In this document: positions 1-64,000 of the stretch, one piece after another
How the letters are laid out: the number at the start of each line of letters is the position of its first letter
Numbering within the stretch: the first letter of the stretch is position 1
NCBI GenBank assembly: GCA_963666365.2
Contig: CAXXNF010000002.1
Span: 224,001 to 288,000 of the forward strand
DNA: 64,000 nucleotides
From: Syntrophales bacterium
GTDB taxonomy: Bacteria; Desulfobacterota; Syntrophia; Syntrophales; UBA2210
Direction: 5' to 3'
Made by a program: the position numbers and the translations under genes
Notes under the pieces: generated by a model
The model's database searches: none
Told to the model about the DNA's origin: nothing
What the model saw: only the letters and a program-made list of their open reading frames with translations

Positions 1-164
1 ATCACCCTCTTCACAGGGGACTTCGACATTGATAACATGCCGCGGTGTCCAATGACTCATTCTTCCGCGTTGATGTGAAAATGAACAGTACATGCATTTC
101 CACCGAAGCGGTTTTCCTGATGTGGTGGTGGAAGCGCACTGCTGCATAAGGGGTGTCAATTACA

Positions 165-1037
165 ATGCATGCGATCCAGAGTGTCCTTGTGTACGCCGTG
201 GTGCTTGGCTCGTTATATCTTCTCATATCACTCGGGTTTTCGTTGATATGTGGTGTCCTCGGCATCTTTAACCTCGGCTATGGCGCAACCTTTCTGGTTG
301 CCGTGTACGGAATGTGGATGCTGATGGATACCTTCGGATTCGGCGTTATTCCGGCGATTGTCGGCGTGTGTGTGATTCAGTGCGTATTTACGCTTGCCGT
401 CATATATTACCCCATTGTAAAGCGGTACATGGAGAAAGAAGAGCTGCTTCTTACCTCCCTTCTGCTCGTGTCTTTGATCGTTGAAGAGACGGTCAATCAT
501 GCCTATCCCGTGACGGCCGGTGTCGACATTCCCACGACGATTCTTTCCGGGACCTGTGAGATCGGAGCGGTGAGCATCCCTTCACAGATGCTTGTCGTGG
601 TCATTTTTGCCGCACTCATTACCGCATTTTTCGTTGTGTTTCTGACCAGGACAAGGATCGGGTTTAAAATACGTGCGGTAAGCCAGGACCCGGAGGCGGC
701 CCGGCTCCTAGGTGTAAAGGTTGAAGTCGTCTACGCACTGGCCATGATTCTTTCGGTGCTTCCGCCCACGATTTGCATGCTGGTCATTGCACCCATCTGG
801 GCGATAGAACCCACTCTGGGCCACTCGTTGCTTCAGACGGCAATCCTCGTGACAATTTTAGGCGGTCTCGGCAATCTGCGGGGAACCGTAATGGCCAGCT
901 TTATCGTCGGTCTCATTGCCTCGTCCGTTGCATTCTTCACCAACCCCCGGCTTGTAGGGATGGCAATACTGATTATTGTGTTTTTCGTGCTTCTTTTTAA
1001 ACCGCAGGGAATAGCGAAAAGTGAGACATTATGGTGA
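165..1037 (+). CDS. livH: Branched-chain amino acid (HAAT) ABC transporter permease, LivH-like
   Basis: Hydrophobic ORF with LISLGFSLICGVLGIFNLGYG, G.KIRAVSQD.EAARLLGV and ILGGLGN motifs; ATG at 165 preferred over GTG at 153. Confidence 0.85.
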   Translation: MHAIQSVLVYAVVLGSLYLLISLGFSLICGVLGIFNLGYGATFLVAVYGMWMLMDTFGFGVIPAIVGVCVIQCVFTLAVIYYPIVKRYMEKEELLLTSLLLVSLIVEETVNHAYPVTAGVDIPTTILSGTCEIGAVSIPSQMLVVVIFAALITAFFVVFLTRTRIGFKIRAVSQDPEAARLLGVKVEVVYALAMILSVLPPTICMLVIAPIWAIEPTLGHSLLQTAILVTILGGLGNLRGTVMASFIVGLIASSVAFFTNPRLVGMAILIIVFFVLLFKPQGIAKSETLW

Positions 1038-2065
1038 GAATTGAACACAAGCGCGCCCTTCTGGTAGTAAGAATAGGCGATAAAAAGTTCGAGTGGCCCA
1101 TCGAACCCCGTTACTGGAGAAACCCGCTGCTCGGTATGGCTTGCATTGCCTTGCTGCCCCTCATCTTCAGCGGCCAGCCTGATCTTATCAGCCTTTTCGC
1201 CACGGCGAACATCTACGCCTGCATAGCCATTCCCCTGGCCTGGCAGATGACGGGGATCGGACGACTGAATTTCGGACCCCAGTTTTTCGTGGGAATCGGG
1301 GGCTATACGGCGGCTTTGATAAGTGTGCACTTTGGATGGGGGCCCTGGGAGACATTGCCGGTGGCCATAGTGGCGGGTCTTGTATTCGGTATTCTGCTAA
1401 GCCCCCTGACCACCATTGCCAAGGGGTTGTATTTTTCCCTCGTTACACTGATTCTTCCCCTGATATTTTTGGAAGTTACGTATTATTTCAGACTGTTTAA
1501 AGGAGAAACGGGACTCTACGGCATAGCCCCTCTCGTCACAGTCGAAAACATCAAGACTGAATATTTGATAACGGGATTTCTGTCGCTTTTCATGCTGATC
1601 CTGTTCCTTTTCATCGTTCATAAGGTGTTGACATCGAGAATCGGTCTCTTTGCCGCGGCCATCAATGATGACGAAGAGGTCGCGAATAATCTGGGACTGA
1701 ATATCAAAAGGTGGAAGATTATATGTTTTGTGGCGACCTCGGTCATGATATCCGTGACGGGATGGTTCGCAGCCCACTACTTCGGCACCTTTGCCGGCGT
1801 CACCTATCTTCAGCTTCCCTTCATGCTGAAGATTCTTCTCATGGTCATGATCGGCGGACGGGGAGACATCTATGGCGCCATCTACGGCGCATATTTCGTG
1901 GTAATACTTGAAAAACTGCTCACCGTGTTCGGGACCGTTCACTATATCCTCTTCCCCCTGATTCTGATGATTTTGTTGTTTACTCTACCAGAAGGTCTGT
2001 ATGGTATTTATCGACGGCACCGGTATCGCGAATATTATCCAACGATACGTGTCAGAAAAAGGTAG
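1031..2065 (+). CDS. livM: HAAT ABC transporter permease, LivM-like
   Basis: Multi-TM protein with G.LNFG..FFVGIGGY, KGLYFSLVTL, AINDDEEVA and VMIGGRG motifs; overlaps the livH stop. Confidence 0.85.
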   Translation: MVRIEHKRALLVVRIGDKKFEWPIEPRYWRNPLLGMACIALLPLIFSGQPDLISLFATANIYACIAIPLAWQMTGIGRLNFGPQFFVGIGGYTAALISVHFGWGPWETLPVAIVAGLVFGILLSPLTTIAKGLYFSLVTLILPLIFLEVTYYFRLFKGETGLYGIAPLVTVENIKTEYLITGFLSLFMLILFLFIVHKVLTSRIGLFAAAINDDEEVANNLGLNIKRWKIICFVATSVMISVTGWFAAHYFGTFAGVTYLQLPFMLKILLMVMIGGRGDIYGAIYGAYFVVILEKLLTVFGTVHYILFPLILMILLFTLPEGLYGIYRRHRYREYYPTIRVRKR

Positions 2066-2116
2066 GATGATATGCCGCTGTGTAGGTAACTGCCGAGTGA
2101 ACATAAGGACGAAGAA

Positions 2117-2848
2117 ATGCTTCTGCAATTAAAGGGAATTAGTAAACACTTCGGCGGTCTGATTGCCGTCAACGACGTCAGTTTTTCCATCGGCGAGGGA
2201 GAAGTAGTCGGTCTTATCGGACCGAACGGTGCGGGAAAAACAACACTCATGAATCTCATCTCCGGTTCTTTAAAACCCGATGCAGGCACAATCGGCTTTA
2301 ACGGACATACCATTTCAGGTGAGGAGCCTCACACAATATGCAGGCGGGGAATAAGCCGGACCTATCAGATCCCGAGACCTTTTCCGGACATGACGACGCT
2401 GCTGAATGTTTCCGTGGGGGTGTTCTGCGGTAAGAAACGACCGAATATGAGTCTCGGCGATGCGATGCTTGATGCCTCGCACTGCCTTGAATTTGTAGGA
2501 CTTTTCGGAAAACGCAATATGCTTGCCCGCGATCTCTCGCTCTTCGAGTTGCGGGCACTGGAACTGGCGCGGGCGCTTGCAACGACGCCCAGACTGATCC
2601 TGATCGATGAGGTGATGGCCGGTCTTAATCAAGCCGAGTCAAGGCGCGCCATCAGACTTATTCGAAAGGTCGTGGAAGAATATCATGTGACGATATTGTG
2701 GATTGAACATGTGATGAAGATTATCATGGAGGCCACCCAGCGAGTTGAAGTGCTCCATTATGGAGAAATTATCGCGTCGGGTACGCCGCACAAAGTGATC
2801 AGCGATCCTCTGGTCGTTGAGGCCTATCTGGGGGAAAAAATTGCTTAA
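2117..2848 (+). CDS. livG: HAAT ABC transporter ATP-binding protein, LivG-like
   Basis: KHFGGLIAVNDVSF, Walker A GPNGAGKTT, Walker B ILIDE, IEH switch, VVEAYLG end. Confidence 0.9.
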   Translation: MLLQLKGISKHFGGLIAVNDVSFSIGEGEVVGLIGPNGAGKTTLMNLISGSLKPDAGTIGFNGHTISGEEPHTICRRGISRTYQIPRPFPDMTTLLNVSVGVFCGKKRPNMSLGDAMLDASHCLEFVGLFGKRNMLARDLSLFELRALELARALATTPRLILIDEVMAGLNQAESRRAIRLIRKVVEEYHVTILWIEHVMKIIMEATQRVEVLHYGEIIASGTPHKVISDPLVVEAYLGEKIA

Positions 2849-3548
2849 AGCTGAAAAGGTCAATATTTCTTACGGCATAATCCAGGTAGTCTACGATGTG
2901 GATTTTTATGTGGAAGAAGGGGAGTGCGTTGCCTTGCTCGGTTCAAACGGCGCCGGCAAGACAACTATCCTCAATGCGATCTCCGGAGTCGTGCCGCTGA
3001 AATCAGGAAACGTCATTTTTCAGGGGCTCAGGTGTGAAACAAGCTCCCCTGCGGTCCGTTACGAATCAGGAATCGCCCAGGTTCCCGAAGGGGGAAAGAT
3101 TTTTCCCTTTATGACGGTGCGGGAGAATCTGGTCATGGGAGCCGCCTGCAGGAACGAAGCATGGAAAAAACGGGACGATACACTTGAGTGGATCTATAAG
3201 ATATTTCCAAAACTGAGGGACCGCTACAATCAGGAAGCGCGACTGCTCAGCGGCGGAGAGAGGCAGTTGCTGGTGGTCGGAAGAGGACTTATGGCACGGC
3301 CGAGGCTTCTCATGATCGATGAACCATCGCTTGGCCTGGCGCCGAAAGTATTGCTTGAAATCTACGAAACCCTGAAAGTGCTTCGTGACGAGGGGCTGAC
3401 GATTCTTCTGTCGGAACAGAATGTGACGCAGGCGCTCAAGCTCGCTTCTCGTGGATATGTGCTCGAAAACGGTGAGATCATTTTGAGCGGCGCCAGCAGC
3501 GAACTGCTGAACAGCGCCCATGTGAAACAGGCCTATCTGGGACTGTAA
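2841..3548 (+). CDS. livF: HAAT ABC transporter ATP-binding protein, LivF-like
   Basis: GSNGAGKTT, LSGGERQ, MIDEPSLGLAP, VKQAYLG; probable TTG start at 2841. Confidence 0.9.
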   Translation: MLKAEKVNISYGIIQVVYDVDFYVEEGECVALLGSNGAGKTTILNAISGVVPLKSGNVIFQGLRCETSSPAVRYESGIAQVPEGGKIFPFMTVRENLVMGAACRNEAWKKRDDTLEWIYKIFPKLRDRYNQEARLLSGGERQLLVVGRGLMARPRLLMIDEPSLGLAPKVLLEIYETLKVLRDEGLTILLSEQNVTQALKLASRGYVLENGEIILSGASSELLNSAHVKQAYLGL

Positions 3549-3619
3549 GAAGAAAGATTTTTTTAATTTTTGAATCCGAGGGGTACGTGTCTCCCCCGGC
3601 AGTAGTGAGGAGGATCTTT

Positions 3620-4975
3620 GTGACAGAGGATTATTTTTCATTTACGGACAGGCTGTTCGACGCATCGCAGATAGGCGGGAAACCGGAAGCGCTTAAAGGG
3701 ATACGGGTGCTTGACCTGTCCCGTGTCATTTTCGGCCCCATGGTGGCCAAATGGCTGTCGCTCTTCGGCGCCGAGGTGATTAAAATCGAGGAACCCGAGG
3801 AAGGGGACGACTGGAGAACAGGGACGTACTGGGGTAAGTTCTGGAAGGATTCCTGCCCCTATTTCCAGTCACTGAATCCGAATAAATATTTTGTGGCCAT
3901 TGACCTGAAAAGAAAGGAAGGAAAAGATCTCGTAAAGGAATTGGCAAAAAGCGCGGATGTCGTAATAGAAAACTACAGGGCGGGATTAATCGAGGCCTGG
4001 GGTCTCGGATATATGACACTGAGCGCAATCAACCCGAAGATCATATACATCAGTTGCAGCGGCTACGGACAATGGGGACCGTTGCGCTACTATCCGAGTT
4101 ATGATCTGATTGCGCAATCCATGTCGGGTGTTGCGAGAATGACCGGCTATTCCGAAGACACTACTTATAAACTGCCTGATTATTATGGGGATTTTTATCC
4201 GGCGATTCTCGGTGCCGTGGGGGTGCTGGCCGCGCTCAACCATCGTGAGGAAACCGGTCGCGGCCAGTATATCGATATGGCGCAAACGGAAGCATTGATG
4301 CGGGCCATGCATAACTGGACGTACACCAGTGTCACCGGTGACGACATCACGCAAACCGGGAATTTCGATCCCACGATGGCGCCTTCAGGCATCTTCAAAA
4401 CGAAAGACGATGCATTTGTGGCCATTGCCGTCGCCACTACGGAACAATTCGGCGCACTGGCGAAGGCAATGGATTCAAAAGAGCTCACACAGGATCCGCG
4501 GTTCTTCGAAACCCGGGAACGTCTCAAACCTGAAAATGCTGCTGCAATAAATCAGACATTGGGCTCTTGGGTCGGCACTCATTCGGAACAGGAGATCATT
4601 GAGAGTGCAAAGACAATGGGATTTCCGGCGGCGCCGGTCATGGACGACTGGAAGCTTGTCAGCGACAGCTGGAGAGAAGAGCGGGGAAGCGTCGTGGAAT
4701 TTGACGACGATATGTACGGCAAGGGGCGCTGGGCCGGTCCTCCCGTATCGCTGAGCAAGAGTCCCGGTCGGATCAAGCATTTAACGCGGCCCATTGGATA
4801 TCACAACAGATACGTGTTTAAAGAGATGCTCGGATTAACGGAAAAAAAGATCCGGGAACTGGAAAAAAGAAATATCATCGGATACTGGGACAACCGGGTA
4901 GGAAAACGACCGCCGCCCTACGTCGATATGGAAAAGGACGAACTTTTCAATTACAAAAAGGATGTAAAGGATTAG
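3620..4975 (+). CDS. Family III (CaiB/BaiF) CoA-transferase
   Basis: ALKGIRVLDLS, GAEVIKIE, ADVVIENYRAG, YDLIAQSMSG (catalytic Asp), GRGQYIDMA; GTG 3620 preceded by AGGAGGA. Confidence 0.9.
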   Translation: MTEDYFSFTDRLFDASQIGGKPEALKGIRVLDLSRVIFGPMVAKWLSLFGAEVIKIEEPEEGDDWRTGTYWGKFWKDSCPYFQSLNPNKYFVAIDLKRKEGKDLVKELAKSADVVIENYRAGLIEAWGLGYMTLSAINPKIIYISCSGYGQWGPLRYYPSYDLIAQSMSGVARMTGYSEDTTYKLPDYYGDFYPAILGAVGVLAALNHREETGRGQYIDMAQTEALMRAMHNWTYTSVTGDDITQTGNFDPTMAPSGIFKTKDDAFVAIAVATTEQFGALAKAMDSKELTQDPRFFETRERLKPENAAAINQTLGSWVGTHSEQEIIESAKTMGFPAAPVMDDWKLVSDSWREERGSVVEFDDDMYGKGRWAGPPVSLSKSPGRIKHLTRPIGYHNRYVFKEMLGLTEKKIRELEKRNIIGYWDNRVGKRPPPYVDMEKDELFNYKKDVKD

Positions 4976-4980
4976 AAGTC

Positions 4981-6330
4981 GTGAGCCAGAAACAGCAGGT
5001 ATTTTCAAAACATATGACCGATAAAAAGGTCCGGGAGCAGCTTGAGCGATTCAACGATCTTCTCGGAACGATGATGGAATCATCGGAAGATAAGCAGGGT
5101 GCACTTCATGGTCTCAGGGTGCTTGAGATAAGCTATGCAAGCTTTCCTGGACTTATATGCGGGGCCATGCTTGGTGAAATGGGGGCCGATGTAGTGAAAA
5201 TCGAACCACCCCAGGGAGATCCGGCGCGGGAAGCAACCTATAACGGGGAGTACATCAGGGATGTGGGGATTCCTTTTGTAATAGAAAACAGGAATAAACG
5301 AATGCTCACGGCCGATTTTAATGAGGATCGATATATCGAAAAGGTAAGGGAGCTTGCAACGAAGGCCGATATCATGATCGACGCAATGCCGCCGGGGTAT
5401 CTCGACGGCCGAGGGATGGGATACCGGCAGCTCGCCGGAATCAACACCGGTCTTGTCTACGCGGCGCTCTCTCCCTATGGCCACTATACTTCGAAGGCGC
5501 GGGCATATAAAAATATCCCCGATGCGGATCTTACGGCGCAGGCTGAATCGGGATATCCCGCACTGTCAGGAGATCCCGATGCGCAGGAACCGTATAATTA
5601 TCCGCTGCGCGCGGGCATATGGGCGGCTTCATATATGGGCGCGGCCATAGCGGTTGCGGGTATTTTGACAGCCCTCCTGCATCGGAGGAAGACCGGGGAA
5701 GGACAGATGGTGGATCTGGCGACCTATGATGCCATTGCAGCCTGGCAGGGGTTCTCGCATGTCTGGGGGTTTACCAATGAAACGCCCCGAACGCGGATCG
5801 GGAATTTTGACTGGTGCCTGTTCCCCTATGGCTATTACAAGGCAAAGGACGGTTATGTGACAATCGCCGCCGCATCCGATGCGGATTTCAGGGGCCTCTT
5901 AAAAATTCTCGGCCGTTGGGATCTTGAGGATGACTGGAGGTTCTTATTTGACAGAATTGCCGATGATCCCGAAAAACTGAGAGAACTGGAAGTGGAAATC
6001 AAAAAAGAAATCGCTAAATATACGAGAAAAGAGCTCTATGAAAAAACCTTTGCTTACGGAGCCAAGGCTGCACGGGATAAATTACGGTCACGAGGATTCC
6101 CGATCGTGGTGGAAACGCGTTCGCCCCGGGAAGCGGCGTCGGAGAAGCATTGGCAGATTCGAAAGAGTTTTATTGAAATAGATATTGAAGGTTTCGGTGC
6201 CATACGCATTGCCGAGCTGCCGCCCCGCATGTCAGAGTCTCCTTCGCATGCCAGGTGGATCAAGACGGGCATTGGTGAAGATAACGAGGAGTTGTTCGGG
6301 GAATCAAAATCAGATTTGACGGCTTCGTAA
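4981..6330 (+). CDS. Family III CoA-transferase, probable partner subunit of the upstream gene
   Basis: ALHGLRVLEIS, GADVVKIEPPQGDPAR, ADLTAQAESG, GEGQMVDLA; starts 5 nt after the previous stop. Confidence 0.88.
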   Translation: MSQKQQVFSKHMTDKKVREQLERFNDLLGTMMESSEDKQGALHGLRVLEISYASFPGLICGAMLGEMGADVVKIEPPQGDPAREATYNGEYIRDVGIPFVIENRNKRMLTADFNEDRYIEKVRELATKADIMIDAMPPGYLDGRGMGYRQLAGINTGLVYAALSPYGHYTSKARAYKNIPDADLTAQAESGYPALSGDPDAQEPYNYPLRAGIWAASYMGAAIAVAGILTALLHRRKTGEGQMVDLATYDAIAAWQGFSHVWGFTNETPRTRIGNFDWCLFPYGYYKAKDGYVTIAAASDADFRGLLKILGRWDLEDDWRFLFDRIADDPEKLRELEVEIKKEIAKYTRKELYEKTFAYGAKAARDKLRSRGFPIVVETRSPREAASEKHWQIRKSFIEIDIEGFGAIRIAELPPRMSESPSHARWIKTGIGEDNEELFGESKSDLTAS

Positions 6331-6516
6331 AACGCTTACCATGCCGACGGTTCGGCAGTATAATGGAACGCACATGATGCCGGTATCACTGTTTCTCGGC
6401 CCTATGCTTTCTCAAGTGGCGCCCGGCTCAGGTCGGTGTTTCGACCATGCAGCGTCTCGCGAAGCGGTCCCGGAGAACTCGCGCTACGCGCTCGAACCGC
6501 GTATCCGAAAAAAAGA

Positions 6517-6600
6517 TTTTCGCGCAGAGGCGCAGGGGCGCTGAGGACAAGGGGAAATAAAAAATTTTTTCTCTGCCTCTTGGCGTCTTGCGGGAGAAAA
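6517..6600. repeat. Imperfect palindromic (REP-like) element between convergent genes
   Basis: Arms ttttcgcgcagaggcgcaggggcgctgag and ctctgcctcttggcgtcttgcgggagaaaa can pair, with G-U pairs and mismatches, around an A/T-rich loop. Confidence 0.5.
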
Positions 6601-6700
6601 AGAATCAGTTATTGAGAAGTTCCTCATGCCCCCGCATCAGAACCCGCATGAGCGGTGCATCATGTACTGAGGAGTCCAAATGCGCCGACTATTCAATATG

Positions 6701-7915
6701 TTAAACCTGGGCATTAATCACGCCTTTTTCTCTCAATCGTGAGATTTCCTGAGGTGTATATTTGAGAATTTCCCGCAGGACCTCTTCGGAATGTTCTCCC
6801 AAAAGGGGTGCATGTGCGTAGACCTTGCCCGGCGTATCGGACAGATGAATCGGGGAGCCGGCAATTTTCATGGCGCCTATTCCCGGCTGATCTAGTTCCA
6901 CCAGCATTCTCCGGTATGAGATGTGCGGATCTTCACAGATCTCTTTCATGGTGTTGATTGGTGAATAGGGTATCCCCGCATTTTCAAACAGTTCGCACCA
7001 TTCCTTTGTTGTTCTTTTCCTCAGCTCAGCCGAGAGTATCGGGATGAGCGCTTCTCTATTGTTTGTCCTCAGTGGATTCGTGGTGAACCTGATATCTCCT
7101 GTCAGATCCTCTCTTTCAATCGTTCTGCAGAATGTGGCCCAGAGGGTGTCGTTTCCGATCGGTGTCACAATCCAGGAATCCTTTGTTGCGAAGCTCTGAA
7201 ACGGAGTGATTGAGGGATGGGCGCTTCCCAATGGACCCGGTATCGAGCCCTCGAGTGTGTAACGGACAGCGGCGTTTTCCAGAATCGAAAATAACCCGTC
7301 TATCATCGCGCCGTCGTAATGTTGCCCTCTGCCCGTTTTCCCGCGATTAAACAATGCAGCGAGAATACCGATGACGGCCTGGTGGCCGGCAATGATATCT
7401 CCGATGGATGTCCCGACTCTGCAGGGAGGACCTCCTTCAGGCCCCGTAATGCTCATAATGCCGCTGTATCCCTGGGCCACCATATCGTATGCCGGACGGC
7501 TTTCGTATCCGGGCAGGGTGTCATGACCGAACCCGCAAATGGATGCATAAATAATCCGGGGATTTAGCTTCTGGATGTCTTCCCAGTCGAATCCCAGCCG
7601 TTTCATTGTGGTTGGCCTGAAGTTTTCCACAATAATATCAGATACTATTATGAGGTCGCGCAGTACCTTTTTCCCCTCCGCACAGTGCAAATCGAGCACC
7701 ATGCTTTTTTTGTTGCGGTTAAGACTGATAAAGTATCCGCTCCGGTTTTTGTCCTGTTCCCCGGCAAAGGGGCCGAATTCCCGTGCATCATCTCCCTGTG
7801 GCGGTTCGATATGAATCACCTCGGCCCCAAGATCCGCGAGAAACATCGTACATAAGGGGGCGGCCAATACATGACTCAAGTCAACCACTCGTATGCCTTG
7901 CAAAGCTCCGGTCAT
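6701..7915 (-). CDS. Family III CoA-transferase (formyl-CoA transferase-like)
   Basis: GALQGIRVVDLS, LNRNKKS, IVENFRP, AYDMVAQGYSG, APLLGEHS; AGGAG RBS before ATG 7915. Confidence 0.92.
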   Translation of the reverse strand: MTGALQGIRVVDLSHVLAAPLCTMFLADLGAEVIHIEPPQGDDAREFGPFAGEQDKNRSGYFISLNRNKKSMVLDLHCAEGKKVLRDLIIVSDIIVENFRPTTMKRLGFDWEDIQKLNPRIIYASICGFGHDTLPGYESRPAYDMVAQGYSGIMSITGPEGGPPCRVGTSIGDIIAGHQAVIGILAALFNRGKTGRGQHYDGAMIDGLFSILENAAVRYTLEGSIPGPLGSAHPSITPFQSFATKDSWIVTPIGNDTLWATFCRTIEREDLTGDIRFTTNPLRTNNREALIPILSAELRKRTTKEWCELFENAGIPYSPINTMKEICEDPHISYRRMLVELDQPGIGAMKIAGSPIHLSDTPGKVYAHAPLLGEHSEEVLREILKYTPQEISRLREKGVINAQV

Positions 7916-8025
7916 AATTTCTCCTGTAGGCTGCATCTGTTCTTCTCACTTAAAAAATGCGCTCTTGTCAAATAGTATTCGCCGGCGGAGAAGGGTGAAA
8001 GGCGAGCATGTCTGTTATCAGACCA

Positions 8026-8868
8026 TCACGTATCCAAAAACTGCAACACTATTCTGTTGAATTCCTCCGGTCGTTCATACTGCGGCATGTGACCGCAGGA
8101 GTCCAGAATATGAAGTTGCGAGTGAGGGAGCATCTTCTTTGCGGTGTAGGCATGCCTCAGGGGCAAAACCCGGTCCTGCCTGCCCCAGATGATCAGCGTC
8201 GGCGCCGCAATTCGATGTATGTTGTTCAGTATAGGGGTGAGCAACTCTTTTTTGCCGCCTCTGAATGAAAGGATAGCGCGTATTGCCTTGAGCAATGACG
8301 TCTGGTTGCCCGGCAGGGAGTGCAATTCCCTATAGGTGTCTATGAACTCCTTTTTCAGCACTGAAGGGTCATGGACTGCATGCCTGAAATAGACATAGGC
8401 TTCAAATCGGCTGGGGCGGGTCATGAGTTCACCCACGAGGGGAAGGGATGCCGCCCGCAAGGACAACGAGGCATCGGCGCCGAAACCGGCGCTGTCAACA
8501 AGCACCAGTCTACTGACACTGTGGGGATAGAGCAACGCGTACTGAAGGGCGATGCCGCCGCCGAGGGAATTCCCGATCAAGGTGGGGTTCTCGATATGCA
8601 TCACTCTTATAAAACGGTTGAGAAAGGTTGGGAAGAGTGCTGCCGTATATTCCATGTCCGGCTTGTCCGTTTTTCCGAACCCCACCAGATCCAAGGCATA
8701 CACCCGGTGCGCCTGTGCCAGGGCATCGATTGCATACATCCAGATGTCCACCGAAGCGCCGAGACCATGGATCAGTACAACCGGCGATCCCATGGCCCCC
8801 TGCTGCCAGTAACGAGTGTGAATTGAGCCGACGGTAACATACTTGTCTTTATAGCGGGGTTGTGCCAT
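8026..8868 (-). CDS. Alpha/beta fold hydrolase
   Basis: LIHGLG, DLVGFG, GNSLGG nucleophile elbow, WGRQD, GHMPQ.ERPE. Confidence 0.9.
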   Translation of the reverse strand: MAQPRYKDKYVTVGSIHTRYWQQGAMGSPVVLIHGLGASVDIWMYAIDALAQAHRVYALDLVGFGKTDKPDMEYTAALFPTFLNRFIRVMHIENPTLIGNSLGGGIALQYALLYPHSVSRLVLVDSAGFGADASLSLRAASLPLVGELMTRPSRFEAYVYFRHAVHDPSVLKKEFIDTYRELHSLPGNQTSLLKAIRAILSFRGGKKELLTPILNNIHRIAAPTLIIWGRQDRVLPLRHAYTAKKMLPHSQLHILDSCGHMPQYERPEEFNRIVLQFLDT

Positions 8869-9105
8869 AGTTCCTCCCTGTGATAAAAATTACAGAGTAG
8901 ATGGATTTCCGAAATACAGTATGCTACACACATAACCGCAGCGAGCATCAGAAGTCAACGACGTCTTTGCAGCAAAAGGGTGATGCCGGTGTTCTGACGT
9001 CAAAATCAAATTTCTACCGGCACGTTGTTCCTGCATGAGGGAAGACAAAAACAGCTGTGATACTTGAAAATAATACAAAGGAGAATGATCAGAAAGGTCG
9101 TGATA

Positions 9106-10521
9106 ATGAATTCTCATTTTGAAAATCTTGACGCCGTGTTCCACCCCCGTTCCGTTGCCCTGGTGGGCATTACCACTGCCAATCCCCACCACTGGACGCG
9201 GGGATTTCTTGAAGGGTACCTCGCACTGGATTTTCCATCACGGGGCAATCTGTATCTCGTGAATCCGAAGGGAGGGATTGTGGCTGGACACAAGGTCTAT
9301 GAGACACTGGAGGATATTCCCGATACCCTGGATTTTGTGGTGGGGCTGGTGCCTTCCCGCAGTGCTCCGAAAATGATAGAGGATGCGGCGGCCAAGGGCG
9401 CACGCTGTATTCATTTTTGCACTGCCGGCTTCAGTGAAATAGATGAAGCGGAAGGTACGGCACTTGAGGAGCAATTGCTCAGTGCAGCCCGCAGGTATAA
9501 TGTGCGGATCATCGGTCCGAACTGTCTGGGCATATACTGTCCTGAAGCGGGAATGTCCTTCAGCGAACTTTTTCCGAAGGAGAGCGGATCGGTGGGATTC
9601 ATCAGTCAAAGCGGCGGCAACTCCAATTTTCTAATCCGTCATGCCGCGCTTCGTGGCATTCGCTTCAGCAAGGTTATCAGCATCGGCAATGCCTGCGATC
9701 TCAACGAAAGCGATTTTTTGGAGTATTTGGCCGATGATCCGAAAACAAAAATTATATGCATGTATCTCGAGGGAGTCAAAGAGGCCGGCCGTTTCCGGCG
9801 TGCCTTCCACTACGCATCGGAGAAAAAGCCGGTGGTGTTACTGAAAGGAGGGGCCACTCCCGCCGGAGAAAGGGCCGTGATGGGACATACGGCATCGCTT
9901 GCCGGAAGCCGTACCATCTGGGAGCCGCTCTGCAGACAGTGTAATGTCATTCAGGTGCAAAACCTTGATGAAATGGCCGATGTGCTGGTGACGCTGGAAT
10001 TCATGCCCGCACCTGAGGGGAGACGAGCCCTGCTGTTCGGCGCCGGTGGCGGGTCAAGCGTGATAGTTGCCGATGAATTCGAAAGACGGGGGATTATGGT
10101 GCCTCAGTTGCCGAAAGAGCATATAGCCGAACTGCGCGAATTCAGCCAGGCTGCAGGCAATTTCTTCAACAATCCCATTGATTATTCTCAAAGTATGGAG
10201 CCCGCCAATGTGAATCGAGCGCTGGAGATTCTCATGAAATGGGGCGACTTCGATTTTATGATTAATTTCGTGGTGGCCACGCAATCGACTCGAGCGGGAG
10301 ATTTGCCCAAGCCACTCAGGTTTGACGATATTACAAAACCGGTGGGTGTGGTGGTAGTAATCAGCGCTCTGCCTGAAGAGGCACACAAGATATATGTGTA
10401 TATCGAGCAGTACGCGTCAGAGGGCTATCCCCTCTATTTTTCCTTCGGCGGTGCGGCCAACGCCATAAATAAGGTGATGGCCTATTACGAGCGGAATGCC
10501 CGCAGACAGGGGATGCTATAG
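9106..10521 (+). CDS. ADP-forming acyl-CoA synthetase alpha subunit (CoA-binding protein)
   Basis: FHPRSVALVG, TAGFSE, IIGPNCLG, SQSGG, SIGN..DL, GHTASLAG (phospho-His), NPID; no ATP-grasp domain. Confidence 0.88.
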   Translation: MNSHFENLDAVFHPRSVALVGITTANPHHWTRGFLEGYLALDFPSRGNLYLVNPKGGIVAGHKVYETLEDIPDTLDFVVGLVPSRSAPKMIEDAAAKGARCIHFCTAGFSEIDEAEGTALEEQLLSAARRYNVRIIGPNCLGIYCPEAGMSFSELFPKESGSVGFISQSGGNSNFLIRHAALRGIRFSKVISIGNACDLNESDFLEYLADDPKTKIICMYLEGVKEAGRFRRAFHYASEKKPVVLLKGGATPAGERAVMGHTASLAGSRTIWEPLCRQCNVIQVQNLDEMADVLVTLEFMPAPEGRRALLFGAGGGSSVIVADEFERRGIMVPQLPKEHIAELREFSQAAGNFFNNPIDYSQSMEPANVNRALEILMKWGDFDFMINFVVATQSTRAGDLPKPLRFDDITKPVGVVVVISALPEEAHKIYVYIEQYASEGYPLYFSFGGAANAINKVMAYYERNARRQGML

Positions 10522-12027
10522 GAAAAAGGGTGCGTGATTGGAAGAAAAAAACGGGGGGTCGCGCCTGATAATGTCCGCCACAGCCGGATGCCGTTTAAAT
10601 TCCTTTTCCAGAAACGATCTGACGCGACGCCTGTGCCATCCGCGGGGGTGGCGAAACTGACGATAAAGCGTGAGGTCGCCATCGTAGAAATCTTTTACGT
10701 CCAGAGTACCCGCTTCGGGACCGTAGGCGGGCAGGTTGAAGATTGCGATATTCAGAAAGCGGATCATTTCGCTGTGCCTCACTGTAAAATCAAGGGTCAT
10801 CAGCGCATCGTTCTCACTTTCGAAGGGGGTGCCGAAAAGGAGATAGATGTAAGTGGCAATGCCCGCACTGTGCAGAGTGTGCAAGACCTGCGACGCCATG
10901 CCAAGATCGATTCCCTTTTCCATGCCGTCGAGAACCCCTTGGCTTCCCGACTCCAGCCCGATTTTCAGCATTGTGCATCCTGCGGCTTTCAGCCTGTGGC
11001 AGAAGTCGACATCGGCGAGGAGTTCCGATATCCTCGTAAATCCGTACCAGGGAGCGCCCGGGGGGTTCAGCGCAAGATGCTGCAACAGTGCGGGACTCAG
11101 GGCATTATCGACCAGATGAATCAACACAGGCTTTCTTTGTCGGACAAGCAACTGGAGCTCGTCCGCGACCCGGCGGGGAGGCAGAGGGATATAGGCGTTC
11201 CCTTCGGCGCGCTCCGGGCAGAAGGAGCACCGCTGCCAGTAGCAGCCCCGTGAAGCGCTGTAGGGCAGAATGAATCCGGGCGAGAAGTATGAATCGAGAG
11301 GAAAATCTCCGTAGCAGGGCAACACAGGTTCCGTCGGCTGACCTTTTTCCAGCAGCGCCGGCAAAGCCCTTTCTCCCGGACCGTCGATCATCCTGTCGAC
11401 GAGGCCCTCAAAAGGATTGGTCCAGGAGGGGTTTCTCATCCATGAGGTCACAAGACCGCCTCCGAGTACGATCTTCATGGCAGGCGCAACGCGTTTTACG
11501 ACGCCGATCATTGCAAAGGTCGTAAGTGCCTGGCTCAGGAAATTCAGTGAAAAGCCCACCCATTCCGGCTGTGACTCCTCCAGAATTAAAGGAATCCTCT
11601 TTGCAAAGTAGGGGAAGAAGAGATTTCTGTCCGGGTGTTCATAGGCAGTAAGGCAATCGGCGCTTCTCAGAGGAGAGAGGCCTCTGTCCTGATAATTTGA
11701 AAGACCTGCCTGAATGTTGAGGGCCTGTCCCTGCACGTGCACGAGACGATATATGTCGGACAGCGTCCGTTTATAACGATCGAAGTTCTTATAGGTGTCC
11801 CGGCGGGTGATTGCTTCGAGATTTCTTTTACGAGTACGGAACGCACGCCTTGTCCAGGCATCGGACAGCCCGGGTGTTTGTTCCGTCAGAAAAAGAAGGC
11901 CTTCGATATTGGCGTCCAGCAGGGAAACGGGAACGGATTGAGAGGCAAGTGCGGCCGCAAGCAGTGCAATGCCCGGCGGTGGTTCACAGGGTTTAACGAC
12001 GGGGGGATATATAAGAAGAATGGACAT
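10516..12027 (-). CDS. B12-binding-domain radical SAM protein
   Basis: LLIYPP...PPPGIALLAA N-terminus, SRGCYWQRCSFC (CX3CX2C), GLESGS, LFGTPFE. Confidence 0.85.
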   Translation of the reverse strand: MSILLIYPPVVKPCEPPPGIALLAAALASQSVPVSLLDANIEGLLFLTEQTPGLSDAWTRRAFRTRKRNLEAITRRDTYKNFDRYKRTLSDIYRLVHVQGQALNIQAGLSNYQDRGLSPLRSADCLTAYEHPDRNLFFPYFAKRIPLILEESQPEWVGFSLNFLSQALTTFAMIGVVKRVAPAMKIVLGGGLVTSWMRNPSWTNPFEGLVDRMIDGPGERALPALLEKGQPTEPVLPCYGDFPLDSYFSPGFILPYSASRGCYWQRCSFCPERAEGNAYIPLPPRRVADELQLLVRQRKPVLIHLVDNALSPALLQHLALNPPGAPWYGFTRISELLADVDFCHRLKAAGCTMLKIGLESGSQGVLDGMEKGIDLGMASQVLHTLHSAGIATYIYLLFGTPFESENDALMTLDFTVRHSEMIRFLNIAIFNLPAYGPEAGTLDVKDFYDGDLTLYRQFRHPRGWHRRRVRSFLEKEFKRHPAVADIIRRDPPFFSSNHAPFFL

Positions 12028-12175
12028 AGTGTTCCTTATTGTTTTTTGTCGGACTGAACGGTACTGCGGTACACACAATAGCGCGAAAAAAATGCCTGTC
12101 AAGGAATATCAAAACCTTGCATAGTATGGTATAGTTAACTGCCGTGTATAATAATCTTACTGTACGAGGAATGAC

Positions 12176-12793
12176 ATGATCATTACCTGCTCAAAATGCG
12201 GTCATATAAACAATGTCGGCAATGTAAAATTTGATCGGTCCACAGTAAGGGTGCGCTGTAAAAATTGCGGGTCCCAGGAACTGCTCAAGGTGGGAACAAC
12301 CTCCCACCAATGGGGAGAAAAGTGGACCGTTGACAAAACCATTTCGCAATATCTGTCGGATGAAGAAGGTCCTGTGCCTGATGAATCACCGGAGGATTTT
12401 CCCGAAGGCATCAACAATGTCAGAACAAAATTCCTGAGGGTCGTTGCGGTGGTGGTAGTAATGGCTTTTCTGGCAATGGTGCTGCCCTACCTGGGGCATG
12501 TGTATTTCCGCATGAAAAGTTCCGGCGCCTATCAGGCAGCGGAAACCCTTATACGGAAAAGTCCTGAGATAAAAGCCCTGACAGGGAACAATCTGAACAT
12601 CAGCATAGTGCAGCAAAAATTTACTGAAGATTCTGAAGGCCAGGGACGGGCGAAATTAGGCCTGAGAGTGACGGGAACGTCGGGCTCGACCGATGTGATC
12701 GTATACTTGATAAAGGAAAAAGGAACCTGGAGCATCACTTCCGCCCTCTACCGGGACCGATACGGCAGGGGGCGGAACCTGACGGCGCCGTGA
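12176..12793 (+). CDS. Zinc-ribbon (MJ0042-like) membrane protein with Coa1-like C-terminal domain
   Basis: MIITCSKC...VRCKNC, acidic linker, one TM helix, then KSSGAYQAAE.LIRKSPEI..LTG and G.A.L.LRVTG..GS. Confidence 0.6.
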   Translation: MIITCSKCGHINNVGNVKFDRSTVRVRCKNCGSQELLKVGTTSHQWGEKWTVDKTISQYLSDEEGPVPDESPEDFPEGINNVRTKFLRVVAVVVVMAFLAMVLPYLGHVYFRMKSSGAYQAAETLIRKSPEIKALTGNNLNISIVQQKFTEDSEGQGRAKLGLRVTGTSGSTDVIVYLIKEKGTWSITSALYRDRYGRGRNLTAP

Positions 12794-12808
12794 CCGGGAC
12801 ATTCAGAT

Positions 12809-13477
12809 TCACAGATATGAGAAGACATGGTCGATAATGAGTGTGAAGTTTCTTTGAACTGCGTCGTTCCCCTGAATGATGTCCATGTGCCCCGGCAATA
12901 AATATTCCACATCGAGCTGCGACAGTTTCCGGATACTTTCCTTAAGAAGTTGGCTGTCACCCCCGGGAAAGTCCGTTCTCCCCACGCTTTGAAAGAAGAT
13001 CACATCACCAGGGAAGAGAGCCTTTTTCGCGGGCCAGTAAAGGGACAGGGATCCCGGCGAATGGCCGGGAGTGTGAACGATTTCAAAGGATTCGCCTCCC
13101 AGTTTGACCGCTCCTTTTTCAAGAATCCTGTCGATGACTATTTCGGGTGCTCTCAGGCCGAACATGCCGTACATGTTCTTCCCCGTCGCATCATAGAATT
13201 CTTTCTCCTCACGAAGGATACACACGGACACCCCCTTTTCTTCGTTGAAAAGCTCCGAGGCTTCGAAATGATCCGGATGGGAGTGGGTATTGACAATGTA
13301 ACGTATGTCATTCTGTGTAATTCCATCTTCTTCCATCCTTATCATGAGATCCGGGAAAAAAATCGAAAGTCCCGGATCGATGAGGACGCCGGCATCGCCT
13401 CCTATAAAAAAACTGTTGCAGTTGTTTTCGTAGGGATTTGTCCATTCATAGACGTAAAGATTGTCGATCAATTTCAT
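12809..13477 (-). CDS. MBL-fold metallo-hydrolase (glyoxalase II-like)
   Basis: THSHPDH, HTPGHSPGS, FPGD, GRTDFPGGD, LPGH. Confidence 0.9.
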   Translation of the reverse strand: MKLIDNLYVYEWTNPYENNCNSFFIGGDAGVLIDPGLSIFFPDLMIRMEEDGITQNDIRYIVNTHSHPDHFEASELFNEEKGVSVCILREEKEFYDATGKNMYGMFGLRAPEIVIDRILEKGAVKLGGESFEIVHTPGHSPGSLSLYWPAKKALFPGDVIFFQSVGRTDFPGGDSQLLKESIRKLSQLDVEYLLPGHMDIIQGNDAVQRNFTLIIDHVFSYL

Positions 13478-13554
13478 CGTTGCGCTCCTTTTCAGTTAAT
13501 GGGACCTGCATGGCGCTCCCATGACTCAGGTCCTTTCAACAGTTGCTGGTCATA

Positions 13555-14439
13555 CTATCTTTTGGGGACGTAACGCAATGGATTTTGAGGCCGGTTGTTA
13601 TACCGCACTTCGAAATAGAGCGAATAGGCTTTCGTTTCTTTATTTTTTTCCACTGTGGCAATTGTACTTCCCTTCGTTACCCCATCGCCTGATGTTACGT
13701 TCATTGTATCGAGATTCGCATAGATGGTCAGATAATTTCTTCTGTGCTTTATGATTATGGTGTTCCCATAAAACTTGATCGGTGAGGCATGTATGACTTT
13801 TCCATCCTCCGAGGCCTTGACCGCCGGATTCTTTTTTGATTCGATCGTAATCCCGTTTGACCGGATTCCCTCAGGCGTCCGCCCGAATCGGGAAACAACT
13901 TTGCCGCTCAAAGGCCAGATAAAGTGAAGTTTTCCCGTTTTCAGGGAAGAGGGTTTTTCAGTTGTGACGGGGCTATCCGCTTCAACTTCCTTTTCCGGTG
14001 GAGGCCCGTCTTTTGTGAGCCTTTTTTCCTGCAGTGCGTCTTTTTCCCGAACAGGTTGAGATGACCGGGCAGGAGGAGCCGGCACCGGTCCGGATTTTTC
14101 TTTTGAGCCTCCTGATGCCACCGGAGAAGTGGAACGGGTGCGTCGTGATGTCTGTGCCTGCCTGTCATTCGATGCATCCAATTCGCGCACCTCTGTCGCG
14201 CCCGGAATGAACAGCACGCGATCAGCGGCAACGGCATCGGGATCGTCAATGCGGTTGGCAGCTGCAAGATCATCGATGGAGATATCATAGGTGCAGGCAA
14301 CCTGTGAGAGGGTTTCGCCTCTATTCAAGCGGTGATACACACCCTTGACGCCGCTGGGGGTCGCGCAGGCGGAAAGAAACAACAGTGCGCTGAGTAGGAA
14401 AATGAGAAAATAATGTGTTGGTCGCGCCATGTCGATCAT
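13555..14439 (-). CDS. nlpD: LysM/M23 lipoprotein, NlpD-like
   Basis: Lipobox LSAC, LysM (GETLSQVA..Y...LAAAN), FIWPLSG, degenerate M23 (NGITI, LYFEVR); follows pcm-yqaA. Confidence 0.8.
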   Translation of the reverse strand: MIDMARPTHYFLIFLLSALLFLSACATPSGVKGVYHRLNRGETLSQVACTYDISIDDLAAANRIDDPDAVAADRVLFIPGATEVRELDASNDRQAQTSRRTRSTSPVASGGSKEKSGPVPAPPARSSQPVREKDALQEKRLTKDGPPPEKEVEADSPVTTEKPSSLKTGKLHFIWPLSGKVVSRFGRTPEGIRSNGITIESKKNPAVKASEDGKVIHASPIKFYGNTIIIKHRRNYLTIYANLDTMNVTSGDGVTKGSTIATVEKNKETKAYSLYFEVRYNNRPQNPLRYVPKR

Positions 14440-15017
14440 AATAGAAATTTTACGATTAGAAACCCTCCAACAAGAAGGACGGTAAACAACAGGGTCATCA
14501 AATTAAAATATTTATCGATAAATAAGCGAATTCCTGCGCCGAACCGGTAGATCAGCCATGCGACGAGCAAAAAGCGGGCCGATCTGCTCAGAGCCGATGC
14601 CAGAAGGAAGACGGCAAAATTGATTTTAAAAGCCCCTCCGGCAATTGTAAAGATCTTATAGGGCAATGGAGTGAAGCCCGCAATCATGACGGCCCATGCA
14701 TTGTAGTGATTATAAAGCTCACCGATATAGGCGTACTTTTCCGTCAATCCATAGAAATGAATGATGCGAAGCCCCACCAGTTCCATGAACTGAAACCCGA
14801 TTGTATACCCTACAGCGCCTCCTGTAATGGAGCCGACGGAACATATCAGGGCGTAGCGGAACGATTTAGTCGGTATTGAGAGAGCCAGCGCAATCAGCAA
14901 TAGGTCGGGAGGAATCGGGAAAAAGCTCGACTCGGCAAAGGCCAGCAGAAAGAGCGCCCACGTTCCGTATGGCGTTTCGGCCCAGTGCAGGACCCAGTCA
15001 TACAGTTTCCGTATCAT
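14436..15017 (-). CDS. yqaA: YqaA/DedA family membrane protein
   Basis: AFAESSFFPIPPD and GFTPLPYK motifs. Confidence 0.88.
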   Translation of the reverse strand: MIRKLYDWVLHWAETPYGTWALFLLAFAESSFFPIPPDLLLIALALSIPTKSFRYALICSVGSITGGAVGYTIGFQFMELVGLRIIHFYGLTEKYAYIGELYNHYNAWAVMIAGFTPLPYKIFTIAGGAFKINFAVFLLASALSRSARFLLVAWLIYRFGAGIRLFIDKYFNLMTLLFTVLLVGGFLIVKFLL

Positions 15018-15025
15018 GTCAAAAA

Positions 15026-15679
15026 TCAGCCCTTCCAGCCGTGTTCCCCTATGAGACTTACGAAACGGCAGCCGCCAAGGCTTTCAGTTTGGGTCTTCTC
15101 GGGGTCATCGGAAAGGCGCGTGACTCTTGTAAGCGTCTGTGAGTTCCGGTCGCCGACGGGAATGACAAGACGACCGCCCGGCGCAAGCTGCTCTATGAAG
15201 GGCTGGGGAATTTCAGGCGCTCCTGCGGTGACGATGATTGCGTCAAAGGGCGCTTCATCCTTCCATCCGTAGGTGCCGTCACCCACTCTGATGAGCACAT
15301 TGTAACAATTCAACGAGTCGAGAATTTTTCGTGCACGGGAGGCAAGGCCGGCAATGCGTTCCACTGAAAACACCCTGTCGGAAAGCAGGGAGAGAATTGC
15401 CGCTTGATATCCCGATCCCGTGCCTATTTCAAGGACTTTCTCATAGCCCGTAAGTTCGAGCGCCTCCGTCATAAGCGCCACAATGTAAGGCTGAGAGATT
15501 GTTTGACGTTCGCCGATGGGAAGAGGATTGTCCGCGTAGGCCTGATTAATAATGCCCTCGTCGACAAAAAGATGACGCGGAATGGTTTCCATTGCCTTCA
15601 AAAGGGCGCTGTCGGTGATGCCGCGCGCTCGAATTTGCCCATCGACCATCTTGATCCTTTGATTTCTAAAGCGATTCAT
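15026..15679 (-). CDS. pcm: Protein-L-isoaspartate O-methyltransferase
   Basis: [52 protein letters not shown]. Confidence 0.95.
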
Positions 15680-16037
15680 CGTGCCTCGAAAGTTCCCTTC
15701 TCCTGGGGGGGATTTTGTACATTTCATCTACCCATGTGTGTCTGCGCAGGCCGAGCGCCTCCCGTGTCACGATAAGATAATAGCGTCTCAACTCGGCATA
15801 TGCCCGGGCTTGATTAAAGGCCTTAATTTCCCTGTTCAGATCGCGGTACAGGGGTGCGTCGTCTATTTCTTCCTGTTTCCGGGCGTTACGAATGCTATCA
15901 AGCTTTGTCTGTATTGATGTGCCTATATCTTCAAGTCGCGCCAAGGCATCGGACAGGCTTTTGCCCGCCCTGGATAGAACATCGGCCCTTTCTCGGAATA
16001 TTTCTTCCTGGGTCTTTTCGAGTCCTTCTTTGGTCAT
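15666..16037 (-). CDS. Hypothetical helical protein
   Basis: 123-aa ORF overlapping the pcm start, coiled-coil-like, [12 protein letters not shown] motif near the C-terminus. Confidence 0.65.
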
Positions 16038-16205
16038 TTTCCGCGTGAGCCCTTCTGCCGGCGGCCCGTTTAATGGTATACGCGACTATCACTAAAAAGT
16101 CCAGTTTTCAACCGAAAATATCCGCACTTCCGCCTTGTATGCATGTTTGACTTTCGAGAGGGGCTGTATTAGGTATAGCCAGTATCCGAGAGAAGGGAGA
16201 AACGA

Positions 16206-17783
16206 ATGACCGAGATGAAGACGGATGCCCTGTCCAACGCCGTCAGAAGGGCCTACGGAAAGGGAACCGATGATGAGATGCTTGAACCGCTGGTGCTTGC
16301 CGATGAGAACGGAAGCCCGAAGGGGCGCTTTCATAACGGCGATGCGGTGATATTTTATAATATCCGCGGAGAACGGGAAATCGAACTGACCAGAAGCCTT
16401 ACGGAAAAAAATTTTTGGGAGTTCCCCGTTCAGAGGGACCTTACGCTGCACTTTGCCACCATGATCGAATACCAGAAAGGATTGCCGGTGGCCGTGGGAT
16501 TCCCTCCCGAAGGTTCCGTTGAAGATACGCTCAGCGGAGTTCTTGCAAAAGAGGGGAAACGCCAGGTGAAAATTACGGAGGCGGAAAAAGCCATCCACCT
16601 GGGATATTTTTTTAACGGAAAACACTCCCGGCCCGAGCGGGGGGAAGAACGAATAGTCATTCCCACACGAAAAGATGTGGTGCTCTTTGATGAAGCGCCG
16701 GAGATGTCCATCGCCGCAATTACCGAAACCGTGCTTCAAAAGCTTGAAGACGACAAGAATGACTGTGTTGTGGTTAATTTCCCGAATGTCGATGTCGTGG
16801 GGCATATCGAAAACCGGGAAGCCATAATCGCGGCGGTTGAGGCAGTGGACAAGGCCCTGGGAGTGGTGGTCGATGCGGCGCTGAGCCTTCATATAACAAC
16901 GATCGTAACCGCCGATCACGGAACGGTGGAAAAATGGTTCTACCCCGATGGGAAAATCGATACGGGGCACACGGATTCGCCGGTTCCCTTTATTCTCGTG
17001 TCGGATCAAGACCTGCCGCCACTCAGATCCAAAGGGGAACTCGCCGATGTGGCGCCCACACTACTTGACCTTATGGGTATTGAAAAGCCGGCGGCCATGA
17101 CCGGCAGTTCACTTCTCTCCGGAGAATGCCGAAAGACACAAAGGGTGCTCTTGTTGATCCTCGATGGGTGGGGTCTGCACCGGAAGGGGCCGGAGAACTT
17201 GATTTTTCAGGCGCATACGCCCGTGATGGATCGTTTATGGAAGTTCTGCCCTTCTGCCGCCCTCGACGCAGCCGGTCGGGCAGTGGGACTGCCGTCTGGT
17301 ACGGTGGGCAATTCTGAAGTAGGTCACTTGCATATCGGCGCAGGCCGAAGGATATATTCGGACAGGGTGAAGATTAACGGGGCGATAGAGGATGGATCGT
17401 TTTTTTTCAATCGCGCCTTCAACGAGGTGATAGAAAAGTCGCTTCAGCAGGGATCCGCTCTTCATCTGATGGGCATTGTGTCGTTTTTCAGTTCTCACGG
17501 GTCCGTCGATCATCTGTTCGCGCTCATGGATCTTGCGAAGAGAAGAGGGGTGAAAAACCTCTTCGTGCACGCCATGCTTGGAAGGCGGGGAGAGAAGCCG
17601 GAAAGCGGCGCACTCTACATAGAAAAGATTGAAAGGCGCTGCCGGGAGCTACAGCTGGGGTCGGTGGCGTCAGTCATCGGGAGGTACTGGTCCATGGACC
17701 GTGAAGAAAACTGGGACAGGATTGAAAAAACATACAGGATGCTCGTGTACGGCGAAGGGACGGGCATTCCGGAAAGGGGGTAG
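16206..17783 (+). CDS. gpmI: 2,3-bisphosphoglycerate-independent phosphoglycerate mutase, circularly permuted
   Basis: All iPGM motifs present but in permuted order: FYNIRGER, EAEK, NVDVVGH, TADHG, GHT, LADVAPT, MTGSSL, then LILDGWG, GNSEVGH, GRYWSMDR. Confidence 0.88.
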   Translation: MTEMKTDALSNAVRRAYGKGTDDEMLEPLVLADENGSPKGRFHNGDAVIFYNIRGEREIELTRSLTEKNFWEFPVQRDLTLHFATMIEYQKGLPVAVGFPPEGSVEDTLSGVLAKEGKRQVKITEAEKAIHLGYFFNGKHSRPERGEERIVIPTRKDVVLFDEAPEMSIAAITETVLQKLEDDKNDCVVVNFPNVDVVGHIENREAIIAAVEAVDKALGVVVDAALSLHITTIVTADHGTVEKWFYPDGKIDTGHTDSPVPFILVSDQDLPPLRSKGELADVAPTLLDLMGIEKPAAMTGSSLLSGECRKTQRVLLLILDGWGLHRKGPENLIFQAHTPVMDRLWKFCPSAALDAAGRAVGLPSGTVGNSEVGHLHIGAGRRIYSDRVKINGAIEDGSFFFNRAFNEVIEKSLQQGSALHLMGIVSFFSSHGSVDHLFALMDLAKRRGVKNLFVHAMLGRRGEKPESGALYIEKIERRCRELQLGSVASVIGRYWSMDREENWDRIEKTYRMLVYGEGTGIPERG

Positions 17784-17786
17784 GTG

Positions 17787-18317
17787 ATGGAAGTAACAAT
17801 CAAAAACGCGACGGTGGCGCTGGTAGAGGGCAATATCACTGTCGAGGAAACCGACGCGATTGTAAATGCCGCCAATTCAGGGCTGCGAGGGGGCGGCGGT
17901 GTGGACGGAGCAATTCATCGTGCGGGAGGTCCCACAATCATGGAAGAGTGTCGTCGGATCGGCCATTGTCCTACGGGGGAGGCGGTGATTACGACGGGCG
18001 GAAACCTGAAGGCACGCTATGTAATTCATACGGTAGGTCCGATATATCGGGGTGGCGGACAAGGAGAGGCCGACCTGCTGGCACGCGCCTATCGAGAAAG
18101 CCTTCGAATGGCATCACGCAAGGGGCTTAAGAGTATCGCCTTTCCGGCAATCAGTGCGGGAGTGTACGGATATCCGCTCCACGAAGCCGCACATATCGCG
18201 CTGAAAACCACAATCGACTACCTGAAAGAGCACGAAGACATAGAAACGGCAAGGTTCGTCCTCTTTGACGCAACGACATATAATGCCTTTGTGGAAGAGT
18301 TGAAGCGCCTCTCTTAA
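17787..18317 (+). CDS. ymdB: Macro domain O-acetyl-ADP-ribose deacetylase
   Basis: GNIT..DAIVNAAN.GLRGGGGVDGAIHRAGG, VIHTVGP, AFPAISAGVYGYP. Confidence 0.92.
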   Translation: MEVTIKNATVALVEGNITVEETDAIVNAANSGLRGGGGVDGAIHRAGGPTIMEECRRIGHCPTGEAVITTGGNLKARYVIHTVGPIYRGGGQGEADLLARAYRESLRMASRKGLKSIAFPAISAGVYGYPLHEAAHIALKTTIDYLKEHEDIETARFVLFDATTYNAFVEELKRLS

Positions 18318-18373
18318 AGGGTCATGCGGCGGGAACAGGGTTGCGAATGAAGGGGAGTATTCAAACAGGAAAA

Positions 18374-21300
18374 ATGCGACGCCTCTGCAGGACAGTTTTT
18401 CTCTCAGCCTGCGTCATTGTTGTCGCAACCTGCGTGGCGGCGGCAGGCTATTATGCCTATCTAAACACGCACCCTGAGATATTGGCAAACTTTGTGGAAG
18501 AGGCCATTGCAAAACGCCTCGGAAAAGCGGTCACCGTTGAAAAGGCGACTGTGTTGCCGGGATTGTCACCGCAGGTGATACTCACCAATGTCACAATTGG
18601 TACGTCCGATGAGCTTTATCTGGCCGCCGAACACCTTGGCGCGCACCTTGCTTTGCATTACATCCTCTTTGGAAAAATAAAAATAGACCATATGGATGTG
18701 CGGCGTCCCGAGATACGGATTCCCTGGCACTGTCTGAAAGGGGGAGCGGCGATAGGTGATTTTGAAGCGCCGCCCCTGGACATAGCCGGGGGAAGAATAA
18801 TTATCACAAAGGAAAGCGCCCATTTGATTATTGACGAAGTGCAGGGATCAATCAGTAAGAATTCCGCGCAGCTGTGCATGCATATCTTGGGGGGAGAGGC
18901 CGCCATAAAGGTGTCGCGGGGGATTGTTTCAGTGCAGGGTACGCTCAATCTCAACAACATAGCGCTCGATCGGATTGATCCCCGGATGAATGGAACCTTC
19001 GATATTAAGTCGGAGTTCCAAGCCGGCATTTTTCGCAAGGTTCTTTCCGTTGCGGCGAATGCGAAGAATGTGCGGCTTCCCTGGCTCAAGGGCACGCTCG
19101 ATGAGGTGAACATCGCGCTCGACGGCAAGGGAACAGTGGGTGGTCTGAATATTGAAAATATCACCCTCAAGACGAAGGTCTTCAATATGGGGGGGAGCGG
19201 CAGGATTTCCCAGTGGACCGGCATAGGCGCGTTTCCCGATTCGCTTCTCGAACTCACCATGCAGTCCTCTGAGGTTGACTATGAAACGCTGGTGGACCTG
19301 CTCCCCCTGAAACATTTTCCCGAGTGGTTATCCCTGTTGCTGGATCGTCAGATTCGTGATGGAACGATTCATTTTTCCCGCGTCGCCTATAAGGGATCTT
19401 TGGGGGATATTTTCACCGCCGATGGTTTAATCAAGGGCCTGACGGTCCGGGCTGCGCTGAAAAATCAAAGTTTCGGCGCCGGTCATGACCCTTCCCGCGT
19501 CGAGCAGATTCAGGGGCAATGCCTGTTCTCAAAGGGACGTATTGCCTTTAGAGATCTGTCAGGGCGGGTCGGGACCTCGTCGATACACTCGGTCAACCTT
19601 GTGTTTTGGGATATCCTTCAGAAAGGGGTGCAGCTTTCCGTGGGCGTGGGTGCGGATATGCCCTTGAGTGATTTTATAACTGCCTGGAAGGCTGTAATGA
19701 CGCCACGGGAACTCTATGACCTGCTGGGGCCGATTTCACATGTTGAGGGAGGCAGAATTGCAGGCAGGGTTGACGCCTGCGCCGATACATCGAAGGGAGA
19801 TGCGACCCTGATCAGGGGAACGGCAACCCTTTCCGGGGCTCACTTCCGATGGCTCGGCTATGAAGTCGAGGCGTCAAAGGCGACGGCACACAGGGGATCA
19901 TATGATGAACCTCTGAAAATTCAGGCCGCCGGATCAGTCCGGGGGCATGTCATTGACTCCCTCGAACTCATCATTCCCCACCCCTTAAAGTCCCCGTCCT
20001 ATGTGTTTTCGCTGTGGACAAAGGAAATCTCCAACATGCCGGGCAGTGCCTTTTTTGAAGGTCATTCACCTATCCAGATCTCGGGAAGAGGCGAGGGGCC
20101 GCATATTGAGGGAGAGGTTCTTTTTTCGGCTGAATCGGTGAGGCTTCTCAGTGAGGGATATCGGCCGAAAGAGGGGATGATCGAGGGTCGAGGAAAGGTA
20201 AAGGCAACGCTTTGGCCGGAGACTGTTGTTGAATTACCTGAACTTGTTTTCACTATGGCGCCGGGAACCTTGAAGGTGCACGGTGCTGTCAAAGGATCTG
20301 CCGGTCGTTTTGGCTTGAAGGGAACGATCGATCTGGCACAGGTCGCTGTGACGGAAGGTGCGAGGTTTGAACCGGAAAAAGGGTTCATTGATGCGGATCT
20401 TGAGGTGACTTGGCGCGAAGAGACCGCGATTACCGGCACTCTCGCTTGTCGGAAGGCATGCCTTGTCCACCGCGGTGAACCACTCGAATTCGACGGTTCC
20501 CTGACGGTTGGGCGTGCCCTCCTTTCGTCTCCGCGCTTCAGCATCACATACCGCGATATGTCGGCGCAGATCGTCGGCGACCTTTCGTTGTCGACGCCGG
20601 AGTCATTTGAAGGGACGGTCAACGTCGACAGCCTCAAAATCGAAAAGAGCTGCGCAGGCAAGGGCGGATGGATGCCTCCCTGTGCCATAAAGAACACGAC
20701 CGTTGTCATCAGCCGTGCACAGGTGTACGGTATTCCCGTGGACAGCATAATCGCCCGTCTCGAGGGCGATGGTGAAAGGCTTTGCGTTATGGACCTCAGG
20801 GCAGATTTATTATCGGGAACCGTCACGGGCAAGGCGGACGTGAAAAAGACAGGCGGGATCGCCGTTGATCTCGATGTTTCGATGGAAAAAATCGACATAG
20901 GAACACTGCTCACTGCCATGTATCCGGAAGAGCCGAAGTTTGACGGGACGGCGACTATCAAGGGACGTCTATGGGGTCCTGTCGATTTGATAAATGGAGA
21001 TATATCATTTGCTGCCGCGGAAGGGCGCATCAAAAAGTATGCGCTTCTTTCGAAAATCTTTGCAGTGCTCAACCCCTACAAGATAATCAGAAGCGGTGAA
21101 ATTGATTTTGCAGGCGAAGGATTTTCATATAATAAGATGGCAGCAACCTTTCAAATCAGAGATGGCATCCTGAGAAGCGATGACTTTTATTTCGACAGCG
21201 ATTCCCTTCAGGCCTCTGCGGCGGGCAGCTATCAGACGAACGACAAAAAAATTGACATGACCGTCATAGTGCAGCCTCTTGAAACGATAGATAAGATAAT

Positions 21301-21517
21301 CGGCCTTATTCCCATTGTGGGCTGGATTGTCACCGGTGAGAAAAACCGATTTGTAGTCATCTGCCTCAAGGTGCAAGGCAGCGCAGACAACCCTTCAATC
21401 ACACTGGCCCCTGTAGATACGATATCGGAACCGGTAACAGGCATTCTGCTGAGAATTCTGAAGCTGCCCGTGGAGATTGTAAGGAATCCCCGAAATATGA
21501 TTCCTTCTCTCAAATAA
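18374..21517 (+). CDS. AsmA-like/YhdP family membrane-anchored protein
   Basis: N-terminal TM, long beta-rich body, C-terminal AsmA_2-type PLETIDKIIGLIPIVGWIVTG; start may be 18347. Confidence 0.75.
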   Translation: MRRLCRTVFLSACVIVVATCVAAAGYYAYLNTHPEILANFVEEAIAKRLGKAVTVEKATVLPGLSPQVILTNVTIGTSDELYLAAEHLGAHLALHYILFGKIKIDHMDVRRPEIRIPWHCLKGGAAIGDFEAPPLDIAGGRIIITKESAHLIIDEVQGSISKNSAQLCMHILGGEAAIKVSRGIVSVQGTLNLNNIALDRIDPRMNGTFDIKSEFQAGIFRKVLSVAANAKNVRLPWLKGTLDEVNIALDGKGTVGGLNIENITLKTKVFNMGGSGRISQWTGIGAFPDSLLELTMQSSEVDYETLVDLLPLKHFPEWLSLLLDRQIRDGTIHFSRVAYKGSLGDIFTADGLIKGLTVRAALKNQSFGAGHDPSRVEQIQGQCLFSKGRIAFRDLSGRVGTSSIHSVNLVFWDILQKGVQLSVGVGADMPLSDFITAWKAVMTPRELYDLLGPISHVEGGRIAGRVDACADTSKGDATLIRGTATLSGAHFRWLGYEVEASKATAHRGSYDEPLKIQAAGSVRGHVIDSLELIIPHPLKSPSYVFSLWTKEISNMPGSAFFEGHSPIQISGRGEGPHIEGEVLFSAESVRLLSEGYRPKEGMIEGRGKVKATLWPETVVELPELVFTMAPGTLKVHGAVKGSAGRFGLKGTIDLAQVAVTEGARFEPEKGFIDADLEVTWREETAITGTLACRKACLVHRGEPLEFDGSLTVGRALLSSPRFSITYRDMSAQIVGDLSLSTPESFEGTVNVDSLKIEKSCAGKGGWMPPCAIKNTTVVISRAQVYGIPVDSIIARLEGDGERLCVMDLRADLLSGTVTGKADVKKTGGIAVDLDVSMEKIDIGTLLTAMYPEEPKFDGTATIKGRLWGPVDLINGDISFAAAEGRIKKYALLSKIFAVLNPYKIIRSGEIDFAGEGFSYNKMAATFQIRDGILRSDDFYFDSDSLQASAAGSYQTNDKKIDMTVIVQPLETIDKIIGLIPIVGWIVTGEKNRFVVICLKVQGSADNPSITLAPVDTISEPVTGILLRILKLPVEIVRNPRNMIPSLK

Positions 21518-21571
21518 GGCAATAACAGACATGCCCGATGTATCGCGGTGGGTTTGGCCACCGTAAAACAC

Positions 21572-21600
21572 TTGACTTGCCCCGGAGATACAGGTATTAT
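21572..21600 (+). promoter_or_regulatory. Sigma70-type promoter for the carboxylase operon
   Basis: TTGACT-17 nt-TATTAT, just after the hairpin cggtgg-gtttgg-ccaccg (21546-21563). Confidence 0.65.
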
Positions 21601-21747
21601 TCACAACTTTAACGCGATGCGTTGATGATGTGTATACGAAATAATATTTGATTTCGACTGGGTAGGGCTTCCTGTTCCCCTGCGGGAGAAGTAGCGGAAA
21701 AGTGAACCCGGTATGCGGTTCTTCGCACACAAAAAAAGAGAATTACT

Positions 21748-23205
21748 ATGGATCATGAAAGAAAAATAAAAAAAATATTGGTGGCAAACCGGGGTGAAAT
21801 TGCCCTTCGCGTTATTCGAACCGTCAAAGAACTTGGATTGCACGCCGTTGCTGTGTATGAAAAACCGGACGGAGAATCGCTTTTTATCCGATTTGCCGAC
21901 GAGGCTATACAGATTGGCGATGGGCCGAGGAAAGATTATCTCGACATAGAGCGAATCATCTGGGCTGCGCGGGTCTGCGGCGCCGATGCGATTCATCCCG
22001 GCTATGGTTTCCTGGCGGAAAACGCCGATTTTTCAGAGGCCTGTGAAAAAGCGGGCATTACATTTATCGGTCCTCCTCCGGATGTAATCCGTAATCTCGG
22101 AGACAAAGTAGTGGCGCGCCAAATTATGGAAAAGGCGGGATTGCCCTTTATTCCGGGTACGGACGATCTTTCTCGGGGCGACGCCGGGGTGCGGGAAGCG
22201 CTGGCTTTCGCTGAAGCACATGGATATCCTATCATGCTCAAGGCCTCCGCCGGTGGCGGAGGAAGGGGCATCAGAAAGGTTGAAAACAGAGAAAAACTGC
22301 TGGTTGAGCTCCCTCATGCACGCAACGAGGCGCTGTCCGCCTTCAATGATGATAGGATTTATGTAGAAAAATGTATTGTTTCGCCCCGCCATGTGGAAGT
22401 ACAGATCCTGGCGGATCAGCTGGGCAATGTTTTTCACCTCGGCACACGCGACTGCTCTATACAGCGGCGTCACCAGAAGCTGCTGGAAATCGCACCGGCC
22501 GATCTGCCGCAGAACGTGCTGGAAGCAATGTGCGAGGCAGCGGTGACTGCTGCAAAAAAATCGGGCTATGTCAATGCGGGTACCGTAGAATTTCTGGTCG
22601 ATCCGAATACACATGAATTCTGGTTCATGGAAATGAACACCCGTCTTCAGGTTGAACATACGGTTACTGAAGTCCTTACCGGAGTCGACATAGTACGAGA
22701 GCAGATAGAAATTGCCGCGGGTGGTCGTCTTGACATATCGAGCGTCCGTTTCCACCTCCTCGGCAAGGCAATCCAGGTCAGGATCAATGCAGAAAACCCG
22801 AAAAGTAATTTCATGCCTGAAGGAGGAAAAGTGGTGGACGTCTACCAGTCACCCGGTGGTCCGGGAATCCGACTGGATGGCATCGTCTATCAGGGATATA
22901 AGGTGCCCACGGATTATGATTCGCTGCTGGTAAAGATGACCGTGCGCGGTTACAACTGGGAACAGACGGTACAGCGTTTAAAACGGGCATTGCACGATTT
23001 TTTGATCGTGGGACCGAAAACAACGATCCCCTTTTATCTTGCCATATGCGATGAGCCGGATTTTCAAAAAGGAGAGTTCGATACGTCCTACATCGAAACG
23101 CATCCGGAAATATTCCGATACCCGGAAACGGAACGGGAAGTGGCAAAGCTCGCCAAGCTGATTGCTGAAATCCATGCGAAAAAGGTCAATCCTTACGCAT
23201 ATTAA
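21748..23205 (+). CDS. pycA: Biotin carboxylase subunit (pyruvate carboxylase subunit A-like)
   Basis: ILVANRGEIA, HPGYGFLAEN, KASAGGGGRG, RDCSIQRRHQK, EMNTRLQVEH, YDSLLVK. Confidence 0.88.
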   Translation: MDHERKIKKILVANRGEIALRVIRTVKELGLHAVAVYEKPDGESLFIRFADEAIQIGDGPRKDYLDIERIIWAARVCGADAIHPGYGFLAENADFSEACEKAGITFIGPPPDVIRNLGDKVVARQIMEKAGLPFIPGTDDLSRGDAGVREALAFAEAHGYPIMLKASAGGGGRGIRKVENREKLLVELPHARNEALSAFNDDRIYVEKCIVSPRHVEVQILADQLGNVFHLGTRDCSIQRRHQKLLEIAPADLPQNVLEAMCEAAVTAAKKSGYVNAGTVEFLVDPNTHEFWFMEMNTRLQVEHTVTEVLTGVDIVREQIEIAAGGRLDISSVRFHLLGKAIQVRINAENPKSNFMPEGGKVVDVYQSPGGPGIRLDGIVYQGYKVPTDYDSLLVKMTVRGYNWEQTVQRLKRALHDFLIVGPKTTIPFYLAICDEPDFQKGEFDTSYIETHPEIFRYPETEREVAKLAKLIAEIHAKKVNPYAY

Positions 23206-23238
23206 GTCCGGCGTTTATATGCCGTTGCAGGAAGAACG

Positions 23239-25188
23239 ATGAGTAGAGGATACAATCAAGGATTTGAAAGAATAACCCCTCGGGAGTTAAAGGAAAAGGG
23301 CGTGCATGACGTGCTGGAGAGAGTGCGGAGCGCCGATGACTACTTTGTAACCAACACGGAACGCGATCTTTCGCAATCCGATTACAAAAACAGAATTATG
23401 CCCCACACGCAGATTCTTGTCTCCAAGGAGCGGAATGCAGCCGGATATTTTTCTCTTGAAATTACCGGCGGCGCCTCCGTGCATGTGGATATGCTGCGAA
23501 AGCAGATGAATCCTCTGGAAAAACTGGAGATGCTCAGCCATTTCATGCCTGATACCATGTTTCAGACTCTGTGCAGGGGGGTTAATCTCTTCGGCTATCG
23601 GCCCTATCCGGAAAATGTGATCCGGCTCACCGTACAAAACTTCGCCCGCTATGTGCATGTATGGCGCGTGTTTGATTTTCTCAATTTCATCCCCAACATG
23701 GTTGCTGTATTCGAGGAAGTGAAAGCGGCGGGCTGTATTCTCGAACCTTCCATATGCTTTTCGACCGGCTCCGAACACACGGATGACTTTTATGTGAAGA
23801 AGGTCGGCGAAATACTGGACGTCACCGGCCCGGATATTGTGCTGTGCATCAAAAACCATGGTGGTTTAGGTACTTCGAAGCGGATCGGCGATCTGGTAAA
23901 AGCGATTCTTGATGCCTACCCTGATTTGATTATTCATTATCACGGCCACAATACGGACGGCGACGATCTCGGACGTATCGTCGCGGCCGTGCGAAACGGC
24001 GCCAAGATCGTTGATGCCAGTGATCACGCCTTTACAGGATTTTACGGACCGCCGCCTATTTTGACCGTCATTGACACGCTGAAAGACTACGGATACAGCG
24101 CAGCCGGTCTTGACAGGGAAATGGTGATAGAAACATCGAACAAGCTTCGTCCTCAACGGGAATATTATAAAGATTTTGAATCACAATTTTTCGGGTTCGA
24201 TCCGACGGTGCAGACACACAAGCTGCCCGGCGGCGCCACGGGATCCAGCTTCGAGCAGGCCGTAAAGGGTGAATTTCTGGATAAGATGCCGGAAATACTG
24301 CAAAGAGAGCTTCCCCAGGTGCAGAAAGAATTAGGCAACTGGTGGAGTGTCACACCGGGTTCGCAGATACTCTGGACAACAGCGGTCAATAATGTACAGG
24401 GAAAAACCCGATATCGCAACGCCAACGACGATCTCAAAAACCTTATGCTGGGGCGTTACGGCGACCTTCCCTTCTACTGGCCCTCCGATGACATATATGA
24501 GGCCGTATTCGGAAAAGATTGGAGGGCAATCGTCGAAAAAGAAAAAGGATATCAACAAATTGGTGATATCGACATTGATATCGAGCGGAGGGTTCTCGAG
24601 CACCGCCTGGGAAGACCGCCGACGGAAGATGAACTGGTGCTCTATCTGCAGCATCCCAATGATGCAGTTGCATTTTTCAAGTTTGAGGAGAACTTTGGAA
24701 AAACCTGGGTGCTTCCACCGGAAATCTGGTTTAAGAAGGGCGGATTCACCTTGGGTGAAAAGTTCGATTTTGTCGACGCATACGGAAAAAATCACATCAT
24801 CGAGATCGGGCCTCAGAGAAGAACAAAACAGGGCGATGCAGTGACTTACCTTGTAATTGATCACCATCCGGAGCCGATTCTTACGGAGCTTGAACCGGAA
24901 GGGGGTCGAACGGAACGACGGACCACGCTGACGGCGAAAGAGATTGAAGAGCTTGCTCAGTCAGGGGATATTCGTTCTCCTCTGAAGGGTGTGGTGAATG
25001 AAGTACCCGTATCCGAAGGCGAAGAGGTCACGGCAGGGCAGGTGATGATTGTTCTTGAGGCAATGAAAATGCTTAACAATGTAGTGTCCGAGATAAGCGG
25101 AAAAGTTGAGGAGGTTGCGGTGGCTCCTGGAGACGAAGTTGATGTGGGCGACCAGCTTATCGTGGTGGCGAAGGGGAAGAAAAAATAG
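23239..25188 (+). CDS. pycB: Carboxyltransferase plus biotin carrier subunit (divergent pyruvate carboxylase subunit B-like)
   Basis: RDLSQS, RGVNLFGY, WRVFDFLN, HGH metal motif, H.LPGG, VTPGSQ, C-terminal EAMKM biotinylation motif. Confidence 0.75.
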   Translation: MSRGYNQGFERITPRELKEKGVHDVLERVRSADDYFVTNTERDLSQSDYKNRIMPHTQILVSKERNAAGYFSLEITGGASVHVDMLRKQMNPLEKLEMLSHFMPDTMFQTLCRGVNLFGYRPYPENVIRLTVQNFARYVHVWRVFDFLNFIPNMVAVFEEVKAAGCILEPSICFSTGSEHTDDFYVKKVGEILDVTGPDIVLCIKNHGGLGTSKRIGDLVKAILDAYPDLIIHYHGHNTDGDDLGRIVAAVRNGAKIVDASDHAFTGFYGPPPILTVIDTLKDYGYSAAGLDREMVIETSNKLRPQREYYKDFESQFFGFDPTVQTHKLPGGATGSSFEQAVKGEFLDKMPEILQRELPQVQKELGNWWSVTPGSQILWTTAVNNVQGKTRYRNANDDLKNLMLGRYGDLPFYWPSDDIYEAVFGKDWRAIVEKEKGYQQIGDIDIDIERRVLEHRLGRPPTEDELVLYLQHPNDAVAFFKFEENFGKTWVLPPEIWFKKGGFTLGEKFDFVDAYGKNHIIEIGPQRRTKQGDAVTYLVIDHHPEPILTELEPEGGRTERRTTLTAKEIEELAQSGDIRSPLKGVVNEVPVSEGEEVTAGQVMIVLEAMKMLNNVVSEISGKVEEVAVAPGDEVDVGDQLIVVAKGKKK

Positions 25189-25279
25189 TAAAAGTAAACT
25201 TTCCTGCCTGCTGCGGCCGTCTGTTCATTGAAATTTCACATGCCTTTTTACTGCGAAAGATGTGCAGGTAAAACTTTTC

Positions 25280-25307
25280 TTGACATTTTAGCTGTTTTTG
25301 GTAACTT
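25280..25307 (+). promoter_or_regulatory. Possible sigma70 promoter upstream of M23-secA
   Basis: TTGACA-16 nt-TAACTT with an extended -10 TG. Confidence 0.4.
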
Positions 25308-25363
25308 CAGTGCGGTTTGCGAATGATGATTGCGAGTGATGCGGTGCGCGTAGAGGACCGGAA

Positions 25364-26287
25364 ATGAAAAAGAGCCATTATACCCTTGTCATCATTCCTA
25401 AGGGTGGAAGGGCAGTGCGGAAAATCAGACTGCCGATACACTTCGCAACACTTATTGTACTTCTCGCCGTTTTATTGGCCGCATCGTTATCATATTTATC
25501 CTGGGATGTCATCACACGCCAAGAGACCCATAAAAAACTCATGAGCCTCAGTTGCATGAATGAATCGCAACGAGATCAGATTGATCTGCTGAGAAGCAAG
25601 ATAGAATTTTTCGAAAAATCCTTCGAAGAAAAGATGGCCGAATTAAATGATTTTGAAAGAAAAATCAGAGTTATGGCAAATCTCGAACCCGAAGAGGACG
25701 GAGGAGTTCCGCTCATGGGCGTCGGTGGCTCGATTCCCGATGACAGTTCCCCGAAAAGCAGGGTTATGGAGATGGAACAGGCCCTTATCAGCGAGATCCA
25801 TAAAAATGTGGATCAGCTTCTTGATGAAGCCTCAATTCAGCAAAAAAGTTTTGCCGAGCTTCTCCAATACCTGGAAAAACAAAAATCGATCCTTGCGTCA
25901 ACTCCCTCTATCTGGCCGGTTATGGGATGGGTGACGTCGGAATTCGGTTACAGGGTTTCTCCGTTTAATGACAGGCGCGAGTTTCACAAGGGGATAGATA
26001 TTGCCGCACGTCTTGGAAAGGAAATACTGGCGCCCGCCGATGGAGTTGTTGCAAAGGTGTCGACTAACGACAGATGGATGGGGAACGTCCTGTGGATTGA
26101 TCACACAAAAGATCTGTCGACCTGCTATGGCCATCTGCTCAAAATAACGGTCGAGGTGGGTCGGAAGGTGAAGCGTGGAGATGTGATCGGCTATGTGGGT
26201 AATACCGGCCGCAGTACAGGAGCACATCTCCATTATTCCGTCATGGACAAGGGCGTTTATGTAAATCCGCGACGGTATCTTTTTTAA
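25364..26287 (+). CDS. M23 family metallopeptidase with N-terminal TM and coiled coil
   Basis: [37 protein letters not shown]. Confidence 0.92.
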
Positions 26288-26333
26288 TCCCCGAGTTGCG
26301 AACAGGAATCGTGCGCGAGGAAGTCTCTATTGC

Positions 26334-26361
26334 CCCGGTAACGTCTTTGCCGGGTTTTTTT
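26334..26361 (+). terminator. Intrinsic terminator-like hairpin immediately before the secA RBS
   Basis: cccggtaa-cgtct-ttgccggg followed by a T run. Confidence 0.5.
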
Positions 26362-26372
26362 ATGAGGGAGCA

Positions 26373-28895
26373 ATGTTCAATTACATTCTTAAAATGATCA
26401 TAGGCAGCAAGAATGACAGAGAACTGAAACGATTATCCCACATTGTTGATGAGATAAATGATCTCGAACAGTCCATCAGCCCTCTGAGTGACGATGAACT
26501 AAGGGGGAAGACGCATTTTTTCAAGGAGCGGCTTTCCCAGGGGGCTGAAATTGCCGACATCCTCGTTGAGGCCTTTGCCGTAGTGAGGGAAGCGGCGCGG
26601 CGGGCGGTGGGGATGCGTCCCTTTGATGTCCAGCTGCTTGGGGGGCTGGTGCTGCACGAGGGCAAAATTGCTGAAATGAAGACAGGCGAAGGGAAGACGC
26701 TGGCGGCAACATTGCCCATCTATGTGAATGCTCTCACAGGGAAGGGAGTTCATGTGGTAACGGTAAACGATTATCTGGCACGGCGTGACGCCGAATGGAT
26801 GGGACCGATTTACCGTTTTCTCGACCTGACGGTGGGGAATATCGTCCATGGCCTGAATGACGACGAACGCAGGGCTGCCTACGGGTGCGACATTACCTAT
26901 GGGACCAACAACGAATTTGGATTCGACTATCTCCGCGATAATATGAAGTTCAGAATTGAGGATTATGTGCAGCGTGACTTCCATTATGCGATTGTAGACG
27001 AAGTCGACAGCATTCTTATTGATGAAGCGAGAACGCCGCTCATTATATCGGGGCCGTCAGAGGAGTCGACCGATAAGTATTACCGGATCAATCAGGTAAT
27101 TCCCCACCTCAAGAAGGAAGAACATTACAGCGTCGACGAAAAGAGCAGGACGGTGGTGCTGACTGAATCAGGCGTCGCACGCGTGGAATCACTCCTTAAA
27201 GTTCAGAATCTCTATGAACCGCAAAACATCGAGATACTGCACCATGTAAACCAGGCACTCAAAGCGCATACGCTGTTCAAGCGGGATGTGGATTATCTCG
27301 TAAAGGACGGACAGGTAATTATCGTCGATGAATTTACCGGGCGCGTAATGCCGGGACGTCGATACAGCGATGGACTTCATCAGGCATTGGAGGCAAAGGA
27401 ACATGTTAAAATAGAGCAGGAAAATCAAACGCTGGCCTCTGTGACCTTTCAAAACTATTTCAGGATGTATGAGAAACTGGCCGGTATGACCGGCACCGCC
27501 GATACGGAAGCGGCAGAGTTCAAAAAAATATACAATCTTGATGTGATTGTAGCGCCGACCAATATGCCCATGATCAGAACCGACTATTCCGATGTCATAT
27601 ACAAAACGGAGAAAGAAAAATTCACTGCCGTTATAGATGAGATAAAGGATCTTCACGCGATAAAACGGCCGGTTCTCGTGGGCACGATTTCGATTGAAAA
27701 GTCGGAGCTTTTGAGCCGTCAGCTCGCGAAAAAAGGTATCGCTCACAATGTGCTGAATGCGAAGAATCATGAAAAAGAAGCTGAAATAATTGCACAGGCG
27801 GGGCAACCGGGGGCGGTAACGATTTCGACAAACATGGCCGGCCGGGGAACCGACATCAAATTGGGAGAGGGGGTTGCGGAACTAGGCGGTCTGCACATAC
27901 TCGGCACGGAACGGCATGAAAGTCGCCGTATTGACAACCAGTTGCGTGGTCGTTCGGGACGGCAGGGCGACAAAGGATCATCACGGTTTTACCTGTCGCT
28001 GGAAGACGACCTTCTGAGGATATTCGGCGCCGAGAGGATATCATCGGTCATGGACCGTATCGGAGTAGAAGAGGGCCAGCCGATCGAGCATAAACTTATC
28101 TCACGGGCCATCGAGAATGCACAAAAACGGGTGGAAGGGCAGAACTTCGACATCAGGAAACACTTGCTCGACTACGACGATGTGATGAATCGACAGCGGG
28201 AGGTGATCTATCGGCAGCGCAGGGAAGTACTTGCCGGTACGGATCTGTGGCAGACCATCGATGAAATTCTTGAAGAAGTGACGGATCTTCTGATCGACGA
28301 CTTCCTGGATGAGAAAGTTCGTGCCGATGAATGGAATCTAAAAGCCCTTGAAGATGCCCTGTTCAAACAGTACGCGCTGCGGTTCGGTTTTGACGATCCG
28401 GCCAGGGGCGCCATATCGCGCGACGAGATCCGGGATCGTATCATAGGAGGGGTGAAGGATCTTCTCAGAAATAAAGAAGCAGATTTCGGAAAGCCTTTGA
28501 TGGAGTACATCATACGGGTTATTATGCTGCAATCGCTGGACGCCCACTGGAAAGATCACTTGCTTGCCATGGATCATCTTAAAGAGGGCATAGGACTTCG
28601 CGGATACGGGCAGAAAGATCCCAAGCGGGAATATCAGCGAGAAGGGTACGAGATGTTCATGGACATGGTGTACCGTATAAAGGAGGACACCCTTCATAAG
28701 CTCTGTTTTGTCCAGGTCCGCAGCGAAGATGAGGTGGCCGCAATCGAGCAAAAGCGAAAGCAGGACTATGTCATGAGCCGGGGTGAAGATGAGGCGAAAC
28801 CGCAGCCGGTGAAGAGAAAGGAAAAGAAAGTGGGAAGAAACGATCCCTGCCCCTGTGGGAGCGGGAAAAAATACAAGTACTGCTGCGGAAGATAA
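26373..28895 (+). CDS. secA: Preprotein translocase ATPase SecA
   Basis: [39 protein letters not shown]-terminal [13 protein letters not shown]. Confidence 0.99.
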
Positions 28896-28950
28896 TTGGG
28901 GTTCCACTATTATTTACAATACTTTGACGCTTAGGGAGATGATGACGAAT

Positions 28951-30150
28951 ATGGCCATGGATGAAACTGATATCGCGATTCCCGGATTTCGAGCCAACGG
29001 AGTGGCCTGTGGTATAAAGGGAAACGGGAAAAGGGACCTGGCAGTGATTTTTTCAGAGACGCCGGCACTGGCTGCCGGAGTGTTCACCACGAACCGCTTC
29101 AAGGCTGCCCCGGTTCTGCACGATATAAAAAAGATTGAAAAAGGAACGGCGCAGGCGATCATTGCAAACAGCGGAAATGCGAATGCAGCTACAGGAAGCC
29201 AGGGTGAAGCGGACGCAACGGTCATGGCCCGGGCTGCGGCGGGTCGGCTGAATATCGATGAGCGATTTGTGCTTGTAGCCTCCACCGGCATTATAGGAAA
29301 GAAACTTCCGATCGAGAAGATAGAGACTGCCCTGCCGGCATTGGTTCAAGGGCTGGATGAACAGGGCATTGCTCGTGCGGAGGAGGCAATCATGACCACC
29401 GACCGGTTTCCCAAGATCGAATACCGAAGAGTGACGATTGCCGGCAAGGATATACGCATCTGCGGCATTGCCAAGGGCGCCGGCATGATAGAGCCGAATA
29501 TGGCCACCATGCTTGCCTTTATAATGACCGATGCCGCACTTGAGACTGCCGCAATAAAAAAAATGTTCACTGAGGCCATTACGCACAGCTTCAATGCCAT
29601 CACGGTAGACGGCTGCATGTCCACAAATGATACGGCAATACTGCTTGCCAATGGATATGCGGGAAATTCACCCATTGCCCTGTCGTCTCCTGAGTGTTCT
29701 CTGTTTAACGATGTGCTGAAGGATGTCATGATCTCGCTGGCCAAATCGATTGTCCGTGACGGAGAGGGCGCCACCAAGGTGATAGAAATAAGGGTGAGCG
29801 GCGCACGGACCGAACTGGAGGCGAAGCGCGTTGCCTATGCAATCGCACGGTCAAACCTTGTAAAGACCGCCTTTTTCGGATGTGATCCCAATTGGGGAAG
29901 AATCATATCAGCGATCGGTGTCCTGGATCTGCCGATTCCTACGGACCGTGTCGAACTTCTATTTGAGGGGGTTTCACTTTTTCGCGGGGGTATGGGAGTG
30001 CCGGGAAACGAGCGAATTATTGACGATATAATGAAAAAAGCAGATATTTCGGTAGAGGTGAAACTGGCGATGGGCGGTGCGTTCTTTCGAGTGTTTGCCT
30101 CGGATTTGTCTCACGAATATGTGGATATTAACGCACTTTATCACACATAA
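28951..30150 (+). CDS. argJ: Bifunctional ornithine acetyltransferase / N-acetylglutamate synthase
   Basis: GVFTTN, NSGNANAATG, KGAGMIEPNMATML (autocleavage Thr), DGEGATK, DPNWGRI; exact ATG among 28939-28957 uncertain. Confidence 0.96.
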   Translation: MAMDETDIAIPGFRANGVACGIKGNGKRDLAVIFSETPALAAGVFTTNRFKAAPVLHDIKKIEKGTAQAIIANSGNANAATGSQGEADATVMARAAAGRLNIDERFVLVASTGIIGKKLPIEKIETALPALVQGLDEQGIARAEEAIMTTDRFPKIEYRRVTIAGKDIRICGIAKGAGMIEPNMATMLAFIMTDAALETAAIKKMFTEAITHSFNAITVDGCMSTNDTAILLANGYAGNSPIALSSPECSLFNDVLKDVMISLAKSIVRDGEGATKVIEIRVSGARTELEAKRVAYAIARSNLVKTAFFGCDPNWGRIISAIGVLDLPIPTDRVELLFEGVSLFRGGMGVPGNERIIDDIMKKADISVEVKLAMGGAFFRVFASDLSHEYVDINALYHT

Positions 30151-30214
30151 TGAAGTAAAAGGAGCAACGGACGCCGGACAACGGCTTCATGGGACAGAAG
30201 GAAAACATAAGGGT

Positions 30215-32092
30215 ATGAGTAACGGATGGCATCAGATATACACCAGCCGTCTCAGTACGGCACGGAAGGCGTTGGGGCGTATCAAAAAAGGCGGTAGAGT
30301 GCTGATCGGTTCAGCCTGTGGCGAACCGCAGCTTCTGGTGAAGACGCTCATTGACATAGCCCCCGATATTGCCGACACAGAAATTATTCATTTTCTTGAT
30401 TTCGGCCTGGCTTCATATACGGAAGAACGATACACGGATCAGTTTCGTCACAATGCGCTCTTTATGGGAGAGCGGATACGGGAGGTGATTCGGGAAGGAA
30501 GGGCTGACTATACCCCCATATTCCTGTCGGAAATTCCGCAGTTGATCCTTTCCGGTAGAATGCATCTCGATGTGGCCCTGATTCAGGTATCGCCCCCCGA
30601 CGATCACGGATATGTAAGCTTGGGCATTTCCGTGGACATTACCAAGACCGCTGCTGAAGCGGCCGATTACGTGGTTGCGGAAGTGAATCCCCATATGCCG
30701 AGAACCCTGGGCGATACATTTCTTCACGTTAGCGACATTCATGCCTTCGTCGAGAGTACGGAGCCGCTTCTCGAATTTCAATCCCGGTCGCCCAGTGACA
30801 TTGCGCAGAAGATCGGTGAGCATATCGCCGGTATCATAGAAAACGAATCAACGATTCAGACGGGAGTGGGCCGTATTCCGAACTCAATATTTCCCTACTT
30901 GAAGGATAAAAAAAACCTTGGTTTGCATACGGAAACCTTTACTGACGGCGTTATTGATCTCATTGAAAGCGGCGTTGTGACGTGCCGCAAAAAGACACTT
31001 CACCCGAACAAAATAATCGCCAGTTTTTGCATGGGTTCAAAAGAATTATATGAGTATGTAAACGACAATCCCCTTTTTGAGTTCCACCCCTCCCATTATG
31101 TGAACAATCCCCATATTATTGCACGGAACGAAAAGATGGTATCCATAAACGCGGCCTTAACCGTCGATCTTACCGGGCAGGTCAGCTCAGATTCGCTGGG
31201 GTTCCGTTTTTACAGCGGCATCGGCGGGCAGGTTGATTTTGTCCGGGGCGCCGCCATGTCGAAACGGGGGAGGTCGATTATTACGCTTCCCTCCGCCACC
31301 GACGACGGGGAAAAATCACGCATTGTGCCCTTCCTGAGCGAGGGGAGCGGGGTGGTTGTGACGCGCGGTGATGTCCACTATGTGGTCACGGAATATGGAG
31401 TGGCCTACATTCACGGAAAGTCCATACGGGATCGGGCGTTGGCACTGATTAACATTGCCCATCCGAAATTTCGGGAGGAGTTGCTTGAATCAGCGAAGGC
31501 GCAGGGATATGTATATCGTGATCAGGTGCTGCCGGTCGCGGTATATCCCAAGGAATTGGAAACCTATTTTACCGACAAGAAAGGGACGGAGATATTTTTC
31601 AGGCCTGTAAAGCCTACCGATGAACGGGGTATTCAAGAAATGATCTACTCACTTCCCGAACAGGACGTCTATACCCGATTTTTTCATAATCTCAAATCCT
31701 TTTCACATAGAATTGCCATGCCCCTTGCCGCAATCGATTACCAGGACGAAATGGCAATTGCCGGGGTTATCGGGCGGGAGGAACCGGAAAGCAAGGAAGA
31801 AATAATTGCCGTGGGACGGTACATTAGAGATCCCATGACAAATGTTGCAGAAGTGGCCTTTACCGTGCGTGATAAGTGGCAGAACCGCGGAATCGGTACT
31901 TTTTTACTGCAGTACCTGATAAGGATTGCCAAAGAGAAGAATGTGGAAGGATTGACTGCCGATGTACTGGCGAGAAACGATGCTATGATGGCGGTGTTTC
32001 ACAATGCGGGAGAACCCCTTCAGAGCCACAGAGAATACGGCGCCTTCGAGCTTAAATTCGATTTCCGTTCGCCTTCATCAGGAACACTATGA
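30215..32092 (+). CDS. Acetyl-CoA hydrolase/4-hydroxybutyrate CoA-transferase family protein fused to a C-terminal GNAT domain
   Basis: ADYTPIFLSE, QTGVG, HTETF (catalytic Glu), SGIGGQVDFVRGA, VVTEYG; then YTRFF, AEVAFTV, WQNRGIGT GNAT motif A. Confidence 0.88.
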   Translation: MSNGWHQIYTSRLSTARKALGRIKKGGRVLIGSACGEPQLLVKTLIDIAPDIADTEIIHFLDFGLASYTEERYTDQFRHNALFMGERIREVIREGRADYTPIFLSEIPQLILSGRMHLDVALIQVSPPDDHGYVSLGISVDITKTAAEAADYVVAEVNPHMPRTLGDTFLHVSDIHAFVESTEPLLEFQSRSPSDIAQKIGEHIAGIIENESTIQTGVGRIPNSIFPYLKDKKNLGLHTETFTDGVIDLIESGVVTCRKKTLHPNKIIASFCMGSKELYEYVNDNPLFEFHPSHYVNNPHIIARNEKMVSINAALTVDLTGQVSSDSLGFRFYSGIGGQVDFVRGAAMSKRGRSIITLPSATDDGEKSRIVPFLSEGSGVVVTRGDVHYVVTEYGVAYIHGKSIRDRALALINIAHPKFREELLESAKAQGYVYRDQVLPVAVYPKELETYFTDKKGTEIFFRPVKPTDERGIQEMIYSLPEQDVYTRFFHNLKSFSHRIAMPLAAIDYQDEMAIAGVIGREEPESKEEIIAVGRYIRDPMTNVAEVAFTVRDKWQNRGIGTFLLQYLIRIAKEKNVEGLTADVLARNDAMMAVFHNAGEPLQSHREYGAFELKFDFRSPSSGTL

Positions 32093-32212
32093 TGGAGAGA
32101 AGGGCAGCGGGGTGCGCCCTTCAGGGGGGGCGGTCCTGTCACAATGCGCTCAGGTCATTGCCTATTTACGGTACGCTCAACTTCATGATGCTTCATGGGG
32201 CGCCCTCCCTTT

Positions 32213-33538
32213 CTAAGACAATGGTTCCTGTGTGCCGCAGCTGCCTGACGTTTCCTGTGTTGTTGATTTTTCTGTCTTCTCTGGTGCTCCGGTAAACCAG
32301 AAAAAGATAATGGCGATCACGATGGCAGCAATAGAAATTCCAAACGAAACATGATAGCTCGCCGTTAAGTCGAATATCTTGCCGCTCAACCATACCCCTG
32401 CTGCACCTCCAATGCCTCCTCCCAGCGAAAGGATCCCCATTATCTTTCCAAAATTGGGTCCCAGAAAGAGGTCGGCCGATCGGGCGGGGAAAAGGGGCGC
32501 AATCGATCCGTACCCCAAACCGAACAGTATCGCATAGCCGAAAAGGAGCCATCCTGTTGAGGGGGTGAGTATCATCAGACTCACCACGCCCAGGGCGGCG
32601 CATCCCATTCCCATAGTAAAGGCCTTCTCCCTTCCGATAATATCCGAAAGATAGCCGAAAAGGATCTTTCCCACCGATCCTATAATGCCGGCAAGTCCGA
32701 AGAAAAAGGCGCCTTGAACCGGCGTGAATCCCCTGTCGATTACGCTGGCCACTTGATGGATCAATGTCCCCTGTACCGCCAGGGGGGTAAAAATAAATGT
32801 TGCGCAGAGAAGCCAGAACTGCTTTGTGCGCAGGGTCTCAAGAATCGTCGCGGCAATCGGTGTATGCAGAATGATCGCCTCCCTTTCCCCTGTCTCTGTC
32901 TCGGAGTTCCTGTTTCCTCCTGAATGCGGTGTCAATCCATCGGGAATTTCACCGATTGCTGAGGGATTTTTCCGCTGCAGCAGGGCGTTAAGGGGGAAAA
33001 TTGTGACGAGAATAAGTGCAGCAAGGAGGCAATAGGCAGTTCTCCAGCCATAATGATCGATTCCATACTGGGCGGCCGGGACGATGACCTGCATTCCGAT
33101 GCCCACGCCCGCCATTGCAATGCCGATGGCGAGACCCCGTTTACGGGCGAACCACTTGGGAAGCACGATGCTATGGGCAATAAAGCCAACCGCGCAGACC
33201 CCAATCGGCGTCACTACGCCGTACCACAGGTAGAATTCCAGGAGTGAGTGAATCCGGCTTGCGGCGTATAATCCCAGTGCGACAACAAGACTGCCGGCAG
33301 GAATTACCAGTCGGGCGCCGAATTTATCCAGAAGACCGCCGACCATAACCGCTGAGGCGGAGTGTACCAGCATAAAACATGAAAACACGCCCGCCGTGGA
33401 CGCGCGGCTCCAGCCGAATTCGTTGAGAACGGCCACAAAAAACACGGAAAATGAATACCAAATTCCAAAAATAATGGCGAGATTGATAAACGATACCCCT
33501 ACAATGATCCAGCCGTAGAAAAACCTTCGTTGCTTCAT
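32213..33538 (-). CDS. MFS transporter (MCT/OFA-like)
   Basis: FFYGWIIV, FGWSR, WFARKRGLAIGIA, GYLSDIIGR; about 12 TM segments. Confidence 0.9.
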   Translation of the reverse strand: MKQRRFFYGWIIVGVSFINLAIIFGIWYSFSVFFVAVLNEFGWSRASTAGVFSCFMLVHSASAVMVGGLLDKFGARLVIPAGSLVVALGLYAASRIHSLLEFYLWYGVVTPIGVCAVGFIAHSIVLPKWFARKRGLAIGIAMAGVGIGMQVIVPAAQYGIDHYGWRTAYCLLAALILVTIFPLNALLQRKNPSAIGEIPDGLTPHSGGNRNSETETGEREAIILHTPIAATILETLRTKQFWLLCATFIFTPLAVQGTLIHQVASVIDRGFTPVQGAFFFGLAGIIGSVGKILFGYLSDIIGREKAFTMGMGCAALGVVSLMILTPSTGWLLFGYAILFGLGYGSIAPLFPARSADLFLGPNFGKIMGILSLGGGIGGAAGVWLSGKIFDLTASYHVSFGISIAAIVIAIIFFWFTGAPEKTEKSTTQETSGSCGTQEPLS

Positions 33539-33727
33539 GCACCTTCTCTGTGATGCCAAATTTACGTGAGGGCCGAAAACGTATTGCCTGCTAACATCTG
33601 ACAAAAGGGGGGTGCAAGTCAAGAGGGAAAAGGGATGAGTTGTGAAATTTGAGGCCCCGTGTAAATTGATGTCCAAAAAATTGTATGTTACATGTATCGG
33701 TAAGCTGCGCGTAATGGGGACGAATGT

Positions 33728-34654
33728 ATGAAAGGCGAACCGTCATATAAGAAGCTGTACAGGGAAGGGCAGTTGGAAAGGATAGTGGAAGAGGCCCGTG
33801 CGCGTATGCGGTTCTGCACACTCTGCCCCCATCAATGCCGTGTTGACCGGATAGCCGGTGAAGTTGGTGTCTGCGGGGTCGGAAGAAAGGCCATAGTGGC
33901 GGGCTATAATGCCCATTACGGAGAGGAGCGTCCCCTGGTGGGACAGTGTGGGTCAGGCACTATTTTCTTCAGCTCCTGCAATCTGTTCTGCTCGTTTTGT
34001 CAGAATTACGATATCAGCCATTACAAGGCGGGCGTGGAGGTCGAACCTGCAGAGCTGGCAACCATGATGACGGCGTTGGCTGAAAAAGGCTGCCATAATA
34101 TTAATTTCGTTACCCCGAGTCATGTAGTGCCGCAGATTCTGGAGGGGATCCTGATTGCTGCGGAGAGAGGTTTGTCTGTTCCTCTCGTATATAACACGGG
34201 CGGGTATGACAGTAGTGATACTCTGGCAATGGTCAGTGGAGTCTTTGATATCTATATGCCCGACTTCAAGTTCTGGGATAATAAGTGGGCGCAGCACTTT
34301 TGCCGTGTTTCAGATTATCGTGAACGAGTCATCGCGGCCATTACAGAGATGCATCGCCAGGTTGGCAACCTCGCGTTGGATGATTCAGGGATTGCATTTC
34401 GCGGTCTTCTCATACGGCATCTCGTCATGCCGGGCGGCGTTGCCGGCACGGCGGATGTGATGAAGTTTCTCTCTGAAAAGATATCCCCTGCTACCTACGT
34501 AAATATAATGGATCAATACAGGCCGTGTTTTAAAGCGGAACGTGACAGATATATACATCGCAGGATACGCCCAGAGGAGTACCGTGAGGCCCTCGATGCC
34601 GCCCTGTCTGCGGGCCTCAGACGCCTCGATTCATTATCTGTTCTTTTATACTGA
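33728..34654 (+). CDS. Radical SAM protein, PflX-like
   Basis: CTLCPHQC, HYGEE, GSGTIFFSSCNLFCSFCQN, DIYMPDFKF, RHLVMPG. Confidence 0.9.
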   Translation: MKGEPSYKKLYREGQLERIVEEARARMRFCTLCPHQCRVDRIAGEVGVCGVGRKAIVAGYNAHYGEERPLVGQCGSGTIFFSSCNLFCSFCQNYDISHYKAGVEVEPAELATMMTALAEKGCHNINFVTPSHVVPQILEGILIAAERGLSVPLVYNTGGYDSSDTLAMVSGVFDIYMPDFKFWDNKWAQHFCRVSDYRERVIAAITEMHRQVGNLALDDSGIAFRGLLIRHLVMPGGVAGTADVMKFLSEKISPATYVNIMDQYRPCFKAERDRYIHRRIRPEEYREALDAALSAGLRRLDSLSVLLY

Positions 34655-34692
34655 CGATTGATAATCTGTCCGTGGGTGTCTCTTCGCCTGCC

Positions 34693-35145
34693 CTATGATT
34701 TCTGCGTGCTTATCAACTCACCGTACTTTTGGGTGATGGTATAAATGCCGTGGTCGAAAATCCTTATGGTGGTGTTGATTGCCCCTACCTTTTGTTTGAT
34801 GTCGAGGCCTGCTAAAAAAGGTGTCTGGAAATCTGCATAGAGCCATAAATGTCTTCGTATCATGATAAGCACGTAGACTGCTTCACTGAGAGGGATCCCT
34901 TCCCGGAATCTGTCTTCAGCGAATTTTGTAAAAAAAATCGCCGATTCTTCATAGGGTTTTTCACTGAAATAAATTGATCGAAGGTTCTTGTAAAAATCTC
35001 TGGCCTGCTGTTTGCACTCCTCTACAGGTACCGAATGGTAGGAGGGAGTCCGTGGGTTTGAAGTGACTGCCCTGGCCCACTGTTCTGCAATGGCGTCCGC
35101 ATTGTGTCGTGTGATATTAATCAACTTGTCGGCGAAGACTTCCAT
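34693..35145 (-). CDS. Hypothetical helical protein (RsbRD_N / histidine-kinase-N-terminal-like)
   Basis: 150-aa ORF with GGAGG RBS; ADAIAEQW and RFREGIPLSEAV pattern. Confidence 0.6.
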   Translation of the reverse strand: MEVFADKLINITRHNADAIAEQWARAVTSNPRTPSYHSVPVEECKQQARDFYKNLRSIYFSEKPYEESAIFFTKFAEDRFREGIPLSEAVYVLIMIRRHLWLYADFQTPFLAGLDIKQKVGAINTTIRIFDHGIYTITQKYGELISTQKS

Positions 35146-35488
35146 TGTGACCTCCTTGTATGCGAAGGAAATATGGCTAATCCTACACCGCTCGTGATGG
35201 ATAAATCAAGATAAAAAAAGAGACCTTATGGAGGTACGCCCATGTGCGTCAGGAAACAAAAAAACAAAACGCCCTGTGATGCTGCAAAAGTATCGCTTGA
35301 CAGATGGTTCTTTCATATTCACTATAGCCAAGGGATGGCGGTCCGATTCTTCGATGGGGCAGTTGATGTAACGTATAGAGAGACTTTAGCGTTCCTGAAT
35401 CGAAGACGATGTGCCAGGTCCGGGCGGACAGGATGGATTTCGTGACGGTACCGATTATCTGTGTGGTGAAAATGTAAAAGGAGAATGG

Positions 35489-36292
35489 ATGATGGACTTG
35501 AAAATTCAGAATAAGATCGCGCTGGTTACCGGGGCGGGAAAAGGAATAGGCCGGGCGATTGCACTGCGCCTCGCAGAAGAGGGCGCGACGGTTGCCGTGG
35601 CGGATCTGAACGGCGATGACGCAAAGCAGGTTGCCGAGGAAATAATCGGAAAGAGCGGCGCCGCCATGGCAATTCAGGCCGATGCCACAAGTGAATCGGA
35701 AACGGACCGGATGGTGCGGGATATAGTCGAGGCCTATGGGACGATTGATATTCTTGTGAATAACGTGGGCGGTGGGGGAAAATCGGCGCTGGTGGTTAAG
35801 TTTCCCGTGGAGGACTGGGACAGAACCATAGAAGTGACACTGAAAAGCACCTTTCTTGTTTCCCGTGCGGCGGCGAAAGTGATGATCGAGAAGAGGCAGG
35901 GAAGGATCATCAATATTTCATCGATATCGGGAAAGCTGGGTGAATCGCTTATCGGGGCATACTGTGCCGCAAAGTTCGGTGTTCAGGGTCTCACGCAGGT
36001 AATGGCCAAGGAGCTGGGACGCTATTCAATTACCGTCAACGCAGTCTGTCCGGGCTATGTCTGGACGCCGGGCTGGCAGGAACTCGCACAGTGGCTTAAA
36101 GACAATTTTTCAACCATGGCGGATAAGACCCTTGAGCAGATATTTGAAGACCGGGTGAAACCTCTGACCGTACTGGGTCGTCCACAGACCGCTGAGGATA
36201 TCGCGAGCATGGTCGCCTACCTGGCGTCGGAAGAAGCCAGGAATATTACGGGGCAGGCTATTAGTGTAGATGGTGGCGCTGTTATGCAGTGA
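35489..36292 (+). CDS. Short-chain dehydrogenase/reductase (NAD-preferring)
   Basis: TGAGKGIG, acidic VAD, LVNNVG, NISS, YCAAK, ITGQAISVDGG. Confidence 0.93.
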   Translation: MMDLKIQNKIALVTGAGKGIGRAIALRLAEEGATVAVADLNGDDAKQVAEEIIGKSGAAMAIQADATSESETDRMVRDIVEAYGTIDILVNNVGGGGKSALVVKFPVEDWDRTIEVTLKSTFLVSRAAAKVMIEKRQGRIINISSISGKLGESLIGAYCAAKFGVQGLTQVMAKELGRYSITVNAVCPGYVWTPGWQELAQWLKDNFSTMADKTLEQIFEDRVKPLTVLGRPQTAEDIASMVAYLASEEARNITGQAISVDGGAVMQ

Positions 36293-36342
36293 TAGTGAGG
36301 AGCACGGTCTTCGCTGCCGTGAATCCATGTGTGCCGAGTCTT

Positions 36343-37161
36343 CTATTCTTCGGGATCGGGATAGTGCGGGTCTTCCTTGGCAAAGAATGCAGTAATTCCC
36401 CAAAGGCACTCTCCCGATGCGATAAGTGAGACGGCATGATCCGTTTCTATTTCAAGGGCTTCGTGAAGAGGAAGATCGAAGCTGCGTCTGATCATGTCAA
36501 GGGAGTGGCGGACGGCCCGTGGACCGTTTGCGGCAATGACGCCAGCCAGTTTTTCAGCCTCTTCGAGCGCAGCTCCCGGCGCACTGATGCGATTGACGAG
36601 GCCGATTCTCAAGGCTTCATCGGCGGTGACCTTTTTTCCCGTAAGTATCAGTTCCGTGGCCGATGCAAGACCTGTAAGCCGTGTGAGTGCCGCGCCTCCT
36701 CCCCAATCGGGCATCAGGCCGAGCCGCACCTCCGAAAAGCAGAAGACCGCCGCAGGGTCAATTATCCGCAGGTCGCAACGGCAGGCAAGTTCCGCACCTC
36801 CCCCGTAGGCATCTCCGTTTACGGCGGCGATCAAGGGAACCGGCAATGATGTCAGGTCATCCACGATGCCTCTGATTCGTCGTATAAGCCTTTCGATAGG
36901 GCCGGGGTCATGATGCTGTACGGGTTCGATCATCTGTGCCACCTGGGGGTTGTCGGGATTCACATCAAAGCCGGCGCAGAATGCCCCGGTCCCAGCTCCC
37001 GTGATGATCACAGCACGAGGGAGCGCCGCTTTCAGATCGCTGATTACCTTTGAAAGGGAGTTCCACATGGCTTCGTTGAAGGCATTGCGTCGCTCCGGTC
37101 GATTAAGAGTGATTACGGCAATGGAGCCGGTTCGTTGCAGGGTGATAATGGAATGGGCCAT
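36343..37161 (-). CDS. Enoyl-CoA hydratase/isomerase family protein
   Basis: LNRPERRNA, FCAGFD, GGGAELACRCD, FSEVRLGL (both catalytic Glu retained). Confidence 0.92.
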   Translation of the reverse strand: MAHSIITLQRTGSIAVITLNRPERRNAFNEAMWNSLSKVISDLKAALPRAVIITGAGTGAFCAGFDVNPDNPQVAQMIEPVQHHDPGPIERLIRRIRGIVDDLTSLPVPLIAAVNGDAYGGGAELACRCDLRIIDPAAVFCFSEVRLGLMPDWGGGAALTRLTGLASATELILTGKKVTADEALRIGLVNRISAPGAALEEAEKLAGVIAANGPRAVRHSLDMIRRSFDLPLHEALEIETDHAVSLIASGECLWGITAFFAKEDPHYPDPEE

Positions 37162-37231
37162 TTCGCTGTCCTTTCTATGAATAGTAGTTTGCCAATCTTC
37201 ATTCTGCCTTATTCGAAGGATCAGCGGCAGG

Positions 37232-37831
37232 TTACCTGTTGTCTGCACTGATGCCCCTGATGAAAATGGACTGAAATGTTCTGATGAATTGCCTTCCATC
37301 CAGATTGTCGCGGTTAAGTATCCATTGATGCAGAGTGCCATCGGCGATGGCGATAAATGTAAGTGCCGCGAGGTCCGGATCCGTATCGCTGCGAATCAAT
37401 CCCTGAGAAATCCCGCTTTGTATCAGGCCGGCGATAAACTTTCGGTACCTTCCATAGGTGCGTTTCAGTACCGGTTGAAAGTCGGCATCCGCGTTGAGCT
37501 CCGTGGTTAAAAAAGTGAGAAACACGGACAGTTCCATATTGTTATTGCCAAAGGAAGTATAAAATTTGATGACCCTCTTCAGCTTTTCGATGGCGTTGCC
37601 GTCGCAGGCCTCGACGGTGCGGATCAATTCTTCGAGAAAGAGGGTTTCATATTCCCTGACGATGCGAAAGATTAATTCACCCTTGTTTTTGAAATGTGCA
37701 TAGAGCGCCCCCTTCGAGAGATTTACTCTGCGCGTAATGTCGTCGATCGAGGTGCCGTGATAGCCCTTTCTGACGAACAACTCAAGTGAGGCCTGAAGGA
37801 TCATCCGTTCCGTCGCTTCACTTTTTTTCAT
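37232..37831 (-). CDS. TetR/AcrR family transcriptional regulator
   Basis: LFVRKGYHGTSIDDIT...LSKGALYAHFKNK helix-turn-helix. Confidence 0.93.
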   Translation of the reverse strand: MKKSEATERMILQASLELFVRKGYHGTSIDDITRRVNLSKGALYAHFKNKGELIFRIVREYETLFLEELIRTVEACDGNAIEKLKRVIKFYTSFGNNNMELSVFLTFLTTELNADADFQPVLKRTYGRYRKFIAGLIQSGISQGLIRSDTDPDLAALTFIAIADGTLHQWILNRDNLDGRQFIRTFQSIFIRGISADNR

Positions 37832-38237
37832 TTTTCTCCTGTCTGTTCCCTTTTTTATCTCTTCACCCGATGGATGTTCTCGTCAGCATGCGTTGGCTGG
37901 AGTATAACGTAATCCCCTTAAAAATAAACGAACGTTCTGTAAAATGTTTTTCTTATATTTCAAATTACAGATTATAAATCAAGTAATAATATCTCTATGC
38001 AAAAATTGTGAGATGGCAGTAATACTAAACGACCGGTATTTAAATCTTGACATTGGCGGGGAGATTTTGGTAGTGCATGTGCGGTTTAGTCCCTCTTTTT
38101 TATTGTACTGATAGTAAGATGCAGGAGAGAACAGAATGATGGCGTTGAAAAAATAGCAGGGTCTTTCAAGAAAGTGTTTGACAGGAGATATATAAAACAG
38201 AAGAATGGACAGGATTTTGTCCTCAGGAGGATTCACC

Positions 38238-39734
38238 ATGACTTGCGTAGCGGAAGAACTTACGCCCAATGAACGCTTTGAGAGAATATTCAACCCCCGA
38301 CATCTCGCGATTGTAGGGGTTTCAGCAAGAGGGTCCGGATTTGCGAGCGGAATCATGATATCACTTCAGGCCATAGGGTACGAAGGGACCATGTATCCGG
38401 TAAATCCCCGGGGCGGCACGTTTTTGGGCATGGATATCTATAAAACCATTGAAGATATTCCTCACGAGATCGATTTTGCCATTATCGCCGTTCCCGCAGG
38501 AGAAGTTGCCGGCACCCTGGAGGCATGTATGAAGAAGGGGGCTGCCGGCGCCGAGATCCTCTCTGCCGGCTTCAGCGAGCTTGGGACGGAAGAGGGGATA
38601 AAACTGGAGGAAGAGATTCAGGCGATTGCAGTTCGGGGAATACGCGTAATCGGTCCCAACTGCTTTGGTGTGTACTGCCCCCAAAGTGGGCTCACTCTTC
38701 TGCCGGGGCCGGATCTTTCCCGCGAGAGCGGTCCCGTTGCATTTCTTTCGCAAAGCGGCGGCATGTCTATTGATTACGCACACATGGGGAAATGGATGGG
38801 GGTGAAGTTCAGCAAGGTGATCAGTTTCGGCAACGGCGCCGATCTTCGGGAAACGGAGCTTCTTCGCTATTTGCAAAACGATCCGGAAACGGGCGTCATT
38901 TCCATGTATACAGAAGGGATAACGGATGGGAGCGCCTTTTTTAGAACACTTGCCGACGTGACGCGCGAAAAGCCCGTGATCATCTTCAAGGGAGGGCTTT
39001 CAGAAGCCGGGGGTAGAGCCGTGGCCAGCCACACGGCGTCAATGGGGGGCAACCGGGTTATCTGGGAGTCGTTGCTGTATCAGTGTAATGCAATACAGGT
39101 ACGAAGTCTTCCCGAGATGGCACAGGCCGGCCTTGCATTTTCGATGATTCCCGAGAAGAACTACAAGAATATAGCGGTTATGGGAGGTGGGGGCGCACTC
39201 GGCATTGCTGCCTGCGATGTGGCCGAAAGGATGCACATCGGGATTCCTCCCCTCAGGGCGGATATCTCCGAATCCATTCTTGAGCTGCTTCCCAAACCGG
39301 GATCAAGTGCAAAAAATCCAATCGATGTGGCCAATCCTCATGTGGCGCCGCAGATACTCAAGGAGGTGCTTCTGAGAGCCGCGAAGGATGAGAACATAGA
39401 TTTACAGATAATGATTCAGCTTTTTTATCATTACAAGGTATTGGCGCGCGCAATGGGTGTTTCAGTCAAGGAAGTCACGCCCTATCTGGAATTGGCCGAT
39501 GCCGTCGGCGACGTGGTTAAAAGGACGGGCAAGCCGGTAATTCTCGTTATGCCCAACATCAAGCAGGGAGCGGATTCAATGGACATCGAAGAAATGCGGC
39601 GTGATGCACGGCGCGCGTTCCTGGAAAAGGGAGTGCCGGTTTTTGACGAGCTTGAAGATGCCCTTCGTGCAGTCACCCATGTGTCGCGCTACCACGAACG
39701 GAAGAACGCGCTGGCTGACGCAAAAGCGCAATAA
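38238..39734 (+). CDS. ADP-forming acyl-CoA synthetase alpha subunit (CoA-binding protein)
   Basis: FNPRHLAIVG, SAGFSE, IGPNCFG, SQSGG, SHTASMGG, NPID; AGGAGG RBS. Confidence 0.88.
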   Translation: MTCVAEELTPNERFERIFNPRHLAIVGVSARGSGFASGIMISLQAIGYEGTMYPVNPRGGTFLGMDIYKTIEDIPHEIDFAIIAVPAGEVAGTLEACMKKGAAGAEILSAGFSELGTEEGIKLEEEIQAIAVRGIRVIGPNCFGVYCPQSGLTLLPGPDLSRESGPVAFLSQSGGMSIDYAHMGKWMGVKFSKVISFGNGADLRETELLRYLQNDPETGVISMYTEGITDGSAFFRTLADVTREKPVIIFKGGLSEAGGRAVASHTASMGGNRVIWESLLYQCNAIQVRSLPEMAQAGLAFSMIPEKNYKNIAVMGGGGALGIAACDVAERMHIGIPPLRADISESILELLPKPGSSAKNPIDVANPHVAPQILKEVLLRAAKDENIDLQIMIQLFYHYKVLARAMGVSVKEVTPYLELADAVGDVVKRTGKPVILVMPNIKQGADSMDIEEMRRDARRAFLEKGVPVFDELEDALRAVTHVSRYHERKNALADAKAQ

Positions 39735-39771
39735 CCCTGTTGGATAGAGGCAAGAACGGCTCTTTTATTCA

Positions 39772-41106
39772 ATGAGCGAGGACGTGCCGAATAAAGGCGC
39801 GCAAGGGGGGATAATGTTGAGTCCAGGTCGGGAAGGCAGGATATACTACGGGTGGTTTATAGTGATGACTGCCTTCATTGCCAATTTCATGGCAATCGGC
39901 ACCAGCTACTACATTATGAATGCCTTTATGGAACCGCTCTGTGAGATGCACGGCTGGAGCCGGACCGATATCAACATTGCCCTCATGCTGGGGATGCTGA
40001 CGAGCTTTGCCAGTCAGTTTCTCTGCGGAACCCTTGTGATGAGAATCGGTCCCCGCAAATTGATGCTTGTGGGTCCCGTTTTTTCAGGCATTGCCTGTAT
40101 CTTGCTCGGCTATGCCGACAGTCTGTGGCAATTTTCATTTCTCTACATTCTGCTTCACGCAGGAAGCATGTCCTTCGGCGGGGTCGTTGCCAACACGGCG
40201 GTCAATAACTGGTTCGTGTTGAAAAAGGGGAAAGCCATGGGCATTGCCGGCGCCGGCATATCCTTTTCGGGCGCGGTACTGCCCCTCGTCGCCATGGCAT
40301 TGATTCTTCATACCACCTTAGGGGAAGCCTTTTTCTGGATAGGCATCGCGACGATGCTTGTGGGGCCCTTTGCCTGGCTGGTAGTGAGGGACTGGCCGGA
40401 GCAGTTCGGCCTGGCGCCTGACGGCATAGATCGAGAACTCGCGCAATTAGTGGATCCGCCCGGACAGCCTGCACGTTCGATCGGGTCGACTGCTTCATCC
40501 GATACCGTCCCCTTCCCGGGAGTATGGCGGATTTCTCAATTAGTGAAAACCGGCGCCTTCTGGAAGGTAGGCATGTCCTTCGCGCTTATTCTGATGGGCA
40601 TCGGGTCCGTTATGTCGCAGCTCAAACCGCGGTTTGTCGATATCGGATTCGATGATGTCACGGCAATGATGATGATGGCGGCTACGGCATTTCTCGGCGC
40701 CATTGCAAAATATGTGTGGGGGATGCTCTGTGATCATTTCGAACCCCGAAAGGTGGTGGCCTCTTTGATGTCGCTTATCGCCTGCGGACTTGTTGTGGGG
40801 CTTTTGTCCCACTCCCTCCCGGCAGTGATTTGTTTTATCATTCTCTTCGGATTTGCGATGGGCGGGGTCATGTCCACCTTCCCGATCATAGTGGCTGACC
40901 TCTTCGGACGCGAGTCATTCGCCGCCGTCTTTCGCTACATAGCGCTGTTTCTGATTCTCCAGATTACGGGATTTCTTATCGCTGGCCAGAGTTATGATCG
41001 AACCGGTTCCTATAATTGCGCCTATATTATCTATGCGGCCCTTGATGTTATTGCCGTATTTCTGATTCTTTCGGTAAAACGACCGATTCGAAGCGCGCGC
41101 ACATAA
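39772..41106 (+). CDS. MFS transporter (MCT/OFA-like)
   Basis: YYGWFIV, GWSR, WFVLKKGKAMGIA, ADLFGR. Confidence 0.9.
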   Translation: MSEDVPNKGAQGGIMLSPGREGRIYYGWFIVMTAFIANFMAIGTSYYIMNAFMEPLCEMHGWSRTDINIALMLGMLTSFASQFLCGTLVMRIGPRKLMLVGPVFSGIACILLGYADSLWQFSFLYILLHAGSMSFGGVVANTAVNNWFVLKKGKAMGIAGAGISFSGAVLPLVAMALILHTTLGEAFFWIGIATMLVGPFAWLVVRDWPEQFGLAPDGIDRELAQLVDPPGQPARSIGSTASSDTVPFPGVWRISQLVKTGAFWKVGMSFALILMGIGSVMSQLKPRFVDIGFDDVTAMMMMAATAFLGAIAKYVWGMLCDHFEPRKVVASLMSLIACGLVVGLLSHSLPAVICFIILFGFAMGGVMSTFPIIVADLFGRESFAAVFRYIALFLILQITGFLIAGQSYDRTGSYNCAYIIYAALDVIAVFLILSVKRPIRSART

Positions 41107-41122
41107 CCGCCCCCCCCGGGCA

Positions 41123-42022
41123 TTACCGTGCGTGATCCGCGATGGCGCCGATTACCCTGTCCCACACCGGCTCGGGGAGGGTATGTCCACCCCCTTCGAT
41201 GATCATCAGTTGCGCCCCCGGAATTGCCTCCGCCGTATCGATTCCGCATGCCACCGGCAAGAGAGGGTCTGCGTCGCCGTGAATGACGAGCGACGGCACT
41301 TTGATGGAGCTAAGTGCGTTTTTTCTGCTTCCCGAGGCGTTGATCGCCGCAATTTGCCGCGCAATGCCCGGGGCATGGTTCCCCCGGTCATAGGTAAGTT
41401 CCGCATACCGCGCGACTCTTGTTTCATCAACGGGGAATCGCCCGTTTAGAATTTTCCACATAGTGAAAAAATAATCGATAAATCCCGCTCTGTCCGACGG
41501 GGGAGGTACGGTAATAACGGACAGGGCCTCCGGCGTGGGGGGGGGGAGGGCAGGGTTGCCCGTGGTTGAGGACATGGAAGTGAGCGTTCTGACGCGGTCG
41601 GGACGGTTGAGCGCCATGGTCTGGCCGATCATGCCCCCCATTGAAAAACCTACAATATGGGCGGATTCAATTTCAAGACCGTCGAGAAGACCGAAAGTAT
41701 CATCGGCCATATCGGAAATCAGATAGGGAACGGAGACCTGCTCCCCTTGCAGCAGCGCTGTCAACAGGGCTGCAATATTCGGAACGCCTGCCGCATCGAG
41801 TTTTGTCGAGCGGCCGATGTCTCGATTGTCGAACCGCAGTACGTAATATCCTCGTGAGGCGAGGGCGCGACAGAAATCGTCGTCCCACATGATCATTTGC
41901 CAGCTCAATCCCTGTATCAGGAGAAGCGGTTCCGCATTCCGGTTTCCAAATGTATCATAGACAAGGGTGATGCCGTTGGTCGCGATGCTCTTTTCGGGAG
42001 AATGGGATATTTCGTTCGCCAT
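41123..42022 (-). CDS. Alpha/beta hydrolase (LipG-like esterase)
   Basis: RFDNRDIGRS, GFSMGG, IHGDADPL, GGGH; GGAGG RBS. Confidence 0.9.
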   Translation of the reverse strand: MANEISHSPEKSIATNGITLVYDTFGNRNAEPLLLIQGLSWQMIMWDDDFCRALASRGYYVLRFDNRDIGRSTKLDAAGVPNIAALLTALLQGEQVSVPYLISDMADDTFGLLDGLEIESAHIVGFSMGGMIGQTMALNRPDRVRTLTSMSSTTGNPALPPPTPEALSVITVPPPSDRAGFIDYFFTMWKILNGRFPVDETRVARYAELTYDRGNHAPGIARQIAAINASGSRKNALSSIKVPSLVIHGDADPLLPVACGIDTAEAIPGAQLMIIEGGGHTLPEPVWDRVIGAIADHAR

Positions 42023-42149
42023 GGGGCCTCCGTTCTTCGGTTTCAATACCGGTGGATTATAACCTTATTTTTTTTGTAACGCAATCGCCGTGATGCTGTG
42101 ATATGAAAGGCGATGTGGCGTAGCCCTTCCCAGGTGCGGGAGATCTTTT

Positions 42150-42179
42150 TTGACTTTTCAAGACTTCGGCTCCTATAAT
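42150..42179 (+). promoter_or_regulatory. Sigma70-type promoter for the nucleotidyltransferase gene
   Basis: TTGACT-18 nt-TATAAT. Confidence 0.55.
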
Positions 42180-42213
42180 AAAGGCATATTTAATAAAAGG
42201 GTGGCGATATCTT

Positions 42214-43221
42214 TTGCATCAGACAGATCACATCTACCGTACAGTCGAAAAAATCATATCACCGATCTATGAAGTGGGTGGGTCCGTGCGCGACGGGTTG
42301 CGGGGAGTAGAACCGGCGGACTTCGACTTTGCCACGCCACTCAGTCCCGATGCAATCGAACAGTGTATAAGAGCGCACAACCGGCGCCCCTTTTTGACGG
42401 GAAAGCGCTTCGGCACTATCGGCTTTAAACTCGAAGGTCTGCTGGTGGAAGTCACTACCTTCCGGGTGGAACGGTACCGTGAAGGGACGCGAAACCCCGA
42501 AGTGAGCTTCGTGAGAGACCTTGTGGAAGATTTGGGCAGGAGGGATTTCACCATCAATGCAATGGCCAGGGAGGGCGGCCGACTGATCGATCCTTTTGGA
42601 GGCCGGGAAGATTTAGAGGCCCGGAGTATTCGGTGTGTCGGGAATCCGGCATTGCGCTTTAAGGAAGATCCGCTGCGTATGCTCAGAGCGCTCAGATTCG
42701 CGGCACAATTGGGGTTTGAAATCGAAGAGACCTCGAAAAGAGCGATTGCCCGATGGGCGCACCGCATCCTGCAGGTGAGCAAGGAACGGTGGGTTGCGGA
42801 GCTGGACAAGATGCTGTTAGCCAAAGACTGCGATAAGGGCCTGAGGTATTTCATGAATACGGGCCTTTGCCGGTTCATTATACCTGAGCTTTCTTTACAG
42901 AATGGGTATGACCAGAGAAGCGCCTATCATGCGCGTACCCTCTGGGAACATACGATGGCCGTCACGGTATCTGTTCCTGCGGATATTCATATGAAGTGGG
43001 CCGCCTTACTCCATGATATCGCAAAACCCTTCGTGCGAATTGACAAAGAGGATCGCAGCACCTATGAGAAGCACGATCTTCTCGGATATGAAATGGTCCG
43101 CCGTTTGGGTGCGTACCTCCGGTGGTCAAACCAGAGAATAGAAGAAGTGAGTGAGCTGGTAAGGGATCACATGCGGGACACAAGCCCGCTCCGCAGTGCT
43201 GATAACAACTCGAAGATATGA
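42214..43221 (+). CDS. Compact class II CCA tRNA nucleotidyltransferase with HD domain
   Basis: VGGSVRD, DFD, RRDFTINAMA, DPFGG, EDPLRMLRALRF, SKER, LLHDIAKP; TTG start. Confidence 0.85.
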   Translation: MHQTDHIYRTVEKIISPIYEVGGSVRDGLRGVEPADFDFATPLSPDAIEQCIRAHNRRPFLTGKRFGTIGFKLEGLLVEVTTFRVERYREGTRNPEVSFVRDLVEDLGRRDFTINAMAREGGRLIDPFGGREDLEARSIRCVGNPALRFKEDPLRMLRALRFAAQLGFEIEETSKRAIARWAHRILQVSKERWVAELDKMLLAKDCDKGLRYFMNTGLCRFIIPELSLQNGYDQRSAYHARTLWEHTMAVTVSVPADIHMKWAALLHDIAKPFVRIDKEDRSTYEKHDLLGYEMVRRLGAYLRWSNQRIEEVSELVRDHMRDTSPLRSADNNSKI

Positions 43222-43262
43222 ACGGTGCGCAGCCTCACGAGAATTTGTGCGATAGTATCCTC

Positions 43263-43733
43263 CTATTTGCCGCTCTTTTGACAGCTCTCATGAAAGGCTG
43301 TCAACGCTTCACGGATGCTGATTCCTATAGCAGTATAGTCGTCGTCCATCAAGTTTGCCAATGAAACGCGAGCGGGCCATCTGGGACCCGCAAAACCGTA
43401 TCCAGGAAGAAGGACCGTCTTCTTCGTATCGGCAAGATAGAGGAGAAAATCGAGCGGTGAGTAAGTATCTTTCATATAGTCGGAGAATTTACTTCCGTAG
43501 CGGGCCTCTGCCATCCGCCCGATGTCTATCAACGCATAATAGCTCGTCTTGTCCGGACCTTCAGGTGGTGTGGAGGAAATAGGCCTGCAGAGATTGCCGA
43601 TTCTCCGCTTGAGGATTTCTTGGATTGATTCTTTGTAGGTTTTTTGTACGTCCAGCAGTTATAAAAGAGAGAAGAGGGCCATTATACACTGTTGTGGTGT
43701 GGAGAGACCGCCGAAGACCGCGGAGGTAGCCAT
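43263..43733 (-). pseudogene. 3' remnant of aspartate 4-decarboxylase (AsdA) with an internal stop
   Basis: Minus frame reads GGLSTPQQCIMALFSLL*LLDVQKTYK...YYALIDI...VLLPGYGFAGPRWPARVSLANL; TAA at 43659-43661; the N-terminal part including the PLP lysine is absent. Confidence 0.8.
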
Positions 43734-44070
43734 TCTATTTCAGGACTGACACGCATTTAAGCTCTCACGTGTGAAAGCTCATCTGTAAATAAAACGGGGG
43801 GCTGCTTAGAGTATTCTCTTTCCAGGTGGCAGCAGGTGTTACCGCCTCCTTTCCATGGATAAGCGGCTCCTCTTGCAGCTGCAGATATGATATTTCCATT
43901 ATTACCCGCAGCATAGCAATGCGTACGTTTTTTTGTCAAACTGTGTTTGTTTATTGAGCGAAAAAGCTGAAAGAAGGTTGACAAAAGAGAAGAGCCCTCT
44001 TACAAGAAGAAAGATAATTGTTCCAGGGGTGAGCGCTCGTTCTCTTAACATTTTGAAAGGAGGGATTACG

Positions 44071-45618
44071 ATGGTACAGTATTTTTCCAAAGTTGTGGAA
44101 GATCACGCGACTGTGAGACCCGATCATTGCGCCTACATCTTCATGGGCCAGGAAACATCCTACAAAACACTGAACGACAATATCAATCAGGTGGCCCAGT
44201 CCTTTCTCGATCTGGGAATCAGGCCGGGCGACCGGATTGCGACTATTCTTCCCCAGTCACCGGCCTTCGTCAATATTTTCATGGCCTGCGCCGCTATGGG
44301 GCTGGTGCTTGTTCCGCTGGATCCCCGCTTTACTGCAGCGGAGATGATCGCCCTTTGCGAGCGGACATCGCCCACACTTCTCGTCACGCTCGCCTATCCG
44401 GAAAATATCAAACAGGCTGCACAGGAACTGATCAAAACGGTTCCCATCGATAATGTTTTCAGTTTCTTCGGCAACTTCGAGGAGGTAAAAAGCAGGTCCT
44501 ATGAAACACTGCTGGAGTCCTCGCCGAAACCGGTTCCCGATGAAATGCACCCTCAGCCCGACGATCCCCTGGTCATTATTTTTACCAGCGGAACAACAGG
44601 GAAACCCAAAGGCGCGCTTATCAGTCATAAAAACAGCTATGCGATTTCGAAAGTGACGGTAGATGCCGGCGGATTCACCCCTGATGATCGAGTATTTTAT
44701 AATATGCCCACAAGCCATGTCGGGGGGACCCACGACCAGATCACGGCGAATCTTCTGGGCGGCGGTACGGCGGTGATCTGCCCCACCTTCAATCCGCAGG
44801 AAATGCTTGAACTTATGGGAAAGTACCGTATCACCGTATTCGGCGGCGTCCCGACAATGTACCGGCTCATCTTCCGGCAGTGCAACGTGAAAGACTACGA
44901 TGTGTCATCGGCGCGTTATGCCATTGTATCGGGTGAGCCGTCGCCGCCGGAGCTGATTTACAAGATCAAGGAAAACTTCCCCAACGCGACAATCGCCGCG
45001 AGCTGGGGAATGACGGAAACGGCGGGATTTTTCACCTTTACGAAACCTGGTGACGATTTGCAGGTGGTGGCGGAAACGGAGGGAACGCCCTGTCCCGGTT
45101 TCGAAATGAAAGTGCTGAAGCCGGACAGCACCTGGGTGGACCGGGGAGAAACCGGCGAGCTCTGTGTGAAAGGCGACAGCGTCATCTCCAGCTACATGGA
45201 TGAGAAGGACAACGAGAACGCCTTTTTCGACGGATGGCTGAGGACCGGAGACCTGGGATACATGGATGACCGGAATTATATGCATTATGTGGGCCGCTCG
45301 AAGGAGATGTACATCAGCGGCGGTTACAATGTGTACCCTCTGGAAATCGAATCGTTCCTTAACGCGCACCCCAAGATAAACACATCGGCGGTGATCGAAG
45401 TGCCCGACGAGCTGTGGGGAGAGCGGGGCATCGCCTTCGTGGCGCCCGAGGAGGGGGTGGAGGTCGCCGAATCGGAGATCATGGGCTATTGCAAGGAAGG
45501 ATTGGCGGATTACAAGCGTCCCAAAAAGATAGTAGTGGAGAAGGACCTGCCGCGGACCAGAGTGGGGAAGGTCGACAAGCAATCCATCAGAAAAGAAATA
45601 GGGCGGTATGTAGATTAG
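44071..45618 (+). CDS. AMP-forming acyl-CoA synthetase
   Basis: FTSGTTGKPKG, WGMTET, WLRTGDLG, GRSKEMYISGGYNVYP, LPRTRVGK; GGAGG RBS. Confidence 0.92.
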   Translation: MVQYFSKVVEDHATVRPDHCAYIFMGQETSYKTLNDNINQVAQSFLDLGIRPGDRIATILPQSPAFVNIFMACAAMGLVLVPLDPRFTAAEMIALCERTSPTLLVTLAYPENIKQAAQELIKTVPIDNVFSFFGNFEEVKSRSYETLLESSPKPVPDEMHPQPDDPLVIIFTSGTTGKPKGALISHKNSYAISKVTVDAGGFTPDDRVFYNMPTSHVGGTHDQITANLLGGGTAVICPTFNPQEMLELMGKYRITVFGGVPTMYRLIFRQCNVKDYDVSSARYAIVSGEPSPPELIYKIKENFPNATIAASWGMTETAGFFTFTKPGDDLQVVAETEGTPCPGFEMKVLKPDSTWVDRGETGELCVKGDSVISSYMDEKDNENAFFDGWLRTGDLGYMDDRNYMHYVGRSKEMYISGGYNVYPLEIESFLNAHPKINTSAVIEVPDELWGERGIAFVAPEEGVEVAESEIMGYCKEGLADYKRPKKIVVEKDLPRTRVGKVDKQSIRKEIGRYVD

Positions 45619-45635
45619 AAAGAAGCGCATGTGCG

Positions 45636-46847
45636 GTGGCGGAGTGGCTGAAGGAGATCGTGGGGCAGGAATGGATTGAAGAAGATCCCGCCGGATACGG
45701 GTCACGAGTGCATCCGAATGACGCCGGGGATGTACGGACCATTCTCATGCATGCGGGAGAAAATGGTACCCATGTGGTAACCGCCGGTGCGGCGCGCCTC
45801 CTTCCTCCGACGGGTAAACCTTTCATCTTGCTCGATTTTTCCCGCCTTAAGGGAATCGAAATTTTCGACGCCGATAGAATCGCCCTTTGCGGCGCCGGGG
45901 TGACGAACAGCACCCTCGAAGCCGCGCTGAGCTCCCAGGCACCGGGGTTAGCCTATTCGCTTCCCGACGAGAAGTCGGCAACGGTCGCGGAAAGCGCCCT
46001 TGGGGCCGATTGCGGGACTCTTGCGGCGGCCTGGGGAACCAACGCCGATATGATCTGCGCGCAGGAACTGGTCCTTGCCAATGGGATGTGCTGTCGGACG
46101 GGTTCGGCATCCATGAATGCAGGCTGGTTTGCACGGGGACCGCTTCCGGATCTTTCCGGCATCACTGTGGGCTGGCTTGATGCCATCGGAGTCGTAACAC
46201 GGCTGTCGATAAAACTCTATCCGAAACCGCCCCTCAGCCTTTTTTTCAGATGCCGGTCCGACGATCCCGAGCGCCTGTCCCACATTGCCGGACGCCTTTC
46301 CCGCACCGAAATCCCCATGGCGCTTACGATCGAGGGGCGCCGAGAAGGGAGGAAACAGAGGGCCTTCATAGAGGCATGCTTCGGCGCCTTCTCGGAAAAA
46401 GAGCGAGATATGAAGTGGAAAATTCTTGCGGACGCCGCCGAAGGATCGATACTCGTTGAACAGGCGGAGAAACTTGACCGGATGACGGACGGCGGCGGCG
46501 AACTTTTCGTCTATCCCGGAACGGTAGGCCGGCTGATGAAAGAAGCCGGCGCGGCAGCGGCTGATGCAGGCCGTGCAGTCTCTTTTCGCATTTCATTTTT
46601 TGATGCCGGACACGGAGCGCTCTTCCGTTTTAATTTCGAAGGGAGCGGAAAAGAATCCGAGCCGTTGAGAAAAATAATGATTCGAAGCATAGGAGAAGGG
46701 GCTGTTCCGCGCAGGCCGGACCGGGAAATGCAGCAGGCACTCATGAAGCACATGAACGCGTCAACAGTGGATATCATGGGCAAGATCAAAAGACGGTTCG
46801 ATCCGAAAGGGATTCTGAATCCCGGCCTCTGGGAGGTGGCGCCATGA
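45636..46847 (+). CDS. Degenerate FAD-binding (PCMH/VAO-GlcD fold) oxidoreductase subunit
   Basis: Aligns to 48031-49434: LDFSRL, WFARGPLPDL, GVVTRL..KLYP, FDPKGILNPG; Gly-rich FAD loop changed to AGAA; start uncertain (GTG 45636). Confidence 0.7.
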   Translation: MAEWLKEIVGQEWIEEDPAGYGSRVHPNDAGDVRTILMHAGENGTHVVTAGAARLLPPTGKPFILLDFSRLKGIEIFDADRIALCGAGVTNSTLEAALSSQAPGLAYSLPDEKSATVAESALGADCGTLAAAWGTNADMICAQELVLANGMCCRTGSASMNAGWFARGPLPDLSGITVGWLDAIGVVTRLSIKLYPKPPLSLFFRCRSDDPERLSHIAGRLSRTEIPMALTIEGRREGRKQRAFIEACFGAFSEKERDMKWKILADAAEGSILVEQAEKLDRMTDGGGELFVYPGTVGRLMKEAGAAAADAGRAVSFRISFFDAGHGALFRFNFEGSGKESEPLRKIMIRSIGEGAVPRRPDREMQQALMKHMNASTVDIMGKIKRRFDPKGILNPGLWEVAP

Positions 46848-48034
46848 ATATGGCGGAATTTCAGGATCTGCTGCACCGCTGTTTCCGCTGCGGATACTGT
46901 AAATTTACGGCTGATTTCGCCCAGTACAACTGTCCCCCTTACCGAAGGTTCCGGCTGGAAAGCTTCTCCCCGGGCGGCAGAATGTGGCTCATCCGGGCAG
47001 TGCAGGCAGGAGAACTGCCACCGGGACAGGGATTTGCGAAAATCCTCTATACCTGTACCATGTGCGGAAATTGCGTCGAAGAATGCCGCTTCAAGTTTCA
47101 TGATGACCTCATGAAAATCATCACGGCGGCCCGCACCGACCTGGTCGAGCGAAGCATCGTGCCTCCGGCGGTAAGAGATTTCTTCAAGAACATCTATACC
47201 AGCGGGAATCCCTGGAAGGCGTCTCAGGAAGAGCGGGGCCGCTGGGCCGAAGAAGCGGGTATTCCTCTTTTTGACGGAAGTCAGGACTATCTCCTGTACG
47301 TGGGGTGCATCGGCTCCTATGACAGGCGCGCCCGGAAGATCGTGCTGGCCCTGGCTGAACTCTTCAGTGAGGGGGATCTCTCATTCGGGATTCTGGGCGA
47401 GCAGGAATCCTGTGACGGAAACGAGGTTTTCCGCATGGGAGAGGACGGCCTCTTTCAGTATCTGGCCGAGCGAAATATCGCCTCCTTCCGCTCGAAGGGG
47501 GTGAAAAAAATAGTGACCCTCTCGCCCCATGCCTTCAATATCATGACCCATGAATATCCGAAACTGGGCGGCGCTTTTGACATTGTCCATTATACAGAGC
47601 TTTTAAGCAAGTTCATTAATGATGGGAAACTCGCGGAACGTTCCCCGGCCCCGCCTCTGCGGGTGACCTATCACGATCCCTGTTTCCTGGGACGGTGGAA
47701 CAGGCGCTATGATGATCCGCGAAGCATCCTTCATGGCCTGCCGGGAGTTTTACTGGTCGAAATGGAGGCGAATCGCGAAAACGCCCGATGCTGCGGCGGC
47801 GGAGGCGGCAATTTTTACACCGATTTTCTCGGAAGCGGCGAAGACAGCCCCGCGCGTTTGAGAATCAGGGAAGCCGCGGCAACCGGCGCGGATAGACTGG
47901 TGCTTGCCTGTCCCACCTGCATGACCATGTTTGCCGACGCCGTCAAGGTCGAGGGGCTGGAAGAACGGCTCGCCGTTCTGGATATCGCGGAACTCCTTCT
48001 AGAGAGGCGGAAAGAGACGGGGGAAAAGCGATGA
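46844..48034 (+). CDS. Fe-S oxidoreductase with two 4Fe-4S motifs and CCG domains (GlcF/HdrD/FadF-like)
   Basis: CFRCGYC..CP, CTMCGNCVEEC, YVGC, SCDG, YHDPC, CCGGGGG, ACPTC. Confidence 0.88.
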   Translation: MNMAEFQDLLHRCFRCGYCKFTADFAQYNCPPYRRFRLESFSPGGRMWLIRAVQAGELPPGQGFAKILYTCTMCGNCVEECRFKFHDDLMKIITAARTDLVERSIVPPAVRDFFKNIYTSGNPWKASQEERGRWAEEAGIPLFDGSQDYLLYVGCIGSYDRRARKIVLALAELFSEGDLSFGILGEQESCDGNEVFRMGEDGLFQYLAERNIASFRSKGVKKIVTLSPHAFNIMTHEYPKLGGAFDIVHYTELLSKFINDGKLAERSPAPPLRVTYHDPCFLGRWNRRYDDPRSILHGLPGVLLVEMEANRENARCCGGGGGNFYTDFLGSGEDSPARLRIREAAATGADRLVLACPTCMTMFADAVKVEGLEERLAVLDIAELLLERRKETGEKR

Positions 48035-49434
48035 ACGAAGATGCCTTCTATGAAAAGCTGACAAAGATCGTCGGAGCGGATTTTGCATCGAACCGCCCGG
48101 AAGAGCTTTTTCTTTATTCCCGCGATTCCGGCGCCACCGTGCCTCGCAGAGCGGATTATGCGACCATGCCGAAGACGGTGGAAGAACTGAAAAGCATTGT
48201 TCTGTTAGCGGGTGAATACTCGGTGCCGGTGGTTCCGCTGGGCGGCGGTCTTACCCTGTCGGCGCTGGCCGTGCCGGTCAGAGGCGGCGTCGTCCTCGAC
48301 CTGAAACGGATGGACCGGATCATCGAAATTGACGAAGAGGCCGGCTATGCCCTGATAGAACCGGGCGTCACCCAGGGGGCGCTCATTGCCTGTCTGGAAA
48401 GGGATCATCCCCATTTGCGCCACTCGGCGCCCGACGCCCCGCCGGCGGCAACCGTGGCGGGAAACGCCCTGATTTACGGTTCGGGACATCTATCGAAATA
48501 CGGCGCCCACTCCGAGATGATCACCGGTCTCGAGACGGTCCTTTCGGACGGGCGGATCTGCCGCATCGGGTCGTGCAGTACCGGCGGGCATTGGTTCTGC
48601 CGGTGGCCGCTTCCCGATCTTTCGTCTTTCTTCCTCAACTGGTTCGGCACCACAGGGATCGTGACAAAGCTGGCATACAAACTCTATCCGCGGCACAGGT
48701 ACCGGGATATGATCCCCTTTGTCGTAGAAGGCCCCGACCGGGTGCCCGAGGCGATCGGAAAGATCACCGCGACGGGGATGATGGAGGACGTGCTTATAGT
48801 GGTGGGAAAGCCGCCCAGGATTCCTTTTCTCGTTGCGATGCTGATCGTCTATGTGACCGCCGACACCGAAGAGGAACTGGCAATGAAAGAAGAGGTGTTC
48901 CGGGAGATGTTTGCCGGCTTCGGCGAGGAGGGTTCGCGGATTATCCATCATGCGAAGGAACTGTTTCCGCCGAAAATCGTCAAAGGGTTCATGGAGGAGC
49001 CGCAATACGCGGCGGCGGCGGCCGATTTTCTCCAGGGGGGCGGCTTCGAGTATCTCGGCATTGCCCTGCCGGTTGCGAAAATTCCCGAGGTATGGCGATG
49101 CGGCATGCAGATAGCCGCCGACTACGGTTTCGATGCGCCCCAGTATACGATAAGGAACATCGGCTGCGGCCATGGCGTGATCTTCGCCATCGGCTATCCC
49201 TTCAACCGCGCCGATGAGGCGAGCATGGAGCGCTCGCGCAAGGCGCTCTATGCGACGAACAGAATGGCCCTGAAGGTGGGTGGGGTGCACTGGAAACCGG
49301 AGCTCGACGGACAGAAATGCATACTTGACAATATCGATACCGGCGCCCGCGCCCTCATGGGAGAGGTAAAAGAGCTTTTCGATCCCGCCTCCATCATGAA
49401 CCCAGGCAACTGGACCGGGGTCGGACCCAACTAA
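48031..49434 (+). CDS. FAD-binding oxidoreductase (PCMH/VAO-GlcD fold)
   Basis: VVPLGGGLTL, LDLKRMDRI, IEPGVT, ATVAGN, GTTGIVTK, FDPASIMNPG. Confidence 0.88.
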   Translation: MNEDAFYEKLTKIVGADFASNRPEELFLYSRDSGATVPRRADYATMPKTVEELKSIVLLAGEYSVPVVPLGGGLTLSALAVPVRGGVVLDLKRMDRIIEIDEEAGYALIEPGVTQGALIACLERDHPHLRHSAPDAPPAATVAGNALIYGSGHLSKYGAHSEMITGLETVLSDGRICRIGSCSTGGHWFCRWPLPDLSSFFLNWFGTTGIVTKLAYKLYPRHRYRDMIPFVVEGPDRVPEAIGKITATGMMEDVLIVVGKPPRIPFLVAMLIVYVTADTEEELAMKEEVFREMFAGFGEEGSRIIHHAKELFPPKIVKGFMEEPQYAAAAADFLQGGGFEYLGIALPVAKIPEVWRCGMQIAADYGFDAPQYTIRNIGCGHGVIFAIGYPFNRADEASMERSRKALYATNRMALKVGGVHWKPELDGQKCILDNIDTGARALMGEVKELFDPASIMNPGNWTGVGPN

Positions 49435-49536
49435 CCCCGCTTCTTCTTCCAGCCGCTGGGGATTTCTTGCCGCGGCATTGAAGATTGAAGTGGTGTTAAT
49501 GAGCATTATTTAACAGTGTACCCGGAAACGACCACT

Positions 49537-50859
49537 ATGAAAACCAGAAAGAATGTGAGAAGCGGAAAGCCAATGGCGCCCAGTAAAAGGACAGCCGGTT
49601 CGGAAATACTGCAAAAATTTTTGAATGGCAGCAGGAAAAGCTATGCCACTTCACTTAATATAGATTTCATACTGGAAAATGCACCCGAGGCCATTTATGT
49701 GGTGCAGGACGGAAAATTCAAATACGTCAACAAAAAGGTGTCGGAGATTCTTGGATTTTCAAAAGAGGAGATGTTGACCAAACAACCTCAGGATTTTGTC
49801 CATCCCGAAGATAAAAAACGGGTTATTGACAATTATTTCAGGAGATTGAAGGGGGAGGACATCGAACCCTATCTGTATAAAGGGTATGACAAATACGGTA
49901 ATTTGCAGTGGAGAAAAATCGCGGACCTGGTGATACTCTGGGAGGGCCGGCCGGCGACACTCAATTTTGTAAGCGATGCAACGCCGCGGGTGAAAGCGGA
50001 AGAGGCGTTCAAAAAATCCGAGCGGCAGCTGGCTGATATAATGGATTTTTTGCCCGACGCCACTTTCGCCCGGGATGTGGAAGGAACAGTAATTGCCTGG
50101 AATAAGGAAATGGAAAAGATGTCGGGAATCAAAGCGGCCGATATAATAGGAAAAGGAAACTACGAGTATGCCCTTCCCTTTTACGGAATCAGAAGGCCGA
50201 TGCTTATCGATCTTATTCTCAAACCGGACAGGGAAATAGAAAAAGACTATGTCTATTTCAAGAGGGAAAAAAATTTCATCTATGCCGTAAGCCGCTTTAT
50301 GTCCAAAGGGGCGCCTGTCTGGATCTGGGCCAAGTCAAGCATCATTTACGATCATCATGAAAATATCATCGGCGCCGTTGCTTCGATCCGGGATATAACC
50401 GATTCGAAGATCGCCGAAGATGAACTGACGGAAAAAACAGCCAATCTGGAGGCGGCAAATACTGCCTTGAAGGTGCTGCTGAAACACAGAGAGAACGACC
50501 AGAACGAACTCGAAGATAAAATAATACGAAATATACGAGAATTGGTTCTGCCCTATATCGAGAACCTGAAGATTGCCGGACTGAGTTCCGCTCAGGCCCG
50601 GTATGTCAATATCGCTGAAAGGCATTTAAACGAGATCGTTTCTCCTTTTCTGGTTAAAATGGCGCACAAGCATCGAAAATTAACCCCCCGAGAGCTGCAG
50701 ATCGCCAGCTTGATCAAGGACGGAAAAACCACAAAAGAAATTGCCGAAATACTCAATCTCGAAACCACTACCATTAATAATCACAGAGGTCGCCTCAGGA
50801 AAAAACTCGAACTGAAGGGCAAAGATAAAAATCTTCGCTCCTACCTGCTGTCCTTCTAA
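49537..50859 (+). CDS. PAS-PAS-LuxR transcriptional regulator
   Basis: PAS1 (YVN..SEILGFS..FVHPED), PAS2 (LPDATF..WNKEME..RDIT), coiled coil, LTPRELQIASLIKDGKTTKEIAE HTH. Confidence 0.9.
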   Translation: MKTRKNVRSGKPMAPSKRTAGSEILQKFLNGSRKSYATSLNIDFILENAPEAIYVVQDGKFKYVNKKVSEILGFSKEEMLTKQPQDFVHPEDKKRVIDNYFRRLKGEDIEPYLYKGYDKYGNLQWRKIADLVILWEGRPATLNFVSDATPRVKAEEAFKKSERQLADIMDFLPDATFARDVEGTVIAWNKEMEKMSGIKAADIIGKGNYEYALPFYGIRRPMLIDLILKPDREIEKDYVYFKREKNFIYAVSRFMSKGAPVWIWAKSSIIYDHHENIIGAVASIRDITDSKIAEDELTEKTANLEAANTALKVLLKHRENDQNELEDKIIRNIRELVLPYIENLKIAGLSSAQARYVNIAERHLNEIVSPFLVKMAHKHRKLTPRELQIASLIKDGKTTKEIAEILNLETTTINNHRGRLRKKLELKGKDKNLRSYLLSF

Positions 50860-51092
50860 TTAAGTGGTACACTGCTCATGTAGTTTCCGATGCAGGGGCA
50901 CGAGGAGTTTCTGAAGAGACGTCATCTCCTGTTTCAGGCTGATCCTGTCTTGTCTGATAAATCGAATTAGATACATCAGTGTTATACTGAGAAACACTAA
51001 TACATTGGGCAGTAAAAAATGCGTATATGCCCAGCTGTATTTTTTCGCCTTTTCGAACTATAGGCATAGGCAATAAGATGGTTTGCATGTGA

Positions 51093-51290
51093 CATACGTA
51101 TAAGACACTGAACAGCGTGGCTCATGTGTGTGCCTGCGACCATCAGGTTGTACGCGATGTCTACGTAGCGGAATATGAATTCCCGTGCAGATACTATGAT
51201 AATGCCGGCGCTCCGGCAAAACCGGTTGTGATGCCTGCCGAATACGTCATGCCGGCACCTCCGGCTGATCTCGAACGGTGCACCAGATAG
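51093..51290 (+). pseudogene. 3' remnant (about 65 codons) of an ABC substrate-binding protein paralogous to 53427 and 58470
   Basis: Reads TYKTLNSVAHVCACDHQVVRDVYVAEYEFP...PPADLERCTR*; in-frame TGA at 51090; not in the ORF track. Confidence 0.88.
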
Positions 51291-51392
51291 GAAAAAAGTT
51301 GATTGCAGACTGCAAAATAAGAGCGGGACTCGGGGGGAATGTTCGGGGGCCGCTTTATTTTTAATATGTTATGCAAGGGAGGTACTATAACA

Positions 51393-53060
51393 ATGGGAAG
51401 TAACACATATCTTGAACATTACGATTACTGTGTGCCGGCGAGCCTTCGCACGCCGCGTCTGTCCGTGGCCGAGCTTCTGCAGATACCCGCAAATGCCTAT
51501 CCCGACAAGGCGGCAACGAATTTTTACGGTACGGAGATTACCTTCTGGGAGCTTCGGGCGCTTTCAATTCGCATGGCCAATGCGCTGGCGAAATTGGGAA
51601 TAGAGAAAGGCGATCGCGTGGGACTGCATCTTCCCACCTGTCCCCAGTATGTCATCGCCTACTATGCCATTCTCACACTGGGAGCGATCGTGGTGAATCT
51701 CAATCCCATCTACACGGAAGAGGAGATCAAAGAGGTTGCCGAGAATGTGGACATGAAGGGGCTCGTTACCTCTGATCTTTCACTTGCCACGATACGTGCA
51801 CTCTGCAAAGCGACGTCGATCCCCCTGGTGATCGTCACAAAAATATCCGATTTTATGGATGGAAAAGAAAAAAGCACGGCAGAAAGCCTCGATCTCGAAG
51901 AGGGCTGGTATCATTATTCAACCATTCTGGATGGTTGTACCGATACCACCCGTCCTCGCGTCGAAGTAGATCCCGACGATCCGGCCCTCCTGCAGTTTAC
52001 GGGGGGCACCACCGGCGTGCCCAAGGGGGCCATTCTGACTCACTACAATGTGGTGTCGTCAATATTGCGCTGTTCCGTCTGGGGTAACGCGGCAATCCAG
52101 AATATTCCGCCGGAGCGGCGTTATGTGCTCTTGGTGCTGCCGCTTTTCCATGTGTACGGCAACATCGTGACCATGAATTGGGCTATATTCAACTGCACGA
52201 CCCAGATTCTGGTTCCCCGCTTCGATCTCGATGAAATAATGGGTATTCTGGCAAGCTTCAAGGAGATAACTTATTTTCCTGCCGTGCCGACCATGTTGAC
52301 GGCGATCATCAACCACCCCGATGTGGCTGAGCTGGGGCTTGGCAAGAAAATTGGATTTGTCAATTCGGGTGCCGCCCCCATGCCGGTGGAGCTTATCGAA
52401 AAAATCAAAGATATGGGCGTGTATTTCAGTGAGGGCTGGGGCATGACCGAGACCTGTTCCGCAGGAATCTCCAGTCCCACTTTGGGCCGTAAGAAGGTTG
52501 GGAGCATCGGCATCCCCTATCCCGACATGGAGGTTCGGTTGGTCGATGTGGAGGATGGTGTCACCGATGTGAAACAGGGCGAGCCCGGCGAGATCATCAT
52601 CAAGGGTCCCATGGTGATGAAAGGCTATTGGAACAATCCTGAAGAGACGGCAAACCAACTCAAAGATGGCTGGCTTTACACCGGCGACATTGCGGTTCAG
52701 GACGAGGACGGCTACTACTTTATCGTAGATCGCAAAAAGGACATGATCATTGCCGGTGGGTTCAACATCTATCCGCGAGAGATCGACGAAGTACTGCACC
52801 AGCATCAGAAGATCGCCCAGGCGATATCGGTGGGTGTCCATGACGACTACCGCGGCGAAACGGTAAAGGCCTTCATCGTATTAAAGGAAGGTGAAGCGAT
52901 GACCGAGAGGGAGGTGATCGCCTTCTGCAAGGAAAAGCTGGTGGCCTACAAGGTGCCGAAGCTGGTTGAGTTCCGTGATTCTCTTCCCCAGTCCGCCGTG
53001 GGCAAGGTCCTGCGAAAGGTGTTGAGAGAGGAAGAAGAAGCGAAGAAGAAAAAGAGTTAG
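51393..53060 (+). CDS. Long-chain-fatty-acid--CoA ligase (FadD-like)
   Basis: QFTGGTTGVPKG, EGWGMTET, WLYTGD, DRKKDMIIAGGFNIYPRE, LPQSAVGK; GGAGG RBS. Confidence 0.93.
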   Translation: MGSNTYLEHYDYCVPASLRTPRLSVAELLQIPANAYPDKAATNFYGTEITFWELRALSIRMANALAKLGIEKGDRVGLHLPTCPQYVIAYYAILTLGAIVVNLNPIYTEEEIKEVAENVDMKGLVTSDLSLATIRALCKATSIPLVIVTKISDFMDGKEKSTAESLDLEEGWYHYSTILDGCTDTTRPRVEVDPDDPALLQFTGGTTGVPKGAILTHYNVVSSILRCSVWGNAAIQNIPPERRYVLLVLPLFHVYGNIVTMNWAIFNCTTQILVPRFDLDEIMGILASFKEITYFPAVPTMLTAIINHPDVAELGLGKKIGFVNSGAAPMPVELIEKIKDMGVYFSEGWGMTETCSAGISSPTLGRKKVGSIGIPYPDMEVRLVDVEDGVTDVKQGEPGEIIIKGPMVMKGYWNNPEETANQLKDGWLYTGDIAVQDEDGYYFIVDRKKDMIIAGGFNIYPREIDEVLHQHQKIAQAISVGVHDDYRGETVKAFIVLKEGEAMTEREVIAFCKEKLVAYKVPKLVEFRDSLPQSAVGKVLRKVLREEEEAKKKKS

Positions 53061-53426
53061 CGGAAGAGGCTCTCCCTGGAATGCGTGCATTGTGGGGAGA
53101 GCCGTTCTCTATGATAATCTCGCGACAATCCAATGGTGCCAGTCTGCTAAGAGATATCCTTAGTTCTTACAACATTGAGCTCAAAAATCTAAGATATTAG
53201 TTAACTGTAAATCCGTGTCTCGCCGATTATATTGGGTGCTGATTTCGCGTATTAAGTATCATGATTCGGATGAGATGAAGCCCTGTATGAATATGGGTGC
53301 CACGGGTCCTTTTGGGGATTGTCTTTAATGTGACGGAGCCTGGGTTATCGAAGAATTAGAGAGGGTGGACTGCTTATTTTTGCAGATGAAAGAAAATGCG
53401 TTTTTAGGAAGAAAGGAGATGGTAGT

Positions 53427-54782
53427 ATGAAAAGTATATGGAAAAGTCGTTTCACAGTAGTGTGTCTCGTGTGCCTCTGTGCCGTGGGCATATCATTAAT
53501 GGGAGTATCCGGCGTACAGGCGGCAATGCCGGCCTTCGATTTCAGTAAGATGTCCGATATGTCGGGGTTTGATCCGAGCAGCTTTGAAAACCCCACCGGC
53601 GATGTGGTCAAGATCGGTGTTGTCGAGGCCTTTTCGGGACCCGGCGCCTTTAACGGACAGATTTACTGGATGGTCAACAGCTGGGTTGCCTACGACTACA
53701 ACAAGCGGGGCGGCGTCATGGTGGACGGTAAAAAGAAACAGATCGCCGTCATCAAGGGAGACAGCCAGGGTAAACCGGCCATCTGCAAAAAGATTACGGA
53801 GAAACTCTGTCTCGAAGATAAAGTCGATCTGATCTTTGGAACGGCGGGAAGTCATCTGACGCTGATCGTGCAACAGACTGCGAAGAAATACAAAACTGTT
53901 TTCATGAATACGTTGTCGGTTTCTGATGCCCTCATGGATGCAAAAAACTTCAATCGCTATTCATTCAGAACCACCCTCACCACAAAATCGATCGGTATGG
54001 GCATGGCCTATTTCTATTCCAAACGGCCGGAAACAAAATTTTATATTCTGAATCAGGATTATTCTTTTGGACATGATGCGGCGCAGGTGTTTAAAGATGC
54101 ACTGAAAAAATATAAACCGGAAGCCCAGGTTGTGGGTGAAGATTATCATCCCCTTTTCCTGAAAGATTTTGCACCCTATATCACAAAGATTATGGCCTCG
54201 GGGGCGGAAGTCATCTTCACCGGCGACTGGTCGCCCGATGCACAGAATCTGCTGGTGCAGTCACGCCAGTTGGGATGTAAACTGCCCTATGCCAATGTAT
54301 ACATGGATGCGCCGGCAACACTGGCCGCCGTCGGTGGAGAAGGCACAAGAGGACTGGTGAATCTGAACGACCATCATATGACAACCGGTACACCGGAGCT
54401 GGAAAAGTATATAGAAGTAGTTCACAACACCTGGAAAAACTGGAAGGCGCCCTATGACACCATCATGTGGGCCTGGCCTGTCGGCGCCGGTTATAAAGCA
54501 CTGGTAATGGATTACTGGATGATGGACGTAGTTGAGCGGGCCGGCAGCACCGATCCGGAAAAGATCATCAAAACCTGGGAAGGGGATACCTATAAGGCAA
54601 TCAATGGCGTGGTGCACATGCGTGCCTGCGATCATCAGATGGTCCGTGATCTTTTTGTGGCGGAATACGAATTCCCCAACAAATACTATGATGACGCCGC
54701 CGCGCCCGGCAAGCCCTTTATCGTGCCGGCTGAACATGCGTTTGCGGCTCCTCCTGCCGACCTCGAACGGTGCAAGAAGTAG
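53427..54782 (+). CDS. ABC transporter substrate-binding protein (LivJ/Peripla_BP_6 family)
   Basis: Signal peptide ending VQAA, VKIGVVEAFSGP, GDSQGKP, NQDYSFG, DFAPYITKI, RACDHQ. Confidence 0.88.
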   Translation: MKSIWKSRFTVVCLVCLCAVGISLMGVSGVQAAMPAFDFSKMSDMSGFDPSSFENPTGDVVKIGVVEAFSGPGAFNGQIYWMVNSWVAYDYNKRGGVMVDGKKKQIAVIKGDSQGKPAICKKITEKLCLEDKVDLIFGTAGSHLTLIVQQTAKKYKTVFMNTLSVSDALMDAKNFNRYSFRTTLTTKSIGMGMAYFYSKRPETKFYILNQDYSFGHDAAQVFKDALKKYKPEAQVVGEDYHPLFLKDFAPYITKIMASGAEVIFTGDWSPDAQNLLVQSRQLGCKLPYANVYMDAPATLAAVGGEGTRGLVNLNDHHMTTGTPELEKYIEVVHNTWKNWKAPYDTIMWAWPVGAGYKALVMDYWMMDVVERAGSTDPEKIIKTWEGDTYKAINGVVHMRACDHQMVRDLFVAEYEFPNKYYDDAAAPGKPFIVPAEHAFAAPPADLERCKK

Positions 54783-54813
54783 AACGGCAGCACTACAACA
54801 GAATGTGTAACAC

Positions 54814-54851
54814 AAAAGCGGCGCTCGGGAGGTTCGGGCGCCGCCTTTTTT
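54814..54851 (+). terminator. Intrinsic terminator after the first binding-protein gene
   Basis: gcggcgctcggg-agg-ttcgggcgccgc plus T tract. Confidence 0.75.
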
Positions 54852-54960
54852 CTGAAAAGCAGACAATGAAAAACCCTGTATGAGTTGGACAGAGCAATAT
54901 GATTGCGATATAGAAGTAATCTAATGAAATGCACGAGGCAGAAGAAAAGGCAACGCACGT

Positions 54961-55200
54961 TTCGTCAATCAGCCTATTGGGGGTAATGTGAGGCAATGAC
55001 AGGAGATTACGGGGTATGAGGAGCAAGAGCTTTTGACGCACCACCGCATGAAGTTTGTCCATCCCGACGATAGGGATGCGATTTATGAACGTGTGCAGCG
55101 AAGGTTCCAGGGTGAGTTGATTCCCCGCATGTACCCCTACCGGATTGTCTGCAAAAACGGTTCTGTTAAGTGGGTTGAGGTGAATACGGTTTTTATTATC
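54961..55200 (+). pseudogene. Remnant PAS domain of a lost sensor or regulator
   Basis: In-frame FVNQ(PIGGNVRQ*)QEITGYEEQELL...FVHPDDRDAIYERVQRRFQGELIPRMYPYRIVCKNGSVKWVEV; TGA at 54997. Confidence 0.7.
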
Positions 55201-55286
55201 CATTCAAAAACAGGCATAAAATGCCAAAGTCTTTTTAATAGTTTAATCGGTACCAAAATAATTCTTACATAGGGAGATAGACCTCA

Positions 55287-56582
55287 ATGGAAACAGTAAA
55301 ACCAGGACCCCTTTCCAATGTGAACGTACTGGATTTCACATGGGTGCTTGCGGGGCCGCATGCAGCAAAGACGTTGACGGACATGGGCGCACAGGTCATC
55401 AAAGTGGAGAAGTATAAAGCGGGCACCAATGAGCGGCATCAGGCGCTTCAGGTGGAAAAAAACGGCATCACCCAGTGTTCTTATCATCTTAATTTAAATC
55501 GCGGAAAAAAGAGCGTCTGTATCAATCTGAAACATCCCAAAGGTATAGAGCTGATCCACGAGTTGATAAAAAAAAGCGACATTATCATAGAAAACTTTTC
55601 TCCCCTGGTGATGGGCAGGCTGGGATTGGATTATGAGGGTGCCAGAAAAATCAAACCGAACATCATCTATTGTTCCATTTCTGCATGGGGGCATTTTGGC
55701 CCCAATAGCGACAAACCCGGTTATGACGCCATCGCCCAGGCGGCGAGCGGATGGATCGGACTTACTGCGAAGAAAGTGGGAGCGCCCGTGGCTATAGGAG
55801 ATACTATGGCGGCCATGCACGCCTGTACAGCCATATTGGGAGCCCTGTATCACAGAACACTTACGGGCGAGGGGCAGAACATTGATATTTCGCTGGTAGA
55901 CTGTCTTTTTTCTATCCACGAAACCTCTTTTCCCGCCTACTGGATCAGCGAGGCGGCAGGTAAACCTTTCATCATGCCGGGAACCGACCAGAAAAGTCCC
56001 ACGTCGTCCCCCTATGGGGTCTATAATGGTAAAAACGGCGCCATATCGATTGCGCTGCTCTCGGATAACCGATGGCCGGAGCTTGTGGATCTTATGGGAC
56101 CCGGCTATGAATGGCTGAAAACGGATCCTCGTACCATCGATGTTGCAGCGCGCTGTAAAAACGAGAATGTCTTCCTCGTCCATGACGCCCTGGAGTCATG
56201 GGTCATGTCGCAGGGTTCGGTGGAGGAGGCGGAAGGAAAACTGGAAGGGGTCGGGATACCCTGCTGTCGCGTGAAGACCATACCCGAATTGGCTACTACC
56301 GATCCCCATCTGGGGGCGCGCGGGATGCGCGTAAAGAAGGTGCAACCGTTCATTGGACCGATCACCATGAGCGGAAGCCCTCTGAAGTTTTCCGAAACAC
56401 CTGCCATGATACGGGGGTACGCCCCGTTTCTGGGGGAACACAACCGTGAAGTTCTCGGTTCCTTTCTTGACTATTCGAAGGAACAAATCGAGGCGCTTTA
56501 CAAAGAAGATGTGCTCTATCATGCCCCGGAGGTGGAAAAACTGCCGGAGGAATTAAAAAGGATTGCGGAGAACGCCGCGTGA
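55287..56582 (+). CDS. Family III CoA-transferase
   Basis: GPLSNVNVLDFT, LNRGKKS, IENFSP, GYDAIAQAASG, GEGQNIDISL, APFLGEHN. Confidence 0.92.
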   Translation: METVKPGPLSNVNVLDFTWVLAGPHAAKTLTDMGAQVIKVEKYKAGTNERHQALQVEKNGITQCSYHLNLNRGKKSVCINLKHPKGIELIHELIKKSDIIIENFSPLVMGRLGLDYEGARKIKPNIIYCSISAWGHFGPNSDKPGYDAIAQAASGWIGLTAKKVGAPVAIGDTMAAMHACTAILGALYHRTLTGEGQNIDISLVDCLFSIHETSFPAYWISEAAGKPFIMPGTDQKSPTSSPYGVYNGKNGAISIALLSDNRWPELVDLMGPGYEWLKTDPRTIDVAARCKNENVFLVHDALESWVMSQGSVEEAEGKLEGVGIPCCRVKTIPELATTDPHLGARGMRVKKVQPFIGPITMSGSPLKFSETPAMIRGYAPFLGEHNREVLGSFLDYSKEQIEALYKEDVLYHAPEVEKLPEELKRIAENAA

Positions 56583-56626
56583 AACTGAACGTAACTATCG
56601 TTTAATAACAGGAAGGAGAAGTTGTA

Positions 56627-58168
56627 ATGATCAAAACAGTAGAACAGTACCTTGAAAGTTTAAATGACGGGCGTGAAGTCTGGTGCCTGGGAGAAAAGGT
56701 TGCCGACGTGCGGACCCATCCGACAATCAGCACCATCATCAGAATGGCTACGATGGATTATGTCCTGCCGAATCATCAGGATTACAGGGATATCTTTGTG
56801 ACTCAGGACGAAGACGGTGAGGATATCAATTTTCTTCTCACGTCGCCGAAGACGTCTGAAGACATGCTGCGGCGCCGCGAATGCTATCTGGCGGGCATGA
56901 GATCGGGCGGTGGCGTTCTCGTTCATTGCATGGGCGCCGATGCGCTGGCCTCATTCAGTGTCGCCGCCGAGGTTATGGACAAGAAACTGGGCACGGGATA
57001 CATGGAGCGTGTCGAGCAGTACCGTAGGCACCTTCAGAAGAACGACCTGGCCCTGACCGGTGCCATTACGGATGTGAAGGGAGACAGAAGCCTGCATCCC
57101 TCACAGCAGAAGCAGCACCAGGACTTTTATGTGCGAGTAGTGGATAAACAGAAGGATGGCATTATAGTCCGCGGAGCCAAGGTGCATATCAGCGCATCCC
57201 CCTGCGCCAACGAACTGCTCTGCCTGCCCTGCCGGACCCACGGGGAAGCGGACCAGGATTACGCCCTTGCCTTTGCCGTGCCCGTCAATACGCCTGGGGT
57301 GAAGCTTCTGGGCGTGGAGCCGAATGTCCGTTTGTACGGCGAAGAATGCGAATTCGACTATCCCTATTCGGATCATTTGCAGCCGTCGGAGTCTCTGGTC
57401 ATTTTCGATGACGTATTTGTGCCTTGGGAGCGTGTATTCATGTGCGGCGAGTGGCAGTATTCCCAGGTGCTGGCCTATGCCTTTGCCAGCTATCACCGCC
57501 TTTTCGGTACCTGCAAGATGACGAGTACCCTCGAGATAATGACCGGTGCGGCGAGTCTGATCGCCGAATACAATGGTGTCCGGAATGTGCCCCACGTGAG
57601 GAAGAAACTGGCCTGGATGGCCTATATCACCGAAACGGTGCAGATGCTGGGGAAACAGGCCTGTCTCGATCCGGTCACGGAATTCGGCATGGATGTGATG
57701 ATGCCGAACCGCATGGCCATCAATTCGTCGAAATTCACCTATGCGAGTAATTTCCATCAGATGGTACAGCACATGCAGGATATCGGCGGCGGATTGACCA
57801 CCACCGTACCGGCCTTCCGTGATTGGAAGAACCCGGAGATACAGCCCTTCATCGAGAAATATCTGGCGGCGAAAGACGGGATTTCCACAGAGGAACGGAT
57901 GCGCATGTTGCGGCTCATCAAGGATGTAACGGGAAATCACTGGGAAACCGACACCATTCACGGGGAAGGATCCATGGCGGCGCAGGAGATGTTCCTGTTC
58001 GGCAGTGCCGACTGGAATAAGCTGCATTCGGCGGCGAAACGGGCTGCCCATATCGACGGGTGGCAGGATGATGCCGTATACGGCAAGCTTCCCCTGCGGA
58101 AGGATTATGTAACTATGCCTTCTATCGATGAATCCTATGAAAGCATCGCAATGACGGCAAAGAAATAA
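56627..58168 (+). CDS. 4-hydroxybutyryl-CoA dehydratase (AbfD)/HpaB family flavoprotein, divergent
   Basis: QYLESL, AITDVKGDRS, GIIVRGAKVH, ESLVIFDDVFVPWERVFMCGE, YHR...CK, HGEGS. Confidence 0.85.
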   Translation: MIKTVEQYLESLNDGREVWCLGEKVADVRTHPTISTIIRMATMDYVLPNHQDYRDIFVTQDEDGEDINFLLTSPKTSEDMLRRRECYLAGMRSGGGVLVHCMGADALASFSVAAEVMDKKLGTGYMERVEQYRRHLQKNDLALTGAITDVKGDRSLHPSQQKQHQDFYVRVVDKQKDGIIVRGAKVHISASPCANELLCLPCRTHGEADQDYALAFAVPVNTPGVKLLGVEPNVRLYGEECEFDYPYSDHLQPSESLVIFDDVFVPWERVFMCGEWQYSQVLAYAFASYHRLFGTCKMTSTLEIMTGAASLIAEYNGVRNVPHVRKKLAWMAYITETVQMLGKQACLDPVTEFGMDVMMPNRMAINSSKFTYASNFHQMVQHMQDIGGGLTTTVPAFRDWKNPEIQPFIEKYLAAKDGISTEERMRMLRLIKDVTGNHWETDTIHGEGSMAAQEMFLFGSADWNKLHSAAKRAAHIDGWQDDAVYGKLPLRKDYVTMPSIDESYESIAMTAKK

Positions 58169-58173
58169 CTCGC

Positions 58174-58215
58174 TCCTTTTCCGCCCGGGAATGTGCTTCC
58201 CGGGTGGAAAAGGGA
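58174..58215. terminator. Long hairpin after the AbfD-like gene
   Basis: tccttttccgcccgggaa-tgtgc-ttcccgggtggaaaaggga, about 18-bp stem. Confidence 0.7.
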
Positions 58216-58469
58216 CTTCAGATTTGCAAATAACCTGCCCATACGTGCATCACAACGGTCAAATAGATAGGCAATTAATTGATTATTAGTTGATTATTTT
58301 ATTGGCCAAATATATCTTCACATATCAACCAAAATATTATATTGTACTAAGCAAAAAGAAGAGGTATATACTCCATACGCGGAGCGATATATTAACCGAT
58401 GGTGTTGATGATGTGTTACACCGGGCAACTGCAAGTGGTTGGTAAAACCACCCAAAAAGGAGGACATGC

Positions 58470-59825
58470 ATGGGTTTTTTAATTAGAAGAAAGATTACTT
58501 TTGTGGGTTTGATCTGTCTTTGCGCCATTGCGGCAGCGACAATTGGCGCAGTGGGCGTACAGGCGGCCATGCCGGCATTTGACGTCAATAAAGTGTCCGA
58601 TATGAGCGGGTACGATCCGACCACCTTCGAAAACCCAACCGGTGATGTTATAAAGATCGGTGTGGTCGAGGCGTTTTCCGGTCCTGCTGCCTTTAACGGC
58701 CAGATTTACTGGATGGTGAATACGTGGCTTGCCTATGATATCAACAAACGCGGCGGCATTATGGTAGACGGCAAGAAGAAAAAGATTGCCGTCATCAAGG
58801 GTGACAGCCAGGCAAAACCGGCAAATTGCAAAAAGGTTACAGAAAAGCTCTGTCTTGAGGACAAGGTGGATCTGCTCTTTGGAACTGCAGGCAGCCATCT
58901 GACCCTGATCGTTCAGCAGGTGGCGGAGAAATACAAAACAGTATTCATGAATCCCATGTCGCTTTCCGATGCACTGATGGATGCGAAAAACTTCAGCCCC
59001 TATACCTTCAGGACGACGATTACGACGAAGTCAATCGGTATGGGAATGGCCTATTTCTACTCGAAAAGACCGGAAAATAAATTTTACATATTGAACCAGG
59101 ATTATTCCTACGGTCATCTCATGGCGGAGGCCTTTAAGGAGTCATTGAAAAAATACAAACCCAACGCGGAAATCGTGGGAGAAGATTTTCACCCCCTCTT
59201 CATCAAGGATTTCGCGCCCTATCTTACAAAAATACAGGCTTCGGGCGCCGAGGTGATTTTCAGCGGCGATTGGGCCCCCGACGCACAGAATCTCCTGATG
59301 CAGGCCCGTCAGATGAAATGCATGCTTCCCTTCGCCAATATCTATATGGATGCGCCGGCACAGCTTGTCGCAGTGGGTGTCGAGGGGTCGAAGGGAATGG
59401 TGAATCTTAACGATCACCATATGACGATCGGAACGCCGGAAATGGATAAATTTATCGATCTTTACCACAATGTAGCGACGAAATGGAAAGCCCCCTACGA
59501 CACCATCATGTGGGTGTGGCCGCTGGGCGCCGGCGCCAAGACAATGATCATGGGCTACTGGATGTGGGATGTGGTCGAACGTGCGGAAAGCGCAGATGCC
59601 GAGAAAATAATCAAAACCTGGGAGGGAGACACTTACAAGGCCCTCAACGGCATAGTCCATATGAGGGCCTGCGATCATCAGGTCGTACGCGATGTCTACG
59701 TTGCGGAGTATGTCTATCCCAACCCGTACTACAAGGATGCAGCCGCGCCGGGAAAACCCTTTGTCGTACCGGCCGAATTCGCTATTCCCCCACCGCCGGC
59801 TGATCTGGAACGGTGCAAGAAGTAA
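58470..59825 (+). CDS. ABC transporter substrate-binding protein, close paralogue of 53427-54782
   Basis: Same length (451 aa) and same motifs; GGAGG RBS. Confidence 0.88.
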   Translation: MGFLIRRKITFVGLICLCAIAAATIGAVGVQAAMPAFDVNKVSDMSGYDPTTFENPTGDVIKIGVVEAFSGPAAFNGQIYWMVNTWLAYDINKRGGIMVDGKKKKIAVIKGDSQAKPANCKKVTEKLCLEDKVDLLFGTAGSHLTLIVQQVAEKYKTVFMNPMSLSDALMDAKNFSPYTFRTTITTKSIGMGMAYFYSKRPENKFYILNQDYSYGHLMAEAFKESLKKYKPNAEIVGEDFHPLFIKDFAPYLTKIQASGAEVIFSGDWAPDAQNLLMQARQMKCMLPFANIYMDAPAQLVAVGVEGSKGMVNLNDHHMTIGTPEMDKFIDLYHNVATKWKAPYDTIMWVWPLGAGAKTMIMGYWMWDVVERAESADAEKIIKTWEGDTYKALNGIVHMRACDHQVVRDVYVAEYVYPNPYYKDAAAPGKPFVVPAEFAIPPPPADLERCKK

Positions 59826-59849
59826 GGTGCGCGTTTAGAATGTTGATCC

Positions 59850-59886
59850 AAACGGTACTCGAGATGGCCTTCGAGTACCGTTTTTT
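59850..59886 (+). terminator. Terminator-like hairpin between binding-protein and ligase genes
   Basis: aaacggtactcga...tcgagtaccgttt perfect 13-bp inverted repeat plus T tract. Confidence 0.75.
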
Positions 59887-59915
59887 AATATCTTCATAAA
59901 GGAAAGGTTCATAAA

Positions 59916-61583
59916 ATGAGCAATAAAAACTATCTGGAGTTTTACGACTACTGCGTGCCCGAGACAGTGCGGACACCAAGACTTTCCGTTGCTGACCTGC
60001 TGCAGATTCCGGCGAATGCCTATCCCGACAAGGCGGCTACTGACTTTTACGGAACCGAGATTACCTTCTGGGAACTGCGAACCCTGACCCTGCGCATGGC
60101 CAATGCCCTGGCGAAACTGGGAATAGGAAAAGGCGACCGGGTGGGACTGCATCTTCCTACCTGCCCTCAGTACCCGATCGCCTATTATGCGGTGCTTTCG
60201 CTGGGCGCGATAGTGGTGAATCTCAATCCCATCTACACAAATGATGAAATCAAGGGAGTTGCCGAGAATGTCGATATGAAGGCCCTCATCACATCGGATG
60301 TGTCCCTGCCGATTGTGCGGGTACTCTGCAAGACCGTTTCCATTCCGATTGTAATCGTGACAAAAGTTACCGATTTTATCGCAGGTCTGGGCGTCAGTAC
60401 GGCCAAGAGCCTCGATCTTCAGGAAGGGTGGCATCATTATTCAACGATTCTGGACGACTGTACCGATACGCGGCGCCCCCGGGTTGACATACATCCCGAC
60501 GATCCGGCCCTGATTCAGTTTACGGGAGGCACCACGGGAATTCCCAAGGGCGCCATCCTGACCCACTACAACACTCTCAGTTCCATTCTGCGCGGGTTTA
60601 TCTGGGGGACGGCGGCAATCCAGAATATACCGCCCGAACGCCGCCACGTCCTTGAGGTACTTCCGCTGTTTCACGTATACGGAAATGTGACCATGAACTG
60701 GTCCATGCTCAGTTGCACCACTCAGATTATGGTTCCCCGCTTTGATCTTGAAGAGCTGATGGGCATTATGGCACGATTCAAGGAAATTACCTATTTCCCT
60801 GCCGTGCCCACAATGCTGACGGCGATTATCAATCATCCAAAAGTGGAGGAGCTGGGTCTCGATAAAAAGATCGGCTTCGTCAATTCCGGGGCCGCTCCCA
60901 TGCCGGTGGAGCTGATCGAACGCATCAAGGATATGGGCATCTACTTCAGCGAAGGCTGGGGCATGACCGAGACCTGCTCTGTAGGGATTCAGTGTCCGAC
61001 ACTGGGACTCAAAAAGGTCGGCAGCATCGGCATCCCTTACCCCGATACGGAAGTCCGTCTGGTCAATGTCGAGGATGAGGTCACCGATGTAAAGCAGGGA
61101 GAACCGGGGGAGATCGTCATCAAAGGACCCATGGTGATGAAGGGTTACTGGAACAATCCCGAAGAGACGGCAAATCAGCTCAGAGACGGCTGGCTCTACA
61201 CCGGTGACGTTGCCGTCCAGGACGAGGACGGCTACATCTTCATCGTCGACCGCAAGAAGGATATGATAATCGCCGGCGGATTCAATATCTATCCGCGTGA
61301 GATTGACGAGGTGCTCCACCAGCATCCGAAGATTGCCCAGGCCGTCGCCGTTGGCGTGCATGATGCGTATCGTGGTGAAACGGTAAAGGCATTTATTGTT
61401 GCCGTAGCAGGGGAAACATTAGTGGAAAAGGAAGTTATTGATTTTTGTAGAGAAAAACTTGTGGCATACAAGGTTCCTAAACTCGTTGAATTTCGTGACA
61501 GCTTGCCCCAGTCGGCCGTGGGGAAGGTGTTGCGAAAGGTTCTCAGGGAAGAGGAGGAGGCAAAAAGAAAAAAAGGAGAATGA
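59916..61583 (+). CDS. Long-chain-fatty-acid--CoA ligase, close paralogue of 51393-53060
   Basis: QFTGGTTGIPKG, EGWGMTET, LPQSAVGK; collinear with the first copy. Confidence 0.93.
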   Translation: MSNKNYLEFYDYCVPETVRTPRLSVADLLQIPANAYPDKAATDFYGTEITFWELRTLTLRMANALAKLGIGKGDRVGLHLPTCPQYPIAYYAVLSLGAIVVNLNPIYTNDEIKGVAENVDMKALITSDVSLPIVRVLCKTVSIPIVIVTKVTDFIAGLGVSTAKSLDLQEGWHHYSTILDDCTDTRRPRVDIHPDDPALIQFTGGTTGIPKGAILTHYNTLSSILRGFIWGTAAIQNIPPERRHVLEVLPLFHVYGNVTMNWSMLSCTTQIMVPRFDLEELMGIMARFKEITYFPAVPTMLTAIINHPKVEELGLDKKIGFVNSGAAPMPVELIERIKDMGIYFSEGWGMTETCSVGIQCPTLGLKKVGSIGIPYPDTEVRLVNVEDEVTDVKQGEPGEIVIKGPMVMKGYWNNPEETANQLRDGWLYTGDVAVQDEDGYIFIVDRKKDMIIAGGFNIYPREIDEVLHQHPKIAQAVAVGVHDAYRGETVKAFIVAVAGETLVEKEVIDFCREKLVAYKVPKLVEFRDSLPQSAVGKVLRKVLREEEEAKRKKGE

Positions 61584-61818
61584 TGTTCTGAATAAATTTT
61601 TTTCCTGTACGGCTTTTTTTCAGGAAGATACAGGTGTCTGCGCTTTCAATAAAGGGTCTCAGAAATAGGTATATCAGATTGATAATATAATATGAAATCG
61701 ACCAGTTGCCGAAATTGCGCCCAGTTGACTTCCCTGAGTCTTTCTGTTATAGATCCCTGCACTTTTGAAATAAATTTCATCAATTGTTCGCAATATACAG
61801 AATGAGCGGGGATAGAGA

Positions 61819-62826
61819 GTGGAAAAAAAGCGTATTTTGAGTGGAATGCGTCCCACCGGCAAGCTTCACTTGGGTAATCTTCACGGAGCATTGTCGAACT
61901 GGGTAAATCTTCAAAATAAAGACGAGTACGAGTGCTTTTACTTTGTTGCCGATTGGCATGCACTGACAAGCGACTACAAAGATACCTCGCGTATCGGCGA
62001 AAATACCATCGATATGGTGATCGACTGGCTCAGCGCCGGGCTCGATCCGGAAAAAAGCACCCTTTTCATTCAGTCGGAAGTGGTGGAACATGCCGAATTG
62101 CATCTTATATTGTCGATGATTACCCCCCTTGCCTGGCTGGAGCGAAATCCCACCTACAAGGAGATGAAGACTGAACTTTCCGACCGTGATCTTTCGACGG
62201 CCGGATTTCTCGGGTATCCCGTACTTCAGGCAGCTGATATTATCATGTACAAGGCTTATGGAGTCCCTGTGGGCGTTGACCAGCTTCCCCATGTAGAGCT
62301 TACCCGCGAAATTGCACGTCGATTTAACTTTCTTTATAGAGAAATCTTTCCCATTCCGGAGCCGCTTCTTGCCGAAGTACCGAAACTTCTTGGTACCGAT
62401 GGGAGGAAAATGAGCAAATCTTATGATAATTCAATATATGTGAGCGACAGGGGAAAGGTCTTGCAGCAAAAGATTCTTGCCATGTTTACTGATCCACAGC
62501 GCCGGAAAAAGAGTGATCCCGGGAGGCCTGAAATCTGCAACGTATTCGCTTTCCATGGTCTTTACACTTCGCCTGATGCAGTGTGTCAGATAGAAGAAGA
62601 CTGCAGAAAGGCAGCCATAGGGTGTGTCGAGTGTAAAAAACGGCTGGCCGCAAGAATTTCCGAGCGCATGGCCCCAATCCACGAAAGGCGGGACTATTAC
62701 GTCGCCCATCCCGGGGTGGTGAAAGAAATTATCGCAGAGGGGATTTCCGTTGCTGAGGGACATGCGCGCCGTACAATGGATGAAGTGCGGGAGGCGGTGA
62801 GGATTTACCGTATAGTCGACCGATGA
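61819..62826 (+). CDS. trpS: Tryptophan--tRNA ligase
   Basis: SGMRPTGKLHLGN, ADWHALT, YPVLQAADI, VPVGVDQ, KMSKS. Confidence 0.97.
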   Translation: MEKKRILSGMRPTGKLHLGNLHGALSNWVNLQNKDEYECFYFVADWHALTSDYKDTSRIGENTIDMVIDWLSAGLDPEKSTLFIQSEVVEHAELHLILSMITPLAWLERNPTYKEMKTELSDRDLSTAGFLGYPVLQAADIIMYKAYGVPVGVDQLPHVELTREIARRFNFLYREIFPIPEPLLAEVPKLLGTDGRKMSKSYDNSIYVSDRGKVLQQKILAMFTDPQRRKKSDPGRPEICNVFAFHGLYTSPDAVCQIEEDCRKAAIGCVECKKRLAARISERMAPIHERRDYYVAHPGVVKEIIAEGISVAEGHARRTMDEVREAVRIYRIVDR

Positions 62827-62913
62827 AAACCGTCTTTCCTGAAGGTCGGACATGTCTGCAATGAGGGCGGAACAGGTAGGTGAGTCTTCACAATCCACGA
62901 ACGGTTATATGCC

Positions 62914-63642
62914 ATGACCTATCAATTCAAGCTGGATGTGTTTGAGGGGCCTCTTGATCTTCTGCTCTATCTGATTAGAAAAAACGAAATTGATATATAC
63001 GACATCCCCATTTCATTGATCACCGAACAATATATGGAGTATGTCGAAGCGATGAAGTCATTAAATCTCGATATGGCGGGGGAGTATCTCCTTCTTGCCG
63101 CCACGCTGCTCCATATCAAGTCTCGAATGCTGCTTCCTGTCCATGAGGATGAAGAACCGGAAGAAGAGGATCCAAGGTCGGAACTGGTAAAACAACTTCT
63201 CGAGTATCAAGCCTTTAAAGAGGCGGCGTTAAATCTTGGCGCCATGCGAATGCTCAATAGAGATGTATTTGCCCGGACTGCGGTCTCCGATGAAGAGCTT
63301 GGCGACATTGAACGTCCCATCAGGGAAATAGGCATCTTTGAACTTGTTGAAGTCTTTCAGAAAATTCTTGCGGATGCGGGAGAGGACTATCGTATCGAGA
63401 TAGACATGGAAAAAATATCCCTTTCGCAGCGAATTAACGAGATTATGGATGAACTGAGCCGGAAGAAGGTCTTGACCTTTGAAGAACTGCTGGGCGTCGC
63501 GCGCAGTCGAAGGGGGATTGTTTACACCTTTCTCGCCCTGCTGGAACTGATGAAGCTGAGATTGGCCAAGGCCTTCCAGACAGATCCCAACGGGCCCATC
63601 CGTGTGTACCTTGCCGTTGAGGAGGGGGAAATCGATGAATGA
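62914..63642 (+). CDS. scpA: Segregation and condensation protein A
   Basis: FEGPLDLLLYLI, IKSRMLLP, EDPR.ELV, TFLALLEL. Confidence 0.96.
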   Translation: MTYQFKLDVFEGPLDLLLYLIRKNEIDIYDIPISLITEQYMEYVEAMKSLNLDMAGEYLLLAATLLHIKSRMLLPVHEDEEPEEEDPRSELVKQLLEYQAFKEAALNLGAMRMLNRDVFARTAVSDEELGDIERPIREIGIFELVEVFQKILADAGEDYRIEIDMEKISLSQRINEIMDELSRKKVLTFEELLGVARSRRGIVYTFLALLELMKLRLAKAFQTDPNGPIRVYLAVEEGEIDE

Positions 63643-64000
63643 GGTAAAGGCGGTTCTCGAGGCGCTGATTTTTGTTTCCGATGCGCCGGTATCGGTAAAG
63701 AAATTGAAGGAACTCCTTGAAGATGCTGCAGAGGGGCAGGTGGAAATAATGCTCGATGAACTGGTCTGTGAGTATCACGCACGGGGAGGAGGGATCGTTC
63801 TTCAGAAAGTTGCAGGGGGCTATCAGTTCAGGACGCCCGAGACTGTGGGCCCGTGGATCAAGAAACTGAAAGGGGGAAAGCCCCTGGCCCTCAGCCAAGC
63901 GGCTATGGAAACATTAGCCGTAATCGCCTATCGGCAGCCGGTAATGAAAGCTGAAATAGAAACAGTGCGCGGGGTCGATGCAAGTGCTGCCTTGAGGGGG
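63635..64000 (+). CDS. scpB: Segregation and condensation protein B (runs off the window end)
   Basis: MNEVKAVLEALIFVSDAPV, VAGGYQFRT, LSQAAMETLAVIAYRQPV, IETVRGV; not in the ORF track because it has no stop in the window. Confidence 0.93.
   Translation, partial: MNEVKAVLEALIFVSDAPVSVKKLKELLEDAAEGQVEIMLDELVCEYHARGGGIVLQKVAGGYQFRTPETVGPWIKKLKGGKPLALSQAAMETLAVIAYRQPVMKAEIETVRGVDASAALRG

Follow-up and report, generated by a model that had tools for sequence, protein, structure and literature searches.

The window, a 64,000-nucleotide stretch of a Syntrophales genome, encodes an intact homologue of cofactor-independent phosphoglycerate mutase (GpmI or iPGM) whose two sequence halves are confirmed to be naturally swapped. 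The circular permutation of the two-domain iPGM fold is genuine and under selection, and Syntrophus-like bacteria conserve the swapped form. An earlier note on this DNA knew of no description of such an architecture, and the literature searched holds no report of a circular permutation of iPGM. The gene and its surroundings comprise the following features:

16193..16199, + strand: AAGGGAG, similar to a Shine-Dalgarno sequence, 6 nt ahead of the ATG, read from the sequence
16206..17783, + strand: whole gene of the circularly permuted iPGM-family protein (P0001), an orf of 525 amino acids plus stop
16206..16241, + strand: new N-terminus, residues 1-12, outside the 1EJJ alignment
16242..17117, + strand: residues 13-304, equivalent to canonical 220-509 (phmmer, 201 bits)
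17118..17141, + strand: junction of the ancestral C-terminus to the ancestral N-terminus, residues 305-312, the gap between the two 1EJJ stretches
17142..17762, + strand: residues 313-519, equivalent to canonical 5-211 (phmmer, 189 bits)
17313..17315, + strand: codon of S370, a residue that corresponds to the phosphoserine nucleophile S62 and does not vary among the aligned permuted sequences
17580..17591, + strand: GRRG (G459-R460-R461-G462), which replaces canonical D151-G152-R153-D154, the main pocket change
17763..17783, + strand: new C-terminal tail, residues 520-525, then the TAG stop
17784..18317, + strand: macro-domain gene of the O-acetyl-ADP-ribose deacetylase family (NF001664, 220 bits, cut-off 200)

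The orf is uninterrupted over its 525 codons, as the earlier note had it. Against PDB sequences (phmmer), the protein matches Geobacillus iPGM (1EJJ) with a whole-sequence E of 2.6e-115 and approximately 38-40% identity in either half, and the two halves align in swapped order, not collinearly: residues 13-304 to chain positions 220-509, and residues 313-519, without gaps, to positions 5-211. The former stretch, made up of the end of the transferase domain and then the C-terminal phosphatase part, holds R54, R57, K128, D196, H200, D237, H238 and H255; the latter comprises the N-terminal phosphatase part (D320, S370) followed by the first transferase part (H431, R461, R493, R499). The motifs NIRGER (residues 52-57), MTGSSLL (298-304) and YGEG (515-518), and the linker SGECRKTQR (residues 305-313, nucleotides 17118-17144), lie where they had been reported. 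Both domains of the fold, the alkaline-phosphatase-like Metalloenzyme domain (PF01676, 196 bits) and the iPGM_N transferase domain (PF06415, 189 bits), are present, each split over two stretches as had been predicted, and they do not follow the collinear GpmI order of phosphatase N-part, transferase and phosphatase C-part. Whereas canonical iPGM carries its transferase domain as an insertion in the phosphatase domain, the permuted chain has a contiguous phosphatase domain nested within a transferase domain that is split; the two hinge crossings remain.

The proposal that the original termini were fused and new ones opened near canonical residue 210 is upheld, the fusion being made through a short linker of variable length and the opening lying between residues 211 and 220, within the transferase domain. 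The sequence of the junction is not conserved across the family and its length varies: MTGxS and ILDGWG lie 15-26 residues apart in 103 of 120 relatives, and one motif is absent in the other 17. An AF2 model of the permuted protein has a pLDDT of 90.0 and a pTM of 0.87, with values of 92-96 at the junction blocks; residues 1-5 are modelled as disordered (pLDDT <50), and confidence is also low near R499, around residues 496-500. When the model was compared with known structures, only iPGM appeared among the matches listed to rank 22 (E<=0.001), with approximately 296 aligned columns and TM of 0.36-0.52, the range expected when a sequential aligner can fit just one half.

That the swapped order is an artefact of misassembly, a chimeric contig or a decaying pseudogene has a negligible probability, and no evidence favouring it was found. 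The orf is intact and preceded by a ribosome-binding site, its catalytic residues are invariant, and all of the best 120 database relatives (61-88% identity, from many independent assemblies, closed genomes included) are collinear with the permuted protein, the outcome of the search for proteins of the same order that the earlier note recommended. The earlier note also asked for reads across 17100-17170; the junction is bridged by contigs from the runs of three studies, one of them a 12.4-kb contig of another study that covers 16000-18000 with 63 differences and no gaps. The permuted type is present in 107 of 201 genomes of the window's order (93 with a full-length collinear match at E<=7e-200 and 14 with partial matches of the same type), including cultured Syntrophus buswellii DM-2; sampling 401 genomes of the phylum added 20 more from outside the order.

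A single origin of the permutation is not rejected, and multiple origins are not demonstrated. A FastTree phylogeny of 157 rows needs three changes between permuted and canonical labels, none forced by supported branches, and contains a well-supported clade (99) of the main group with P0121, P0138, P0139, P0178, P0208 and P0212. A quick IQ-TREE phylogeny (LG+G4, 71 rows) keeps the 17 permuted rows together on the same side of a branch with SH-aLRT 96, and a quick LG+C20 PMSF tree needs two changes, which are unsupported; monophyly of the permuted rows gives a delta lnL of 9.5 and an AU p of 0.449, both tree searches being unfinished. A search with a profile of eight deep permuted representatives (P0124, P0128, P0133, P0138, P0139, P0178, P0208 and P0212) yielded one collinear protein among the 120 matches listed, P0124 itself; the other 119 cover 55-58% of the query, and canonical enzymes rank as high because both of their halves score. 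No tandem-duplicate intermediate was found among longer relatives, where the three proteins found were all canonical iPGM fusions with other enzymes, which is weak evidence.

The seven residues D320, S370, D196, H200, D237, H238 and H255, corresponding to the canonical metal and nucleophile set D12, S62, D403, H407, D444, H445 and H462, are invariant in the 120 relatives and in ten deep permuted representatives, which bears out the claim that the metal ligands and the phosphoserine are kept. The further residues R54, R57, K128, H431, R461, R493 and R499 are likewise invariant in the 120 aligned sequences. All the residues named in the earlier note are at their given places with the claimed spacings (D-S 50, S-H 61, D-D 41, H-H 17), and 14 of the 15 canonical residues that it listed are kept; the exception is D154, whose counterpart it omitted and which is G462 here. 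Accordingly, of the eight residues that the annotation of canonical iPGM gives as the substrate-binding set (H123, R153, D154, R185, R191, R261, R264 and K336), seven are kept (H431, R461, R493, R499, R54, R57 and K128), and the one that is lost, D154, is presumably substrate-binding in canonical iPGM.

The surroundings of D154 have changed as well. Among 132 canonical representatives, D151, G152 and D154 are 98-99% conserved, whereas at these three positions the main permuted clade reads G in 94%, R in 100% and G in 100% of cases. There are 78 columns with at least 90% conservation in the canonical representatives, of which 65 are unchanged and ten have switched consensus in the main permuted clade, D151G, G152R and D154G among them; other changes in the pocket include D263 to E and N447 to T. 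The invariant E463, which adjoins G462, could replace D154. In the deep permuted proteins P0124, P0128 and P0133 all ten switched positions still hold the canonical residue, and therefore permutation alone need not alter the active site.

By family models, the protein scores 495.5 bits with the GpmI equivalog TIGR01307 (cut-off 330.65), summed over its two stretches, and 413 with NF003897, below the cut-off of 862. The ApgM model TIGR00306 matches residues 173-268 only, with 39.3 bits against a cut-off of 320, so that the protein does not belong to that family; of the models for phosphopentomutase DeoB and related mutases, NF009049 (35.6 bits) and TIGR01696 (18.2 bits) match weakly. As a counterpoint to any role other than housekeeping, it may be observed that the TIGR01307 score exceeds its cut-off and that 65 of the 78 conserved positions are unchanged. 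The NCBI pipeline names the relatives "alkaline phosphatase family protein" or "sulfatase-like hydrolase/transferase", and "iPGM" is also in use.

Most genomes with the permuted gene possess another predicted phosphoglycerate mutase (PGM). ApgM or GpmA is found beside it in 83 of the 107 permuted-type genomes (47 with ApgM, NF003160; 25 with GpmA, NF010713; 11 with both; 24 with neither), whereas 29 of the 33 canonical-only genomes of the order lack both ApgM and GpmA, counts that are not independent since the genomes of one order are related. At least eight of the 24 genomes without ApgM or GpmA have a canonical GpmI. When the genera (g1-g31) are compared, a second PGM type occurs in at least half of the genomes of 18 of 22 permuted-type genera, versus none of three canonical-only genera. 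The genome of the window encodes an ApgM (NF003160, 565 bits, cut-off 468) as well as a homologue of the PRK04200/TIGR02535 type, and all five genomes tested outside the order have an ApgM-family gene, two of them also GpmA and one also canonical GpmI. The ApgM type is the likely housekeeping PGM in many permuted-type genomes. ApgM or GpmA evidently suffices in genera g5, g16, g19 and g25, which keep one or the other and in which the permuted gene was not found. In four genomes, G019 (100% complete), G024 (92%), G067 (94%) and G096 (88%), no dPGM scores above cut-off and the sole other candidate found is a PRK04200/TIGR02535-type ApgM homologue, possibly a homoserine kinase, so that in these four the permuted enzyme may itself serve as the PGM.

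The macro-domain gene starts directly after the stop of the permuted gene and is probably co-transcribed with it. It lies downstream in 72 of 80 related loci of the order and in none of six loci outside it, where the neighbours are unrelated (3-hydroxyacyl-CoA dehydrogenase, DUF72, TctC, DHquinase II, Ddl, Lon and TPR). The linkage is specific to the window's order. A functional link between the two genes as a general feature was considered and rejected, the pair being absent from all six outside loci, and no alternative pathway is indicated by the gene neighbourhood, which outside the order consists of unrelated housekeeping genes.

Since the ligands of the binuclear metal site do not vary, nor do the nucleophilic serine and the Arg/Lys/His cage, we infer that the permuted protein is catalytically competent and still works by the iPGM mechanism. 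The chain starts midway through the transferase domain (canonical residue ~212), passes along the C-terminal phosphatase part, crosses the new short linker where the old termini met, continues through the N-terminal phosphatase part and ends within the opening portion of the transferase domain (canonical residue ~211). The two domains would close on a phosphorylated acid, whose phosphate would pass to the metal-activated serine and then back to the substrate. It is very improbable that the protein is instead catalytically dead, or a purely regulatory or binding derivative of iPGM. The remodelled pocket and the low confidence of the model around residues 496-500, R499 included, would suit such a protein, but a dead enzyme is unlikely to keep its catalytic set, and here no metal, nucleophile or Arg/Lys/His-cage residue varies among the 120 relatives, whose mean column identity is 63%.

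As to the reaction, the reading that we hold, with belief and doubt evenly balanced, is that a genuine, selected permutant of the iPGM fold has kept the mechanism and, most likely in an auxiliary or re-specialised role, acts as a phosphomutase or phosphatase other than the housekeeping PGM, because its glycerate pocket is remodelled and another PGM is usually encoded in the same genome. In a bolder form, to which we tentatively give a little less than even credence, the permuted clade would be a new enzyme that is not a PGM and acts on some other phosphorylated metabolite, leaving the glycolytic step to ApgM, GpmA or canonical GpmI. After the permutation inverted the nesting of the domains, the glycerate pocket would have lost two aspartates and gained an arginine, and the enzyme would move or remove phosphate on a bulkier or more anionic metabolite of anaerobic bacteria, the syntrophs included. 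Alternatively, the permuted protein may be an isofunctional 3PG/2PG mutase (EC 5.4.2.12), retained as an isozyme of ApgM or GpmA that is redundant or specific to some conditions, a plausible reading that we nonetheless lean against. The invariance of the full metal and nucleophile set and of seven of eight substrate-binding residues accords with it, as do the TIGR01307 score above cut-off, the proteins P0124, P0128 and P0133 that are permuted yet canonical at the ten switched positions, and the four or five genomes with no other recognised PGM except a PRK04200-type homologue. A table in a 2010 survey (PMC2964296) gives Syntrophus aciditrophicus SB one match to the E. coli-type iPGM and the prediction "I". 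Co-occurrence with a second PGM does not prove a different function, since redundant PGMs are common in bacteria; a passage of Foster et al. 2010 credits E. coli with both GpmA and GpmM. Against isofunctionality stand the loss of D154 and D151 and the gain of an arginine in the pocket, fixed across the clade, the usual co-occurrence with another PGM, unlike canonical GpmI of the same order, and the four genera that keep ApgM or GpmA and in which the permuted gene was not found.

The canonical GpmI/GpmM enzymes (TIGR01307; 1EJJ, 1O98, 2IFY and 4MY4) share with the permuted protein the two domains, the metal ligands, the serine nucleophile and seven of the eight positions of the Arg/Lys/His substrate cage, but the permuted chain runs through 220-509 and then 5-211 with a contiguous phosphatase domain and a split transferase domain, and the canonical DGRD (151-154) is GRRG. 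Phosphopentomutase DeoB and other mutases of the alkaline phosphatase superfamily share with the permuted protein a metal-binding core and a phospho-enzyme mechanism with an inserted cap domain; their cap and substrate are different, and their likeness to the permuted protein is in the core only. Natural circular permutants of other enzyme families keep the fold and rotate the chain order, the termini being joined where they are spatially close, while in the iPGM permutant the permutation also inverts which domain nests in which. The metalloenzyme superfamily also includes ApgM (TIGR00306; NF003160), with its relatives of the PRK04200/TIGR02535 "proposed homoserine kinase" type, and there is a weak match to the shared phosphatase core (39 bits, residues 173-268), but these proteins of ~400 amino acids form a different family, score far below cut-off and are not permuted relative to their own kind. 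Canonical iPGM is described as monomeric (PMC5382265).

Hundreds of genomes hold the permuted gene under inconsistent names, and metabolic reconstructions of syntrophs that count it as a PGM may be wrong, or right by accident. A two-domain enzyme of the textbooks that is also a drug target in parasites, iPGM now has a natural form with inverted nesting, in which the hinge-closure mechanism tolerates a rotated chain. The permuted iPGM offers a ready case for testing how such permutations originate and whether they open the way to new specificity.

The permuted gene (window 16206-17783, + strand) reads as one uninterrupted frame of 525 codons, with AAGGGAG upstream at 16193-16199; several shorter overlapping orfs on the opposite strand were taken as chance because the + frame has a strong coding signal. 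When all PDB sequences were searched with its product P0001 (phmmer), 11 distinct chains were matched, all of them iPGM. The top match, Geobacillus stearothermophilus iPGM (1EJJ, E = 2.6e-115), aligned in two stretches of swapped order: residues 313-519 with 1EJJ chain 5-211, ungapped, and residues 13-304 with chain 220-509. The swapped halves of canonical GpmI proposed in the earlier note are thereby confirmed, and the new termini, which it had put near canonical residue 210, result from a cut between canonical 211 (…YGEG) and 220. Every residue, motif and spacing that it quoted for the protein was found in its place by a position check, and the Pfam domains that it expected to be split, Metalloenzyme (196 bits) and iPGM_N (189 bits), each occur in two stretches, as does TIGR01307 (495.5 bits); the iPGM_N stretch at 390-518 corresponds to profile positions 1-129 of 217 only. 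The ancestral termini are joined via residues 305-312, a linker that varies in sequence and length within the permuted family: of 120 relatives, 103 have both flanking motifs, 15-26 residues apart, and 17 are without one of them. At two loci in the same order (G010:C6:64386-66092 and G095:C36:13564-15261), the halves lie in one open frame with about 130-150 nt extra between them, as if some 44 residues had been inserted in the linker. The chain architecture is certain.

An AlphaFold2 model from the 120-sequence alignment (pLDDT 90.0, pTM 0.87) is confident across the junction (blocks 301-320 at 92 and 96) and falls below pLDDT 50 only at residues 1-5 and 496-500. Foldseek against the PDB (E ≤ 0.001) returned iPGM structures only, with about 296 columns aligned and TM 0.36-0.52, values to be expected of a sequential aligner that can fit no more than one half of a permuted protein. 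With the domain limits of canonical iPGM taken as about 1-76 and 311-511 for the phosphatase and about 77-310 for the transferase, the permuted chain starts with transferase part 2 and phosphatase part 2 and, after the linker, continues with phosphatase part 1 and transferase part 1; the domains are therefore nested the other way round, with both hinge crossings retained. iPGMs are described in a passage of Yu et al. 2017 (PMC5382265) as monomeric, with two domains linked by two hinge peptides.

The best 120 relatives in a collection of 5.8 billion proteins have 61-88% identity over 97-100% of the query, and all 120, with each half searched separately, share its order of halves, so that the database search suggested earlier did recover collinear proteins. 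Full-length collinear matches (E ≤ 7e-200, 59-67% identity) were found in 93 of 201 sampled Syntrophales genomes, and 14 more gave incomplete matches of this type, broken or cut off by contig ends. Among 401 genomes sampled from the phylum, the permuted type also occurs, at 48-61% identity, in 20 that lie outside the order and belong to four other family codes. Scanning a single genome for each species gave 113 relatives; the 80 retained are records of Syntrophales, Syntrophaceae, Smithella, Syntrophus and 'Deltaproteobacteria', and the cultured Syntrophus buswellii DM-2, whose genome is closed, is among them. Misassembly is excluded as the origin of the gene, since contigs from public runs of three studies cover the junction, over which read mapping had been called for: one is identical over 16000-18000 and possibly the contig from which the window derives, a 12.4-kb contig of a different study spans all of 16000-18000 with 63 differences and no gaps, and 744-nt contigs of a third study cross 16965-17708. 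In-frame stop codons within the gene in a few genomes (G122:C3:134909-136249, G078:C316:1381-2940, G281 and G405) could reflect pseudogenes, errors of sequencing or recoding.

No description of a circularly permuted iPGM was found in the searchable literature, a coverage outside which most subscription journals fall. For Syntrophus aciditrophicus, the text of Foster et al. 2010 (PMC2964296) gives three archaeal-type iPGMs and a table counts one E. coli-type iPGM match; the main text contains no word beginning with 'permut'.

Of the top 150 out of 1.84 billion representatives at 50% identity, 138 were canonical, one was partial and 11 were permuted; the 11, two of which are fragments, share 38-56% identity with the query. 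The main permuted group forms a supported clade (99) with the representatives P0121, P0138, P0139, P0178, P0208 and P0212, while the placement of P0124 and P0128/P0133 with it depends on the model. All permuted proteins fall on one branch under LG+G4 (SH-aLRT 96), LG+C20 gives two changes of chain order, unsupported, and a longer LG+F+G4 search does not unite them; constraining them to a single clade lowers the likelihood by 9.5 lnL units (AU p = 0.449, neither search having finished). These trees do not contradict a single origin, and the permutation may instead have arisen more than once at the same loop. Longer proteins yielded no tandem-duplicate intermediate: the three matches were all fusions of canonical iPGM. 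By precomputed Pfam lists, P0390 (1725 aa) is a natural fusion of enolase, iPGM and PEP-utilising/PPDK-type domains, P0392 (947 aa) a natural fusion of phosphoglycerate kinase and iPGM, and P0391 (1205 aa) canonical iPGM with unrelated NTPase-type domains.

Fourteen residues (R54, R57, K128, D196, H200, D237, H238, H255, D320, S370, H431, R461, R493 and R499) are invariant in the 120 relatives and, except R461, also in ten deep permuted representatives, suggesting that the protein is catalytically competent via the iPGM phosphoserine mechanism; that it is inactive, or an artefact, is improbable, the two jointly receiving the small share of belief left by the other readings of its role. When the two halves of 157 proteins were aligned apart and concatenated, the 132 canonical representatives gave 78 columns with conservation of 90% or more; 65 of these columns are unchanged in the main permuted clade and ten have switched consensus.

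Consensus switches, canonical to permuted
D151-G152-R153-D154 to G459-R460-R461-G462
D263 to E56
N447 to T240
Gly after H407 to E202
T to G133
S to T154
A to P193
A to T124

D154, which by its annotation we take to be a substrate-binding position, is replaced by Ser in P0138, P0178 and P0208 and by Gly in P0139 and P0212. The deep representatives P0124, P0128 and P0133 have the canonical residue at all ten switched positions; therefore permutation and pocket change are separable.

The neighbourhood of the gene gives no pathway.

13555-16037, - strand, divergent cluster: pcm (protein-L-isoaspartate O-methyltransferase, 261 bits), a 123-aa orf matching no NCBIfam family, and, as labelled from their translations, a LysM/M23 peptidase-like gene and a DedA-like membrane protein
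17784-18317, + strand, macro-domain gene, O-acetyl-ADP-ribose deacetylase family (NF001664, 220 bits), whose GTG/ATG start follows immediately on the TAG stop codon of the permuted gene
18341-21517, + strand, orf of 1058 aa that has a hydrophobic segment near its N-terminus

Of 80 related loci within the order, 72 have the macro-domain gene downstream, against none of six outside the order; on the opposite strand, upstream of the permuted gene, pcm is present in 74 of the 80, the small conserved orf in 71 and the LysM/M23 gene in 71. None of these four genes is near the permuted gene in the six outside loci, where the neighbours are unrelated genes. The divergent cluster is reminiscent of the pcm-nlpD stationary-phase cluster known from proteobacteria.

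From the gene content of the genomes, there is about an even chance that the permuted enzyme is auxiliary or re-specialised. Canonical GpmI is absent from the window's own genome (4.0 Mb, 2 contigs), which has an ApgM (NF003160, 565 bits, cut-off 468) and a 220-aa histidine-phosphatase protein that is under every curated cut-off. The 201 Syntrophales genomes were scanned for ApgM (NF003160, E ≤ 1e-80, 97 genomes) and GpmA (NF010713, E ≤ 1e-40, 54 genomes); the co-occurrence counts come from related and in many cases incomplete genomes, which counts against an auxiliary role.

Other mutases by GpmI form (canonical GpmI grouped from the matches listed)
Permuted type, n = 107: ApgM only 47, GpmA only 25, both 11, neither 24
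Canonical GpmI only, among the matches listed, n = 33: ApgM only 0, GpmA only 4, both 0, neither 29
Neither GpmI form seen, n = 61: ApgM only 36, GpmA only 11, both 3, neither 11

The partner of the permuted type differs by lineage: GpmA in family f4 (permuted 18/19, ApgM 0/19, GpmA 16/19; verified as true GpmA at 416-429 bits in five genomes), ApgM in families f16 and f21, and canonical GpmI in genus g41. Across genera g1-g31, at least half of the genomes have a partner in 18 of 22 permuted-type genera versus none of three canonical-only genera, and at least 8 of the 24 permuted-type genomes with neither ApgM nor GpmA also have canonical GpmI. Outside the order, all five permuted-type genomes tested have ApgM-family proteins, two have GpmA and one has canonical GpmI; the genome G543 has a canonical copy beside the permuted one. 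Also counting against an auxiliary role, four genomes (G019, G024, G067 and G096) yielded, besides the permuted gene, only a PRK04200-type ApgM homologue, possibly a homoserine kinase; that the permuted enzyme is an ordinary isofunctional PGM is a reading that we hold at rather less than an even chance. Immediately after homoserine dehydrogenase, the window's genome has a second ApgM-family gene (L003, G000:C2:892911-897104; orf 1456-2697, - strand), which scores above the cut-offs of both NF003242 'cofactor-independent PGM' and TIGR02535 'proposed homoserine kinase'; its role matters for identifying the PGM of genomes in which ApgM (NF003160) and GpmA are absent.
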